Under the pieces are notes generated by a model that was not told where the DNA came from, did not search any database, and was given only the letters and a program-made list of their open reading frames with translations. Shown piece by piece: positions 1-40,193 of a stretch of DNA of 40,193 nt. The stretch's first letter is position 1; each line of letters begins with the position of its first letter. This stretch comes from Candidatus Magasanikiibacteriota bacterium. GTDB taxonomy: Bacteria; Patescibacteriota; Patescibacteriia; Magasanikbacterales; UBA922. The position numbers and the translations under genes are program-made. The stretch is taken from contig JACRPD010000023.1 of assembly GCA_016214105.1 (NCBI GenBank), positions 1 through 40,193 of the forward strand, in the 5' to 3' direction.

Positions 1-153
1 ATGAATCCGGAAAATCGTTTGATGAAAAAAGTGGTGATTGAAGATGCCGAAGCCGCCAGTGAAATTTTTGACGTGTTGATGGGGTCCGAAGTCGCGCCCA
101 GAAAAAAGTTTATTCAGACACACGCGAAGAGTGTAAAGAATCTTGATATATAA
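1..153 (+). CDS. gyrB: DNA gyrase subunit B, C-terminal end (5' part lies outside the window)
   Basis: Frame 1 reads ...VVIEDAEAASEIFDVLMGSEVAPRKKFIQTHAKSVKNLDI*. This matches the conserved GyrB tail pattern LMG.EV.PR..FI...A.....DI. Stop TAA at 151-153. Confidence 0.85.
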   Translation: MNPENRLMKKVVIEDAEAASEIFDVLMGSEVAPRKKFIQTHAKSVKNLDI

Positions 154-187
154 AGCCCACCAATACCGCGACCACTAATAAAAAAAA

Positions 188-222
188 CCGTCTCTGTTTT
201 GCGTAGGGACGGTTTTTGTTTT
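188..222. terminator. Bidirectional intrinsic terminator between convergent gyrB and the 227-976 gene
   Basis: Stem CCGTCTC (188-194) pairs with GGGACGG (206-212), including one G-T pair. An A7 run lies upstream and TTTTTGTTTT downstream. Confidence 0.6.
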
Positions 223-226
223 GATT

Positions 227-976
227 TTATACTCTTTCAAATTTTTTGTGGTGGTTTTGAGCTATTTCCAAAGAAGAATCATAAATTCCATCATCGACTT
301 CCAAATTAAGTGGCTGGAACTGCGTACTATATGTAACGTCCGCGTTAGGCACTATCCTTCCTTTCAGTTTATGCTCATTTCTTCTGGCCTCGTTACCAGA
401 TTCATCAAAATAAATTATGGTGGCTTTTCCATCATAGCCCCCATCACCAACTTCGAATACGCTCTCTTCTCTTTTTATACCATTTTCGTCATAAACAAAC
501 CCGCGTGCTTTATTCACCCTTCCTTGTTGGTCCCGATCAAATACAACTTCCTCTCTCATCTTACCACCTACTTTATCCGTCTCACTAGTCACCTGACCCT
601 GTTGATTAAAATGCCTTTCAAATTTCTCCACCTTGCCTCCGACTGATATGGTGCATCCTGCAGTTTCTAATTTTCCATCCGGTCTTTGTAAATAAGAATA
701 TTCCCAACTGCCAGATGTTTTTCCATTTTCTTTTGCTACACCACCAATCTCTATATGTTGCGCGTCAGTATCAAAAAAACTCACCTGCGCTTCCAGCTTT
801 CCAGCAGCTCTGGTTTCTGTACGCAATCCCCGTTGTTCTCCCAAATGACGAATGTCTATTGGTTTTAAAATACCAGCATCTTTTCCAGCTTCCGCCGGCA
901 CTTTGCTAAAATCCGAAGAAAATTGTGCCTCCTGCCAGTCCTTTTTTACTTCGTCACCTTGATCTCTGTTTGTCAT
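227..976 (-). CDS. Hypothetical protein (249 aa, Gly/Glu/Lys-rich, no family recognised)
   Basis: Longest ORF in this region. It has its own consensus promoter (1015-1043) and a terminator. The + strand ORF 221-646 is its shadow. Confidence 0.6.
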   Translation of the reverse strand: MTNRDQGDEVKKDWQEAQFSSDFSKVPAEAGKDAGILKPIDIRHLGEQRGLRTETRAAGKLEAQVSFFDTDAQHIEIGGVAKENGKTSGSWEYSYLQRPDGKLETAGCTISVGGKVEKFERHFNQQGQVTSETDKVGGKMREEVVFDRDQQGRVNKARGFVYDENGIKREESVFEVGDGGYDGKATIIYFDESGNEARRNEHKLKGRIVPNADVTYSTQFQPLNLEVDDGIYDSSLEIAQNHHKKFERV

Positions 977-1014
977 ATGAAAAAACTAATATTAAAATTT
1001 TATTTAATAAAGAT

Positions 1015-1043
1015 AGTATAGCACATTTTACCACTTTTGTCAA
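1015..1043 (-). promoter_or_regulatory. Sigma70-type promoter for the 227-976 gene
   Basis: The minus strand reads TTGACA (1043-1038), a 17-nt spacer, then TATACT (1020-1015). Confidence 0.55.
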
Positions 1044-1089
1044 TAGCTTGGCTAAAATAAGCTAAAAAATTATGCACAGCCAGCCCCTA

Positions 1090-1118
1090 TTGACAAAACC
1101 TCGCTGTTGTTATACTAT
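1090..1118 (+). promoter_or_regulatory. Sigma70-type promoter for secE-nusG
   Basis: TTGACA at 1090-1095, followed by TATACT at 1111-1116 (15-nt spacer) or TACTAT at 1113-1118 (17-nt spacer). Confidence 0.5.
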
Positions 1119-1160
1119 ATTAACAACCAAGCGGCCAAAGGCCGTTTTAAAATAGCTAAA

Positions 1161-1244
1161 TTGACTACAGACTACAGACCACCGACTACAGATACCGACA
1201 TTGCGCGACAATCACATCCGTAGTCCGTAGACCGTAGACCAACC
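1161..1244 (+). repeat. GACTACR-heptad hairpin element, degenerate ORF-less copy, in the secE leader
   Basis: Left arm TTGACTACAGACTACAGACCACCGACTACAGATACCGAC, loop block GCGCGACAATCACATC, right arm CGTAGTCCGTAGACCGTAGACCAACC. The element ends 2 nt before the secE ATG. It is a paralogue of 1449-1530. Confidence 0.7.
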
Positions 1245-1246
1245 AT

Positions 1247-1438
1247 ATGAACATTCTCACCAAACTCAAAAACTATTTCAAAGAATCAGTCGCGGAAATG
1301 AAGAAAGTCGTCTGGCCGACAAAAAAGCAAACTACGACCTATACTTTAATCGTGATCGGCTTGAGTCTCGGCATCGCGATATTTTTTGGCATCTTGGATT
1401 ACGCTTTCAATCTCGGGCTAGAAAAAATTATTAAGTAG
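1247..1438 (+). CDS. secE: Preprotein translocase subunit SecE
   Basis: 63 aa with the motif VAEMKKVVWPTKKQ followed by one TM helix. It sits in the canonical position upstream of nusG. Confidence 0.85.
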   Translation: MNILTKLKNYFKESVAEMKKVVWPTKKQTTTYTLIVIGLSLGIAIFFGILDYAFNLGLEKIIK

Positions 1439-1448
1439 ATTATAGATG

Positions 1449-1530
1449 TTGACTACAGACCACCGACTACAAATACTGACCTCGCGCGCGCCAATCACAT
1501 CTGTAGTCCGTAGACCGTAGTCTGCAGTCA
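1449..1530 (+). repeat. GACTACR-heptad hairpin element, ORF-less copy, in the nusG leader
   Basis: Positions 1450-1460 (TGACTACAGAC) pair with 1520-1530 (GTCTGCAGTCA) at 10 of 11 positions. The inner arms are imperfect. The loop block GCGCGCGCCAATCACATC is shared with 1161-1244. Confidence 0.7.
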
Positions 1531-1552
1531 ATCATCAACAGTCCACTCACTT

Positions 1553-1972
1553 ATGGCTAAACAAAATCTCCAATTAGGCCGGCGCTGGTATGTATTGCAT
1601 ACCTACAGCGGCTATGAAGAAAACGTCAAACGCAATTTGGAACAAAGAATTGAATCCTTTGACATGCGCGACAAAATTTTCGGCGTTTTGGTGCCAAAGG
1701 AAAAAAAGATTAAAATCAAAAACGGCAAACGCAACGTGATTGAAGAAAAAATCTTCCCTGGCTATGTTTTGGTGGAGATGATCGTTACCGATGATTCGTG
1801 GTATGTAGTCAGAAACACGCCGAATGTTACCGGCTTTATCGGCTCCGGCACCACGCCAACCCCGATTGACCAGAAAGTTGACGAAGAGCGCGGAAAAGTC
1901 AAAGTGCTCGTGAACATGTTCGGCCGGGAAACTCCGGTTGAATTGGACGCGTTGCAGGTGAAGAAGATTTAG
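1553..1972 (+). CDS. nusG: Transcription antitermination factor NusG: NGN domain intact, most of the KOW domain missing
   Basis: [15 protein letters not shown]...FPGYVLVEM...[12 protein letters not shown] is a typical NGN domain. The C-terminus [25 protein letters not shown] matches the last KOW strands. Only about 10 residues join the two parts, and the protein is 139 aa versus about 180 for typical NusG. Confidence 0.85.
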   Translation: [139 protein letters not shown]

Positions 1973-1975
1973 GTT

Positions 1976-2069
1976 GGACTACGGACTACCGACTACGGCC
2001 GACCGCTGACTTGCTTACGGTTTCCACTCTCTCGTGGGGCGGTGGTCTGTAGTCCGTTGTCCGTAGTCC
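1976..2069 (+). repeat. Local hairpin formed by the left cassette arm (alternative to the long-range stem)
   Basis: Positions 1976-2004 pair with 2041-2069 at 24 Watson-Crick pairs plus 1 G-T out of 29. The loop is 36 nt. Confidence 0.65.
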
Positions 2070-2074
2070 AAAAT

Positions 2075-2446
2075 ATGTATTACCGATTTGAAAATCTCGA
2101 GGTCTGGAAGTTAGCAAGAGAATTTGTAAACCTAATTTATACACTAACAAGAAGTTTCCCAAAAGAAGAGCTCTTTGCCTTAACCAGTCAGATCAGACGC
2201 GCGGCCATTTCTATAATGTTAAATATAACCGAGGGATCTGACAGAAAATCAGACATTGAATTTATCAGGTTTTTACGCATCGCCCTTACTTCCTTGGAAG
2301 AAGTGGTTTCTGCCTTGTACATCGCCCTTGACCAAAAATACATAACACAAAAACAGTTTGATGAACTATACCCAAAAACAAATTTTTTAAGCAAAAAAAT
2401 TAACTCACTAATTAATTATTTAAACACAACTGCGATACGCAGATAA
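2075..2446 (+). CDS. Four-helix-bundle protein (23S rRNA intervening-sequence protein / Avd-like family)
   Basis: MYYRFENLEVWKLAREFVNLIYTLTRSFPKEELFALTSQIRRAAISIMLNITEGSDRKSDIEFIRFLRIALTSLEEV fits the family pattern (F..L.VW..A......Y..T..FP..E...L..Q.RRAA.S...NI.EG). The ATG at 2075 is preferred over the GTG at 2042, which lies inside the hairpin arm. Confidence 0.8.
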   Translation: MYYRFENLEVWKLAREFVNLIYTLTRSFPKEELFALTSQIRRAAISIMLNITEGSDRKSDIEFIRFLRIALTSLEEVVSALYIALDQKYITQKQFDELYPKTNFLSKKINSLINYLNTTAIRR

Positions 2447-2514
2447 AAAACGGGCTATTGCTCCAAAAGAGGCTTCTCAATAGTTCCGTAGTCTGTAGTC
2501 TGTAGTCCAACCAT

Positions 2515-2940
2515 ATGGCAAAGAAATTGATGACCCAAATCAAATTGCAAATTACCGGCGGAGCGGCTAATCCGGCGCCACCGGTCGGACCGGCTCTTGG
2601 CCAGCATGGCGTGAATATCCAGGGCTTTTGCAAAGAATTCAATGACAAAACCCAAGACCGCAAAGGCGAAACCGTGCCGGTGATTATTAATGTTTATGAA
2701 GATCGCTCGTTTAGCTTCATAACCAAAGTCGCCCCGGCCAGCGAATTGATTAAAAAAGCGATCGGCCTGCAAAAAGGCGCCGCGAACCCGTTGAAAGACA
2801 AGGTCGGCAAAATCACCAAAGCCCAACTCAGGAAAATCGCCGAGGTGAAAATGAAAGACATGAATACGGAAAATCTTGACTCGGCCGTGCGGTCTCTTGC
2901 GGGAACCGCCAGACAGATGGGAGTGCAGGTGGAAGGGTGA
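2515..2940 (+). CDS. rplK: 50S ribosomal protein L11
   Basis: Contains [37 protein letters not shown], a canonical L11 sequence. Confidence 0.97.
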
Positions 2941-2978
2941 TTGTTCAAAACACAAAACACAGTTAACAAAACACAACA

Positions 2979-3006
2979 AACCCGCCACGAGGCGGGTTGT
3001 TTTATT
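2979..3006 (+). terminator. Intrinsic terminator after rplK
   Basis: AACCCGCC (2979-2986), loop ACGA, GGCGGGTT (2991-2998), then GTTTTATT. Confidence 0.7.
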
Positions 3007-3015
3007 AGCCAAAGA

Positions 3016-3024
3016 TGATATAAT
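3016..3024 (+). promoter_or_regulatory. Extended -10 promoter element upstream of ldh
   Basis: TGATATAAT (TGnTATAAT). The same 9-mer occurs upstream of pilB at 22034-22042. Confidence 0.4.
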
Positions 3025-3047
3025 TAAAGAATAAACAATCAAAACCT

Positions 3048-3079
3048 TAATTCATAATTCTTGATTCATAATTCATCGT
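3048..3079 (+). repeat. CATAATT-unit tract directly upstream of the ldh ATG
   Basis: TTAATTCATAATTCTTGATTCATAATTCATCG. The same unit forms five tandem copies at 12177-12212. Confidence 0.6.
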
Positions 3080-3082
3080 TCT

Positions 3083-4000
3083 ATGATTTCACAATCCAAA
3101 ATCGCCATCATCGGCGCGGGAGCGGTTGGCGCGACCACTGCTTACACGGCCACCTTAAAAAATCTGGCCGCGGAAATATTATTAATTGACGTCAACGAAA
3201 CCAAAGAAGAGGGCGAGGTAATGGATATCGCCGATGGTTTGTGTTTGGTGGAAACCGGATGCGTCAAAGGCGCGGATTTCAAGGACGCGCGCGACGTGGA
3301 TATTATTGTCATCACCGCCGGCGCGCCGCAAAAACCTGGAGAAACTCGTTTGGACTTGGTGAAAAAGAACACAGAAATCCAAAAATCCATTTTCAAACAA
3401 ATCGGAAAATTAAAATCCACCGCGATTATTATTATGGTTGCAAACCCGGTTGATGTGTTGGCTCTTGTGGCGCAAAAACTCAGCGGTCTGCCGCGACAGC
3501 AGGTTTTCGGCAGCGGCACGACATTGGATACGACGCGGTTTAAAGCGACATTGGCGAAAAAATTAAAAGTCAGTCCGCAAAGCGTGCATGGCTATGTTTT
3601 GGGAGAGCATGGCGACAGCGAGTTCGTCGCCTGGAGCACGGTAACTGTCGGCGGCGTTCCGGTTGATAAAATAAAAGAAATAACCGCTAAAGACAAAATA
3701 GAGATTGAAAAGAAAGTCAAAAAAGAAGCGTATGAAATTATCAACCGCAAAGGCGCCACTTTTTACGGCATCGCTTTGGTGTTGTCTGATATTATTGAAG
3801 CAATTTTATATAATCAACACAAAATAATGCCGATTTCCAGCATGCTGTTAGAATGCCAAGGCGTAAACAATGTCTGTCTCGGCATGCCGGCGGTGCTGGG
3901 AAGAGGCGGGGTGGAAAAAATCTGGCCATTGCAGTTGAACGCAAAAGAAAAGAAGAAACTGCAAAATTCGGCAAAAGTTTTAAAACAATATTTAAGTTAA
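3083..4000 (+). CDS. ldh: L-lactate dehydrogenase
   Basis: Rossmann motif IAIIGAGAVG. AGAPQKPGETRLDL has Gln at the LDH/MDH discriminator position. GEHGDSE is also present. Confidence 0.88.
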   Translation: MISQSKIAIIGAGAVGATTAYTATLKNLAAEILLIDVNETKEEGEVMDIADGLCLVETGCVKGADFKDARDVDIIVITAGAPQKPGETRLDLVKKNTEIQKSIFKQIGKLKSTAIIIMVANPVDVLALVAQKLSGLPRQQVFGSGTTLDTTRFKATLAKKLKVSPQSVHGYVLGEHGDSEFVAWSTVTVGGVPVDKIKEITAKDKIEIEKKVKKEAYEIINRKGATFYGIALVLSDIIEAILYNQHKIMPISSMLLECQGVNNVCLGMPAVLGRGGVEKIWPLQLNAKEKKKLQNSAKVLKQYLS

Positions 4001-4043
4001 AATTAGAAAGTGCATAAATGAGTAGGTGTATAGGTTTATAAGT

Positions 4044-4892
4044 ATGAATGTGCATCGACCAATTTTTATTATTACAATCTTATCTGCCGCTCTCGTCCTC
4101 CTCGGCGCCGGCTGTCTTTCTAAAACTTCAAAAACAGTTGTAAACAACACGGCGACAAGCGCGGCCGAAGTGGTAAAAAAGAAACCGCAAATTGACACCT
4201 CGGCAAATCCGGCTTACGCTTATTGCAAAAAAACCGGCAATGAATTAATCATCCGCTTCAACGAAACAACCTCAAGCTCTGTCGCCTACTGCCGTTTTGT
4301 TGACACTACAGAATGCGAAGCGGAAAAATTTTTCAAACAAACCTGCGCGCCTGGGCAAGGAGCAAAAACTTACGCTTTGACGGAAAAAAATAATAATTTC
4401 GCCGCCTGCACCAATGAATACGAGCCGATCTGCGGCGCGAATGGCATAACTTATACCAACACCTGCTTGGCGCAAGTTCAGGGTATAATTATTTCCCATA
4501 CCGGCGTTTGCGCTCCAACCGAACAAAAACAAGTGGTAATAGAAAATAAAAATAGCACGGCAGAAAATACTAGCAAAAACGCTGAAAAAATCGCGGCGGT
4601 TGATAATCAAAATACAAGTGATCCGTCAGGTTGGCTCGGAATAATCAAAGACTTCGCGCTCTCCGCGCCAAAATCAAACCCGCCGGCATTTATTGAAAAA
4701 TGCGCTTATTCCGGAAATACCACCTACTACTTCTCGCCAGGTTGTGACGGTTGCGCCACCACTCTATATAACCAAAATGGCAATATCATTTGTTATCCAA
4801 GCAATGACCTTGATAACACCTGTCCGGCATATTTCACCGGCGCTTATCGGGCCAATTATTGCTCCAAAACCTGGCAGGATAACAGGCCTTGA
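4044..4892 (+). CDS. Secreted lipoprotein with a DUF333-like domain, a Kazal-type domain and a C-terminal Cys-rich domain
   Basis: Lipobox LLGAGC. NPAYAYCKKTGNE...YCRFVDTTECEAEKFF is DUF333-like. CTNEYEPICGANGITYTNTCLAQVQGIIISHTGVC fits the Kazal spacing. The ATG at 4044 is preferred over the GTG at 4026. Confidence 0.75.
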   Translation: MNVHRPIFIITILSAALVLLGAGCLSKTSKTVVNNTATSAAEVVKKKPQIDTSANPAYAYCKKTGNELIIRFNETTSSSVAYCRFVDTTECEAEKFFKQTCAPGQGAKTYALTEKNNNFAACTNEYEPICGANGITYTNTCLAQVQGIIISHTGVCAPTEQKQVVIENKNSTAENTSKNAEKIAAVDNQNTSDPSGWLGIIKDFALSAPKSNPPAFIEKCAYSGNTTYYFSPGCDGCATTLYNQNGNIICYPSNDLDNTCPAYFTGAYRANYCSKTWQDNRP

Positions 4893-4917
4893 CAATCATA
4901 AGCCAATATAGTATAAA
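4889..4917 (+). promoter_or_regulatory. Sigma70-type promoter for rplA
   Basis: TTGACA (4889-4894, overlapping the upstream stop codon), a 17-nt spacer, then TATAAA (4912-4917). Confidence 0.5.
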
Positions 4918-4986
4918 TAGGTTGCGTTTATTAACTGGTGGGACTCCGGCGGCACGTCGGAGGTTTGTACCACTAAAAAAACATAT

Positions 4987-5667
4987 ATGTCAAAACGAAT
5001 GAGGGCGTTGGCGGAGCTCGTAGAAAAAAACAAAGTCTACACCGTTGATGAAGCCGTGGCGCTGGCAAAAAAAACCAGCAACACGAAATTTGACGCTTCA
5101 ATTGAAGCGCACGTCCGTTTGGGAGTTGACCCGAAAAAAAGCGAACAGCAAATCCGAGCGACGGTCGCTCTGCCGCATGGCACCGGCAAAACAAAAAAAC
5201 TCGCCGCTTTTGTCGGACCGAATGATGAGAAGGCGGCCAAAGAGGCCGGCGCGGATTTAGTTCTGACTGAAGAAGACATTAAAAAAATAAAAGACACCGG
5301 CAAGTTTGATTTTGAAATCGCGGTCGCCACGCCGGAAATGATGCCGAAATTGGCGAGCGCGGCGAAAGTCTTGGGTCCGAAAGGTTTGATGCCGAGCCCG
5401 AAAACGGAAACTGTTGGCGCGGATCTGAAAAAAATGATCAGTGAATTAAAAAAAGGCAAATTCACTTTTAAAAACGATGATACCGGCAATATCCACCAAT
5501 CCATCGGCAAAGCGAGCTTCGCCGAAGCGCAATTGAAAGAAAATTTTATCGCTTTTATGGAAGCGCTGAAAAAAGCCAAACCATCCTCGGCTAAAGGAAC
5601 CTATATTCAAGCGGTTTACTTGTCCAGCACCATGGGGCCGGGAATAAAAGTAGAGATTATCAATTAA
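4987..5667 (+). CDS. rplA: 50S ribosomal protein L1
   Basis: Contains KFDASIEAHVRLGVDPKKSEQQIRATVALPHGTGK, a canonical L1 sequence. Confidence 0.97.
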   Translation: MSKRMRALAELVEKNKVYTVDEAVALAKKTSNTKFDASIEAHVRLGVDPKKSEQQIRATVALPHGTGKTKKLAAFVGPNDEKAAKEAGADLVLTEEDIKKIKDTGKFDFEIAVATPEMMPKLASAAKVLGPKGLMPSPKTETVGADLKKMISELKKGKFTFKNDDTGNIHQSIGKASFAEAQLKENFIAFMEALKKAKPSSAKGTYIQAVYLSSTMGPGIKVEIIN

Positions 5668-5674
5668 ACATTAA

Positions 5675-5701
5675 ACACCACCTTTTGGGTGGTGTTTTTT
5701 A
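5675..5701 (+). terminator. Intrinsic terminator after rplA
   Basis: ACACCACC (5675-5682) pairs with GGTGGTGT (5688-5695), followed by TTTTT. Confidence 0.7.
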
Positions 5702-5706
5702 ACAAC

Positions 5707-6324
5707 ATGGGATGCCCATTCTGTAATTTCGATGCTGAAATTAAATACCGGCTGTTGATCGAAACAGAACATTTTTATCTATTCCCACCTCTTGGCGCTT
5801 TTATCGAAAGTTATTTAATGATTGCCAGCAAATCACACTACGCCAATCTAAGCGTTTTGCCAATGCCGTGGATCAAAGAACTCCGCACGCTGGAACAAAC
5901 CGCGCGCAGATTTTTACTTGACACATACAAACTGCCAGTGATTGAATATGAACATGGCACTGACCCAACAAGCAATGAGAAAGCCGGCGGTTGCGTTGAG
6001 CACTTCCATCTCGCGCTAATTGCCACCAAAAAAGACGTTTTTCCAACCATAACGACGCAATTGGGATGCGGCAAACATATCAAAAATATTGATGACCTCA
6101 CGACACTATACCGGACGGAGCAACTATCCGCTTACCTATTGTACAAAGACAAAAAACATGTTATTTATTGGAATAGACCGCTAATTATAAGCCAATATAT
6201 GCGTCGTCTATTGGCCCCGGATCTGGAGAAGCAAAAATTTGATTGGCACTTCTTCCCTTTCAAAAAAAATATGGAGCGGTGTAAAAAAAAATGGAAGGCG
6301 TGGTTCAAAGACCAAACCGAATAA
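5707..6324 (+). CDS. HIT-superfamily-like protein (divergent histidine triad)
   Basis: The N-terminal CPFC resembles the Hint-type CxxC. GGCVEHFHLALI carries an HxHxA variant of the HxHxHxx motif. The ATG at 5707 is preferred because the GTG at 5689 lies inside the rplA terminator. Confidence 0.55.
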   Translation: MGCPFCNFDAEIKYRLLIETEHFYLFPPLGAFIESYLMIASKSHYANLSVLPMPWIKELRTLEQTARRFLLDTYKLPVIEYEHGTDPTSNEKAGGCVEHFHLALIATKKDVFPTITTQLGCGKHIKNIDDLTTLYRTEQLSAYLLYKDKKHVIYWNRPLIISQYMRRLLAPDLEKQKFDWHFFPFKKNMERCKKKWKAWFKDQTE

Positions 6325-6336
6325 ATTAGATAGAAT

Positions 6337-7353
6337 ATGTTAATTATTAGCGCTATCGCCATCAACTCATTCACAGACAAACAGGTGAGAAAAATCATTC
6401 TTGCCGGCGCTGACATGCTGCGTTTTAATTTTTCCTACCGCACTATTTCTGAAACCATTAAATGGATAAAAATAGCCCAAGAAACGCGGTGGGAATTAAA
6501 CTCATCCATCAAACTCTTGATTGACCTCCCATCAGAAAAAATCCGCTTAGGCAACTTTGACCTTAAAACCCATACTGTAAAAGAGGGGGAGGAAATAATT
6601 TTTCAATCAGCCGACTATTCGCCTGACTGCAATCAGTTTGTTCCGGTGCAAACAACAAAATTGGGCGAAAAAACTTATTTGGATGAAATGATCATGGTTG
6701 GGGACGGCGACATCAGTATACAGGTGATGGAAATTATAGATGCTGACACTATAAAGGCGCGCATTCTCAACAATGGCGTACTCCAAGCGATGAAAGTCCT
6801 CCACATTAACACAGGCATCAACGAACAAAAATTGCTTAACTATTACAAACAAATCTTCCAATGCATAAATGAAATCCAGCCGCACTATATCGCTATTCCT
6901 TTCATCAATAATTCAATCAACCAACAAATTATTGCTGAGATACCGCAAGAAAATCATTACAAGATAATCGTCAAAATTGAGGACCGGGAAGGTCTAAATT
7001 CGATAGAAACACTTTGCCAAGACGCTGTTTATGATATGATCCTTGTGGACCGCGGCGAATTGGGCGTGAATCTACCCTATGAAGAATTGGGTGTGATCCA
7101 AAAAAACATTATCTGCATAGCACGCCAATACCATAAGCCGGTAATAATCTCCACCCAAATACTTGAAAGCACTATGAACAATTACATACCGGGACGGTCC
7201 GATATTCTAGATCTCACCAATATAATTTTAGATGGGGCGGACGGGATCATGCTCTGCCGCGAAACCGGTTTCGGACTCAGGCCAGCCTACACCATCTCAG
7301 TTGCCAAACGGATCATTCAAGCAGTAAAAAAATATAAACAAAAGATAGCTTAA
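6337..7353 (+). CDS. Pyruvate-kinase-like barrel protein (A+B domains only, divergent active-site motifs)
   Basis: AGADMLRFNFSY, KIEDREGLNSIE, VDRGELGV, PVIISTQILEST and DGADGIMLCRETGFG align with the PK motifs NFSHG, KIE..EG, ARGDLGVE, TQMLESM and DG.D..MLS.ETA.G. At 338 aa it has no C-terminal regulatory domain. Confidence 0.7.
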   Translation: MLIISAIAINSFTDKQVRKIILAGADMLRFNFSYRTISETIKWIKIAQETRWELNSSIKLLIDLPSEKIRLGNFDLKTHTVKEGEEIIFQSADYSPDCNQFVPVQTTKLGEKTYLDEMIMVGDGDISIQVMEIIDADTIKARILNNGVLQAMKVLHINTGINEQKLLNYYKQIFQCINEIQPHYIAIPFINNSINQQIIAEIPQENHYKIIVKIEDREGLNSIETLCQDAVYDMILVDRGELGVNLPYEELGVIQKNIICIARQYHKPVIISTQILESTMNNYIPGRSDILDLTNIILDGADGIMLCRETGFGLRPAYTISVAKRIIQAVKKYKQKIA

Positions 7354-7361
7354 AAACCGGT

Positions 7362-8456
7362 ATGTCCGTTATCAAAGAAATCACCGACAACCAAATGCCG
7401 TCTTTCACGGAATGGTTTAATGAAATCAATTATCAAGACACGGAAAAATTCCGTCTGGAAGATAATACCAAGCGCGACCGCTTGGAAATTTTATATCAAA
7501 TCGCCGGTCTGCCTTACGACCGGCCGGAACGGCTGATGGTACGCGACATCATGGATAACACGCCGACTTTCCAAGACGTAGTACAACGAAAAGGCAATCT
7601 GCCTTGCGCTATGCGTCTGGTGCCGACAAAGCCGGAATTGCCAAAACTCCGCCAGCGCGGCCTGACTCTAAATGAATACCTGTCCGGCTGGTTTCGCGAA
7701 CTTAAAATCAATCCTGATGATTATAAAGCGGAGGTCGTGCCGCACAGCGATAAAACTCTATATTCTCTGATTTTTATAATTACCAAAAACAATCTTTTTG
7801 GCGAAGCCTATGCCGGCCCTCTTTGGGATATATCCACTGGACTGCATGAAAAAAACTCAATTCCGTTCACCTTCAGCTCCGGCATGTTAAAAATGGAAAA
7901 AGTTGATGAAGCGATGAAGCAGATCATAGCAGAAGCCATCAATCTGCTGCAAATTGACGGTGTTGATAAGCGTGAAATGCTATCCCAGCAAATCAACGCG
8001 GAATTTGACGACGCAAACCGGCTGATTGGTTATTTTGAGTTTGTTGTTTGGCCGAATCAAACCGGTTTTTTGGTTGATTACAATCGTCTTATTCCGAATT
8101 TATTCAGCGAAATAAATTTTAATCACATAAAAAACGATGATTTATCCGGCCTCTGCGCCAGTCCTGGACAGACCGCGGGTAAAATAAAAATCGTAATGGA
8201 CCCAGCCAAAACTCCATTTGAAAATGGCGAAATTCTGGTCTGCCCAATGACCATGATTGACTATCTGCCGCTGATGCGAAAAGCCGCCGGTATTATCACC
8301 GAACAGGGCAATATTTTATCCCACGCGGCAATTATCAGCCGCGAATTAAAAAAACCTTGTTTAGTGGGAGTAAAAAACGCGATGAAATTATTAAAAGACG
8401 AGCAAGAAGTTGAACTTGATGCTGGCGCGGGTATTGTAAGGGTAATTGAAAATTAA
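7362..8456 (+). CDS. Protein with a C-terminal PEP-utilizing-enzyme mobile (phosphohistidine swivel) domain and an unrecognised N-terminal domain of about 250 aa
   Basis: GLCASPGQTAGKIKIV...GEILVCPMT...AAGIITEQGNILSHAAIISRELKKPCLVG matches the swivel-domain pattern around the catalytic His (G..SHAAI.ARE...P..VG). Confidence 0.7.
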   Translation: MSVIKEITDNQMPSFTEWFNEINYQDTEKFRLEDNTKRDRLEILYQIAGLPYDRPERLMVRDIMDNTPTFQDVVQRKGNLPCAMRLVPTKPELPKLRQRGLTLNEYLSGWFRELKINPDDYKAEVVPHSDKTLYSLIFIITKNNLFGEAYAGPLWDISTGLHEKNSIPFTFSSGMLKMEKVDEAMKQIIAEAINLLQIDGVDKREMLSQQINAEFDDANRLIGYFEFVVWPNQTGFLVDYNRLIPNLFSEINFNHIKNDDLSGLCASPGQTAGKIKIVMDPAKTPFENGEILVCPMTMIDYLPLMRKAAGIITEQGNILSHAAIISRELKKPCLVGVKNAMKLLKDEQEVELDAGAGIVRVIEN

Positions 8457-8463
8457 AGGTAAA

Positions 8464-8502
8464 CACCTCACCCCTTGCCCCTCTCCTTATAAAGGAGAGG
8501 GG
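8464..8502 (+). repeat. GC-rich palindromic repeat family, copy R1
   Basis: CACCTCACCCC-TTG-CCCCTCTCCTT-ATA-AAGGAGAGGGG with a perfect 11-bp stem. Confidence 0.8.
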
Positions 8503-8516
8503 AAATAATGTGGCCT

Positions 8517-8537
8517 CTTGCCCCCCAAGGGGTTTTT
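8517..8537 (+). terminator. Possible weak terminator after the swivel-domain gene
   Basis: CCCC..GGGG short stem (8521-8532) followed by T6. The stem is only about 4 bp. Confidence 0.3.
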
Positions 8538-8546
8538 TGTTAGAAT
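8538..8546 (+). promoter_or_regulatory. Extended -10 element upstream of the dCMP deaminase gene
   Basis: TGTTAGAAT (TGn + TAGAAT), 25 nt upstream of the ATG. Confidence 0.35.
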
Positions 8547-8571
8547 ATTACCAGATTTTTAACTTAAATAT

Positions 8572-9045
8572 ATGCCGGAAAAACCACGTGAAGGAGCAAT
8601 CTCATGGGATGAATGTTTTATGCGCATCGCTCATGTAATCTCCGAACGCTCCAAAGATCCGTCCACCCAAGCCGGCGCGGTAATAGTAACTGCCAACAAT
8701 GTAGCTGTTGGCATGGGCTATAATGGCTTCCCGCGCGGCGTGGATAGCGATATTTTCCCTTGGGAACGCGAGGGTGATTTTGTAGATACAAAATACGCCT
8801 ATGTTTGCCACGCGGAAGAAAACGCCATCTATAACGCCAATGTCCAGACTAAAAATTGCAAAATCTATTGCACGCTGTTCCCCTGCAACGAATGCGCCAA
8901 AACAATAATCCAAAACGGCATAGTTGAAATTATTTTTGAAAGCGACAAATACCATGACGAAAAAGTCTGGGTCGCTTCGCGCCGCATGTTGGACGCGGCT
9001 GGAATAAAATATCGCCAGTATATTTCTGATTACAGTAAAGTATGA
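8572..9045 (+). CDS. Deoxycytidylate (dCMP) deaminase
   Basis: WDECFMRIAHVISERSKDPSTQAGAVIV, GYNGFPRG, the zinc motifs CHAEENAI and PCNECAK. Confidence 0.9.
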   Translation: MPEKPREGAISWDECFMRIAHVISERSKDPSTQAGAVIVTANNVAVGMGYNGFPRGVDSDIFPWEREGDFVDTKYAYVCHAEENAIYNANVQTKNCKIYCTLFPCNECAKTIIQNGIVEIIFESDKYHDEKVWVASRRMLDAAGIKYRQYISDYSKV

Positions 9046-9605
9046 CAAATAAAAAAATCGTCTTCGGACTGGTCGGCGATCTGGCCGCGGGCAAGAGCAC
9101 GGTCAGTAAATACTTGCGAGAAAAATATAATATCAATTCTTATTTATATTCCACGCCTCTGCGCGATATTCTTAAACGCATATACATTGAAGAAAGCCGC
9201 GAAAATCTGCAAAAATTATCCATTTGGCTGCGGGAAAATTTTGACCAGCAGATCTTGGGCAAAATTATCGCGCGCGACGTGGAAAACGACGGCAACGAGA
9301 TGATTATCGCGGATGGAATCCGCCGTCCGTCCGACATCGCGCAACTGGAACAATTGCCGGGCTTTATCCTAATTTACATTACTGCCGAACCGCATCTCCG
9401 CTGGCAAAGACAAACCAACCGCAATCAAAATGCCGGCGACGCGCAAAAAACCTTTGAACAATTCATGCGCGATGAGGAATCAGAAGCGGAAAAACCCATA
9501 AAAGAATTGGGCGGGCGGGCAAAATTCACTATCACCAACAACGGAACCGAAACGGAATTGTACCAACAGATTGAAGATATAATAAAAAGTATCAAGTCTT
9601 ATTAA
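9042..9605 (+). CDS. P-loop NMP-kinase-fold protein (putative (d)NMP kinase)
   Basis: Walker A motif GLVGDLAAGKST. The start overlaps the upstream stop in ATGA. It is embedded between dCMP deaminase and dut. Confidence 0.55.
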   Translation: MTNKKIVFGLVGDLAAGKSTVSKYLREKYNINSYLYSTPLRDILKRIYIEESRENLQKLSIWLRENFDQQILGKIIARDVENDGNEMIIADGIRRPSDIAQLEQLPGFILIYITAEPHLRWQRQTNRNQNAGDAQKTFEQFMRDEESEAEKPIKELGGRAKFTITNNGTETELYQQIEDIIKSIKSY

Positions 9606-9633
9606 CGTTATTAGCGGATCAAATTAGCGGGCT

Positions 9634-10056
9634 ATGCGAATAAAAATAAAACGATTGAAACCGGACGCAGTACTTCCAACTTACGCCCATCCTGGTGATG
9701 TTGGCATGGATTTGTATTCGCTTGAAGATTATGAATTAAAGGCCGGCGAAAGAAAAATTTTCTTGCTGGGGTTCGCTTTGGAATTCCCAACCGGCTACGC
9801 CGCAATCGTCAAAGATAAGGGTGGTCTCCCCCACTATCACGGTTTGCACACTATGGGTGGTGTTTTTGATGCTGGTTTCAGAGGTGAATATAATGTGAAT
9901 CTCATAAATTTGGGTTCAGAACCGGTAAAAATTGAAAAAAAACAAAAAATCGCCCAACTTCTTATCTACCCTGTGGTCATCGCCGAACTGGAAGAAACGC
10001 AAGAGCTATCCGACAGCTCACGCGGTTTGGGACAATTCGGGAGCACTGGTAAATAA
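9634..10056 (+). CDS. dut: dUTP diphosphatase
   Basis: LPTYAHPGDVGMDLYS, GGVFDAGFRGEY, SSRGLGQFGSTG. Confidence 0.9.
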   Translation: MRIKIKRLKPDAVLPTYAHPGDVGMDLYSLEDYELKAGERKIFLLGFALEFPTGYAAIVKDKGGLPHYHGLHTMGGVFDAGFRGEYNVNLINLGSEPVKIEKKQKIAQLLIYPVVIAELEETQELSDSSRGLGQFGSTGK

Positions 10057-10061
10057 TTTTT

Positions 10062-10955
10062 ATGCAAACTTACCTCAACATCATCCAAAAAGTCCTTAAC
10101 GAGGGCGTAAAAAAAACCGACCGCACCGGCACCGGCGTTTTGGCTATCGCCGGAGCGATGTTTGAACATAATATGGCTGACGGTTATCCGCTGTTGACGA
10201 CTAAAAAAATGCCGTTCAAAATCATGGCCGCGGAACTGGAATTTTTTATCAAAGGCATTACTGACAAACAATGGCTTCTTGATCGCAATTGCCACATCTG
10301 GGACGAATGGTGCAATCCCAAAAAAGTGCCGTATGCTCATGATGAAGAAACAAAATTAAAAATGAAAAACGAACGCGATTTAGGCGCGATCTACGGCTTT
10401 CAATGGCGGCACTTTAACGCGGATTATGAAAATTATAACACTGATTACGCCGGCAAGGGCGTTGACCAGTTAAAAAATTTAATTTCCGCGATAAAAAACG
10501 ATCCGTCCAGCCGGCGGCTGATTGTTTCCGCGTGGAATCCATGCATGCTTGATCAAATGGCTCTCCCGCCATGCCATTATCTTTTTCAAATAACCGTAAT
10601 CGACGGCAAACTAAATCTACTCTGGAATCAACGCTCGGTTGACACCATGCTCGGCCTGCCGTTTAATATATCTAGCTACGCGCTTCTCTTGCACTTATTA
10701 GCCAAAGAAACCGGATTAAAAGAAGGCAAACTCGTTGGTTTTTTAGCTGACACGCATATTTATCTAAACCACCTTGACGGCGCCAAAGAACAGCTGACAC
10801 GCGACCCAAACAAATATCCGTTGCCACGCATTGAAACCATTCAGCAAAGTTCAGGGCAAGCTAAAAATTTTTCAATTTTTGATTGGCAATACATAGATAC
10901 TGAACTTCAAGGTTATGAATCATATCCACGGATACCGTTGCCGATTGCTGTATAA
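10062..10955 (+). CDS. thyA: Thymidylate synthase (ThyA type)
   Basis: TDRTGTGVLAIAGAMFEH, YPLLTTKK, IYGFQWRHF, ALPPCHYLFQ, RSVDTMLGLPFNI. Confidence 0.95.
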   Translation: MQTYLNIIQKVLNEGVKKTDRTGTGVLAIAGAMFEHNMADGYPLLTTKKMPFKIMAAELEFFIKGITDKQWLLDRNCHIWDEWCNPKKVPYAHDEETKLKMKNERDLGAIYGFQWRHFNADYENYNTDYAGKGVDQLKNLISAIKNDPSSRRLIVSAWNPCMLDQMALPPCHYLFQITVIDGKLNLLWNQRSVDTMLGLPFNISSYALLLHLLAKETGLKEGKLVGFLADTHIYLNHLDGAKEQLTRDPNKYPLPRIETIQQSSGQAKNFSIFDWQYIDTELQGYESYPRIPLPIAV

Positions 10956-10958
10956 ATA

Positions 10959-11031
10959 GTGCGTAAGTGAATAAGTGTGTAAGTATATAAGTACTTACCA
11001 ACTTACACACTTACATACTTACACACTTCGC
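10959..11031 (+). repeat. Unit-repeat hairpin (GTAAGTGT / ACTTACAC units) filling the thyA-folA spacer
   Basis: The left arm 10965-10992 pairs with 11001-11028 at about 24 of 28 positions (hand pairing; mismatches are mostly A-C). The element ends 2 nt before the folA ATG. Confidence 0.7.
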
Positions 11032-11032
11032 T

Positions 11033-11509
11033 ATGATTACTCTCGTCGCCGCCATTTCTAAAAACAATTGCATTGGCAAGGATAATGCCATTCCTTGGGA
11101 TATTCCGGAAGATATGAAACGGATGCGGGAAATAACCAAAGGGAAAGTTTTGATTATGGGCCGCAAGACATGGGAGTCCATACCTGAAAACCGCAGGCCA
11201 TTGCCGCAGAGAACAAATGTGGTTATCACTCGCGACAAAAATTTTCCATTGCCAGCCGGCGCGGAACGGTTTGATTCGATAAACGAAGCGATTGCCGCGC
11301 ACAAAGATGAAGAAATCATCGGCTTTGGCGGACAAAGAATTTTTGAAGAGATGATCGACATCGCGGATGTTTTGGATTTAACTTTGGTTGATCAAAATAT
11401 TGAAAACTGCCACGCGTTTTTTCCGGAGATTGATCCGAAAGTGTGGAAAATCAGCGCGGAAGAAAAACATAATGGCTTTACGTTTATAACGTATCGTCGT
11501 GTCTTATGA
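11033..11509 (+). CDS. folA: Dihydrofolate reductase
   Basis: ITLVAAISKNNCIGKDNAIPWDIPEDMKRMREITKGKVLIMGRKTWESIP, typical of DHFR. Confidence 0.9.
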   Translation: MITLVAAISKNNCIGKDNAIPWDIPEDMKRMREITKGKVLIMGRKTWESIPENRRPLPQRTNVVITRDKNFPLPAGAERFDSINEAIAAHKDEEIIGFGGQRIFEEMIDIADVLDLTLVDQNIENCHAFFPEIDPKVWKISAEEKHNGFTFITYRRVL

Positions 11510-12195
11510 AAGGCTTATTTATTCTTCTAGAAGGCACTGACGGCTCGGGCAAAACCCTGCAGACCGGACTTTTGATTAAACGATTAAAAAAACTTAACAA
11601 AAAAGTGGAACAAATTAGTTTTCCGCAATATGGCCAGCCGAGCGCTTTCTTGGTGGAAAAATATCTGAACGGCGAATTTGGCAGCGCGTCTGAAGTGGGG
11701 CCTTATCGCGCTTCAATTCTCTATGCTGTGGATAGATTCGCGGCCGCGAATCAGATTAAAAAATGGCTGAAACAAGGCAAAATTATTATTGCCAACCGCT
11801 ATGTCGCGTCTAACATGGGGCATCAGGGCGGAAAAATAAAAAACGCGAAAAAACGCCGGCAATATTTGGACTGGGTGTATAATTTAGAGTATAATATACT
11901 CGGCATTCCCAAGCCGGATATCAATTTGATTTTACATGTTACGGCAAAAATTTCTCAAGAGCTCGTGGACAAAAAAGGCGAACGGGAATATTTAAAAGGC
12001 AAAAAACGCGATATCCACGAAGACGACCTGAACCATCTCCGCGACGCGGAAAAAGCGTATTTGGAAATAAACAAACGTTATCCGGAATTTAAAATTATTG
12101 AATGCGTCAAAAACAACAAAATCCTCCCGCCTCATATCATCCACGAAAAAATCTGGCAAACAATCACCCAATCGCCCATAATTCATAATTCATAA
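11506..12195 (+). CDS. tmk: Thymidylate kinase
   Basis: P-loop LEGTDGSGKT. The start overlaps the folA stop in ATGA. The last residues and the stop codon lie inside the CATAATT repeat. Confidence 0.9.
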   Translation: MKGLFILLEGTDGSGKTLQTGLLIKRLKKLNKKVEQISFPQYGQPSAFLVEKYLNGEFGSASEVGPYRASILYAVDRFAAANQIKKWLKQGKIIIANRYVASNMGHQGGKIKNAKKRRQYLDWVYNLEYNILGIPKPDINLILHVTAKISQELVDKKGEREYLKGKKRDIHEDDLNHLRDAEKAYLEINKRYPEFKIIECVKNNKILPPHIIHEKIWQTITQSPIIHNS

Positions 12196-12212
12196 TTCAT
12201 AATTCATAATTC
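12177..12212 (+). repeat. (CATAATT)x5 tandem tract
   Basis: CATAATTCATAATTCATAATTCATAATTCATAATTC. It spans the tmk stop codon and ends 8 nt before the next ATG. Confidence 0.85.
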
Positions 12213-12220
12213 TTTATCAT

Positions 12221-13054
12221 ATGCTCATCTCCGCCGTAGAACTCCTAAAACAAAGCTTGAATTTATATAAAAACAATTTTGTTACTATCATAAAATTTCT
12301 TGCGTTACTCACCATCCCGACAGCGATAGACATTGCAATTGGATTCACAAATGTAACAATTATAATAGTCGTCGTCTCAATCATCACAAGAATAATTTAT
12401 TTCTGGATCATTTTCAGCATTTTACGAACAATTAACTTTATTTGCAAAAAAGAAAAGGTGGGCGATATTAAAACCGCCCTAAAAGACACCTATAAAATAC
12501 TTTGGAAAGGAATTGGCACATCTCTTTTGGTTGGTCTATTTACATTTGCTCTACTCTTACTATTTCTTATCCCTCTTTTTTTCACTGGCGGTTTTTCAGA
12601 CCCCCGTATCCTCGCTGCAGTCATGTTTGGCCCCCTGTTTATTTCTACCATTAATATTTACGATCCGATGTCAATGTTAGTGCTTGGAATGTTTGTTGTG
12701 TTCGTACTTGGTATGATAAATGCAATATTTTTCGGGATCAAATTGTCTTTCGCCGTTTACGAAACAGTGATCGCTGACCGCCCAATCAAAGAATCTATCA
12801 AATTCAGTATGGCAATTACAAAAGACCGTTGGTGGACAATCTTGTGGCGTTTTTTGTTGACGGCTTTTGTTGTTTCTCTCGTTTACGCGCTATTCGCCGC
12901 GCCATTGTCACAAATTTTTGGGATTGGTTTACTTTATAATGTTTTTATACAAATTGTTTCCCTCCTCCTAATGCCAGTCGCCTTTGCCGCTGCCACCATC
13001 CTTTACGAAGAGCTAAAAAAACTCGGCCCGGCGCAGACTGAACAAAAAACATAA
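12221..13054 (+). CDS. Polytopic membrane protein, function unknown
   Basis: 277 aa with about six hydrophobic helices. It is tightly packed with gatB (2-nt gap). Confidence 0.6.
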   Translation: MLISAVELLKQSLNLYKNNFVTIIKFLALLTIPTAIDIAIGFTNVTIIIVVVSIITRIIYFWIIFSILRTINFICKKEKVGDIKTALKDTYKILWKGIGTSLLVGLFTFALLLLFLIPLFFTGGFSDPRILAAVMFGPLFISTINIYDPMSMLVLGMFVVFVLGMINAIFFGIKLSFAVYETVIADRPIKESIKFSMAITKDRWWTILWRFLLTAFVVSLVYALFAAPLSQIFGIGLLYNVFIQIVSLLLMPVAFAAATILYEELKKLGPAQTEQKT

Positions 13055-13056
13055 AC

Positions 13057-14595
13057 ATGTCAAAATACATCCCCATTATCGGCATGGAGGTCCACGTTGA
13101 GCTTAAAACCAAAAGCAAGATGTTTTGCGGTTGTAAAAATGATCCGGACTTCAAGGAACCAAACACAAACATCTGCCCGATTTGCACTGCCCAGCCAGGC
13201 ACGCTTCCGGTTCCCAACAAGCAAGCCATCGCTTGGACGGTTTTAATCGGCAAAGCGTTAGGATGTCAGATTAGAAAATTATCAAAATTTGACCGCAAGC
13301 ATTATTTCTATCCCGACCTGCCAAAGGGCTATCAAATTTCGCAATACGATGAACCGATTGCCGAACACGGCGCGATAATTCTTGATTTCCCTCTCAATGA
13401 TAACATCCGAGAAACCGCGAAAATCAACATCACTCGCGTACATTTGGAAGAAGATACGGCAAAATTAACCCATGACACCAAAGGTAATACGCTGGTTGAT
13501 TTCAATCGAGCTGGCACGCCATTGGTGGAAATTGTTACCGACCCAGACTTCAAAACCGCGTTGGAAGCAAAAATTTATTGCCAAGAACTGCGCGGTATTT
13601 TCAGATACTTGGGAGTAAGCGACGCTGACATGGAAAAAGGCCACCTGCGCTGTGAAGCGAATATTTCCATGCAAGAAGCCGGTAAATTTGAAATTGCTGA
13701 TGGCAAAGTAAAACCGTTGGGTGATTACAAATTAAACAACAAAGTGGAAGTAAAAAATATCAATTCTTTCCGCGCCGTGGAAAAGGCGTTGGAATTTGAA
13801 ATTATCCGTCAGGCAAAACTTTTGAAAGAAAATAAAAGTTGGGGACAGGAAACCCGCGGCTGGGATGAAAACAGAGGCGAAACCGTGTTACAGCGTATTA
13901 AAGAAAACGCGGCTGACTATCGTTACTTTCCCGAGCCGGACATTCCGCCGTTTCATCCGGAAAAAAGCTCGAGAAAAATTTCTTTGCCGGAATTGCCCTT
14001 GCAAAAACGAAGACGTTTTCACGAAGAATACGGAATGTCTTACGCTGACGCGAAAATTTTAAGCGAAGAAAAAAATTTGGCGGATTTTACGGAAAAAGTA
14101 ATGAGTGAGGTTGTTGAGTGGTTGGATTCTTTACCTGAATCAAAAAACAAGGCCGAAAAAATGTCCGACAAAATAGCGCGGTTGGCCGGCGGTTGGATCA
14201 CTTCCAAACTGATGGGAGTTCTGGCGGAGAAAAAAATGGAGATTGCCGACGTAAAATTCTCAGCGGAAAATTTCGCGGAGCTTATCGCTTTAATTTACGA
14301 CAACCGCGTAAACTCCACCAACGCGCAGAAGATTCTTTTAATCATGGCCGGCTCAAAAACCGACAAAGACCCGACCCACATTATGGAAGAAAAAGGCTGG
14401 GGGCAGGTTGCTGATGAAAATAAAATCAGCGAAGTCGTCGCTGAAGTAATTAGAAGTTATCCCAAACAAGCCGCTGCTTTCCAGGCTGGCAAAGAACCGA
14501 TTATTAAATTTTTAATCGGCATGGCGATGAAAGCCACCGAGGGCTCGGCTGATCCGAAGGTAGTGGAAAAATTGTTGCGGGAGAAGTTAAAGTAA
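13057..14595 (+). CDS. gatB: Asp/Glu-tRNA amidotransferase subunit B
   Basis: IGMEVHVELKTKSKMFCGC, YFYPDLPKGYQISQ and RVHLEEDTAKL, with a C-terminal GatB/YqeY domain. Confidence 0.95.
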   Translation: MSKYIPIIGMEVHVELKTKSKMFCGCKNDPDFKEPNTNICPICTAQPGTLPVPNKQAIAWTVLIGKALGCQIRKLSKFDRKHYFYPDLPKGYQISQYDEPIAEHGAIILDFPLNDNIRETAKINITRVHLEEDTAKLTHDTKGNTLVDFNRAGTPLVEIVTDPDFKTALEAKIYCQELRGIFRYLGVSDADMEKGHLRCEANISMQEAGKFEIADGKVKPLGDYKLNNKVEVKNINSFRAVEKALEFEIIRQAKLLKENKSWGQETRGWDENRGETVLQRIKENAADYRYFPEPDIPPFHPEKSSRKISLPELPLQKRRRFHEEYGMSYADAKILSEEKNLADFTEKVMSEVVEWLDSLPESKNKAEKMSDKIARLAGGWITSKLMGVLAEKKMEIADVKFSAENFAELIALIYDNRVNSTNAQKILLIMAGSKTDKDPTHIMEEKGWGQVADENKISEVVAEVIRSYPKQAAAFQAGKEPIIKFLIGMAMKATEGSADPKVVEKLLREKLK

Positions 14596-14603
14596 TTATT
14601 CAC

Positions 14604-14627
14604 ATCCGTCGCAAGGCGGATTTTTAT
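14604..14627 (+). terminator. Intrinsic terminator after gatB
   Basis: ATCCGTC (14604-14610), loop GCAA, GGCGGAT (14615-14621), then TTTTT. Confidence 0.6.
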
Positions 14628-14662
14628 CAGTCTAAATCCATTTTGTTCAATCTGAATCAATG

Positions 14663-15268
14663 CTACTCCAACTGATCAACCATCGTGTTAAAATCTTTTC
14701 TGTCATCGCGGCTGATCTTTCCCGCGTGCCAAGCACGCGCGATTTCGTTTTTCATGTGCTTTTTATCAATCCAATTATACCCCGCCCCGGTTCTTTTACT
14801 CAAAGCGTATCGTTTAACCATGTCGCCAAAAAATCTTATATCTGTATCTGACAAGTGCCTCAAGGCCTTCAAATTTTTATACCGCATCTCTTTCAATTTC
14901 CAGTCAAGTCCTTTTTTTCTGGTATGATGAAAAGCCGCGCCAGTACCGAATTTTAATTTAAATCTAGACGGAGTACCTGACGCGCCGGCTGTTTCCGCTT
15001 CTTTTTCCTGCCGCTGTCTGATCATTCCTCTGACATAGCCATATCTTCTATCATCCATCGCCGCCTGCTCATCTCTACTATTCAACCCACCCGCGCCGAC
15101 AGATTCGGTCGGCTTATCAAAAACCGAAGTCCTGACATTTGAAGAAGAATTCAATCGACTGATGGAAGTCGTTGACATTGGCTTATCCAGCGCGGAAAAA
15201 TTCGCGCTCTTGCCAACCGTCGGCCTCATCAATTTATTTAACGTGTTTGATATTGGCATAGTTTTCAA
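14663..15268 (-). CDS. Hypothetical protein (basic, hydrophilic); last gene of the miaB-miaA operon
   Basis: 201-aa ORF. The start is either TTG at 15268 or ATG at 15259. No family was recognised. Confidence 0.5.
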   Translation of the reverse strand: MKTMPISNTLNKLMRPTVGKSANFSALDKPMSTTSISRLNSSSNVRTSVFDKPTESVGAGGLNSRDEQAAMDDRRYGYVRGMIRQRQEKEAETAGASGTPSRFKLKFGTGAAFHHTRKKGLDWKLKEMRYKNLKALRHLSDTDIRFFGDMVKRYALSKRTGAGYNWIDKKHMKNEIARAWHAGKISRDDRKDFNTMVDQLE

Positions 15269-15272
15269 CTTA

Positions 15273-15313
15273 CCCCCTCTCCTTACTAAGGAGAGGGGCG
15301 AGGGGTGAGGTGG
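15273..15313 (-). repeat. GC-rich palindromic repeat family, copy R2 (inverted orientation)
   Basis: CCCCCTCTCCTTACTAAGGAGAGGGGCGAGGGGTGAGGTGG. Including the flank AAGTGAACCACCTCACCCC, it is near-identical to R5. Confidence 0.8.
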
Positions 15314-15314
15314 T

Positions 15315-16253
15315 TCACTTTAAAAACTCATTCACCAATCCCTCCGCCTCTTCATAATCTTTACACCACTTTATCCGCGAGTCGCGCTTGAACCACGTCA
15401 ACTGCCGTTTGGCGTAACGACGAGTATCCCGCTTCAAAAACTCAATCGCCTGATCCAAGCTGTGTTGTTTTTCAAAATAGCCTCTAAACTGGCTATAACC
15501 GATGCCGCTCAAACTCGGCAAATCCCAACTGTATTTTTGTTTTAGCAAATCCTCCACTTCTTTCAAAAGTCCCAGCTTTATCATATCATCAACTCGTTTA
15601 CCAATGCGCGCGTAAAGTTCTTCGCGCGGCACTTCAATGCCAATCTGCAAAAAATCATACAATGGCTCGCCTTTTTTTTGCTGTTCGGAGAACGGCACCC
15701 CGCTCAAAAGACACACTTCCAACGCGCGGACAATCCTACGTTTGTTATTGAAATCAACTGTTTCCGCGCCTTTCGGATCAAACTGTTTTAACAATTGCAT
15801 TAATTCATAATTATCTTTTTCTTCCAAACTGCGGCGCAATTTTTTATTCGGCGCGATTTGCGGAATCAACAAATTATCAACCAAAGCGTGGACATACAAA
15901 CCGGTGCCGCCGGCCACAAACGGCTGGTGCCCGCGCTCAAAAATCAGATTAACGCATTTATTCGCCCGATCTTTAAATTCCGAAACGGTAAAGGACTTGC
16001 CCGGGTCTAAAAAATCAACCATGCAGTGCGGAACGTCTTGAACATAATACAATTTATGCAATCCGACGCGCCGCCACTCGCCCGGCTCCTTGGCTGTGCC
16101 AATATCCATTTTCTTGTAAATCTGCCGCGAATCCGCGGAAATAATCTCGCCGTTAAATTTTTTTGCCAACCGCAAACTCCAGCCGGTTTTCCCGCTGGCC
16201 GTGGCGCCGACGATGACGATGACTTTTGGTAATACCTTTTGTGTGCCCAACAT
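15315..16253 (-). CDS. miaA: tRNA dimethylallyltransferase
   Basis: VIVGATASGKTGWSLRLAKKFNGEIISADSRQIYKKMDIGTAK. Confidence 0.93.
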   Translation of the reverse strand: MLGTQKVLPKVIVIVGATASGKTGWSLRLAKKFNGEIISADSRQIYKKMDIGTAKEPGEWRRVGLHKLYYVQDVPHCMVDFLDPGKSFTVSEFKDRANKCVNLIFERGHQPFVAGGTGLYVHALVDNLLIPQIAPNKKLRRSLEEKDNYELMQLLKQFDPKGAETVDFNNKRRIVRALEVCLLSGVPFSEQQKKGEPLYDFLQIGIEVPREELYARIGKRVDDMIKLGLLKEVEDLLKQKYSWDLPSLSGIGYSQFRGYFEKQHSLDQAIEFLKRDTRRYAKRQLTWFKRDSRIKWCKDYEEAEGLVNEFLK

Positions 16254-16282
16254 AAACTGAAAAGTTGTCTTGGATCGTCCAT

Positions 16283-16363
16283 CCCCCTCGTAGAGGGAGG
16301 TAAGGAAGGGGTCTCAACGATTGGAGACCTCACCCCTACCCCTCTCCTATAAGGAGAGGGGGG
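16283..16363. repeat. GC-rich palindromic repeat family, copy R3 (head-to-head dimer)
   Basis: The left half CCCCCTCGTAGAGGGAGGTAAGGAAGGGGTCTCAACG resembles R6. The right half GAGACCTCACCCCTACCCCTCTCCTATAAGGAGAGGGG resembles R1 and R5. GGTCTC/GAGACC forms a central hairpin. Confidence 0.75.
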
Positions 16364-16398
16364 CAAAAATCATATTCTTTAAAAACTTTCTGACTCCA

Positions 16399-17772
16399 TT
16401 ATACCACTTTCCCGCGTAAAACCCACGTATCCACCCAGTCTATTTTGACTGACACAATTTGACCAATCAAATCCGAGGCGCCGGGAAACTGGACCAGTTT
16501 CATCTCCGAAGAATTACCAAAACAAATATTTTTTTTGCGCTTATCAACCAACACGCTAACAGTTTGCCCGGAATACTTTTGATTTTTACGATGAGTCGTT
16601 TCTTCCATCAAATCCTGCACCGCCTGCCAGCGCTGTTTTTTGATCGCGCGCGGCACATCATCTTTGAACGCTTTGGCCGCGGCAGTGCCGGCGCGCTCGC
16701 TGTACTTGGCTTGATACGCGATATCAAAATCGCACTGGCGATATAAATCCAAAGTATTGTTAAATTGTTCGTCTGTTTCCCCGCAAAATCCAACGATTAA
16801 ATCCGTGCCAATGGCGATGTTCGGTCTGGCAACGCGAATTTTTTTAATTAAGTCAATGTAATACTCCCGCGTGTACTTGCGATTCATCTTGCGCAAAATT
16901 TCATTATCTCCGCTCTGAACCGGCAGATGCAGGTAATTAATTTGTTTTGGCAGTTTCAATGCCTCAATCTGCTCATCATTAAAATACTGCGGATCAGCCG
17001 CGGTCCAATGTATTCGTTCTAAACCATCAATCTGATTCACTTCCCACAACAACGCCGCAAAATCGTATGATGTCTCTGTAATCCCCGCTTTTTGTCTTGT
17101 CATCCCCGCGAAACTTGTCCCAGACTGTGATCGGGGAGCGGGAATCCAAAAATCGGACGCGTGGTAGTTATTCACCACCTGTCCCAACAAAACAACTTCT
17201 TTAATCCCGCTGGCAACCGCCTGTCTAATTTCCGCCAAAATATCCGCCACCGGCCGATTGCGCTCTCGTCCGCGCGCGTAGGGCACCGCGCAATAAGAAC
17301 AAAAATTATCACAACCGGTCTGAATCGTGATAGACGCGGAAATATTATTGGAACGCAAAGGGTCAACGCGCAAATAATCGCCCGGGTCGTCAAAATTGTT
17401 AGAAAATAAATCAAGATTAAGAGATAACAATCTTTTTGGCAATAAATTTAATTCATCAATCGGAAAAAATAAATCAACGCCCGGAAACTTTTTTCGCAAT
17501 TTCCCATCCTTATCGCGCCCAGGTAAACAGCCAGTAATACAAATAACTAGTTCCGGCTTGCGCTCGCGCAATTCCTGCCAATTTTTTACCACGCCAAATA
17601 CCCGATCTTCGGCTGACTGTCTAACACTGCAGGTATTAATTAATAGAACATCGGCTTCTTCAGCTTTATCAGTCATTTTCAAACCAACCGTGGACAACAA
17701 ACCGCTGATTCTTTCCGAATCGTTTTTATTCATCTGGCAACCGAGGGTGGTTATGTGATACTTTCTTGACAT
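16399..17772 (-). CDS. miaB: tRNA-i6A37 methylthiotransferase
   Basis: YHITTLGCQMNKNDSE and the radical-SAM motif CDNFCSYCAVPYARG, with a C-terminal TRAM domain. The ATG at 17772 is preferred because the ORF-track extension to 17901 runs through the leader hairpin. Confidence 0.93.
   Translation of the reverse strand: MSRKYHITTLGCQMNKNDSERISGLLSTVGLKMTDKAEEADVLLINTCSVRQSAEDRVFGVVKNWQELRERKPELVICITGCLPGRDKDGKLRKKFPGVDLFFPIDELNLLPKRLLSLNLDLFSNNFDDPGDYLRVDPLRSNNISASITIQTGCDNFCSYCAVPYARGRERNRPVADILAEIRQAVASGIKEVVLLGQVVNNYHASDFWIPAPRSQSGTSFAGMTRQKAGITETSYDFAALLWEVNQIDGLERIHWTAADPQYFNDEQIEALKLPKQINYLHLPVQSGDNEILRKMNRKYTREYYIDLIKKIRVARPNIAIGTDLIVGFCGETDEQFNNTLDLYRQCDFDIAYQAKYSERAGTAAAKAFKDDVPRAIKKQRWQAVQDLMEETTHRKNQKYSGQTVSVLVDKRKKNICFGNSSEMKLVQFPGASDLIGQIVSVKIDWVDTWVLRGKVV
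17077..17148 (-). repeat. In-frame GC-rich palindromic insertion inside miaB
   Basis: Encodes WIPAPRSQSGTSFAGMTRQKAGIT. On the minus strand, ATTCCCGC can pair with either of two GCGGGGAT copies. Locally GC-rich. Confidence 0.55.
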
Positions 17773-17815
17773 AAATAAGGCTGGGTGGTGGTAATTTGAA
17801 AATTTAGAATTATTA

Positions 17816-17930
17816 AGAAATAGATTGAGATAGGTGGAGATAGAAAGATAAGAGATAGATGGAGATAGAGAGACAACAATCAACTCATCGTTTATCTCCA
17901 TCCATCTCTATTTATCTCAATCTATCTCTT
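17816..17930 (-). repeat. Unit-repeat hairpin (GAGATAGA-type units) in the miaB 5' leader
   Basis: 17816-17833 (AAGAAATAGATTGAGATA) pairs with 17913-17930 (TATCTCAATCTATCTCTT) at 17 of 18 positions. The inner arms GATGGAGATA and TATCTCCATC also pair. The left arm carries an extra segment of about 20 nt. Confidence 0.7.
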
Positions 17931-17975
17931 GTGCTTTAACAACGAACAAACTCTTGCTACTAAATCTGCTTTGTA

Positions 17976-18004
17976 ATTCTAACTCACTATTCCCACTATT
18001 TCAA
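17976..18004 (-). promoter_or_regulatory. Sigma70-type promoter for the miaB-miaA operon
   Basis: The minus strand reads TTGAAA (18004-17999), a 17-nt spacer, then TAGAAT (17981-17976). This implies a leader of about 195 nt containing the 17816-17930 hairpin. Confidence 0.5.
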
Positions 18005-18021
18005 CCCCTAAAAATGAAGGC

Positions 18022-18048
18022 GCGCCGGTCGTAGAAAACGATCCGGCG
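18022..18048 (-). terminator. Hairpin immediately after the stop codon of the GC-rich gene
   Basis: GCGCCGG (18022-18028) pairs with CCGGCGC (18043-18049 region), and there is an inner TCG/CGA pair. On the minus strand a T5 run follows after 5 nt. Confidence 0.45.
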
Positions 18049-18531
18049 CTAACAACCCTCCCTTTCTCCAGACGGCACCCTGACCACCGTCAAATGACGA
18101 CGTACCCCTGCCTCTCGTCCTCCATCGTCCTCCGCTTTCGCGAAACCAAAAGTAACCATTTTGACGGGCGGCAACTCCTCGGCCACCACCCCCTCCGGCT
18201 CTGCCAACGCAAATGCCAGAAGCACTTTCACCACCGGACCGTCACCTTCCGGCACCGACCCTTCGCCATCCACCAAAGAACCGATGATTTTCCAAGAACG
18301 CGGCGAATGGCAACTCTCCACGAACATCACGGTGACGAGATTCACCAGATCTGGCCACTGCGGATACCTCCTTTCAAACTGCCGCCACCGCTGGCCATCA
18401 ACATCGCCTCTCACTGCCAAGGCAAGAAACAGTTGTGGTTCGCCGTCATCTCCTTGATAGACGCTCACCCGACTTGGGGTGAGACGCGACAGCAGGTCGG
18501 AAAGAACCGCGAACAAATCCCTTGTCTGCAT
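18049..18531 (-). CDS. Hypothetical protein encoded by a compositionally foreign (GC-rich) cassette
   Basis: 160 aa counted from the ATG at 18531. That ATG is preceded by AAGGAGGGTGAG, the only strong Shine-Dalgarno sequence I saw in the window. G/C-ending codons dominate. The overlapping + strand ORFs 18094-18573 and 18161-18457 are GC-driven shadows. No family was recognised. Confidence 0.55.
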   Translation of the reverse strand: MQTRDLFAVLSDLLSRLTPSRVSVYQGDDGEPQLFLALAVRGDVDGQRWRQFERRYPQWPDLVNLVTVMFVESCHSPRSWKIIGSLVDGEGSVPEGDGPVVKVLLAFALAEPEGVVAEELPPVKMVTFGFAKAEDDGGREAGVRRHLTVVRVPSGEREGC

Positions 18532-18566
18532 CTCACCCTCCTTTCTGTGGATCTGCAGAACGGCGT

Positions 18567-18595
18567 AATATAACACGACAAAACCTAAAAGTCAA
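18567..18595 (-). promoter_or_regulatory. Sigma70-type promoter for the GC-rich gene
   Basis: The minus strand reads TTGACT (18595-18590), a 17-nt spacer, then TATATT (18572-18567). Confidence 0.5.
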
Positions 18596-18624
18596 TTGAC
18601 AGGGTGTGGATAAGGTGCTATAAT
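18596..18624 (+). promoter_or_regulatory. Perfect-consensus sigma70 promoter for the 18651 gene
   Basis: TTGACA (18596-18601), a 17-nt spacer, then TATAAT (18619-18624). Confidence 0.6.
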
Positions 18625-18650
18625 TCATAATACTATTAACCACCAAATAT

Positions 18651-20024
18651 ATGCCCAAAGGAGAGTCAATTTTGCCAACCCAAAAAGAGGGGGAGCCAAA
18701 AAAATACTCAACCAAAGAAATTCAACAAATACTGGGAGGTGAAACAACCTCACCAGTTGCGCCAACTGTAGATCAACCGATAGTGATTCCGGAAATACAA
18801 AAAGATATTGAAGAAATGCATGCTGGGATAGAAAAAAAAGGCCAATTGCTTTACCTCACAGATGAAAAAAGGAGATTGCAAAAAGCCAAAGTCCTTCGGC
18901 GAGATAATGAGTTATTAGAAGAAGGTAGAAAACGCCTTGGCGGATTTACCGGTGAAGACCAATTGGAAAAATTACAGGCACAGTTGAAAAAAGACCTCAT
19001 CTTTGATGAGGCAAAAAGAAAGGTGCGACTTGCCAAATCCGAACCAGATGAAGTGTGGTTGAAACCGGAAGAATTTGAAGAAGTTAACATAAATGCGGAG
19101 GTAGAAAAAGAGGAAAAAAAACGCGGTTCTGTCTTGGAGCAAGATGTAATGCCGCCGCTGGTTCCGCCTGAAGAATTAAAAAAAATACAAGACGAATATG
19201 ACGAAATAACAAAAAAATTAAAAATTATTGGCACTAAAATAATAAAACACGAACTGGAACCGGAGGCAATTCTCCCTTTGACAAATCAACAAAGACAGCT
19301 TGGCGTGCGCATCAGAGAATTGAAAAACCTAATAAACAAAGGACCGACCATGGCCGATAAAATCGCCTCAGCGCGAGCTAAGGCAATAGAGGATCTCGAA
19401 GCTAAACGAAAAACTCCGGCCGTTGAAAAACCGGCAGAAACACATCAGTTCCAACCACATGGTGTATATGATAGAGGCGAATACACAGGACCAAGCGGCG
19501 GCATTGGCACAGGAAATATAGCAAGTGTACTTGGTCGTAGAGGTGGCATGACAATATCTAACTCCGGCCATCGAGCCGGCGAGGAAACCTACACCGCCCC
19601 CGAACGCACCAACGAAGAAGCTTTGTTTGATCTTGACCAAGATTTGCTGAAAAAAAATACACCGGAAAAGCTCTTGCAAAAATTATTTCATTCCGAAATA
19701 TATCTTGGCAAAGAAGAACACAAAAATATAATTCTTGCTGACAAAACATTTCTTCAAACCCTGGATATTGAAAAATGGAACGGGGATTTGTCAGTTTTGA
19801 AAGAAGTGGTGGGTAAATTATCGCTGAAAAAATCTGATGAACTTGAGGCTATAAAACACAATAAAGGATGGTTTAAACGGCTGTTTGAGACACCTGAAGA
19901 AAAACTTCTTAAAAAACAGATGGAAGCGCTGGATGATTTCGCCGGCAAGTTGGTAGAGGGCGGAAAAGAAGGCCAGACATCCCCGGAAACCAAACGTCTC
20001 CTGCGCACAATGACCAAACGATAA
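18651..20024 (+). CDS. Hypothetical Lys/Glu-rich coiled-coil protein
   Basis: 457-aa ORF with a low-complexity charged N-terminal two-thirds. It has a consensus promoter and a strong terminator. No family was recognised. Confidence 0.6.
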   Translation: MPKGESILPTQKEGEPKKYSTKEIQQILGGETTSPVAPTVDQPIVIPEIQKDIEEMHAGIEKKGQLLYLTDEKRRLQKAKVLRRDNELLEEGRKRLGGFTGEDQLEKLQAQLKKDLIFDEAKRKVRLAKSEPDEVWLKPEEFEEVNINAEVEKEEKKRGSVLEQDVMPPLVPPEELKKIQDEYDEITKKLKIIGTKIIKHELEPEAILPLTNQQRQLGVRIRELKNLINKGPTMADKIASARAKAIEDLEAKRKTPAVEKPAETHQFQPHGVYDRGEYTGPSGGIGTGNIASVLGRRGGMTISNSGHRAGEETYTAPERTNEEALFDLDQDLLKKNTPEKLLQKLFHSEIYLGKEEHKNIILADKTFLQTLDIEKWNGDLSVLKEVVGKLSLKKSDELEAIKHNKGWFKRLFETPEEKLLKKQMEALDDFAGKLVEGGKEGQTSPETKRLLRTMTKR

Positions 20025-20030
20025 TTAATT

Positions 20031-20060
20031 AAAAATCCCCCGCCATGGCGGGGGATTTTT
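20031..20060. terminator. Bidirectional intrinsic terminator (the 18651 gene and thrS converge here)
   Basis: Perfect 30-nt palindrome AAAAATCCCCCGCC-AT-GGCGGGGGATTTTT. Confidence 0.8.
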
Positions 20061-20105
20061 AATATTCTATTAATATCTCGCTAATATTTTCGTTATATTT
20101 CTCGC

Positions 20106-21926
20106 TCAAATCTTTCGCTCTTTTATCTCCCCCAACACCTTCTCCACAAATTTTTCTTTACTCATCTTCACCTGATCTTTCTCGCCTCGCACGCGAATCA
20201 TCCACTCCTGCCCTGAGCTGGCCGAAGGGTCGCCGGATAATTCTTTGTCGCCGACAATAATAATATACGGAATTTTTCGTCCTGCCGCTTTGCGGACTTT
20301 GTTGCCGACTGTTTCGTCAGCGTCGTCAACTTCCACGCGAATACCCTTATCAACCAACTCTTTTGCAAGCATTTTGGCGCCTTCTTGGTGTTTAGTGGCG
20401 ACCGGAGCGAACAAAACTTGCACCGGAGACAGCCAGACCGGCCAGACACCGGCATACTGTTCAATTAAGAACGCCATAAACCGTTCGTGAGTTGACAATG
20501 GCGCGCGATGAATGACAAACACTTCATTATTATCAGCGCCAGACTCGTCTGTGTAGTTTAAATTAAACCGCTGTTTGGCCACAAAATCCAATTGAATAGT
20601 GGACATGGTTTCCTCGCGGCCGACAATTGATTTAAATTGAACATCAACTTTTGGACCATAAAACGCCGCCTCATCGTCAGCTTCAACATATTTGACTTTC
20701 ATTTCATCTAAAACCTCCCGAATCACATCTTGGGTATATTTCCAATTTTTCGGCTCGTTTACATATTTTTCTAAATGATCAGGACTCCACTTTGACAATC
20801 TAAACCAATAATCCTTTAAGCCAAAAATTGCAAAAAGACCCATGGTTAATTTCATCACACTCTTAAACTCAGCTTTAATTTGATCCTTGCGGCAATAAAT
20901 ATGCGCGTCGTTCATGGCCAAACAACGCACGCGCAAAAGTCCTGCCAAAGTGCCGGACAATTCATTGCGATAACACTCTCCATATTCCGCGATACGCAAC
21001 GGCAAATCGCGATAACTGCGCGGTTTGTGATTGTAAATCGTGTGATGATGCGGACAATTCATTGCCTTCAAATAATACACCCCGTCATCCATCTGCATTG
21101 GCGGATACATGCTATCTTTGTAATATGGCAAATGGCCGGAAGTCAAATACATTTCTTCTTTGGCCAAATGCGGCGTGCGCACGCGAACATATCCGGCTTG
21201 ATTTTCTTTTTCAATCGCCAATTTTTCAATTTCATTGCGGATGATTGTGCCATTGGGAAGCCACATGGTTAAACCCCTGCCAACTCGTTCATCAAAGAAA
21301 AACAATTCTTGTTCCGCGCCGATTTTCCGATGGTCGCGCTTTTCCGCCTCTTCCAACAAACGCAAGTATTCATCCAACTCCGCTTGCGTGTTGAAACACA
21401 CACCATAAATTCTTTGCAATTGATCATTGTTGCTGTCTCCGCGCCAATAGGCGCCGGCGAGTTTTGTTAATTTAAACACGCCAATCTCTTTTGCTGATTT
21501 TACATGCGGACCCCTGCAGAGATCAACGAAATTACCGGTCTGATAGATGGAAACTTCCTCAACCGACCCGCCGATTTCTTGTTTTTCTTTTTCGCTGAAT
21601 TTTGTCGTGCCTTTTTCTTTCAAATCTTTAAGCAGCATTACTTTATAATCCTGCTTTTTGTCCGCGAAAAACTTCAATGCTTCCGCCAAGCTCATTTCCG
21701 TTCGTTCAAAACCAACTCCCTCTGCCAGCATTTTTTTCGCTTCTGCTTCTATTTTTTGCATATCCTCTTCCGTGATGTTCCGTGGAAAACGAATATCATA
21801 ATAAAACCCGTTCTCAACCACCGGTCCGATGCCGAACTTCGCCTGCGGGTACAGTTCTTGCACCGCCGACGCCACCAAATGAGCGCACGAATGGCGCACG
21901 ATTTCTAATTGTTCTTGTTTTTCCAT
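20106..21926 (-). CDS. thrS: Threonyl-tRNA synthetase (no N-terminal TGS domain)
   Basis: HSCAHLVASAV (editing-domain motif), class II core motifs and an anticodon-binding C-terminus. The ATG at 21926 is preferred over the TTG at 21950, which would sit at the predicted transcription start. Confidence 0.92.
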   Translation of the reverse strand: MEKQEQLEIVRHSCAHLVASAVQELYPQAKFGIGPVVENGFYYDIRFPRNITEEDMQKIEAEAKKMLAEGVGFERTEMSLAEALKFFADKKQDYKVMLLKDLKEKGTTKFSEKEKQEIGGSVEEVSIYQTGNFVDLCRGPHVKSAKEIGVFKLTKLAGAYWRGDSNNDQLQRIYGVCFNTQAELDEYLRLLEEAEKRDHRKIGAEQELFFFDERVGRGLTMWLPNGTIIRNEIEKLAIEKENQAGYVRVRTPHLAKEEMYLTSGHLPYYKDSMYPPMQMDDGVYYLKAMNCPHHHTIYNHKPRSYRDLPLRIAEYGECYRNELSGTLAGLLRVRCLAMNDAHIYCRKDQIKAEFKSVMKLTMGLFAIFGLKDYWFRLSKWSPDHLEKYVNEPKNWKYTQDVIREVLDEMKVKYVEADDEAAFYGPKVDVQFKSIVGREETMSTIQLDFVAKQRFNLNYTDESGADNNEVFVIHRAPLSTHERFMAFLIEQYAGVWPVWLSPVQVLFAPVATKHQEGAKMLAKELVDKGIRVEVDDADETVGNKVRKAAGRKIPYIIIVGDKELSGDPSASSGQEWMIRVRGEKDQVKMSKEKFVEKVLGEIKERKI

Positions 21927-21961
21927 AAAATTTATTTCATCTAAGCTCAATTAACTCCTAT

Positions 21962-21990
21962 ATGTTAAGCTATTGCAAAAATGCTGTCAA
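21962..21990 (-). promoter_or_regulatory. Candidate promoter for thrS
   Basis: The minus strand reads TTGACA (21990-21985), a 17-nt spacer, then TAACAT (21967-21962). Confidence 0.4.
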
Positions 21991-22033
21991 GGCAAAGAAG
22001 CCGCCGCGCCCTATTCCCTACTGACGAAATTCC

Positions 22034-22042
22034 TGATATAAT
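22034..22042 (+). promoter_or_regulatory. Extended -10 element upstream of pilB
   Basis: TGATATAAT, 27 nt upstream of the ATG. Confidence 0.4.
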
Positions 22043-22068
22043 AACCCCACTAAATCTAAACTTTTTCT

Positions 22069-23793
22069 ATGCTCCCAGAGAAGCTATTAAACGTCCTACT
22101 GAAAGAACATTTTAAAATCAGCGGCGCTGACTTGAAATCGTATTACGCCAAAGCGCAAAAAGTAAAAAAAACGCTGGAACAGTATATATTGGACGAAAAC
22201 ATTGTTGACGAAACCGGGCTCTATACCGAAGTGGCCAAAGGCATGGCTGTGCCGTTTATTGAATTGGGCGGGAAAGAGATCAAAAAAGAGGTGCTTAATC
22301 TGGTGCCGCCGCCCTTCGCGCAAACGCATGAGATTGTCGCCTTTGACAAGAGTTCCACCGAACTCAAACTTGCCACGCTGGATCCTGATGACATCCAGAG
22401 CATTGAATTCCTGCACCGCAAGACCGGTCTCAATCCCAAGGTCTATATGACGACCCCTTCCGGCATCAGGGAAGCGCTAAGGCGCTATCACGCTGATTTG
22501 GAAAGCGATATTGCCATCACCCAGCTCACGGACGGCGAACAGGACACCGGTGATTTGAAAAAAGCGGCGCAAGAATTGCCAATTATCCATATCGTCAACA
22601 GCATTCTGGAACACGCGGTATTTGAAGAAGCGAGCGATATCCATATTGAACCAACGGAAAAAGAAATTGTTGTCCGCTACCGAGTGGATGGCCTCCTGCA
22701 TCCGGTGATGAATCTGCCCAAAGCGGTTAAAAGCGGCATTGTGGCGAGAATTAAAATTTTGGCGAATTTAAAAATTGATGAACACATGAAGCCGCAGGAT
22801 GGTCGCATCAAGATTCAAATTCAAGATGAAAAATTAGCCATGCGTGTGTCTATCATCCCGGTTTATGATGGCGAGAAAATTGTCATGCGTATTTTGCATG
22901 AAGGGCAAAAACCTCTGCCGCTTGACGCTTTGGGATTCTTACCCGGGCCAAAAAAGCTGGTTGAGGAAGCGATCAAAAAACCGCACGGCATAATTTTAGT
23001 CACCGGCCCGACTGGCTCCGGCAAAACTACCACACTCTATTCTTTGTTGGGCATTTTAAATCAGCCAAACGTAAACATTTCCACGATTGAAGACCCGATT
23101 GAATATCATGTTCAGGGCGTGAACCAAAGCCAAATAAATCCGCAGGTGGGCTTCACTTTTGCCGCCGGCTTGCGCGCATTTTTGCGCCAAGATCCGAATA
23201 TTATCATGGTTGGCGAAATCCGCGATGAAGAAACCGCGGAAATCGCCATCCACGCGGCCATGACCGGGCATCTTGTGTTATCCACTCTCCATACTAACGA
23301 TGCCCCAACCACCCTGCCCCGTCTTTTAGACATGGGCGTGCCGCCATTTTTAATTGCGTTTACCGCCAATATTATTGTGGCTCAACGACTAATCCGCAAA
23401 AATTGCGAATTTTGCAAAAAAGAATACAAGCTGGAAAAGGCGGCGGTTAACGAACTGGGAAAACTGTTTGATGTTAAAAAACTCACGTCGCTTTTTACCG
23501 ACCAAGGCATAAAACTGGACGCGAAAGAAAAAACTTTGGAAAGCATGACTTTTTACCAGGGCGAGGGCTGCCGGCGCTGCGGCAATAGCGGTCACAAAGG
23601 CCGGGTTGGCATTTATGAAGTGCTGGAAGTTGATCCGGAATTGGCGCAAAAAATCAATCAGCGCGCCACCGCGGATGTTATCAAAGAATACGCGCGCAAA
23701 AAAGGCATGCTAACCATGATGGAAGACGGACTGGTCAAAGCCAAACAAGGCATAACCACGATTGGGGAAGTATTGCGAGCGACTAGAGAATAA
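22069..23793 (+). CDS. pilB: Type IV pilus assembly ATPase (GspE/PilB family)
   Basis: Walker A motif GPTGSGKTTT, GEIRD, TGHLVLSTLHTN, and the CxxC...CxxC tetracysteine motif (CEFC, CRRC). Confidence 0.9.
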   Translation: MLPEKLLNVLLKEHFKISGADLKSYYAKAQKVKKTLEQYILDENIVDETGLYTEVAKGMAVPFIELGGKEIKKEVLNLVPPPFAQTHEIVAFDKSSTELKLATLDPDDIQSIEFLHRKTGLNPKVYMTTPSGIREALRRYHADLESDIAITQLTDGEQDTGDLKKAAQELPIIHIVNSILEHAVFEEASDIHIEPTEKEIVVRYRVDGLLHPVMNLPKAVKSGIVARIKILANLKIDEHMKPQDGRIKIQIQDEKLAMRVSIIPVYDGEKIVMRILHEGQKPLPLDALGFLPGPKKLVEEAIKKPHGIILVTGPTGSGKTTTLYSLLGILNQPNVNISTIEDPIEYHVQGVNQSQINPQVGFTFAAGLRAFLRQDPNIIMVGEIRDEETAEIAIHAAMTGHLVLSTLHTNDAPTTLPRLLDMGVPPFLIAFTANIIVAQRLIRKNCEFCKKEYKLEKAAVNELGKLFDVKKLTSLFTDQGIKLDAKEKTLESMTFYQGEGCRRCGNSGHKGRVGIYEVLEVDPELAQKINQRATADVIKEYARKKGMLTMMEDGLVKAKQGITTIGEVLRATRE

Positions 23794-23798
23794 AAATT

Positions 23799-24911
23799 AT
23801 GGAAAAAAACAAAAAAATATCACCCTTTGAACAAAAATTGAATGATTTTGTCACCAAATACCTGACCAGTATTCCTTTTGTGCAAAAAATGTTTTTTGTT
23901 GAGCATCTCCACACGATGATACACGCGGGACTATCGGTGGTTGAATCATTGGATGTGTTAAGCAAAGAAATCGAAAATCAAAAATTAAAACTGGTGATCG
24001 CGGCCATCAAATCAGACGTAGAAAAGGGACAAACTTTAAGCGAGGCGTTAGCAAAGCACCCAAAAGCCTTCCCACCGATTTACGTGCAGATGATCGCGGC
24101 CGGTGAAGTGGCGGGAAAACTTGAAGAATCCCTGCGCCAAGTAATGATTCAAATGCGCAAAACTCACGAGCTGATGTCCAGCATCCGCGGAGCGATGATC
24201 TATCCGTCAGTGATTATCGCGGCGATGGGCGGCATCGGCGTTATGATGGTTACCGTGGTTCTGCCGAAATTGATAACTTTATTTAACGAATTTGACGCGG
24301 AATTGCCATTAGCCACCAGAATCCTTATTATTATCACGAATTTTGCCAGCAGTCCGATAAACATGGTTCTTATTGTTATTATTGCCATCGGGGTAATCAT
24401 GTTATTCGTTTCTTCGCTGCGTAAATTCCCGAATTTCAAACGCTTTGTCCACAAAATTAATCTGCGCCTGCCGATTTTTGGGAAAATAATGAAAAAAATA
24501 AATCTGGCCAGATTTTCGCTCACGCTATCATCGCTGTTGAAAAGCACGATCCCGATAATTGACGCGGTGGAAATTACCGCCGACACTTGCGGCAATGTGA
24601 TTTATCGCGACACCATTAAACAGGCCGCTGAAAAAATAAAAACCGGCGCGCCGTTATCCGAAATTTTAAGCCAAAATCACGCGCTTTTCCCGCCGATGGT
24701 GACGGAAATGATCATGGTCGGCGAGCGCACCGGAGAAGTCCAGCAATTGCTGGATGAGTTGGCTGAATTCTACGGTAGCGAGGTTGACAAAACCATGAAG
24801 AATTTCACGGCGATTATTGAACCGGTTATTATTATTCTTTTGGGCATCGCCGTCGCTTTCATGGCCATCGCCGTGATTATGCCGATGTACTCGTTAGTGC
24901 AAAATTTTTGA
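23799..24911 (+). CDS. pilC: Type IV pilus platform protein (GspF/PilC family)
   Basis: Two GspF repeats (LSEALAKHPKAFPPIYVQMIAAGEVAGKLEE and LSEILSQNHALFPPMVTEMIMVGERTGEVQQ). Confidence 0.9.
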   Translation: MEKNKKISPFEQKLNDFVTKYLTSIPFVQKMFFVEHLHTMIHAGLSVVESLDVLSKEIENQKLKLVIAAIKSDVEKGQTLSEALAKHPKAFPPIYVQMIAAGEVAGKLEESLRQVMIQMRKTHELMSSIRGAMIYPSVIIAAMGGIGVMMVTVVLPKLITLFNEFDAELPLATRILIIITNFASSPINMVLIVIIAIGVIMLFVSSLRKFPNFKRFVHKINLRLPIFGKIMKKINLARFSLTLSSLLKSTIPIIDAVEITADTCGNVIYRDTIKQAAEKIKTGAPLSEILSQNHALFPPMVTEMIMVGERTGEVQQLLDELAEFYGSEVDKTMKNFTAIIEPVIIILLGIAVAFMAIAVIMPMYSLVQNF

Positions 24912-24914
24912 TTT

Positions 24915-26018
24915 ATGTTCACCAACCCGTTTCCCAATGCTTTTGGCTTGGATATTGGCGATCTGTCGGTCAAACTGATTCAGCTTCGCAATCGTTCGCT
25001 GTTATACAGAGAGCCATATTATGAATTGGTGAACATAAGGAATATATCTCTGCCGCCCGGCCTGATTGTCAACGGCGAACTCCAACAGCCGGAAGAAGTG
25101 CGCCAAAGAATTGCCAAGATGTCGCGCGGAATGGCAGCCAAACAAAAGCCGGTCCGCAGTCCTTGGGTCGTAGCCGCCCTGCCGGAAACGCAAAGTTTTA
25201 TTAAAATGATCCAAATAAAAAAACCGCTGGCTGAATTGATTGACGCCGACATTCTCATTGCCGCCAAAAAACACATACCGTTTGATGAGGATAATTATTA
25301 CTTGCAGTGGCAAATCATACCAAATGGCGGCGGCCAGTCAACCACCAATGTTTTAATCGGCGCCACGCCAAAACTTATTGCTGACAGCTACACCTATTTG
25401 CTGGAAAGTCTGGGATTGGGAGTTATCGCGCTGGAAATAGAAGCATTAGCCATCACCCGCAGCATGATTACCGCGAAAAAAGCATACCTTGACGAAGCGC
25501 GGGTGATTCTGGACATCGGCGCCTCCAGATCGTGTCTGATTGTGCATGATCATGGTATAATTCAATTCAGCACCTCTCTGCCTTTTTCCGGAGAAATTAT
25601 AACCACCGCCATCGCTCAAGCGCTTCACCTGACTAACGAAGAAGCGGAGGCGATAAAATTAGAGCAGGGTCTAAATTTTAAGCAAAATCGGCGCAACAGC
25701 TGGACGGCGCTGGTAAAATTAACTGATGATTTTGTTGATTCAATAAAAAACGCGATTGACTTCTATTATTCCCACTTCCCGGAGGCCAACCGCATCACCC
25801 GCATCGTCATGTGCGGCGGCGGATCAAACTTAAAACGGCTGGATCGCATAATATCGGCCAAATTGAAAATAACGGCCCGGCCCGGCAATCCGTGGAAAAA
25901 CCTTTCCGCCACAAAAGACATCGGATTATCGCCGGAGAAAGCTATCAGCTACGCCACGGCCATTGGTTTGGGTTTGCGGGCGGCCGACAATCCATTTTTC
26001 ACTAAATACCTGATATGA
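24915..26018 (+). CDS. pilM: Type IV pilus assembly protein PilM (actin-like ATPase fold)
   Basis: GLDIGDLSVKLIQL, ILDIGASRSCLIV, IVMCGGGSNL. Confidence 0.85.
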   Translation: MFTNPFPNAFGLDIGDLSVKLIQLRNRSLLYREPYYELVNIRNISLPPGLIVNGELQQPEEVRQRIAKMSRGMAAKQKPVRSPWVVAALPETQSFIKMIQIKKPLAELIDADILIAAKKHIPFDEDNYYLQWQIIPNGGGQSTTNVLIGATPKLIADSYTYLLESLGLGVIALEIEALAITRSMITAKKAYLDEARVILDIGASRSCLIVHDHGIIQFSTSLPFSGEIITTAIAQALHLTNEEAEAIKLEQGLNFKQNRRNSWTALVKLTDDFVDSIKNAIDFYYSHFPEANRITRIVMCGGGSNLKRLDRIISAKLKITARPGNPWKNLSATKDIGLSPEKAISYATAIGLGLRAADNPFFTKYLI

Positions 26019-26542
26019 TACCCTGCCGGATTAATTTAATTTCGCCGATCAAGCGCCAACGGCTTCAAACTACTGTTCGCTTTCAATTTATCAAAAATAT
26101 ATTAGAGATTGTTTTAATTGTCACTTGCGTTATCGGTATCGCGATGCTAGGCGGCGAATGGGTATTGGGCAGTTATTTTAACGACCTGAATATAACAATT
26201 TCTTCTTTGCAAAATCGCTACGCCGAAACCAATAAAACTATTAGAACCATTAATGAAAAGCTTAAACGAATTGATTTTATTCAGAATTTATACCAGCCGG
26301 TGTCTCCGCTGTTGCCGGATATCGCCGCGGCCATGCCTGACGGCGCGAACTTAACGGCATTAAACCTGGATCTAAAAAACAAAAACCTAAGCTTAATCGG
26401 ATTCGCCGCCAACCGCGATGATTTGCTAATCCTTCAATCGCGGCTGGAAAAAATCGCGTGGATTCAAACCGTTGATATCCCGGTTGACCAGCTTACCAAA
26501 AAAGACAATATCAATTTTTCTTTTTCAGCGGCGATTAAATAA
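26015..26542 (+). CDS. pilN: PilN-like fimbrial assembly protein
   Basis: N-terminal INLISP motif followed by a single TM helix. C-terminal LSLIGFAANRDDLLILQSRLEK. The start overlaps the pilM stop in ATGA. Confidence 0.65.
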   Translation: MIPCRINLISPIKRQRLQTTVRFQFIKNILEIVLIVTCVIGIAMLGGEWVLGSYFNDLNITISSLQNRYAETNKTIRTINEKLKRIDFIQNLYQPVSPLLPDIAAAMPDGANLTALNLDLKNKNLSLIGFAANRDDLLILQSRLEKIAWIQTVDIPVDQLTKKDNINFSFSAAIK

Positions 26543-26543
26543 T

Positions 26544-27152
26544 ATGCAACGCTTGACCCTTACTCAAAAAATTCTACTGACACTCGGCCTCATTGTGGCG
26601 ATTTTGCTGGCCATTTTGGGAGGCATTATTTATCCGGTGGCGCGGAAGATCTATCGTCTGCAAAAAGAAATCAACCAAGTGGAAGCGGAACTGGAAAAAC
26701 GCTATGAAAACTCGCAAAAACTCAAACGCACGGTCAAAGAAATGGACGAGATAACGAAAAACACGAATCAGCTGGCGCAGACAATGATCGCGGCCGGCGG
26801 CGAACTAAGCATGATCACTGAACTGGAAAATCTCGCGGAAAAAAATCACATAACGCAAAATCTGGAAGTGGCTTTCAAAGAAATAAAAGATGAAGCGCCG
26901 CGCGCCGCCGGAGCCTCTGGCGAAGGAGCGCCGCGCGCCGGCCTTACTAATTTTTATCTGCTGAATGTTTCTAATCAAGGTGAATTTGCCGACCATGTCC
27001 GTTATCTGTCCGAGTTGGAAAAAATGCCTTTTTATCTTATCACTGACAATATAAAATGGGAAAAAAGAAAAGAAGACAAGACCGGGAAATCCACCATCAG
27101 CTTAAATTTTAGCGGCATTATTTATGTTGACCCGACATCCATCAAAAAATAA
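26544..27152 (+). CDS. pilO: PilO-like protein (TM helix plus coiled coil)
   Basis: The ATG at 26544 follows the pilN stop by 1 nt. It has an N-terminal TM helix, then a coiled coil. The call rests on position and architecture, not on motif identity. Confidence 0.5.
   Translation: MQRLTLTQKILLTLGLIVAILLAILGGIIYPVARKIYRLQKEINQVEAELEKRYENSQKLKRTVKEMDEITKNTNQLAQTMIAAGGELSMITELENLAEKNHITQNLEVAFKEIKDEAPRAAGASGEGAPRAGLTNFYLLNVSNQGEFADHVRYLSELEKMPFYLITDNIKWEKRKEDKTGKSTISLNFSGIIYVDPTSIKK
26895..26940 (+). repeat. In-frame GC-rich partial tandem duplication in the pilO-like gene
   Basis: The 13-nt sequence GCGCCGCGCGCCG occurs at 26895-26907 and 26928-26940 (offset 33 nt). It encodes APRAAGASGEGAPRAG. 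Confidence 0.7.
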
Positions 27153-27465
27153 ACGTGTGATTTTGCTGGCGGAATATAAAGAATATGAACGCTTGCATCT
27201 AATCAGTATTGCCGCGGCGATATTAATCGCCATCGGCGTTGGTGTTACCTTGTTTTTCCTCTACACCAACATCTACCAATCTATCAGCAAAACCCGCGAA
27301 GTTCTTCTCACCGACCCCGCCTTGAACGTGGAAACGATTGATTTTAACAAATATGATAAAGTGATGGCGGCCCGGGAGAAAAAAATCAACGCGGAGACGC
27401 CAGCAATAACGCGCGACCCGTTTGTATTTGTCGCCAAGCCAAACGCGACTTCCACCAAGCAATGA
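27124..27465 (+). CDS. Small single-pass membrane protein, last gene of the pilus block
   Basis: 113-aa ORF with one TM helix (ISIAAAILIAIGVGVTLFFLY). No prepilin motif is present. Confidence 0.45.
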   Translation: MLTRHPSKNKRVILLAEYKEYERLHLISIAAAILIAIGVGVTLFFLYTNIYQSISKTREVLLTDPALNVETIDFNKYDKVMAAREKKINAETPAITRDPFVFVAKPNATSTKQ

Positions 27466-27469
27466 AGCT

Positions 27470-28621
27470 ATGAAGTATTTGTTCCAGCTCGGGCATCAAC
27501 CGCAAATTTCCGCCGCTGAAATAACAGCGGTTTTGTCACTTAAACATCCAAACATCAAAACACTTGCGCACTTGCGCACTTGCGCACTGAAACATCAAGA
27601 GGCTTTCTTAATTTTAGAAATAGACCAACAGTTAAATTGCGCAGATTTGATTGGAACCCTTGGCGGGACGATAAAAATCGCGCGGCAAATTGAAACGAGC
27701 ATTCCCGCGCATCTTAATCAAACCCAGCCGACCGGCAAAATCATTTTTTCTCTGCCGGACAAAACGCTGGCAATAAAAATTAAGAAAGAATTAAAGCAAT
27801 CCGGACGTTCGGTGCGTTATATTGAACCAAAAAATACCGCGACGATTTTGCATAACAATTTGGTTGAACTTGGCGGCGACCTGACAATCATCAATAACGA
27901 AATTTTCGCGACAGAAGCTATCCAGCCGTTTGAAGAATTCAGCCAACGCGATTATGGCCGACCAGGCAGTGATGACAGAAGCGGAATGCTGCCGCCTAAA
28001 CTGGCGCGTATTTTGATCAACTTGTCGCAAACGCCGAAAGACGCGACCCTTCTTGACCCATTCTGCGGCTCCGGCACTATCCTTACCGAAGCCTCAACGC
28101 TGGGCTATACAAATTTAATCGGTTCCGACATCAGCGAAAAAGCGATTAAAAATACTAAAGAAAATTTAGACTGGCTCGCCAAACAATTTAACAATTTAAC
28201 AATTCAACAATCATCAACTACTAAACTATTCCAAAGCGATGCCGCCAAATTATCAAATAAACTCCAACCACACTCTATTAACACCATCATTACCGAACCC
28301 CTCCTCGGCAAGCCGCTGACTGGCAGGGAAAATAAAGAACAATTGCGCTCCCAAGCCGACGAGTTGGCAAAATTATACATTGATTCTTTTAAAGCGTTCG
28401 CTAAAATTCTAAAACCTGACGGCGTGGTATTGTTTATCATTCCAAAATTCAAATTTAAAAACGAGTGGGTGGAGATTACTTGCGTGGAAGAAATAAAAAA
28501 GACCGGCTTTGCGGCCGTTCCATTTGAAATACTCGGCAGTTCACCTGTTGAGCATCTCGCCTACCACCGTCCCAATCAACATTTGGCGAGGACGATTTGG
28601 CGGTTTGTAAAAAATAGATAG
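27470..28621 (+). CDS. SAM-dependent RNA methyltransferase (UPF0020/Trm11-like)
   Basis: LLDPFCGSGTILTEA is a SAM motif I. ITEPLLGKP sits at the motif IV position. The ATG at 27470 is preferred over the start at 27422. Confidence 0.7.
   Translation: MKYLFQLGHQPQISAAEITAVLSLKHPNIKTLAHLRTCALKHQEAFLILEIDQQLNCADLIGTLGGTIKIARQIETSIPAHLNQTQPTGKIIFSLPDKTLAIKIKKELKQSGRSVRYIEPKNTATILHNNLVELGGDLTIINNEIFATEAIQPFEEFSQRDYGRPGSDDRSGMLPPKLARILINLSQTPKDATLLDPFCGSGTILTEASTLGYTNLIGSDISEKAIKNTKENLDWLAKQFNNLTIQQSSTTKLFQSDAAKLSNKLQPHSINTIITEPLLGKPLTGRENKEQLRSQADELAKLYIDSFKAFAKILKPDGVVLFIIPKFKFKNEWVEITCVEEIKKTGFAAVPFEILGSSPVEHLAYHRPNQHLARTIWRFVKNR
27542..27600 (+). repeat. In-frame unit-repeat tract: AAACATC flanks around (CTTGCGCA)x3
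   Basis: AAACATCCAAACATCAAAACACTTGCGCACTTGCGCACTTGCGCACTGAAACATCAAGA. It encodes KHPNIKTLAHLRTCALKHQE and contains three palindromic TGCGCA sites 8 nt apart. Confidence 0.75.
28181..28218 (+). repeat. In-frame CAATTTAA-unit tract (copy a)
   Basis: AAACAATTTAACAATTTAACAATTCAACAATCATCAAC encodes KQFNNLTIQQSS. Confidence 0.8.
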
Positions 28622-28628
28622 ATTTTGG

Positions 28629-28692
28629 TCCCCTCTCCTCCTGCCTCCCCGTTCGGCTGAGCGCTCACGACGAAGCCCTACGAGGGGGAGGA
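28629..28692. repeat. GC-rich palindromic element R4 (variant), probably a terminator between convergent genes
   Basis: CCTCCCC (28644-28650) pairs with GGGGAGG (28685-28691). An inner 10-nt palindrome TGAGCGCTCA lies at 28658-28667. It is followed by T6. Confidence 0.55.
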
Positions 28693-28702
28693 ATTTTTTC
28701 TC

Positions 28703-30556
28703 TTAAAGATACACTCTCTCCACCTTCACCCCGGTATAATAATACTTCAATAATTCCTCAAAGCTCAAACCCTCTTTATCCGCGCGGATCGCCGCGTCGC
28801 GCTGGCTCATGCCCACGCCATGGCCCTTTTTTGTTCTGCCGCTATCATACCCGGTCTTGACCGGTTGCAGCCATGGCTTATCAGTCCCACCCCACACACT
28901 CTTCCAGCTTTTGGTCCAGCCGTTGCTGTTGCCAAAATACGGCGTAGTAACAATTTCATTATTATAAGTAACCATAATACCGCGTGTGTCTTTGGCCGCC
29001 TGCGCCACGTTGCTCATCGCCATTTCTGAATCATAACCCAAATAAAGCTGGTCATAGGTGTTTGCTATTACATCAAAAAATGGATATTTGCCTCTATTGA
29101 AATAAGCGTAATTGCGCGCCGCCACTATATTGGCTTTAATAAACTCAATCGGCACCTTGTTGCTTGTTTCCGCCAAGCCGGCGACATAATCTTCAAGAAG
29201 CAAGTCATTTACTACATAGAATTTGCCGTCCACTTCACCACGGCGAAACTCAACCGCGCCGCGATAATGATTATGATCTCCGGCTGTTACCCATTTGGCC
29301 GCGCGTTTCAAATTAAAAACTGTGAATACCGCGTGCTGATCAGACTGCGGCGATAATCGGACATACTGCGGCGAAGAAAATTCCAAACCGCCGCCGTCAA
29401 AACTGTATTCACCGTCTTTATAGCGTAAAATCGCGATTTTGTTCTTTGGCAACACCCCTTTTGTCTCTCCGTCAACGGAAATAATATAATCGTCATTAGC
29501 AGACATGAATTGCATATGCGCATCATCGTCTAAATTGATGCCGACTCTCAACCGCGGCTCCTCGGTCAAACGCGGAACAAATGCCTCAACCGCTTCGGAA
29601 AAAATTGGCGTCTGGTAATTTTCTGGCGCGTCTTCTATCACTTCCACCGGAACCTCCACTTCAATCTCTTTCAATTCATTGCCATCAACTTCAACCAAAA
29701 ACTTCGCGACATAATTTCCTTTTTTAGCCGGCGTGCGAAAATTAAATGTCAAACGCAGAAAACCATCCGGCGTCACGCTTTCTTCTCCGCTCAACGCTGT
29801 TTGCGCGTCCGTCCATGTCGCGTCGGCAAAACTTGGCCCCCCCAAGCTTGCCACGGTCGCCGGTTCAACAAATTTAACCTTGTACTTTTGCCAAACCGCC
29901 GCACCTTTATTCATTAAAGTCAAAATCTGTTTAATTTTTTCGCCGCCGACAGCCGCCACTTGCTTCTTGCCCAATCCAACTCGTTTTGCCTGATATTCAC
30001 TATTGCTGATTTTTTCTTTAACGACGAAATCGTTGCCGGCCGGCTCTGACACCGCTGGTTTTGGCCTTTCAATCACTTTAATTTTCAAGAAAAAATAACC
30101 GCCTTTCACCCAAGAATAATTTTCCGCGGCTAAATAAAATTTTTCCAAGTACTCACCGATTTTCTCCGGCGCTTTTAATGCAATCGCTAATTCTCCGATT
30201 TCATTCGGCGATACTTTGCCAGAAATTTTAGCTGTCTGTTTGCCGCTCAACCAGTCAGAGCCCTTAAAAACTGAAACGCGGTTTCGCGAATCCATGGTAT
30301 AAGCGGAAATAAAACGGCTGCCTGATGAATTCCAAGCAACAGCGCCGATATTCTTAAATTTTAATTTAATCGTTGTGGTTTCTCCAGCGGTAATTGTAAT
30401 TGGGTCGCTGATTGACTGCGACACAAATTTTGCCGCGTATGCCTCATCTTTTATTTTTACTTCCGGTTCAGCGGCTTTAGCTGTGTTGAGCCAAAAAAAC
30501 GAATAAAACGCGGTTATAATAACCAAAAATAGGAGTTTTCGTTTGTCACTTTTCAT
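28703..30556 (-). CDS. SpoIID/LytB-domain cell-wall protein with N-terminal Ig-like repeats
   Basis: The C-terminal part (YRGAVEFRR..., VAARNYAY, TYDQLYLGY, TTPYFGNSNGWT, GHGVGMSQRDA) is SpoIID-like. The signal peptide starts at the ATG at 30556. The track extension to 30946 crosses the promoter and repeat region. Confidence 0.85.
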   Translation of the reverse strand: MKSDKRKLLFLVIITAFYSFFWLNTAKAAEPEVKIKDEAYAAKFVSQSISDPITITAGETTTIKLKFKNIGAVAWNSSGSRFISAYTMDSRNRVSVFKGSDWLSGKQTAKISGKVSPNEIGELAIALKAPEKIGEYLEKFYLAAENYSWVKGGYFFLKIKVIERPKPAVSEPAGNDFVVKEKISNSEYQAKRVGLGKKQVAAVGGEKIKQILTLMNKGAAVWQKYKVKFVEPATVASLGGPSFADATWTDAQTALSGEESVTPDGFLRLTFNFRTPAKKGNYVAKFLVEVDGNELKEIEVEVPVEVIEDAPENYQTPIFSEAVEAFVPRLTEEPRLRVGINLDDDAHMQFMSANDDYIISVDGETKGVLPKNKIAILRYKDGEYSFDGGGLEFSSPQYVRLSPQSDQHAVFTVFNLKRAAKWVTAGDHNHYRGAVEFRRGEVDGKFYVVNDLLLEDYVAGLAETSNKVPIEFIKANIVAARNYAYFNRGKYPFFDVIANTYDQLYLGYDSEMAMSNVAQAAKDTRGIMVTYNNEIVTTPYFGNSNGWTKSWKSVWGGTDKPWLQPVKTGYDSGRTKKGHGVGMSQRDAAIRADKEGLSFEELLKYYYTGVKVERVYL

Positions 30557-30565
30557 AGTAAGATA

Positions 30566-30594
30566 ATTATAGCAAAAAACCAATAAACCAACAA
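30566..30594 (-). promoter_or_regulatory. Promoter for the SpoIID-like gene (extended -10)
   Basis: The minus strand reads TTGTTG (30594-30589), a 17-nt spacer ending in TGC, then TATAAT (30571-30566). The -10 box ends only 9 nt before the ATG, implying a near-leaderless mRNA. Confidence 0.45.
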
Positions 30595-30603
30595 TCCAGG
30601 TGG

Positions 30604-30632
30604 TTGATTTTAAAGTGGAAAAATGATAATAT
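30604..30632 (+). promoter_or_regulatory. Promoter for the flippase / O-antigen-ligase genes
   Basis: TTGATT (30604-30609), a 17-nt spacer, then TAATAT (30627-30632). Confidence 0.45.
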
Positions 30633-30646
30633 TTAAAGACAGTGAA

Positions 30647-30686
30647 CCACCTCACCCCTGCCCCCTCTCCTTCTAAAGGAGAGGGG
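30647..30686 (+). repeat. GC-rich palindromic repeat family, copy R5, in the flippase 5' leader
   Basis: CCACCTCACCCCTGCCCCCTCTCCTTCTAAAGGAGAGGGG. Confidence 0.8.
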
Positions 30687-30701
30687 AACTTCATCCCACC
30701 T

Positions 30702-32129
30702 ATGTCCACACGCGCGATCGCGCATAATACTATTGTCCAAATTGTCGGAAAAATTATCTCCGTAGCTTTGGGTTTGCTCGCTCTCGGCATGATGACGCGA
30801 TATTTGGGGCAAGAACAATTTGGCTGGTATATTACTACTATTTCTTTTTTGACTTTTGCCGGTATTTTGACAGATTTCGGATTGATTCCGGTCAGCGCGC
30901 AAATGTTAAGCGAACCGGAGCATGACAAAACAAAACTATTCCGCAACCTTATCGGCTTCCGCTTGGCGACCGCGATAATTTTTCTCGGTCTTGCTCCACT
31001 GGCCGCGCTATTTTTCCCCTACCCGACAATAATCAAACAAGCCATCGCGTTAACCGCCGTCGCTTTCATGGGCGTGGCCATGAATCAGGTATTCTTCGGC
31101 CTTTACCAGACAAAATTAAAAATGCACATCCCGACGATTGGCGAACTTACCGGCAGGGTTGTTTTGATTGCCGGCCTTTGGTTGTTGATTAATCTAAAAG
31201 CCGGATTCATGCCGATAATGGCGGTCGTGGTTTTAAACAGCGCCAGTTATACGCTCGTATTGTGGATCGCGGCAAGAAAATATACGCCCGTCAGCCCGGC
31301 CTTTGATTGGAATATTTGGAAAGCAATCTGCAAAAAAATGTGGCCGATCGCGATCGCGATTATTTTCAATGTCGTTTACCTGAAAGGCGACGCGATTATT
31401 CTCTCAATTTTCAAAAGCCAATCCGAGGTCGGAATTTATGGCGCGGCTTATCGCGTGATTGATATTTTGGCGCAAACCGCGATGATGATAATGGGTGTTA
31501 TCCTGCCTTTGCTTGCCTATAACTGGACGCGTAATCTAAAAACCGAATTTAAAAAATATTACCAACAGGCTTTTGACGCGATAATGCTTATGGCGGTGCC
31601 GATTATGTTTGGGCTGATAATGCTGGCGGATAAAATTATGGTTTTTGTCGCTGGCAGTGAATTCGCCATGGCCGGCAAACCGCTGCAAATTTTGGCAATC
31701 GCAGTGTTTGGTGTTTACTTGGGCGCAATATTCGGTCATGTCGCGGTGGCAATTAACCGGCAAAAACAAACATTGTGGATTTACATTTCCGACGCGATTC
31801 TCACTCTAATCGGCTACTTATTTTTTATACCTCGTTTTGGCATGTATGGCGCGGCATGGATGACGGTTTTTTCCGAACTCTACGCCGGCTTTCTGCTCTG
31901 GTTGGTAATCAGACATTACAGTCAAGAAAAAATCCAGCTAAAAACTTTTGGGAAAATTTTACTCTCCGGATTGTTGATGTCAGTTGTTTTGTGGCAAATG
32001 AGACAAGCGGGGTTATTTATCCAGTTGATTACGGCTCCCATAGTTTATTTAACAGCGATTTTTGCGCTAAAAGCGGTTTCCAAACAAACCATAAAAGATA
32101 TTTTCGCCCTAAAAACAAAAACAACCTAA
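30702..32129 (+). CDS. Polysaccharide/oligosaccharide flippase (MOP superfamily, Wzx-like)
   Basis: About 475 aa with about 12-14 TM helices. The N-terminus NTIVQIVGKIISVALGLLALGMMTRYLGQEQFG is typical of this family. The ATG at 30702 is preferred because the start at 30642 lies in repeat R5. Confidence 0.8.
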   Translation: MSTRAIAHNTIVQIVGKIISVALGLLALGMMTRYLGQEQFGWYITTISFLTFAGILTDFGLIPVSAQMLSEPEHDKTKLFRNLIGFRLATAIIFLGLAPLAALFFPYPTIIKQAIALTAVAFMGVAMNQVFFGLYQTKLKMHIPTIGELTGRVVLIAGLWLLINLKAGFMPIMAVVVLNSASYTLVLWIAARKYTPVSPAFDWNIWKAICKKMWPIAIAIIFNVVYLKGDAIILSIFKSQSEVGIYGAAYRVIDILAQTAMMIMGVILPLLAYNWTRNLKTEFKKYYQQAFDAIMLMAVPIMFGLIMLADKIMVFVAGSEFAMAGKPLQILAIAVFGVYLGAIFGHVAVAINRQKQTLWIYISDAILTLIGYLFFIPRFGMYGAAWMTVFSELYAGFLLWLVIRHYSQEKIQLKTFGKILLSGLLMSVVLWQMRQAGLFIQLITAPIVYLTAIFALKAVSKQTIKDIFALKTKTT

Positions 32130-32132
32130 TTT

Positions 32133-33518
32133 ATGCTCGGGTGGTTAATAACAATTTACGCTCTATTATTCGCCTTTCTAACTTGGCGTCGATTTGATGT
32201 CGCTTTAGCGATATTTTTCTTTGCCTTGCCCAGCTATCTTATCCGCTTTAACGTCGGCCATCTGCCGACTACGTTGTTGGAAATGATGTTTGGAATTATC
32301 ACTATTGACTGGGTTGTCAGGTATCATAAGCGGAACATGGCACATGGAACATGGAACATCCGCCGACACAAAACACTGTTCTGCGCAATCGCGCTATTTC
32401 TACTCGCCGCGACTGTCTCTGTTTTTAACTCGACCCATCTCCGCGCCGCGATGGGAGAATGGAAAACATTTTATGTTGAACCGATAGTCATGTTTCTAAT
32501 AATAGTCACGATGTCGCCACAACAATTTAACAATTTAACAATTAAACAATCCAAAAACTTTATAATTTTCGGTTTGGTGGCTGGCGGGTTGGTAACCTCG
32601 CTATTGGCGATCTACCAACACTTTACCGGCTGGATGGTGCCGGAAGCGTTTTGGGCTAATCAAAATACCTATCGCGCTACTGCGTGGTATGGGTTTCCAA
32701 ATGCGGTGGGATTGTTTTTAGCGCCGATTATTCCGTTTGCTGTATACTCAACCATTCAGACTTGGAAGAAAATACAGAGCCACAAACTTTCAGTCATAAG
32801 CCATAAGAAACTAAAACTTACGGCTTACGGCTTACGGCTTACGGCTGCAGTCTTAACTATACCCGCGTCCATCTTTGCAATTTACTTTGCCAAGTCAACA
32901 GGAGCATTAATTGGCCTCGCCGCCGGTTTATTATTTTTTCTTTTTTTCTACAATAAAAAATCTCGCCTTATTGTCTGCCTCGTAAGCCTTGTCGGCATTG
33001 TAAGCCTCGTAAGCCTCCCGACAAACAATCCAGTCAAACAAGAATTGCTGCTTCAAGACCGCTCCGGCCAAATTCGTCTGGGTATTTGGAATGAAACTTG
33101 GGAATTCCTAAAAGATAATCCGATCTTGGGCGCCGGCCTGGCTTCTTATCAAGAAAAAATTAAACCCTACCACACGACTGTCAACAACGAAAATATAGAA
33201 ATATTTCATCATCCGCATAATATATTTTTGACGATGTGGGTGAATTTGGGGTTGATGGGCTTAATTGGTTTTATCTTAATCATAATTTGGTTTTTCAAAA
33301 CATCGTGGAACAATTTAACAATTCTCCACCCGAGGCGGATCAGCCTTGGGCTGAAACAATTTAACAATTCAACAATTTATCTCGCCTCCTCAATGGTTGT
33401 CATCCTCGTCGCCGGGCTGGTGGATTCGCCTTACATCAAAAACGATTTGGCGATGTTGTTTTGGCTTCTGCCGGCGTTGTTGATTTTACAAAAAAATGGC
33501 GGAATTGTTCAAAAATAA
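32133..33518 (+). CDS. O-antigen ligase-like (Wzy_C) membrane protein carrying several in-frame repeat insertions
   Basis: Polytopic protein. HHPHNIFLTMWVNLGLMGLIGF matches the Wzy_C signature H.HN..L....E.G..G. Confidence 0.75.
   Translation: MLGWLITIYALLFAFLTWRRFDVALAIFFFALPSYLIRFNVGHLPTTLLEMMFGIITIDWVVRYHKRNMAHGTWNIRRHKTLFCAIALFLLAATVSVFNSTHLRAAMGEWKTFYVEPIVMFLIIVTMSPQQFNNLTIKQSKNFIIFGLVAGGLVTSLLAIYQHFTGWMVPEAFWANQNTYRATAWYGFPNAVGLFLAPIIPFAVYSTIQTWKKIQSHKLSVISHKKLKLTAYGLRLTAAVLTIPASIFAIYFAKSTGALIGLAAGLLFFLFFYNKKSRLIVCLVSLVGIVSLVSLPTNNPVKQELLLQDRSGQIRLGIWNETWEFLKDNPILGAGLASYQEKIKPYHTTVNNENIEIFHHPHNIFLTMWVNLGLMGLIGFILIIIWFFKTSWNNLTILHPRRISLGLKQFNNSTIYLASSMVVILVAGLVDSPYIKNDLAMLFWLLPALLILQKNGGIVQK
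32332..32361 (+). repeat. In-frame GGAACATG-unit tract
   Basis: GGAACATGGCACATGGAACATGGAACATCC encodes RNMAHGTWNI. Confidence 0.7.
32521..32550 (+). repeat. In-frame CAATTTAA-unit tract (copy b)
   Basis: AACAATTTAACAATTTAACAATTAAACAAT encodes QFNNLTIKQ. Confidence 0.8.
32793..32846 (+). repeat. In-frame CTTACGGC-unit tract with a local hairpin
   Basis: GTCATAAGCCATAAG, loop AAACTAAAA, then (CTTACGGC)x3.75. It encodes SHKKLKLTAYGLRLTA. Confidence 0.7.
32977..33018 (+). repeat. In-frame tract that is the imperfect inverted complement of 32817-32846
   Basis: GCCTCGTAAGCCTTGTCGGCATTGTAAGCCTCGTAAGCCTCC. CGTAAGCC is the reverse complement of GGCTTACG. Confidence 0.6.
33309..33380 (+). repeat. 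In-frame composite: two CAATTTAA-unit tracts (copies c1 and c2) flanking a small GC hairpin
   Basis: GAACAATTTAACAATTC at 33309-33325. Hairpin CCCGAGG-CGGATCAG-CCTTGGG at 33329-33350. AAACAATTTAACAATTCAACAATTTAT at 33354-33380. Confidence 0.8.
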
Positions 33519-34119
33519 ATTTCGTATCCCCTCCGCCCGATTGCCCGGTTACGATTACGGCCAACCGGGGTTTTATTTTGTCACAATTTGCGCGGAATTG
33601 CGGGTGTGTTATTTTGGCGATGTGTTGGATGGCGAAATGGTGTTGAATGATGCCGGAAAAATTGTTTTAAATGAATTATTGAAAACACCGCAAATCCGGC
33701 CAAATGTAACATTGGACGAATTTGTTGTTATGCCGAACCATTTACACATAATAATCATAATTAATGAAATCCGATCAACAACATCGGTGGCGGCGGGGTT
33801 GGTGGCGGAATCGGAATCGGTAGTAGAGACGCATTGCAATGCGTCTCTACACGAACGACCGCGCCATGATGACAAACCATACCACAACAAATTTGGGCCG
33901 CAACGAAACAATTTGGCATCAATCGTGCGCGGTTTTAAATCAACCACCACCAAACAAATCAATAAAAAATACGGTCACAAATATTTCGCCTGGCAATCGC
34001 GATTTTACGACCACATAATCCGCGACGAAATATCTTACAATAATATCCAATATTACATCCAACAAAATCCCGCCAAATGGTGGCGTGACCGGAATAATCA
34101 CGAGGGTTTGTTGATGTAA
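33496..34119 (+). CDS. IS200/IS605-family Y1 (HUH) transposase-like protein, RAYT-like
   Basis: HUH motif in VVMPNHLHIII. The C-terminal part AWQSRFYDHIIRDEISYNNIQYYIQQNP carries the catalytic-Tyr region. It overlaps the ligase 3' end by 23 nt. Confidence 0.8.
   Translation: MAELFKNKFRIPSARLPGYDYGQPGFYFVTICAELRVCYFGDVLDGEMVLNDAGKIVLNELLKTPQIRPNVTLDEFVVMPNHLHIIIIINEIRSTTSVAAGLVAESESVVETHCNASLHERPRHDDKPYHNKFGPQRNNLASIVRGFKSTTTKQINKKYGHKYFAWQSRFYDHIIRDEISYNNIQYYIQQNPAKWWRDRNNHEGLLM
33823..33850. repeat. Perfect 28-nt palindrome inside the transposase CDS (REP-like)
   Basis: GTAGAGACGCATTG|CAATGCGTCTCTAC, read in frame as VVETHCNASLH. Confidence 0.85.
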
Positions 34120-34128
34120 AAAAACAAA

Positions 34129-34153
34129 AGAGACGAAGCAGTGCCTCGTCTCT
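34129..34153. terminator. REP-like hairpin/terminator between the transposase gene and uvrA
   Basis: AGAGACGA (34129-34136) pairs with TCGTCTCT (34146-34153), followed by AC. It shares the (GT)AGAGACG...CGTCTCTAC arms with the palindrome at 33823-33850. Confidence 0.6.
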
Positions 34154-34167
34154 ACGAAATTAAACCT

Positions 34168-36996
34168 CTAATTCAATAATCGCTTCAAATACATCCCCGT
34201 ATAACTCCTCTTCACCTTTGCCACATCAACCGGGGTGCCTTGGGCGACGATTTCACCGCCGCGCTTGCCGCCTTCGGGACCCAAATCAATAATCCAATCC
34301 GCGCATTTAATTACATCTAAATTGTGTTCAATAATTAAAACCGTGTTGCCCTTTTCCACCAATTGATTCAAAACTTCTGATAGCCGCCTAATATCTTCAA
34401 AATGCAGACCGGTCGTGGGTTCGTCCAAAATATACAATGTGCGGCCGGTGGCGCGGCGAGCTAATTCCGTGGCTAATTTAACACGCTGGGCTTCTCCGCC
34501 AGATAGTGTGGTGGCGGATTGGCCGAGATGAACATAGCCAAGACCGACATCGCGCAAAATTTTTAATTTATCGGCAATCGCCGGCACATCGCGAAAAAAT
34601 GGACAGGCTTCTTCCACTGCCATACCAAGAACATCAGCGATATTTTTGCCGTGATAATGCACTTCCAGCGCTTCTTTGTTATACCGCTTGCCTTGGCATT
34701 CAGCGCATTCCACGAATACATCTGATAAAAATTGCATCGGAATGCGGACATAACCTTCCCCGGCGCAGGCTTCGCAGCGGCCGCCGCCTTTAACATTAAA
34801 ACTGAATTTGTCGGCGTCATAACCGCGCATTTTTGCTTCCGGCACCGCGGTAAACACGTCGCGAATCGCGCTGAACACGCCGGTGTAGGTGGCCGGGTTT
34901 GAACGCGGGGTGCGGCCGATTGCGGTTTGATCAATCACAATTACTTTATCAATATTTGACAGGCCAACGACTTTTTTGTGTTCCGCCGGCTCGTCTTTGG
35001 CGCGATAAAAATGTTTGTTTAAAGATTTGCCAAGAATATCGCTGATTAAAGTTGACTTGCCGGAGCCGGAAACGCCGGTAACGCAAACTAACTTGCCCAA
35101 CGGAATATCTACGTCAATATTTTTTAAATTAAACGCCTTGGCGCCGATAATGCTGATGCTCTTGCCTTTGCCGAAATGATGTTTTTTCGGCGCGGAAATT
35201 TTTTCTTTGCCTAACAAATAACGCCCGGTTAATGATTTCGTGTTTCGCTTGATGTCAATGACTGATCCGATCGCCACAATCTCGCCGCCATACTCGCCCG
35301 CGCCCGGCCCGACATCAACCACATAATCCGCGGCTTCAATCATCGCTTTATCATGCTCAACCACGATCACAGTATTATCTTGATCGCGTAAAAATTTTAA
35401 AGTGCTGATCAACTTATCATTATCGCGCGAATGCAAACCGACCGATGGCTCGTCTAAAATATAAATCACGCCGGTCAAACCGGTAGAAAGCTGGGTTGAT
35501 AATCTGACTCTCTGCGCCTCGCCGCCGGACAAAGTGTTAATTGACCGATCAAGCGACAGATAATACAAGCCGACGCGCAATAAATCATCCAATCGTTTAT
35601 TGATTTCTTTAATAATCGGCGCGGCCACCACCAACTCTTTCTTACTGAATTGTTTGCTTGTGTTTTTTTTCGCTATTAGCCAAGTTTTAAAAAACAAACC
35701 GGCCTCTTCAGCGCTCATTTCCGCCAAATCAGCGATGGAATGATCGTCAATTTTTATAAATAACGATTCGGTGCGCAAACGCTTGCCTTTACAAACAGAA
35801 CAAACTCGCTCATGCATATATTGCTCAATCTCTTTCCTGACATATTCAGAATCGGTTTCAAAATGCCGTTGAGTCAAATTCGGAACAATTCCTTCAAACT
35901 GCGCTTTTTTGCCAGCGACTTCGTATTCCTCGCCGTCAGTGCCGTAAAACAAAACATCCATCACATCTTTGGATAAATCTTTTACCGGAGTATTTAAAGA
36001 AAAATTACGCGCTTTCGCCACTTCTACCAAAAGTTTTTGATAATAACCTTGATTGCCAACGATTCTGGTCCAAGGCTGAATCGCGCCTTCGGCCAATGTC
36101 AAACGCGGATTGGGAATAACCAATTCCGGATCAACTTCCAAAGTAATGCCGAGGCCGGTACAGCGCGGACAAGCGCCGTAAGGACTATTAAAACTAAAAC
36201 TGCGCGGCTCAATCGGATCAAATCTTTTGCCGCACTGCCGGCAGAACGCATTGGTGGAAAAAATATAATCCTCGCCGGTTTTTTCATCGCAGACAACCAC
36301 ATCGCCATTGGATAAATCAATCGCCTTATCAACCATTGCAACGAAATCTTGTTTTTTAATGTCAAAAATTCTGCCCGCCAGCAGCTCAACCGTGTATTTT
36401 TTCTGGGATTCAAATTTAAACCGGCTTACCTCGGTCAATTTCATCACCGCGCCATTAACCCGCGCCTCTTCCGCGCCGGTTTGCTCCAAACGCGTCAGCA
36501 ATTCTTTCAATTTAACTTGCCCTTCTTGAATCAGTGGCGAAAGAATGAGCAAAGCGTTTGACTTCCGGCCGATTTTTCTCACCTCTTCCACAATTTCGCC
36601 GATTGAATGCGCGCGAACCGCAATCCCGCATTCCGGACAATATTGCGTACCGAGCCGAGCGAATAGCAAACGCAAGTGGTCATAGATCTCGGTAATCGTA
36701 CCCACTGTTGAACGCGGATTTTGCAAAACCGACCGCTGGTCAATCGCGATGGTCGGCGACAAACCTCTGATTTCATCCACATCCGGCCGGTCCTGCAATT
36801 CCATAAATCTCCGCGCGTAAGCGGATAAGCTTTCGGCATAACGCCTCTGCCCTTCGGCGTAAATCGTGTCAAAAGCCAAAGAGGACTTTCCCGAGCCGGA
36901 AAGTCCTGTGATTACCGTAAGTTTATTTTTTGGAATCTCGAGCGAGACGTTTTTCAGGTTATGCACCCGAGAGTTGATTATTTTGATGCAGTTCAC
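34168..36996 (-). CDS. uvrA: Excinuclease ABC subunit A
   Basis: Two ABC ATPase modules ([31 protein letters not shown] twice) and zinc-finger cysteines. GTG start. Confidence 0.97.
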
Positions 36997-37008
36997 AAAT
37001 TTAAAAAA

Positions 37009-38718
37009 TTAATTTTTATCCCGACAACTGGTCGGATCATCTACCACCCACTTCCAAAAACCCTTTACTACCTCGGCAGTCGGAGCGAGAACCGCCCCAA
37101 CAGCCAACCCGCCCCCTGAACCAATTACCGGAAATACAAACGTACCGGCAACACCGCCAGCCGCCGCACCAGCGGCTATTCCCTCTAAAGTTGGCCATTC
37201 CATCCCATTTGCCACAGCCGGAAAATTAGTCCTGGTAATACTTATATTACAGAAATATCCATTCTTTAATTCCTCAAGAGAAATTAAGTTCTGAGTATAC
37301 TTCGGATCATTGGCAACAATAAACGCGACAGTTGGAATAGATACATAAGCGCAGGAGCATCCGATATTTCCAGGCCCACAATTAACAGTTGAATAATACT
37401 TTTTCTGAAAAGCAGTTGATAAATTAACACTGCAATCATGCGAACCTGGAGCGGTTTGACCAACCGCGTGCCAATCATCTGTGCCTCCAGTCCATGGCAT
37501 ACCCTCAAACCAACCGTTGACACTCCCACCGGTTTCATCATTCGTTTCCACACCAAGATAAAAACCGGCCACACCGGCATAATCATTGCAGATTGTTTCT
37601 ATAGAAGAAACATAAGGAATTTTGTATGAATCACCATTCTTATTGCCCATGTAGTCTATATCGATAACTTCTTTTATTTTACCTTCACTCTTGCATAGTG
37701 CCAACAATTTTATGTTATTACCTGAATCCACTGCCGGAACCCCAACCGGACCGAAAGTACCGTCAACCGCCCCAACCAACATACCATCAACACATTTCCC
37801 CTTCACACATGCTGACTTATCAGCAGTATTGCAAACCGTTCCACCGCACGTCAACCCTCCCCCACCCTCCACAAAATACTCCTTGCCACACTTCGGTAGT
37901 ACTTCATCGTAAGTTTTAAATCCCTTTTGTTGTCCATCGCTATATTGGTTCGCATACTTATCGCTGGAAGTTTCTTTGGCAAAATAGAACTTCTTGTCTT
38001 TAACCGCATCGCAGTATGGCGGAACCAAACTAGCCCCATTAATCATCCAAATATTCGGCAGACGAAAATTTACCAAATACGGATTGATTAAATTTAAAAT
38101 AAAATACGCCATCACTGCCAAAAACAATCCCATCAGCGCGTTGCCAATTTTTTTATGCGCCCCGCTGATCACCTCCTGATTCCCGCCGGACATGATCCAA
38201 TCAAATCCGGCTTTGATGATCATCATCACCGCCAAAATGCTGGCCACGACTATGCCATAACGATAAATCCATTTTATAAACTCGCCGATGTGGGTGTAGG
38301 TGCTTGGCTGGCCACCCGCCTCGCCCCAATTCAAACCCATCTTGGCTGTTGTCCCGGGCAGACAAAAACCGATTATCTTATTACTGGAATCCTTTTCCAT
38401 TTTGCATGCCTCTTTAGTTTCATCATTGGGGCCGACAAATGTTCCAAACGCCTTTCCTTCACAGTCGTCCTTGGTCCAACAGCGTTGGTCAACGCCGATG
38501 TAAGTAAAACCGGTTCCGCCGTCAACACTCCCACCGGAACTTGACCCACCGCTTGGAGCAACCGGTGTTGACTCTGGCTCTGGTTGCGATGACTCCGCGT
38601 CGGCGCAAGTTTGCTGGCTCGGGTCGCAAGCTTCATCGGCAAAAGACACCTGCGTCAATAAAAATTGCCCAAACAGCAAGATTAAAAAATAAATTGTAAA
38701 TCGTAAATATTTTTTCAT
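37009..38718 (-). CDS. Cys-rich secreted/membrane protein with a central two-helix hairpin reminiscent of T4SS-pilin (TrbC/VirB2-like) domains
   Basis: It has a signal peptide and about 20 Cys by my count. The central part is [32 protein letters not shown]...[22 protein letters not shown]. The C-terminus has a Gly/Ala-rich hydrophobic segment. Confidence 0.55.
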
Positions 38719-39503
38719 TTTGTTTTATTCAAAAAACTCAAAATAATCTCGTCCCACTGTTTCGCGGTTAAGACCCCGCCGATTTTCACGCCATTGACTA
38801 AATAACTGGGCGTGCCCTGCAAGCCGATTTCCATCGCGTCTTTGGTGTCAAGATTTATTTCCTGATTATATTTTTCCGTTGCTAAACAAAGATTAAACAT
38901 GTCTGTGTTTAATCCCAGCTCTTTGGCGTTCGCCAACAAAGTTTCGGTCCGCAAATCTTGTGTGGTAAAAAGCAAATTATAATACTCCAGAAATTTTCCC
39001 TGCTCTTGCGCGCAAGATGCCGCTTCGGCCGCGACTAACGAATCTTGGTGAATGCTTACTAACGGCAGATATTTAAACACGACCCTAATCACCGGTTCAT
39101 ACTTGCGCGTCACTTCTTGAAAAACTGGAAATGCTTCTCGCGAATAAGGACATTGAAAATCATAAAAAACTAAAATCGTTATCGGCGCGTTTTCAGCGCC
39201 GATAATCTGATTGCTCGGCCGGATGTATTTCGCGTAATCTCCGATAAAATCGCTGGTATTCTTGGCATTAGACAAGAACTGGTCCGTGCTCATCATTTTC
39301 TTGTTGCTCGCGAATTGTTTACCGACTCCCTCGGCGTCACCAAACCGCAATTGCCAAGCGTAATAAGCAAAAAAGCCGGCAAAAGATAAGCCGGCAACCA
39401 AAAACAATCCCAATATTACCAAAACCGCGATTCCCCAGCCTTTTTTATACCACTTTTTCACTATGACCGGAGTATTAATTTGTGAAGTAAAATTCTCCTC
39501 CAT
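38715..39503 (-). CDS. Membrane-anchored DsbA/thioredoxin-fold protein with a CxxS active site
   Basis: It has an N-terminal TM helix. ITILVFYDFQCPYSREAFPV carries CPYS where DsbA family members have CPxC. The ATG at 39503 is preferred because the track extension overlaps the promoter. Confidence 0.75.
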   Translation of the reverse strand: MEENFTSQINTPVIVKKWYKKGWGIAVLVILGLFLVAGLSFAGFFAYYAWQLRFGDAEGVGKQFASNKKMMSTDQFLSNAKNTSDFIGDYAKYIRPSNQIIGAENAPITILVFYDFQCPYSREAFPVFQEVTRKYEPVIRVVFKYLPLVSIHQDSLVAAEAASCAQEQGKFLEYYNLLFTTQDLRTETLLANAKELGLNTDMFNLCLATEKYNQEINLDTKDAMEIGLQGTPSYLVNGVKIGGVLTAKQWDEIILSFLNKTK

Positions 39504-39528
39504 ATTATTAAAGTAACTTTGGGTGAGT

Positions 39529-39557
39529 ATAGTATAGCATGTTTTTGGATTTGTCAA
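39529..39557 (-). promoter_or_regulatory. Sigma70-type promoter for the DsbA-like / Cys-rich / uvrA gene string
   Basis: The minus strand reads TTGACA (39557-39552), a 17-nt spacer, then TACTAT (39534-39529). TATACT is the alternative at a 15-nt spacing. Confidence 0.5.
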
Positions 39558-39563
39558 CAACAC

Positions 39564-40130
39564 TCACCACTTTAACTTCCCCATCCTCATCAAATACCCG
39601 AGTCTGATAATATTATACGCCAGAAACTCGTTTTCTATTTTGCCGTCCGAGGCGAGTTGCGCCGCTTTTTTTATTGAAGTCGGCACAAGTTTAATCGGAA
39701 AATCTTCATCACCGACAAGAGGCGCCGGGTACAAATCTTTGGCTAAAAAAACCCGCGCGTCCCACAACAAATTTTCCGTGGGAAATTTAGTGTGGAATAG
39801 CTTCCAGGTTTTCGCATCATAACCGGTTTCTTCGCGCAACTCGCGATGAGCCGCTTTCAGTGGCGATTCATTTTTTTTGTCGCGTCGGCCAGCCGGTAAA
39901 AATAAAACCTCGCGCTTATGCCGATGCCTAAACTCGCGTATTAACAACAATCTGCCTTTTTTATCAAACGGCATTATCACCACCGAATCATTGCGGGAGC
40001 AGTATTCAAAGGTTTTTTTAGTCCCGTCAGGAAACACTACCGACCGCTGATCAATTTCAAAAATAATGCCGCTGTAGACTTTTTTGAGAGTACCGTAGGT
40101 GAGTTTGTGATTTTTATCATACCGTGGCAT
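39564..40130 (-). CDS. NUDIX hydrolase (ADP-ribose pyrophosphatase-like)
   Basis: Nudix box GRRDKKNESPLKAAHRELREETGY. Confidence 0.85.
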   Translation of the reverse strand: MPRYDKNHKLTYGTLKKVYSGIIFEIDQRSVVFPDGTKKTFEYCSRNDSVVIMPFDKKGRLLLIREFRHRHKREVLFLPAGRRDKKNESPLKAAHRELREETGYDAKTWKLFHTKFPTENLLWDARVFLAKDLYPAPLVGDEDFPIKLVPTSIKKAAQLASDGKIENEFLAYNIIRLGYLMRMGKLKW

Positions 40131-40151
40131 AGTGGTTGATTGTGTTAAAAG

Positions 40152-40193
40152 TCCCCTCTCCTCGTAGGAGAGGGACAGGGTGAGGTCTCAACG
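40152..40193 (-). repeat. GC-rich palindromic repeat family, copy R6 (truncated by the window edge)
   Basis: TCCCCTCTCCTCGTAGGAGAGGGACAGGGTGAGGTCTCAACG, homologous to the left half of R3. Confidence 0.7.

Follow-up and report, generated by a model that had tools for sequence, protein, structure and literature searches.

Two-component small-molecule dikinases have been described, as exemplified by HpeHI (PMC12167813). HpeHI, phenylphosphate synthase, and rifampin phosphotransferase (RPH) share a layout in which an ATP-grasp is the donor, the substrate is bound by a domain of its own, and a swivel His in the C-terminal part carries the phosphate (PMC12167813; PMC4844700). VadK (Rv1127c) of Mycobacterium tuberculosis is a PPDK-derived protein that has lost its central-carbon role and autophosphorylates on His (PMC13400623). 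As for pyruvate kinase (PK), PKM2 moves the phosphate of PEP to a His of the protein PGAM1, and does so best when non-tetrameric (PMC11183095), and mycoplasma PK substitutes for ndk, making all (d)NTPs from (d)NDPs (PMC6609329). Our literature search for PPDK_N/swivel arrays or PK–swivel pairing in Patescibacteria and DPANN archaea, and for the PK of Magasanikbacteria, returned nothing relevant.

We analysed a 40,193-nt stretch of contig JACRPD010000023.1 from a Candidatus Magasanikiibacteriota bacterium, which is referred to as the window. The sequence-only reading of this DNA had described three co-oriented ORFs in tight succession, and this layout was confirmed, with all three on the plus strand and spacers of 12 nt between ORF1 and ORF2 and 8 nt between ORF2 and ORF3 (Table 1). 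As terminator-like hairpins flank the three genes, they appear to form a unit separate from the adjacent dTTP block. ORF1 has an alternative GTG start at 5689, which is not favoured because it falls within the upstream hairpin. Scanning the window for tRNAs and Rfam families yielded zero matches. An LDH gene is located near ORF2 in the window.

Table 1. Features of the three-gene unit and the neighbouring dTTP block (window coordinates)
Feature	Position	Strand	Description
Terminator-like hairpin	5673-5701	+	AAACACCACC-TTTTG-GGTGGTGTTT then T run; 3' of rpL1; upstream edge of three-gene unit
ORF1	5707-6324	+	205 aa; probable HIT superfamily, CwfJ-C type (by sequence); ATG start
ORF1 motif CPFC	5713-5724	+	
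ORF1 motif EHFHLAL	5998-6018	+	Degenerate triad, Ala for third His
ORF2	6337-7353	+	338 aa; short PK family, A barrel and B lid, no C domain
ORF2 motif RFNFSY	6421-6438	+	Alignment to solved PKs
ORF2 motif DLPSEKIR	6523-6546	+	
ORF2 motif VKIED	6970-6984	+	Lys213/Glu215
ORF2 motif DRGELG	7048-7065	+	Glu241 replaces Mg-ligand Asp
ORF2 motif STQILES	7150-7170	+	
ORF2 motif MLCRETGFG	7249-7275	+	
ORF3	7362-8456	+	Full extent
ORF3 N-domain (aa 1-255)	7362-8126	+	CPR/DPANN-restricted family; predicted ATP-grasp-like fold
ORF3 R85, K95, R97, R99	7614-7661	+	Invariant or near-invariant
ORF3 E226	within 8028-8042	+	Invariant or near-invariant
ORF3 D239, N241, R242	8073-8087	+	Invariant or near-invariant
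ORF3 phosphohistidine swivel (PEP-utilizers mobile) domain	8133-8453	+	Catalytic His321 codon 8322-8324
Terminator-like hairpin and T run	8512-8540	+	3' of ORF3
Promoter-like site	8518-8546	+	5' of dcd
dTTP block	8572-12195	+	Adjacent; six genes, dCMP deaminase to thymidylate kinase
dCMP deaminase (dcd)	8572-9045	+	dTTP block
P-loop AAA_17/18 kinase	9042-9605	+	dTTP block
dUTPase	9634-10056	+	dTTP block
ThyA	10062-10955	+	dTTP block
DHFR	11033-11509	+	dTTP block
Thymidylate kinase	11506-12195	+	dTTP block

ORF2 matches Pfam PF00224 with 170 bits (cut-off 30) over profile positions 6-326 of 328, and its residues 13-332 align to solved PKs. The PK_C domain has no Pfam match in ORF2, the protein stops at residue 338, and the NCBIfam pyruvate kinase models cover it only to about position 342 of 477. 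Its scores are below the curated equivalog cut-offs (200.2 bits vs 306.4 for TIGR01064, 115.5 vs 564 for the short-PK model PRK06739). The 120 relatives among the matches listed are all 288-358 aa long and have PF00224 alone. The alignment confirms the altered motifs RFNFSY, DRGELG, PGRSD, and MLCRETGFG, and together with the PF00224 match it bears out the proposal that ORF2 consists of PK A and B domains with four altered motifs and no C-terminal domain. Judged from its sequence, ORF2 is a divergent PK-family A+B barrel without the C domain, which in PKs is part of the tetramer interface. We compared it with the PK catalytic set R73, K270, E272, D296, T328, and S362/E364 (PKM numbering). Asp296 is replaced by Glu and Ser362 by Cys, while the PEP-phosphate Arg, the catalytic Lys, two acidic metal ligands, the Thr, and the E364 equivalent are retained, which suggests catalytic potential. 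The catalytic positions are generally invariant in canonical PKs. At K270/E272/D296, 108 of 157 ORF2 relatives have K/E/E and 22 have R/E/K; N, G, T, and Q are rarer states. ORF2 also keeps the B (lid) domain with its conserved Gly/Asn motifs, and hence a nucleotide acceptor fits better than a protein acceptor.

Residues 286-357 of ORF3 match PEP-utilizers PF00391 (79.9 bits, E=1e-22). The catalytic context GNILSHAAIISRELKKPCLVG is present with His321, which is invariant in 48 sequences, in agreement with the swivel domain and catalytic His assigned earlier. For residues 1-255, searches of Pfam, NCBIfam, and PDB sequences gave no match. The AlphaFold model of ORF3 has a pLDDT of 91, and its fold matches PPDK (TM 0.50), D-Ala-D-Ala ligases, and the ATP-binding domain of RPH; the modelled N-domain resembles an ATP-grasp/PPDK-like fold. 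The sequence-only reading was thus right that the N-terminal part is unlike anything at the sequence level, but not in taking it for an unprecedented acceptor, given the modelled fold and the usual partnership of the family with PPDK_N (see below). Comparison of the N-domain with PPDK_N of 18 neighbour proteins by hhalign gave a probability of 0.8%. The same comparison with five clusters of RPH-like array modules, which match RPH residues 567-878, gave probabilities of at most 5%, i.e. no relation. PF01326 (PPDK_N) is absent from ORF3 in Pfam and NCBIfam, and PF02896 (the PEP-utilizers_C barrel) is absent in Pfam from ORF3 and from 22 window ORFs, a set covering most of the ORFs of at least 110 aa between 227 and 30946. 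An ordinary split PEP synthase, against which the earlier proposal had been set, is rejected on the basis of these two absences, the hhalign result with PPDK_N, and the PK type of the barrel.

The CPFC and EHFHLAL motifs reported for ORF1 are both found in the translated ORF, and a full HxHxHxx histidine triad is absent from it. The Ala in place of the third His is common to ORF1 and two relatives (P0389 and L086), and four others have a full HxHxH (L125, L126, L127, and L131). ORF1 alone matches HIT PF01230 weakly (14.4 bits, cut-off 21.5, E=0.063), and relatives score above the cut-offs (L131, HIT, 22.5; L127, CwfJ_C_1, 25.6 vs 21). The family profile of seven sequences matches HIT proteins and structures (E=5.6e-6) and can be aligned from end to end with the CwfJ-type C-terminal region of CWF19L1 (E=4.5e-5). 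By these profile matches, ORF1 is probably a HIT-superfamily protein of the CwfJ-C type, composed of a HIT-like half and a conserved C-terminal half. A word-index search found only two homologues, and the AF2 model built on this two-sequence alignment (pLDDT 32.5) was unusable and discarded. ORF1 may be an accessory nucleotide hydrolase or transferase outside the core system. For nucleotidylation by the system, which had been suggested, we found nothing in support.

We then surveyed about 50 Magasanikbacteria loci, all from one class-level clade. The short PK gene lies between rpL1 and the dTTP genes in every one of them. ORF3-type genes are present in about half, with PK alone in the remainder, and the HIT-like gene in only 6. 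A co-conserved three-gene operon, as first envisaged, is thereby ruled out, and the loci with PK but no ORF3-type gene indicate an ORF3-independent role of PK. When both are present, PK is directly 5' of the ORF3-type gene; the spacing ranges from -11 to +21 nt, and overlaps (-4 or -8 nt) are common. The two genes are tightly coupled across the whole clade, with frequent overlaps and one natural fusion. The active-site state of PK is correlated with its neighbour: K/E/E PKs have an adjacent ORF3-type gene in most loci, and R/E/K PKs in none. Some ORF3-linked PKs have K270N, E272G, or D296N/K, by which a canonical PK would be crippled.

The survey bears on the explanation that the genes have no functional link. 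ORF2 would then be the housekeeping PK of glycolysis, staying next to rpL1 because the gene order is inherited, and ORF1 and ORF3 would be unrelated insertions in a variable slot. The slot between rpL1 and dcd does take many different genes across species, and synteny alone is weak evidence as all loci are from one class-level clade. Nevertheless, nearly all of the inserted genes are nucleotide-related, and the start/stop overlaps, the fusion, the PK states correlated with ORF3 presence, and the hairpins bounding the three-gene unit all speak for a link, making this explanation highly improbable.

The position of PK is conserved 5' of dcd-kinase-dut-thyA-folA-tmk. The same island slot holds CYTH, NUDIX, PRTase, and a Metalloenzyme-superfamily gene (PF01676), read as phosphopentomutase-like, in other species. 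ORF3 is fused to a dCMP deaminase in P0040, and an NTPase_I-T::methyltransferase::ORF3 fusion occurs beside a NUDIX gene on five contigs. These fusions and neighbours point to a nucleotide substrate. The tie to deoxynucleotide metabolism, drawn earlier from gene position, is now strong, based on the conserved position before the dTTP genes and the fusions to dCMP deaminase and NTPase_I-T.

The ORF3-type family occurs only in CPR and DPANN. Outside Magasanikbacteria, its genes are directly 3' of a PPDK_N gene of ~311 aa, often with a 4-nt overlap, or reside in arrays headed by PPDK_N, or are fused as PPDK_N::ORF3N::swivel. In one Magasanikbacteria locus (L133), a natural in-frame fusion of 729 aa (P0275), encoded between rpL1 and dcd, joins the domains as PK::ORF3N::swivel. 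This PK fusion is of type A and found on a single contig; the ORF3 of the window is of type B. In the NJ tree, the PK-associated modules form one monophyletic clade that later duplicated into types A and B, and the separation of this clade from the PPDK_N-associated clades fits a single partner switch. As the N-domain is ATP-grasp-like in the model and the family is partnered or fused with PPDK_N, the PK-ORF3 system is a variant of the two-component RPH/HpeHI-type dikinases.

A self-sufficient ORF3 has to be weighed here. Its N-domain would bind ATP and His321 would autophosphorylate, following the example of VadK or of the PEPS/PPDK first half-reaction. The phospho-His would then make PEP from pyruvate on the PK barrel in reverse, as a PEP-synthase analogue, or regulate PK or dCMP deaminase. 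The modelled fold, like the nucleotide-binding domain of PPDK plus swivel, agrees with this, and so do the ORF3-type genes with no donor gene nearby (L004, L013, L015, L017, L022, and the archaeal fusion L214) and the precedent of VadK (PMC13400623). On the other hand, the ORF3 N-domain of fused relatives comes after a genuine PPDK_N, which would be superfluous if ATP were bound by the N-domain itself, the N-domain has no sequence-level similarity to PPDK_N, and PEP synthesis has no obvious purpose in the dTTP island of a fermentative organism. We regard a self-sufficient ORF3 as unlikely.

Building on the domain identities, synteny, fusions, and phylogeny, we infer the donor, the acceptor, and the direction of transfer as follows. 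ORF2 and ORF3 would constitute a two-component PEP-driven phosphotransfer enzyme of the nucleotide-salvage/dTTP island of Magasanikbacteria. ORF3 would be the dikinase-type carrier and acceptor module, whose relatives in other Patescibacteria and DPANN archaea would be charged by a PPDK_N ATP-grasp subunit, and the minimal PK barrel would take the place of this donor. The barrel would bind PEP via Arg29, Lys213, Glu215, Glu241, and Thr273, and the phosphoryl group would be passed to His321 on the swivel. The swivel would then move to the ATP-grasp-like N-domain, with its eight conserved residues in Table 1, and a bound nucleotide-like acceptor would be phosphorylated. This acceptor would most likely be a pyrimidine deoxynucleoside or deoxynucleotide feeding dCMP deaminase and ThyA. 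The overall chemistry would be a PPDK/PEPS-like shuttle assembled from non-orthologous parts. Since PK persists where ORF3 is absent, the barrel is probably also a PEP:(d)NDP kinase by itself.

The reading we tentatively prefer, although at somewhat less than even odds, is that His321 receives its phosphate from PEP at the PK barrel and hands it on to a nucleotide in the N-domain. In favour of PK as the donor, PK fills exactly the upstream slot of PPDK_N, P0275 joins the two proteins, the tree has a single PK-associated clade, and the PK variant is correlated with ORF3. The retained catalytic residues of ORF2, the modelled fold of ORF3, the nucleotide-related fusions and neighbours, and the precedents of PK-PEPut, PKM2, and HpeHI are in line with it. 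Against it are the occurrence of PK without ORF3 in about half of the loci, the kept B lid, PPDK_N in the same genomes, type-B ORF3 without PK, the sole PK fusion being of type A, and the crippling substitutions in some ORF3-linked PKs. The further proposal, that the PK barrel replaced the ATP-grasp donor of a swivel-His dikinase module and gave rise to a PEP:nucleotide phosphotransferase coupling dNTP supply directly to glycolysis in these ultra-small bacteria, is more doubtful. Hence, the split PEP-dependent phosphotransfer system of the sequence-only reading survives in its PK barrel, its swivel His protein, and their tight coupling, but not in having HIT as a core part, an acceptor domain without precedent, or a need for PK as the donor.

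Nearly equal in standing is the explanation that the two proteins share a pathway with no direct phosphotransfer, which we consider a serious possibility. ORF2 would be an autonomous minimal K+-independent PK, serving glycolysis and/or acting as the PEP:(d)NDP kinase of the clade (dTDP to dTTP), and ORF3 would be a dikinase module that depends on ATP, receives its phosphate in trans from PPDK_N, and phosphorylates a nucleoside or nucleotide; adjacency and fusion would reflect consecutive steps of nucleotide salvage. Stand-alone PPDK_N genes do exist elsewhere in the same Magasanikbacteria genomes, where they head arrays of other swivel modules, and one of them shares a 550-kb contig with a PK-ORF3 locus. 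With these genes present, PEP-to-His transfer by the PK barrel need not be invoked, and ORF3 could be charged in trans. Moreover, PK is always beside dcd-kinase-dut-thyA, with or without ORF3, and retains the B domain and the majority K/E/E state; an LDH gene is close by in the window; at L004 and on the P0040 contig, a type-B ORF3 gene has no PK beside it; and mycoplasma PK stands in for the missing ndk on all (d)NDPs (PMC6609329). What a shared pathway leaves unexplained is why only the ORF3-type module quit the PPDK_N arrays in Magasanikbacteria, and why it became linked to PK, through translational coupling or fusion, in the domain order of the PPDK_N fusions. The drift of PK catalytic positions in the ORF2 family also argues against it.

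If the PK barrel charges the swivel His, the donor domains of swivel-type phosphotransferases, ATP-grasp and PK barrel, would be interchangeable, and ORF2 would be the first PK-family enzyme with a dedicated phospho-carrier domain as its physiological acceptor. The so far unexplained PK-PEPut association of Bacillus-type PKs would gain a testable function, and salvage-dependent Patescibacteria would have a PEP-driven route of nucleotide phosphorylation. Under the shared-pathway explanation too, the analysis defines a module confined to CPR/DPANN, in which an ATP-grasp-like domain and a swivel are linked to nucleotide metabolism. It also defines a PK without the C domain that occurs throughout the clade, with an altered active site and a constant location next to the dTTP genes, and reveals large arrays in which a single ATP-grasp gene serves many dikinase modules and which seem not to have been described before.

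Among known systems, the dikinase layout is either split into two subunits (HpeI and HpeH) or fused (RPH), and the ORF3 relatives with PPDK_N match it exactly. Unlike RPH, ORF3 has a substrate domain with no homology to the rifampin-binding domain; in Foldseek and profile comparisons, the RPH matches span only the swivel (104-114 columns). It differs from both RPH and HpeHI in that its N-domain looks ATP-grasp-like and the donor candidate in the window is a PK barrel, with no PPDK_N in that position. PPDK and PEPS similarly rely on a shuttling swivel His to link a nucleotide-binding ATP-grasp with a PEP/pyruvate TIM barrel, and the ORF3 model superposes on the N-terminal and central domains of PPDK with the above TM score. 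Unlike them, ORF3 has neither PF01326 nor PF02896, the PK A/B barrel is on a separate polypeptide, and the context is deoxynucleotides rather than the PEP-pyruvate node. VadK is derived from PPDK and belongs to a methylcitrate-cycle context, whereas no sequence similarity to PPDK_N is detectable in the ORF3 N-domain. PKM2 acting on PGAM1 offers a precedent for transfer from a PK active site to a protein His, favoured in non-tetrameric PK, and ORF2 lacks the C domain; yet it is eukaryotic moonlighting with an unrelated acceptor and no swivel domain. Mycoplasma PK is likewise from a small-genome bacterium, and the fixed place of ORF2 by tmk, thyA, and dut fits its role. Mycoplasma PKs are generally full-length and canonical, whereas ORF2 is truncated and its active-site residues are non-canonical. 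The Bacillus/Staphylococcus-type PKs with a C-terminal PEPut domain (PDB 2e28 and 3t05) also associate a PK barrel with a PEP-utilizers swivel, and the ORF3 swivel matches these PEPut domains with E=1e-13 and 39% identity in Foldseek. In contrast to the PK-ORF3 pair, these enzymes retain the allosteric C domain and have the swivel within the PK polypeptide itself, and they lack an ATP-grasp-like domain.

The three genes under study lie on the forward strand just as the sequence-only reading described, with spacers of 12 nt between ORF1 (HIT-like) and ORF2 (short pyruvate kinase, PK) and 8 nt between ORF2 and ORF3 (N-domain plus phosphohistidine swivel). A hairpin followed by a T run separates rpL1 from ORF1, and a second hairpin with a T run stands 3' of ORF3, followed by a promoter-like site and by dcd, the gene for dCMP deaminase. 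Because of these hairpins, the trio looks like a separate transcription unit in the window. The genes around it are those of NusG, rpL11, LDH and rpL1, then dcd, a P-loop kinase, dut, thyA, folA and tmk, and after tmk come gatB, miaA, miaB, thrS and type IV pilus genes. This gene content is that of a Patescibacteria (Magasanikbacteria) genome, and the closest relatives are named as Magasanikbacteria. Two further genes lie upstream: one of the 23S rRNA intervening-sequence protein family (PF05635, 129 bits) between nusG and rplK, and, between the LDH gene and rplA, one for a predicted secreted protein in which DUF333 and DUF6970 are combined with a Kazal-type inhibitor motif.

Coordinates of genes and sites, in the window unless a locus is named
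Feature	Position	Strand	Remark
23S rRNA intervening-sequence protein family gene	2042-2446	+	
Predicted secreted protein gene	4026-4892	+	
rpL1	4987-5667		
Hairpin, then T run	5673-5701		
ORF1	5707-6324	+	
ORF2	6337-7353	+	
ORF3	7362-8456	+	
Second hairpin with T run	8512-8540		
dCMP deaminase gene	start 8572		
P-loop kinase gene	9042-9605	+	
Archaeal fusion P0248	L214 6001-8211		overlaps upstream NUDIX gene, 5456-6004
Slot genes (CYTH, NUDIX, phosphoribosyltransferase, PF01676)	L088 9004-9938; L090 9022-9969; L104 2937-3497		
Slot genes, further (same set)	L092 6814-7986; L095 3457-5087; L129 1636-2805		
298-aa dCMP deaminase ORF	L131 10210-11106		

The survey covered 47 species-representative genome loci and, in addition, metagenome loci. 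The order is rpL1, an optional HIT-like gene, the short PK gene, none to two ORF3-type genes, dcd, kinase, dut and thyA. A short PK is present in every Magasanikbacteria locus examined, ORF3-type genes occur in about 23 of the loci and are lacking from about 24, and the HIT-like gene is found, among the surveyed loci, only in the window, L086, L125, L126, L127 and L131. The three genes are therefore not a conserved unit. ORF1 appears to belong to the HIT superfamily, being of the CwfJ-C type along its full length; the third His of the HxHxH triad is lost in it, whereas its relatives keep the complete triad. It fits the role of an additional nucleotide-handling accessory gene. Two short-PK loci, L086 (MFQN01000026.1) and L098/L036 (MFQN01000011.1), are found in the nearest public MAG, Magasanikbacteria RIFCSPLOWO2_12_FULL_43_12. 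One short PK stands 3' of rpL1 at the end of its contig; it is 51% identical to ORF2, and an ORF3-type fragment 91% identical to ORF3 comes after it. The other, 89% identical to ORF2, lies 3' of a fragment of a HIT-like gene. A tandem duplication of the module or a mixed bin could explain this.

Where an ORF3-type gene follows the PK gene, the distance is usually -11 to +21 nt, and on one contig the two are joined in frame as a 729-aa PK::ORF3N::swivel fusion (P0275) between rpL1 and dcd. In a neighbour-joining tree, all PK-associated modules fall in one clade, apart from the PPDK_N-associated clades (PPDK_N being the ATP-grasp donor, PF01326). This clade is duplicated into a PK-proximal type A, including the fusion, and a dcd-proximal type B, including the window ORF3. 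That the adjacency is mere inherited synteny is a lesser rival to a functional pairing.

ORF2 matches the Pfam PK barrel over nearly the full profile (170 bits) and has no PK_C domain in Pfam; its alignment to the NCBIfam pyruvate-kinase models stops at about 340 of 477, with scores below the cut-offs. The altered motifs claimed for it are borne out when it is aligned to the PK structures of M. tuberculosis and yeast. Its best 120 database relatives are 288-358 aa long, nearly all 332-358 aa, and PK_C is absent from them. Among 157 relatives, the equivalents of R73 and G295 (PKM numbering) are invariant and that of E364 nearly so. The family has a Lys, the mark of K+-independent PKs, at the K+-dependence marker position. 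K270/E272/D296 are, to our knowledge, invariant in canonical PKs; the corresponding residues are K/E/E in 108 of the 157, the window ORF2 among them; 22 have R/E/K, and a few show N, G, T or Q states. Judged from all these residues, the window ORF2 could be catalytically active, yet the short-PK family is not under canonical-PK constraint. The R/E/K subclade has Arg for the catalytic Lys and Lys for the Mg-ligand Asp (ARIES / NRGKLG, with RYSFSY and SSQILEG) and occurs in L103, L108-L111, L114-L120, L122, L123 and L132, with the PK gene at about 8001-9020 in most. It may represent a PK derivative that needs no metal or has no catalytic activity. In none of the loci does an ORF3-type gene adjoin an R/E/K PK.

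The C-terminal 100 residues of ORF3 form a PEP-utilizers swivel domain with invariant His321, and residues 1-255 have no sequence match in Pfam, NCBIfam or PDB. When 1.84 billion cluster representatives were scanned with phmmer, just 172 relatives came up. The AlphaFold model, built with 48 homologues in the alignment, is confident (pLDDT 91.4). Its Foldseek matches include PPDK, over the N-terminal plus central domains (TM 0.50), many D-Ala-D-Ala ligases (E about 1e-5, with about 215 columns) and rifampin phosphotransferase (RPH), the last represented by its ATP-binding domain alone. We read the modelled N-domain as ATP-grasp-like at the fold level only, because profile-profile comparison finds no relation to true PPDK_N proteins. 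What had been called a novel acceptor domain is instead such a module within a known enzyme architecture. Its conserved residues R85, K95, R97, R99, E226, D239, N241 and R242 would suit phosphate and Mg binding. Self-charging of ORF3, as in VadK or PEPS, is a lesser rival to charging by a partner.

Outside Magasanikbacteria, ORF3-type genes lie directly 3' of a 311-aa PPDK_N gene or within PPDK_N-headed arrays. At least eight cluster representatives are PPDK_N::ORF3N::swivel fusions, and others are longer PPDK_N proteins with two or three module-swivel units. The remaining array modules have their homologue in the rifampin-binding domain plus swivel of RPH; the ORF3 N-domain, in contrast, is unrelated to middle domains of that type. 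In Patescibacteria and DPANN loci, a single PPDK_N gene accompanies 2-9 tandem paralogous genes (337-612 aa), each with a C-terminal swivel and a different N-domain. Such arrays occur in L009, L010, L028, L034, L038, L044, L049, L057 and L062, and giant fused ORFs of 1,141-3,761 aa in L026, L029, L032, L051, L052 and L056. Most array N-domains are homologous to one another and to the RPH rifampin-binding domain. No description of these arrays was found in the literature searched.

The nucleotide link of ORF3 modules rests on more than their constant position, with the short PK, ahead of the dTTP genes. In P0040 a type-B ORF3 forms one protein with dCMP deaminase, and a DPANN-type archaeal fusion on five contigs joins NTPase_I-T (a house-cleaning NTPase), a SAM methyltransferase, an ORF3-type N-domain and a swivel; neither PPDK_N nor PK lies within 6 kb of its representative P0248. 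The rpL1-dcd slot is variable, and in other species holds CYTH, NUDIX, phosphoribosyltransferase and Metalloenzyme-superfamily (PF01676) genes, the last of which we read as phosphopentomutase-like. The P-loop kinase gene is kept in every dTTP block; its product matches only generic AAA_17/AAA_18 models, with weak similarity to dNMP and cytidylate kinases, and which phosphorylation step falls to ORF3 may depend on the substrate of this putative kinase. The dCMP deaminase ORF of L131 is 298 aa long, and a separate AAA kinase went undetected there, which may reflect a dcd::kinase fusion or an ORF-caller artefact.

Our best reading, held tentatively, is that the ORF2 barrel replaces PPDK_N as donor. 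His321 would take its phosphate from PEP, and a nucleotide-like acceptor bound in the ATP-grasp-like N-domain would then receive it from the swivel. Positional replacement, translational coupling, the fusion and a single evolutionary switch argue for it. The main rival, possible if somewhat doubtful, holds that ORF2 works on its own, as a PK or a (d)NDP kinase, the way PK does in ndk-less mycoplasmas (PMC6609329), and that a PPDK_N subunit charges ORF3 in trans. It gains support from the PPDK_N genes that these Magasanikbacteria genomes carry, one of them sharing a 550-kb contig with a PK-ORF3 locus, from the B lid retained in ORF2, from the many loci without an ORF3-type gene and from type-B genes without an adjoining PK. 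The interpretation first proposed is supported in part: a split PEP-dependent phosphotransfer stays plausible and is better framed, but the trio is not conserved as a unit and an ATP-dependent partner is available in trans.

With the PK barrel as donor, the pair would form a PPDK-like shuttle of non-orthologous parts serving pyrimidine deoxynucleotide supply. As a precedent, the PK site of PKM2 phosphorylates a protein His, that of PGAM1, and does so preferentially in the non-tetrameric state (PMC11183095). In RPH and two-component dikinases, the swivel His receives its phosphate from the ATP-grasp and passes it to a substrate bound in the middle domain; the PPDK_N::ORF3N::swivel fusions have their domains in the same order as RPH, HpeHI and phenylphosphate synthase (PMC4844700; PMC12167813). 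For the ORF2/ORF3 pairing, the PK-swivel fusions 2e28 and 3t05 are precedents.

Follow-up and report, generated by a model that had tools for sequence, protein, structure and literature searches.

How do tandem repeats with an 8-nt unit come to lie in frame inside protein-coding genes, and are they native to those genes or latecomers? A 40,193-nt stretch of DNA, referred to here as the window, from the 840-kb genome of an ultra-small groundwater member of the Magasanikbacteria (CPR/Patescibacteria) raises this question, because the unit CAATTTAA recurs in frame within a methyltransferase gene and an O-antigen ligase-like gene, both of which have intact ORFs (Table 1). A preliminary description of the window had counted four copies, each with the TAA codon expected of a perfect tract destroyed by a different substitution, and had read them as non-coding-type repeat DNA that landed in the genes. 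Translation confirmed the codons at the would-be TAA positions, which are CAA (a), AAA (b), CTC (c1), and TAT (c2). The tracts are real, but they occupy three sites, as c1 and c2 form one tract. Similarly, a cyclic peptide is indeed common to all copies, but the sameness of phase deduced from it is an arithmetical necessity and no observation: an 8-nt unit and a 3-nt codon have no common factor, so all three sense frames give the cycle Q-F-N-N-L-T-I-stop and differ only in offset.

Table 1. Host genes, repeat tracts, and neighboring features in the window (position 1 is the first nucleotide of the window).
Feature	Position	Strand	Sequence and remarks
Host gene 1, Trm11/UPF0020-type SAM methyltransferase	27467..28621	+	ORF intact; Pfam PF01170, E = 4.8e-14; orthologues named Magasanikbacteria methyltransferases
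Tract a	28181..28218	+	AAACAATTTAACAATTTAACAATTCAACAATCATCAAC = CAATTTAA CAATTTAA CAATTCAA CAAT; peptide KQFNNLTIQQS
Host gene 2, Wzy_C (O-antigen ligase/polymerase-like) membrane protein	32133..33518	+	ORF intact; PF04932, E = 1.9e-24
GGAACATG-type unit tract in the ligase gene	32332..32361	+	GGAACATG unit family also fills site c in congener G001
Tract b	32521..32550	+	AACAATTTAACAATTTAACAATTAAACAAT = CAATTTAA CAATTTAA CAATTAAA CAAT; peptide QQFNNLTIKQ
Inverted ACGGCTT / GTAAGCC unit tracts in the ligase gene	32793..33018	+	Second tract encodes LVSLVGIVSLVSL within a TM helix
c1, 5' part of a single interrupted tract	33309..33324	+	AACAATTTAACAATTC; peptide WNNLTIL
30-nt REP-like GC hairpin (doublet of small palindromes), in frame in tract c	33325..33354	+	TCCACCCGAGGCGGATCAGCCTTGGGCTGA
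c2, 3' part of the tract shared with c1	33355..33380	+	AACAATTTAACAATTCAACAATTTAT; peptide KQFNNSTIY
RAYT-like Y1 (IS200-like) gene, directly 3' of the ligase gene	33496..34119	+	PF01797, E = 1.2e-7
Single 13-mer with one mismatch, EQFNNTLDL in a 503-aa ORF	16755..16767	-	Judged native sequence or chance

Matches to CAATTTAACAATT with at most one mismatch number eight in the window against 0.50 expected, a count reached in 0 of 100 shuffles. The fifth match, on the minus strand, was not taken as a tract; it is a lone 13-mer with one mismatch and the look of native coding sequence. The ligase gene holds at least five unit tracts, and the four of them called by TRF tie for the per-gene maximum of the genome.

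A genus-specific repeat family between genes and in loops

CAATTTAA is the commonest repeat unit of the genome; TRF names it AAATTGTT and places it as the top family, and periods of 7 to 9 dominate overall. Tracts of at least two units occur at 37 loci, of which 9 are in genes and the other 28 between genes or at a gene edge (gene calls come from a rough ORF and codon-usage model, and some edge or intergenic assignments, as well as orientation counts, may be wrong), which agrees with the proposal of a mainly non-coding repeat family that enters genes. Gene hosts of the family include topA, tgt, an RsmI-like gene, two methyltransferases, and the Wzy-like gene. The pattern has 52 matches in G000, 27 in G001, and 21 in G002, between 0 and 5 in other genera of the family, and 0 in the nine other families of the order; the reversed-unit control for these counts is invalid, since reversing this unit merely rotates it.

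TRF identified 810 non-redundant tandem repeats in the genome versus 97 in a shuffled genome, at densities of 2.57/kb in intergenic versus 0.67/kb in coding DNA. The coding repeats include 94 with period 7 and 70 with period 8, and 115 non-triplet coding tracts (median length 21-27 nt) are found in 90 of the 797 genes, far above the shuffled-genome level. The CAATTTAA modules, 21-40 nt each, are a genus-specific dispersed family at the top of more than 100 families of 7-11-nt unit tracts, which fill intergenic spacers and occupy tolerant loops of about 11% of genes. Clustering of copies was considered as a sign of local hopping and set aside: the three sites in the window lie within 5.2 kb, and about 12 close pairs were observed versus about 8 expected, a rough by-hand estimate for a fragmented genome.

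Tract-bearing spacers combine several unit tracts in a mosaic. A number of the shorter spacers have hardly any fold (dG about 0 to -4), whereas others have GC hairpins or terminator-like stems next to the tract, and the idea that the intergenic copies act as hairpins or terminators was rejected. The intergenic tracts were found to follow no consistent pattern of orientation or of distance from gene starts, and a promoter or leader reading was dropped for this reason.

Within genes, AF2 places all sites in predicted loops of low pLDDT. Tract a falls in loop 240-247 (pLDDT<50 at 244-246), tract b in a loop between helices H103-125 and H137-165 (block pLDDT 67), and site c in loop 398-412 (pLDDT<50). 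Orthologue alignments show that loop length varies at all sites. Tract a adds seven residues relative to the closest tract-free orthologues. In the tree it sits inside a clade of tract-free orthologues (100% SH-aLRT), and at least two gains are required at this site. Sites b and c correspond to short plain loops in more distant genera, and tract b exceeds the plain loop seen in tract-free genera by about 21 nt. The TopA tract is an 11-residue insert relative to 6ozw, also in a loop, which is plain in 14 other genera, and the tgt tract spans about nine residues but adds only three to four. Given that the tracts occupy variable, low-confidence loops and are absent from more distant genera, they are secondary to the genes, as had been proposed.

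Stop-free variants and the interrupted tract

Among tracts of at least 24 nt, the sense frame is open in all six coding cases versus 4 of 15 intergenic ones (Fisher p=0.004). The earlier claim that only stop-free variants persist in ORFs thus stands statistically, although it is partly tautological for an intact ORF. Inside genes we found only module variants or offsets without an in-frame stop; the stop-bearing copies are located between genes or at the extreme 3' terminus of genes whose stop codon is part of the tract. In eight genes the stop codon is supplied by an antisense tract (...LLNC*), and the in-gene copies of the CAATTTAA family comprise eight in sense and one in antisense orientation. 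Unit composition differs accordingly between coding and intergenic copies: CAATTCAA accounts for 7/25 coding versus 3/74 intergenic units, CAATTTAG for 1/25 versus 19/74, and TAATTTAA for 0/25 versus 13/74, and CAATTAAA makes up 3/74 of the intergenic units. Intergenic copies do share the coding substitutions (3/74 units each), which counts in part against a link to stop avoidance, although the share of the CAATTCAA/CAATTAAA variants is about 7-fold higher among coding copies.

Four different substitutions would imply independent local rescues, and this reading is not supported. CAATTCAA, found in a and in the joined tract c, and CAATTAAA, found in b, are recurrent variants of the family that also occur in other genes (topA, tgt, and an FkbM methyltransferase) and in congeners (the G001 ligase, a second G001 gene, and the methyltransferase orthologue on contig L001). 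Since several loci and genomes have these variants in common, the sites were not rescued one by one, and the stop-free versions are best read as propagated variants, which corrects the view of a rescue at each site by its own substitution. The frame and stop statistics imply that the in-gene modules are translated and have not been removed, so that the proteins would contain cyclic QFNNLTI pieces.

Site c consists of a single tract, interrupted at a later stage by the 30-nt REP-like hairpin. In silico deletion of the hairpin yields a continuous 8-periodic tract encoding WNNLTIQQFNNSTIYL, and because this removal restores the periodicity, the CTC of c1 is an insertion junction and not a substitution. 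The interpretation of c1 and c2 as a duplicated target around an inserted element had to be abandoned, as the 16-nt direct repeat is the periodicity of the one tract; the insertion point is ambiguous by 1 nt. The joined c1 and c2 are identical to C36:3922-3959, in an unrelated gene, over 37 nt that include the irregular unit order. At its 3' end, c2 overlies native sequence, as its codons NNSTIY coincide with a conserved motif at the start of the last TM helix. Whether orthologues carry the tract peptide as a conserved motif therefore has a divided answer: the NN[L/S]TI[F/Y] half of c2 is conserved in many orthologues, and it is encoded by different DNA in L082.

The hairpin of site c encodes part of LHPRRISLGL and belongs to a family (CCGCCYRAGGCGGAYCNGCCTYGGGCGG) with a conserved G.T/A.C asymmetry and at least six full copies, which include copies on C4, C12, and C36 and two on C49, plus half copies. 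The family is also present at site b of the G002 ligase, and several copies, that of site c among them, lie in frame within ORFs. Copy numbers of the hairpin families are low, at about 6-10 per family. These hairpins and the neighboring Y1_Tnp-like gene bring up miniature mobile elements as an explanation, with tracts, with or without GC hairpins, moved by the RAYT-like transposase encoded directly 3' of the ligase gene, in the way proposed for REP/REPIN elements. A Y1_Tnp-like gene occupies the same position in L002 (faint Pfam hit), and the 30-nt hairpin resembles REP/REPIN elements in being a small imperfect palindrome doublet with G.T/A.C asymmetry (PMC3116915). Hairpins also show clean filled and empty sites, with one present at the tgt site in G002 and absent in G006, and a precise 21-nt hairpin insert inside a tract at a G001 locus. 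The unit tracts themselves, however, are non-palindromic and unfolded (dG is about 0 for several whole spacers), target-site duplications and terminal inverted repeats were not seen, and the Y1 gene is flanked by palindromes of another family (GTAGAGACG...), one of very low copy number. Relatives of Y1 occur in 4/6 tract-rich versus 1/13 tract-poor sampled genomes, a correlation that rests on 14-80 kb sampled per genome, and G002 and G029 are tract-rich yet have no Y1 homologue. We therefore regard transposition of the tracts as quite improbable.

Probable copying between loci and the turnover of loops

Several modules recur in full at unrelated places. The b module CAATTTAACAATTTAACAATTAAACAAT is found in the G001 ligase, in a second G001 gene (where the 21-nt hairpin splits it), in the L001 methyltransferase orthologue, and at the intergenic locus C68:4298. 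Tract b is identical between G000 and G001 over 29/29 nt, with differing flanks, and a methyltransferase orthologue of only 59% identity (L002) has a near-identical tract at site a (20/20 identical). Moreover, a junction of a GCGAAAAT-type tract with a CAATTTAG tract is common to at least four intergenic loci.

Other tracts have been exchanged. Comparison of 33 period-7/8 coding sites between G000 and G001 gave 13 with the same or a related unit, 12 with another unit family, four with a GC hairpin, and four with nothing, classes that were read by eye from aligned pairs and differ from the cruder automatic labels (e.g., 'no_tract_similar_len' for obvious replacements). In topA and tgt, the units differ in all three congeners and the flanks are about 90% identical. 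Among congeneric genomes, the same loops contain units of unrelated families or else GC hairpins, and different repeats at the same spots in such close relatives mean that the loops are rewritten fast; no description of a process that rewrites them was found in the literature searched. Replaced tracts keep a similar length (differences of 0, 0, 0, -3, -6, -6 nt, and so on), and this, together with the gain of only three to four residues in tgt, fits copy-over better than pure insertion. Logan contigs from three groundwater runs with the locus break at tract b, show no length variants, and are uninformative on population variation.

Taken from sequence comparison, these patterns make it probable that CAATTTAA modules are dispersed units, translated in loops and filtered for stops, that spread by templated copying. 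In this view, ectopic template switching or short-patch conversion would insert modules into resident DNA or overwrite part of it, with a short homologous stretch as the seed, which would be an existing tract or native CAAT(T/A)T-like codons. Out-of-frame, stop-bearing, or structurally harmful outcomes would then be purged by purifying selection, and slippage or conversion within the tract may add homogenization of units and length changes of three units. Native conserved codons beside the tracts do contain CAAT(T/A)T in tgt (Q-F), topA (Q-Y), and the ligase (NNLTIF), and the methyltransferase has Q-Y beside tract a, as judged from protein alignments only; because CAAT is a common 4-mer in AT-rich DNA, this seed pattern of four cases could be chance.

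The same native codons would also be the starting material if each tract had a purely local microsatellite origin, as a tolerated simple-sequence repeat that arose in place when a native 7-8-nt word, such as CAATTT (Q-F) or CAATAT (Q-Y), was multiplied by replication slippage or duplicated in tandem, with no copying between loci. The L083 tract unit CAATATAA indeed matches native CAATAT, in-tract units change in concert between congeners (t4 and t16), one tract differs by exactly 24 nt, or three units (t11), and MutS is absent from the genus. Nevertheless, the same 8-mer is found at 37 loci, modules of 28-37 nt with the same irregular unit order recur across unrelated genes and genomes, composite junctions are shared among intergenic loci, and unrelated unit families swap at the same codon positions. 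In tgt, the last two bases of the unit (AA) mismatch the native continuation. Tract density also does not follow MutS presence (Mann-Whitney p=0.16). An exclusively local origin is thus unlikely.

Loss of mismatch repair was considered separately as the cause of the tracts and rejected: MutS_V is absent from the genus and most of the order, but tract density does not follow it in the 19 sampled genomes, with MutS and many tracts in G014 and zero tracts in several MutS-less genomes.

Templated copying may extend beyond this unit. We tentatively suggest, with less confidence than for the CAATTTAA modules, that this CPR lineage may have an active and as yet undescribed process of templated short-patch copy-over, which would put 21-40-nt modules and small GC hairpins into or in place of resident DNA at any point of short homology, with essential genes among its targets. 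Congeneric species would thus come to have unrelated unit families in the same protein loops, and selection would retain only outcomes that are in frame and free of stops. Should this be true, the most reduced free-living-type genomes would possess a mutational mechanism not known before, and ultra-small genomes a new source both of mutational load and of rapid diversification of loops. It would also supply genus-specific sequence tags and account for many of the odd low-complexity inserts that hamper annotation and structure prediction of CPR proteins.

Comparison with known repeat systems

In the literature searched, neither in-gene translated repeats nor dispersed heptamer repeats were found described for CPR/Patescibacteria. 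Elsewhere, both are already known, the former as the Rickettsia palindromic elements (RPEs) and the latter from cyanobacteria and Xanthomonas. RPEs are about 150-bp palindromic, MITE-like elements. They are dispersed repeats that lie in frame in protein-coding genes, are compatible with the fold, and add a family-specific peptide (PMC10969869). The CAATTTAA family is similar in being multi-copy, in occurring both between genes (28 intergenic or edge loci) and in ORFs (9), in leaving host frames intact, and in its location in variable loops of low pLDDT, as seen for the TopA insert relative to 6ozw. In contrast to RPEs, the CAATTTAA tracts are 21-40-nt direct tandem units with no palindrome or terminal-inverted-repeat structure, and more than 100 unit families coexist and swap at the same site among congeners.

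The heptanucleotide SSR/STRR repeats of Xanthomonas (GGGAATC), Nostoc (GGGGAYT), and Calothrix are tandem non-triplet units that are dispersed and have a preferred small copy number; they are reported to be enriched in non-coding and depleted in coding DNA, many of them lie no more than 50 bp from the end of an ORF and may overlap its stop, and they are linked to G-quadruplex formation (PMC4692102). CAATTTAA is likewise a short non-triplet unit repeated head to tail at many loci, and eight genes have their stop in a tract. The density of tandem repeats here is higher in intergenic than in coding DNA, yet 115 non-triplet tracts lie in genes. The tracts differ in being AT-rich, in being present in 11% of genes, essential ones included, and in belonging to genus-specific unit families with turnover. 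In unit number, one difference was seen between congeners, of three units (t11).

A non-triplet repeat within a surface-polysaccharide gene also recalls contingency loci, and a functional motif or switch was considered in this form, as a phase-variation repeat or as a selected peptide or DNA word. The ligase is a surface-glycan gene, a classic type of phase-variable target, and slippage by one 8-nt unit would shift its frame. Tract DNA is far better conserved than its flanks at sites b (G000 versus G001) and a (versus the L002 orthologue), and NN[L/S]TI[F/Y] in c2 is a conserved protein motif. However, the same tracts are found in topA, tgt, the RsmI-like gene, and other housekeeping genes, in which switching off would be harmful, and they comprise 2-4 imperfect units and not a long perfect array. 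Congeners differ by other unit families or by three units, never by one, and where different unit families, and hence peptides, occupy the same loop, neither peptide nor DNA word is conserved per site over time. A switch or selected motif is consequently highly improbable.

The 30-nt hairpin is related in character to REP/REPIN-RAYT systems, as a tiny imperfect palindrome doublet of a dispersed family with a RAYT-like gene adjoining (PMC3116915). REPs are extragenic by definition, whereas the hairpins here are also in frame inside genes, their copy number is low, and the palindromes in and after the Y1 gene (GTAGAGACGC...GCGTCTCTAC) are of a family other than the site c hairpin. The hairpins insert into unit tracts. 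For Nostoc, Elhai et al. (2008) reportedly described small dispersed repeats (SDRs) that are embedded in tandem heptamer repeats. What goes beyond the known cases is the coexistence of more than 100 non-triplet unit families in about one gene in nine, genes for topoisomerase I and tRNA-guanine transglycosylase included, with another unit family or a hairpin at about half of the coding sites in a congener.

Unit tracts in two genes of the window

Reading the sequence confirmed the four tract stretches that the preliminary description had placed in two genes of the window, a methyltransferase and an O-antigen-ligase-like gene, and their best homologues carry the names Candidatus Magasanikbacteria or Patescibacteria. 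The window holds eight matches to CAATTTAACAATT (at most one mismatch), where 0.50 would be expected; in all 100 shuffles the count stayed below eight.

Features of the window and of other contigs (C-numbers) of the same genome
Feature	Position	Remarks
Trm11/UPF0020-type methyltransferase gene	27467-28621	intact ORF, Pfam
Candidate in-frame (CTTGCGCA)x3 tract	27542-27600	near 5' end of methyltransferase gene
Site a	28181-28218	methyltransferase; translates as KQFNNLTIQQ
Wzy_C O-antigen-ligase-like membrane protein gene	32133-33518	intact ORF, Pfam
Site b	32521-32550	ligase; translates as QQFNNLTIKQ
(ACGGCTT)x4 and reverse complement (GTAAGCC units)	32793-33018	ligase; spacing ~130 nt
Site c1	33309-33324	ligase; translates as WNNLTIL
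30-nt GC hairpin TCCACCCGAGGCGGATCAGCCTTGGGCTGA	33325-33354	33324-33353 fits equally well
Site c2	33355-33380	ligase; translates as KQFNNSTIY
RAYT-like Y1 gene and palindrome just downstream	33496-34155	gene 33496-34119; palindrome GTAGAGACGCATTGCAATGCGTCTCTAC within coding sequence
FkbM-type methyltransferase gene tract	C36:3922-3959	
tgt (tRNA-guanine transglycosylase)	C68:2507-3820	
~70-nt composite	C2:11045, C7:947, C39:1356, C40:5539	intergenic spacers
Shorter GCGAAA-type lead-in before tract	C14:2803, C42:2027	
Gene ends on antisense tracts	C2:11045, C28:2151, C42:2027, C49:11013, C72:31930	and three more

Across 24 aligned orthologues of the ligase and 22 of the methyltransferase, sites a, b, and c are each a segment of variable length; site a has seven residues more than the nearest tract-free orthologues, and the DNA of site b exceeds the plain loops found in more distant genera by ~21 nt. 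AlphaFold2 models of the two proteins (pTM 0.87 and 0.88) place site a in a loop (residues 240-247, pLDDT<50 at 244-246), site b in a short loop joining helices 103-125 and 137-165, and site c in a loop at 398-412 (pLDDT<50). TopA has 11 additional loop residues relative to PDB 6ozw, and the Tgt segment is just four residues longer than in 1ozm, with a tract that covers ~9 residues. Variable length, predicted loop positions, and tract-free distant relatives bear out the earlier view that the tracts are secondary to their host genes. In the methyltransferase tree, the window's protein and orthologue P0123 are nested in a tract-free clade (100% SH-aLRT) and orthologue P0130 is sister to a tract-free protein (99%), so site a gained a tract at least twice. 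The 59%-identical orthologue on a relative's contig (L002) has a near-identical tract at this site, and that on contig L083 has a CAATATAA version.

Methyltransferase residues 32-43, in the region of the candidate CTTGCGCA tract, are modeled with pLDDT<50, consistent with another tolerated insert. The GTAAGCC-unit tract of the ligase encodes LVSLVGIVSLVSL in a predicted transmembrane helix and resembles LVSLV repeats conserved among orthologues; a unit tract can thus encode a membrane helix. Tgt carries two further segments, PLLVGEGQGEVSRDNSNNQAK and LPLVGLRRERSAERGGEEGVSTSVRGQ, which are missing from solved Tgt structures and look like translated GC-rich hairpin insertions.

Sites c1 and c2 together form a single tract that a hairpin interrupts. 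Removal of the 30 nt joins their flanks as AACAATTTAACAATTCAACAATTTAACAATTCAACAATTTAT, which has unbroken 8-nt periodicity, encodes WNNLTIQQFNNSTIYL, and matches the FkbM gene tract without a difference over 37 nt. The 16-nt direct repeat, previously likened to a duplicated target around an inserted element, is therefore tract periodicity, and the CTC of c1, previously counted as a stop-avoiding substitution, is the insertion junction. The hairpin belongs to a dispersed REP-like family, CCGCCYRAGGCGGAYCNGCCTYGGGCGG, another member of which lies between TTTTCAA units at ligase site b of the congeneric genome G002. The tgt loop of G002 has a tract plus a 40-nt hairpin, and that of G006, a relative in the order, has the same tract without it. 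In the second congener, G001, tracts in three genes contain 21-nt hairpins, and one of these tracts, minus its hairpin, is an exact b-type module. In other genera, the same ligase loops, as on L002 (15385-16845) and in the G009 and G013 orthologues, have their own GC-rich hairpins (CCCCTCTGGCAGAGGGG, CCCCCCTCGAGGGGGG) between their own unit tracts, so the tract-hairpin-tract architecture is general in this family.

Genome-wide distribution and the stop filter

The 840-kb assembly (84 contigs, 44% G+C), of which the window is contig C18, contains 810 non-redundant tandem repeats versus 97 in a shuffled genome, at 2.57/kb between genes versus 0.67/kb inside them. Periods 7-9 dominate, and the CAATTTAA tract is the top family, with 37 loci of at least two units, nine intragenic and 28 intergenic or at gene edges by our own gene model. 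Coding repeats include 94 of period 7 and 70 of period 8; the 115 non-triplet coding tracts are spread over 90 of 797 genes and have a median length of 21-27 nt irrespective of unit size. Further hosts of the CAATTTAA tract are topoisomerase I, tRNA-guanine transglycosylase, an RsmI-like methylase, and the FkbM-type methyltransferase. Only in this genus does the tract reach high numbers (52 pattern matches here, 27 in G001, 21 in G002), with 0-5 matches in the family's other genera and none in the order's nine other families; tract richness in general is patchy over the order. At least four intergenic spacers share a ~70-nt homologous composite, ACATGCGAAATRCGAAAG.TTGCGAAAATGCGAACAA followed by a CAATTTAG/CAATTTAA tract, in both orientations relative to flanking genes. 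Spacers with the tract are mosaics of three or four different unit tracts, and several short ones scarcely fold.

Whichever of the three sense frames is used, (CAATTTAA)n encodes the cycle Q-F-N-N-L-T-I-stop, and a perfect tract has one stop per frame every 24 nt. Every copy is indeed read in the same phase, as described before, but this is forced arithmetic without biological content, because an 8-nt unit and a 3-nt codon have no common factor. The stop filter on coding tracts is nevertheless real: among tracts of at least 24 nt, a sense frame is open in 6/6 coding versus 4/15 intergenic cases (Fisher p=0.004). Unit counts were 7/25 coding versus 3/74 intergenic for CAATTCAA, 1/25 versus 19/74 for CAATTTAG, and 0/25 versus 13/74 for TAATTTAA. 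Copies with a stop do occur at the ends of genes, where they are tolerated: inside genes eight tracts are sense and one antisense, whereas all eight that supply a gene's stop are antisense (...LLNC*; five of the eight ends read ...(L/M/F)(L/F)NC*).

Four different substitutions had been proposed as the means of stop avoidance; the coding copies are stop-free, but their variants are common to several loci. At the stop phase, CAATTCAA is found in site a, in the joined c tract, and in three other genes (topA, tgt, FkbM), and CAATTAAA in site b, the G001 ligase, a second G001 gene, the methyltransferase orthologue on relative contig L001, and one intergenic copy. Variants of this kind are propagated and do not represent four independent rescues, and the in-frame stop-free state suggests that the tracts undergo translation without being removed. 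Many orthologues share the conserved NN[L/S]TI[F/Y] end of c2, and different DNA, AACAACCTAACAATCTTC, encodes the version on contig L082; this end either belongs to the native protein or derives from an old tract that is by now kept at the protein level. The preliminary observation thus stands, with its interpretation partly supported.

Unit turnover and the origin of the tracts

The most striking result is turnover. In a topA loop with ~90%-identical flanks, this genome has CAATTTAA-type units, G001 AAGTCCA-type heptamers, and G002 (AAGTCCG)x4; the loop is plain in fourteen other genera. The tgt loop has a different unit family in each of the three congeners, and those of ligase site c likewise differ. 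Against 436 kb of G001, 33 period-7/8 coding tract sites had a usable orthologue; read by eye from aligned pairs, as automatic labels were too crude, 13 have kept their unit or a relative of it (with a difference of exactly 24 nt in one case and units changed in concert in two), 12 have a different unit family, four a GC hairpin instead, and four nothing. Replacement often keeps length (differences of 0, 0, 0, -3, -6, and -6 nt). Phase variation is unlikely because essential genes carry the same tracts and no single-unit differences were found between congeners.

Three observations favor copying between loci over purely local slippage as tract origin: this like-for-like replacement, the identical irregular modules in unrelated genes, and the composite junctions that at least four intergenic loci have in common. 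In tgt (Q-F), topA (Q-Y), the ligase (NNLTIF), and the methyltransferase (Q-Y, from protein alignments only), tracts lie next to native CAAT(T/A)T codons, and from this we infer that tract modules may be written by templated copy-over seeded by homology. Selection would act afterwards, and homogenisation within the tract would add to the copying.

A RAYT-like Y1 transposase as tract mover is improbable: its gene directly adjoins the ligase, and homologues occur in 4/6 tract-rich versus 1/13 tract-poor sampled genomes, but the tracts lack palindromy, the Y1 gene is missing from G002 and the relative G029, and the gene's palindromes form a family other than the site c hairpin. That family, a perfect palindrome within the gene and a related one just downstream, has just ~3-4 half-sites in the genome. 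L002 has a Y1_Tnp-like gene (faint Pfam hit) at the same downstream position. Loss of MutS was rejected as a cause: MutS is absent from the genus, yet tract density is not tied to its presence (the MutS_V domain is missing in 34 of 41 genomes of the order, including the whole genus, and present in seven same-family genera).

Comparison with known repeats

The interest of these tracts lies mainly in their turnover and what it implies for mechanism. They share in-frame insertion into housekeeping genes with the Rickettsia RPEs (PMC10969869), and the hairpins resemble REP/REPIN elements (PMC3116915); the repeats are members of neither group because palindromy and extragenic location fail. Their behavior is also similar to that of the dispersed heptamer repeats of Xanthomonas and Nostoc (PMC4692102), repeats that favor intergenic DNA, lie near ORF ends, and in some cases overlap stops; they differ from these in frequent intragenic occurrence and unit turnover. 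The tracts are related to known intragenic selfish or simple repeats.
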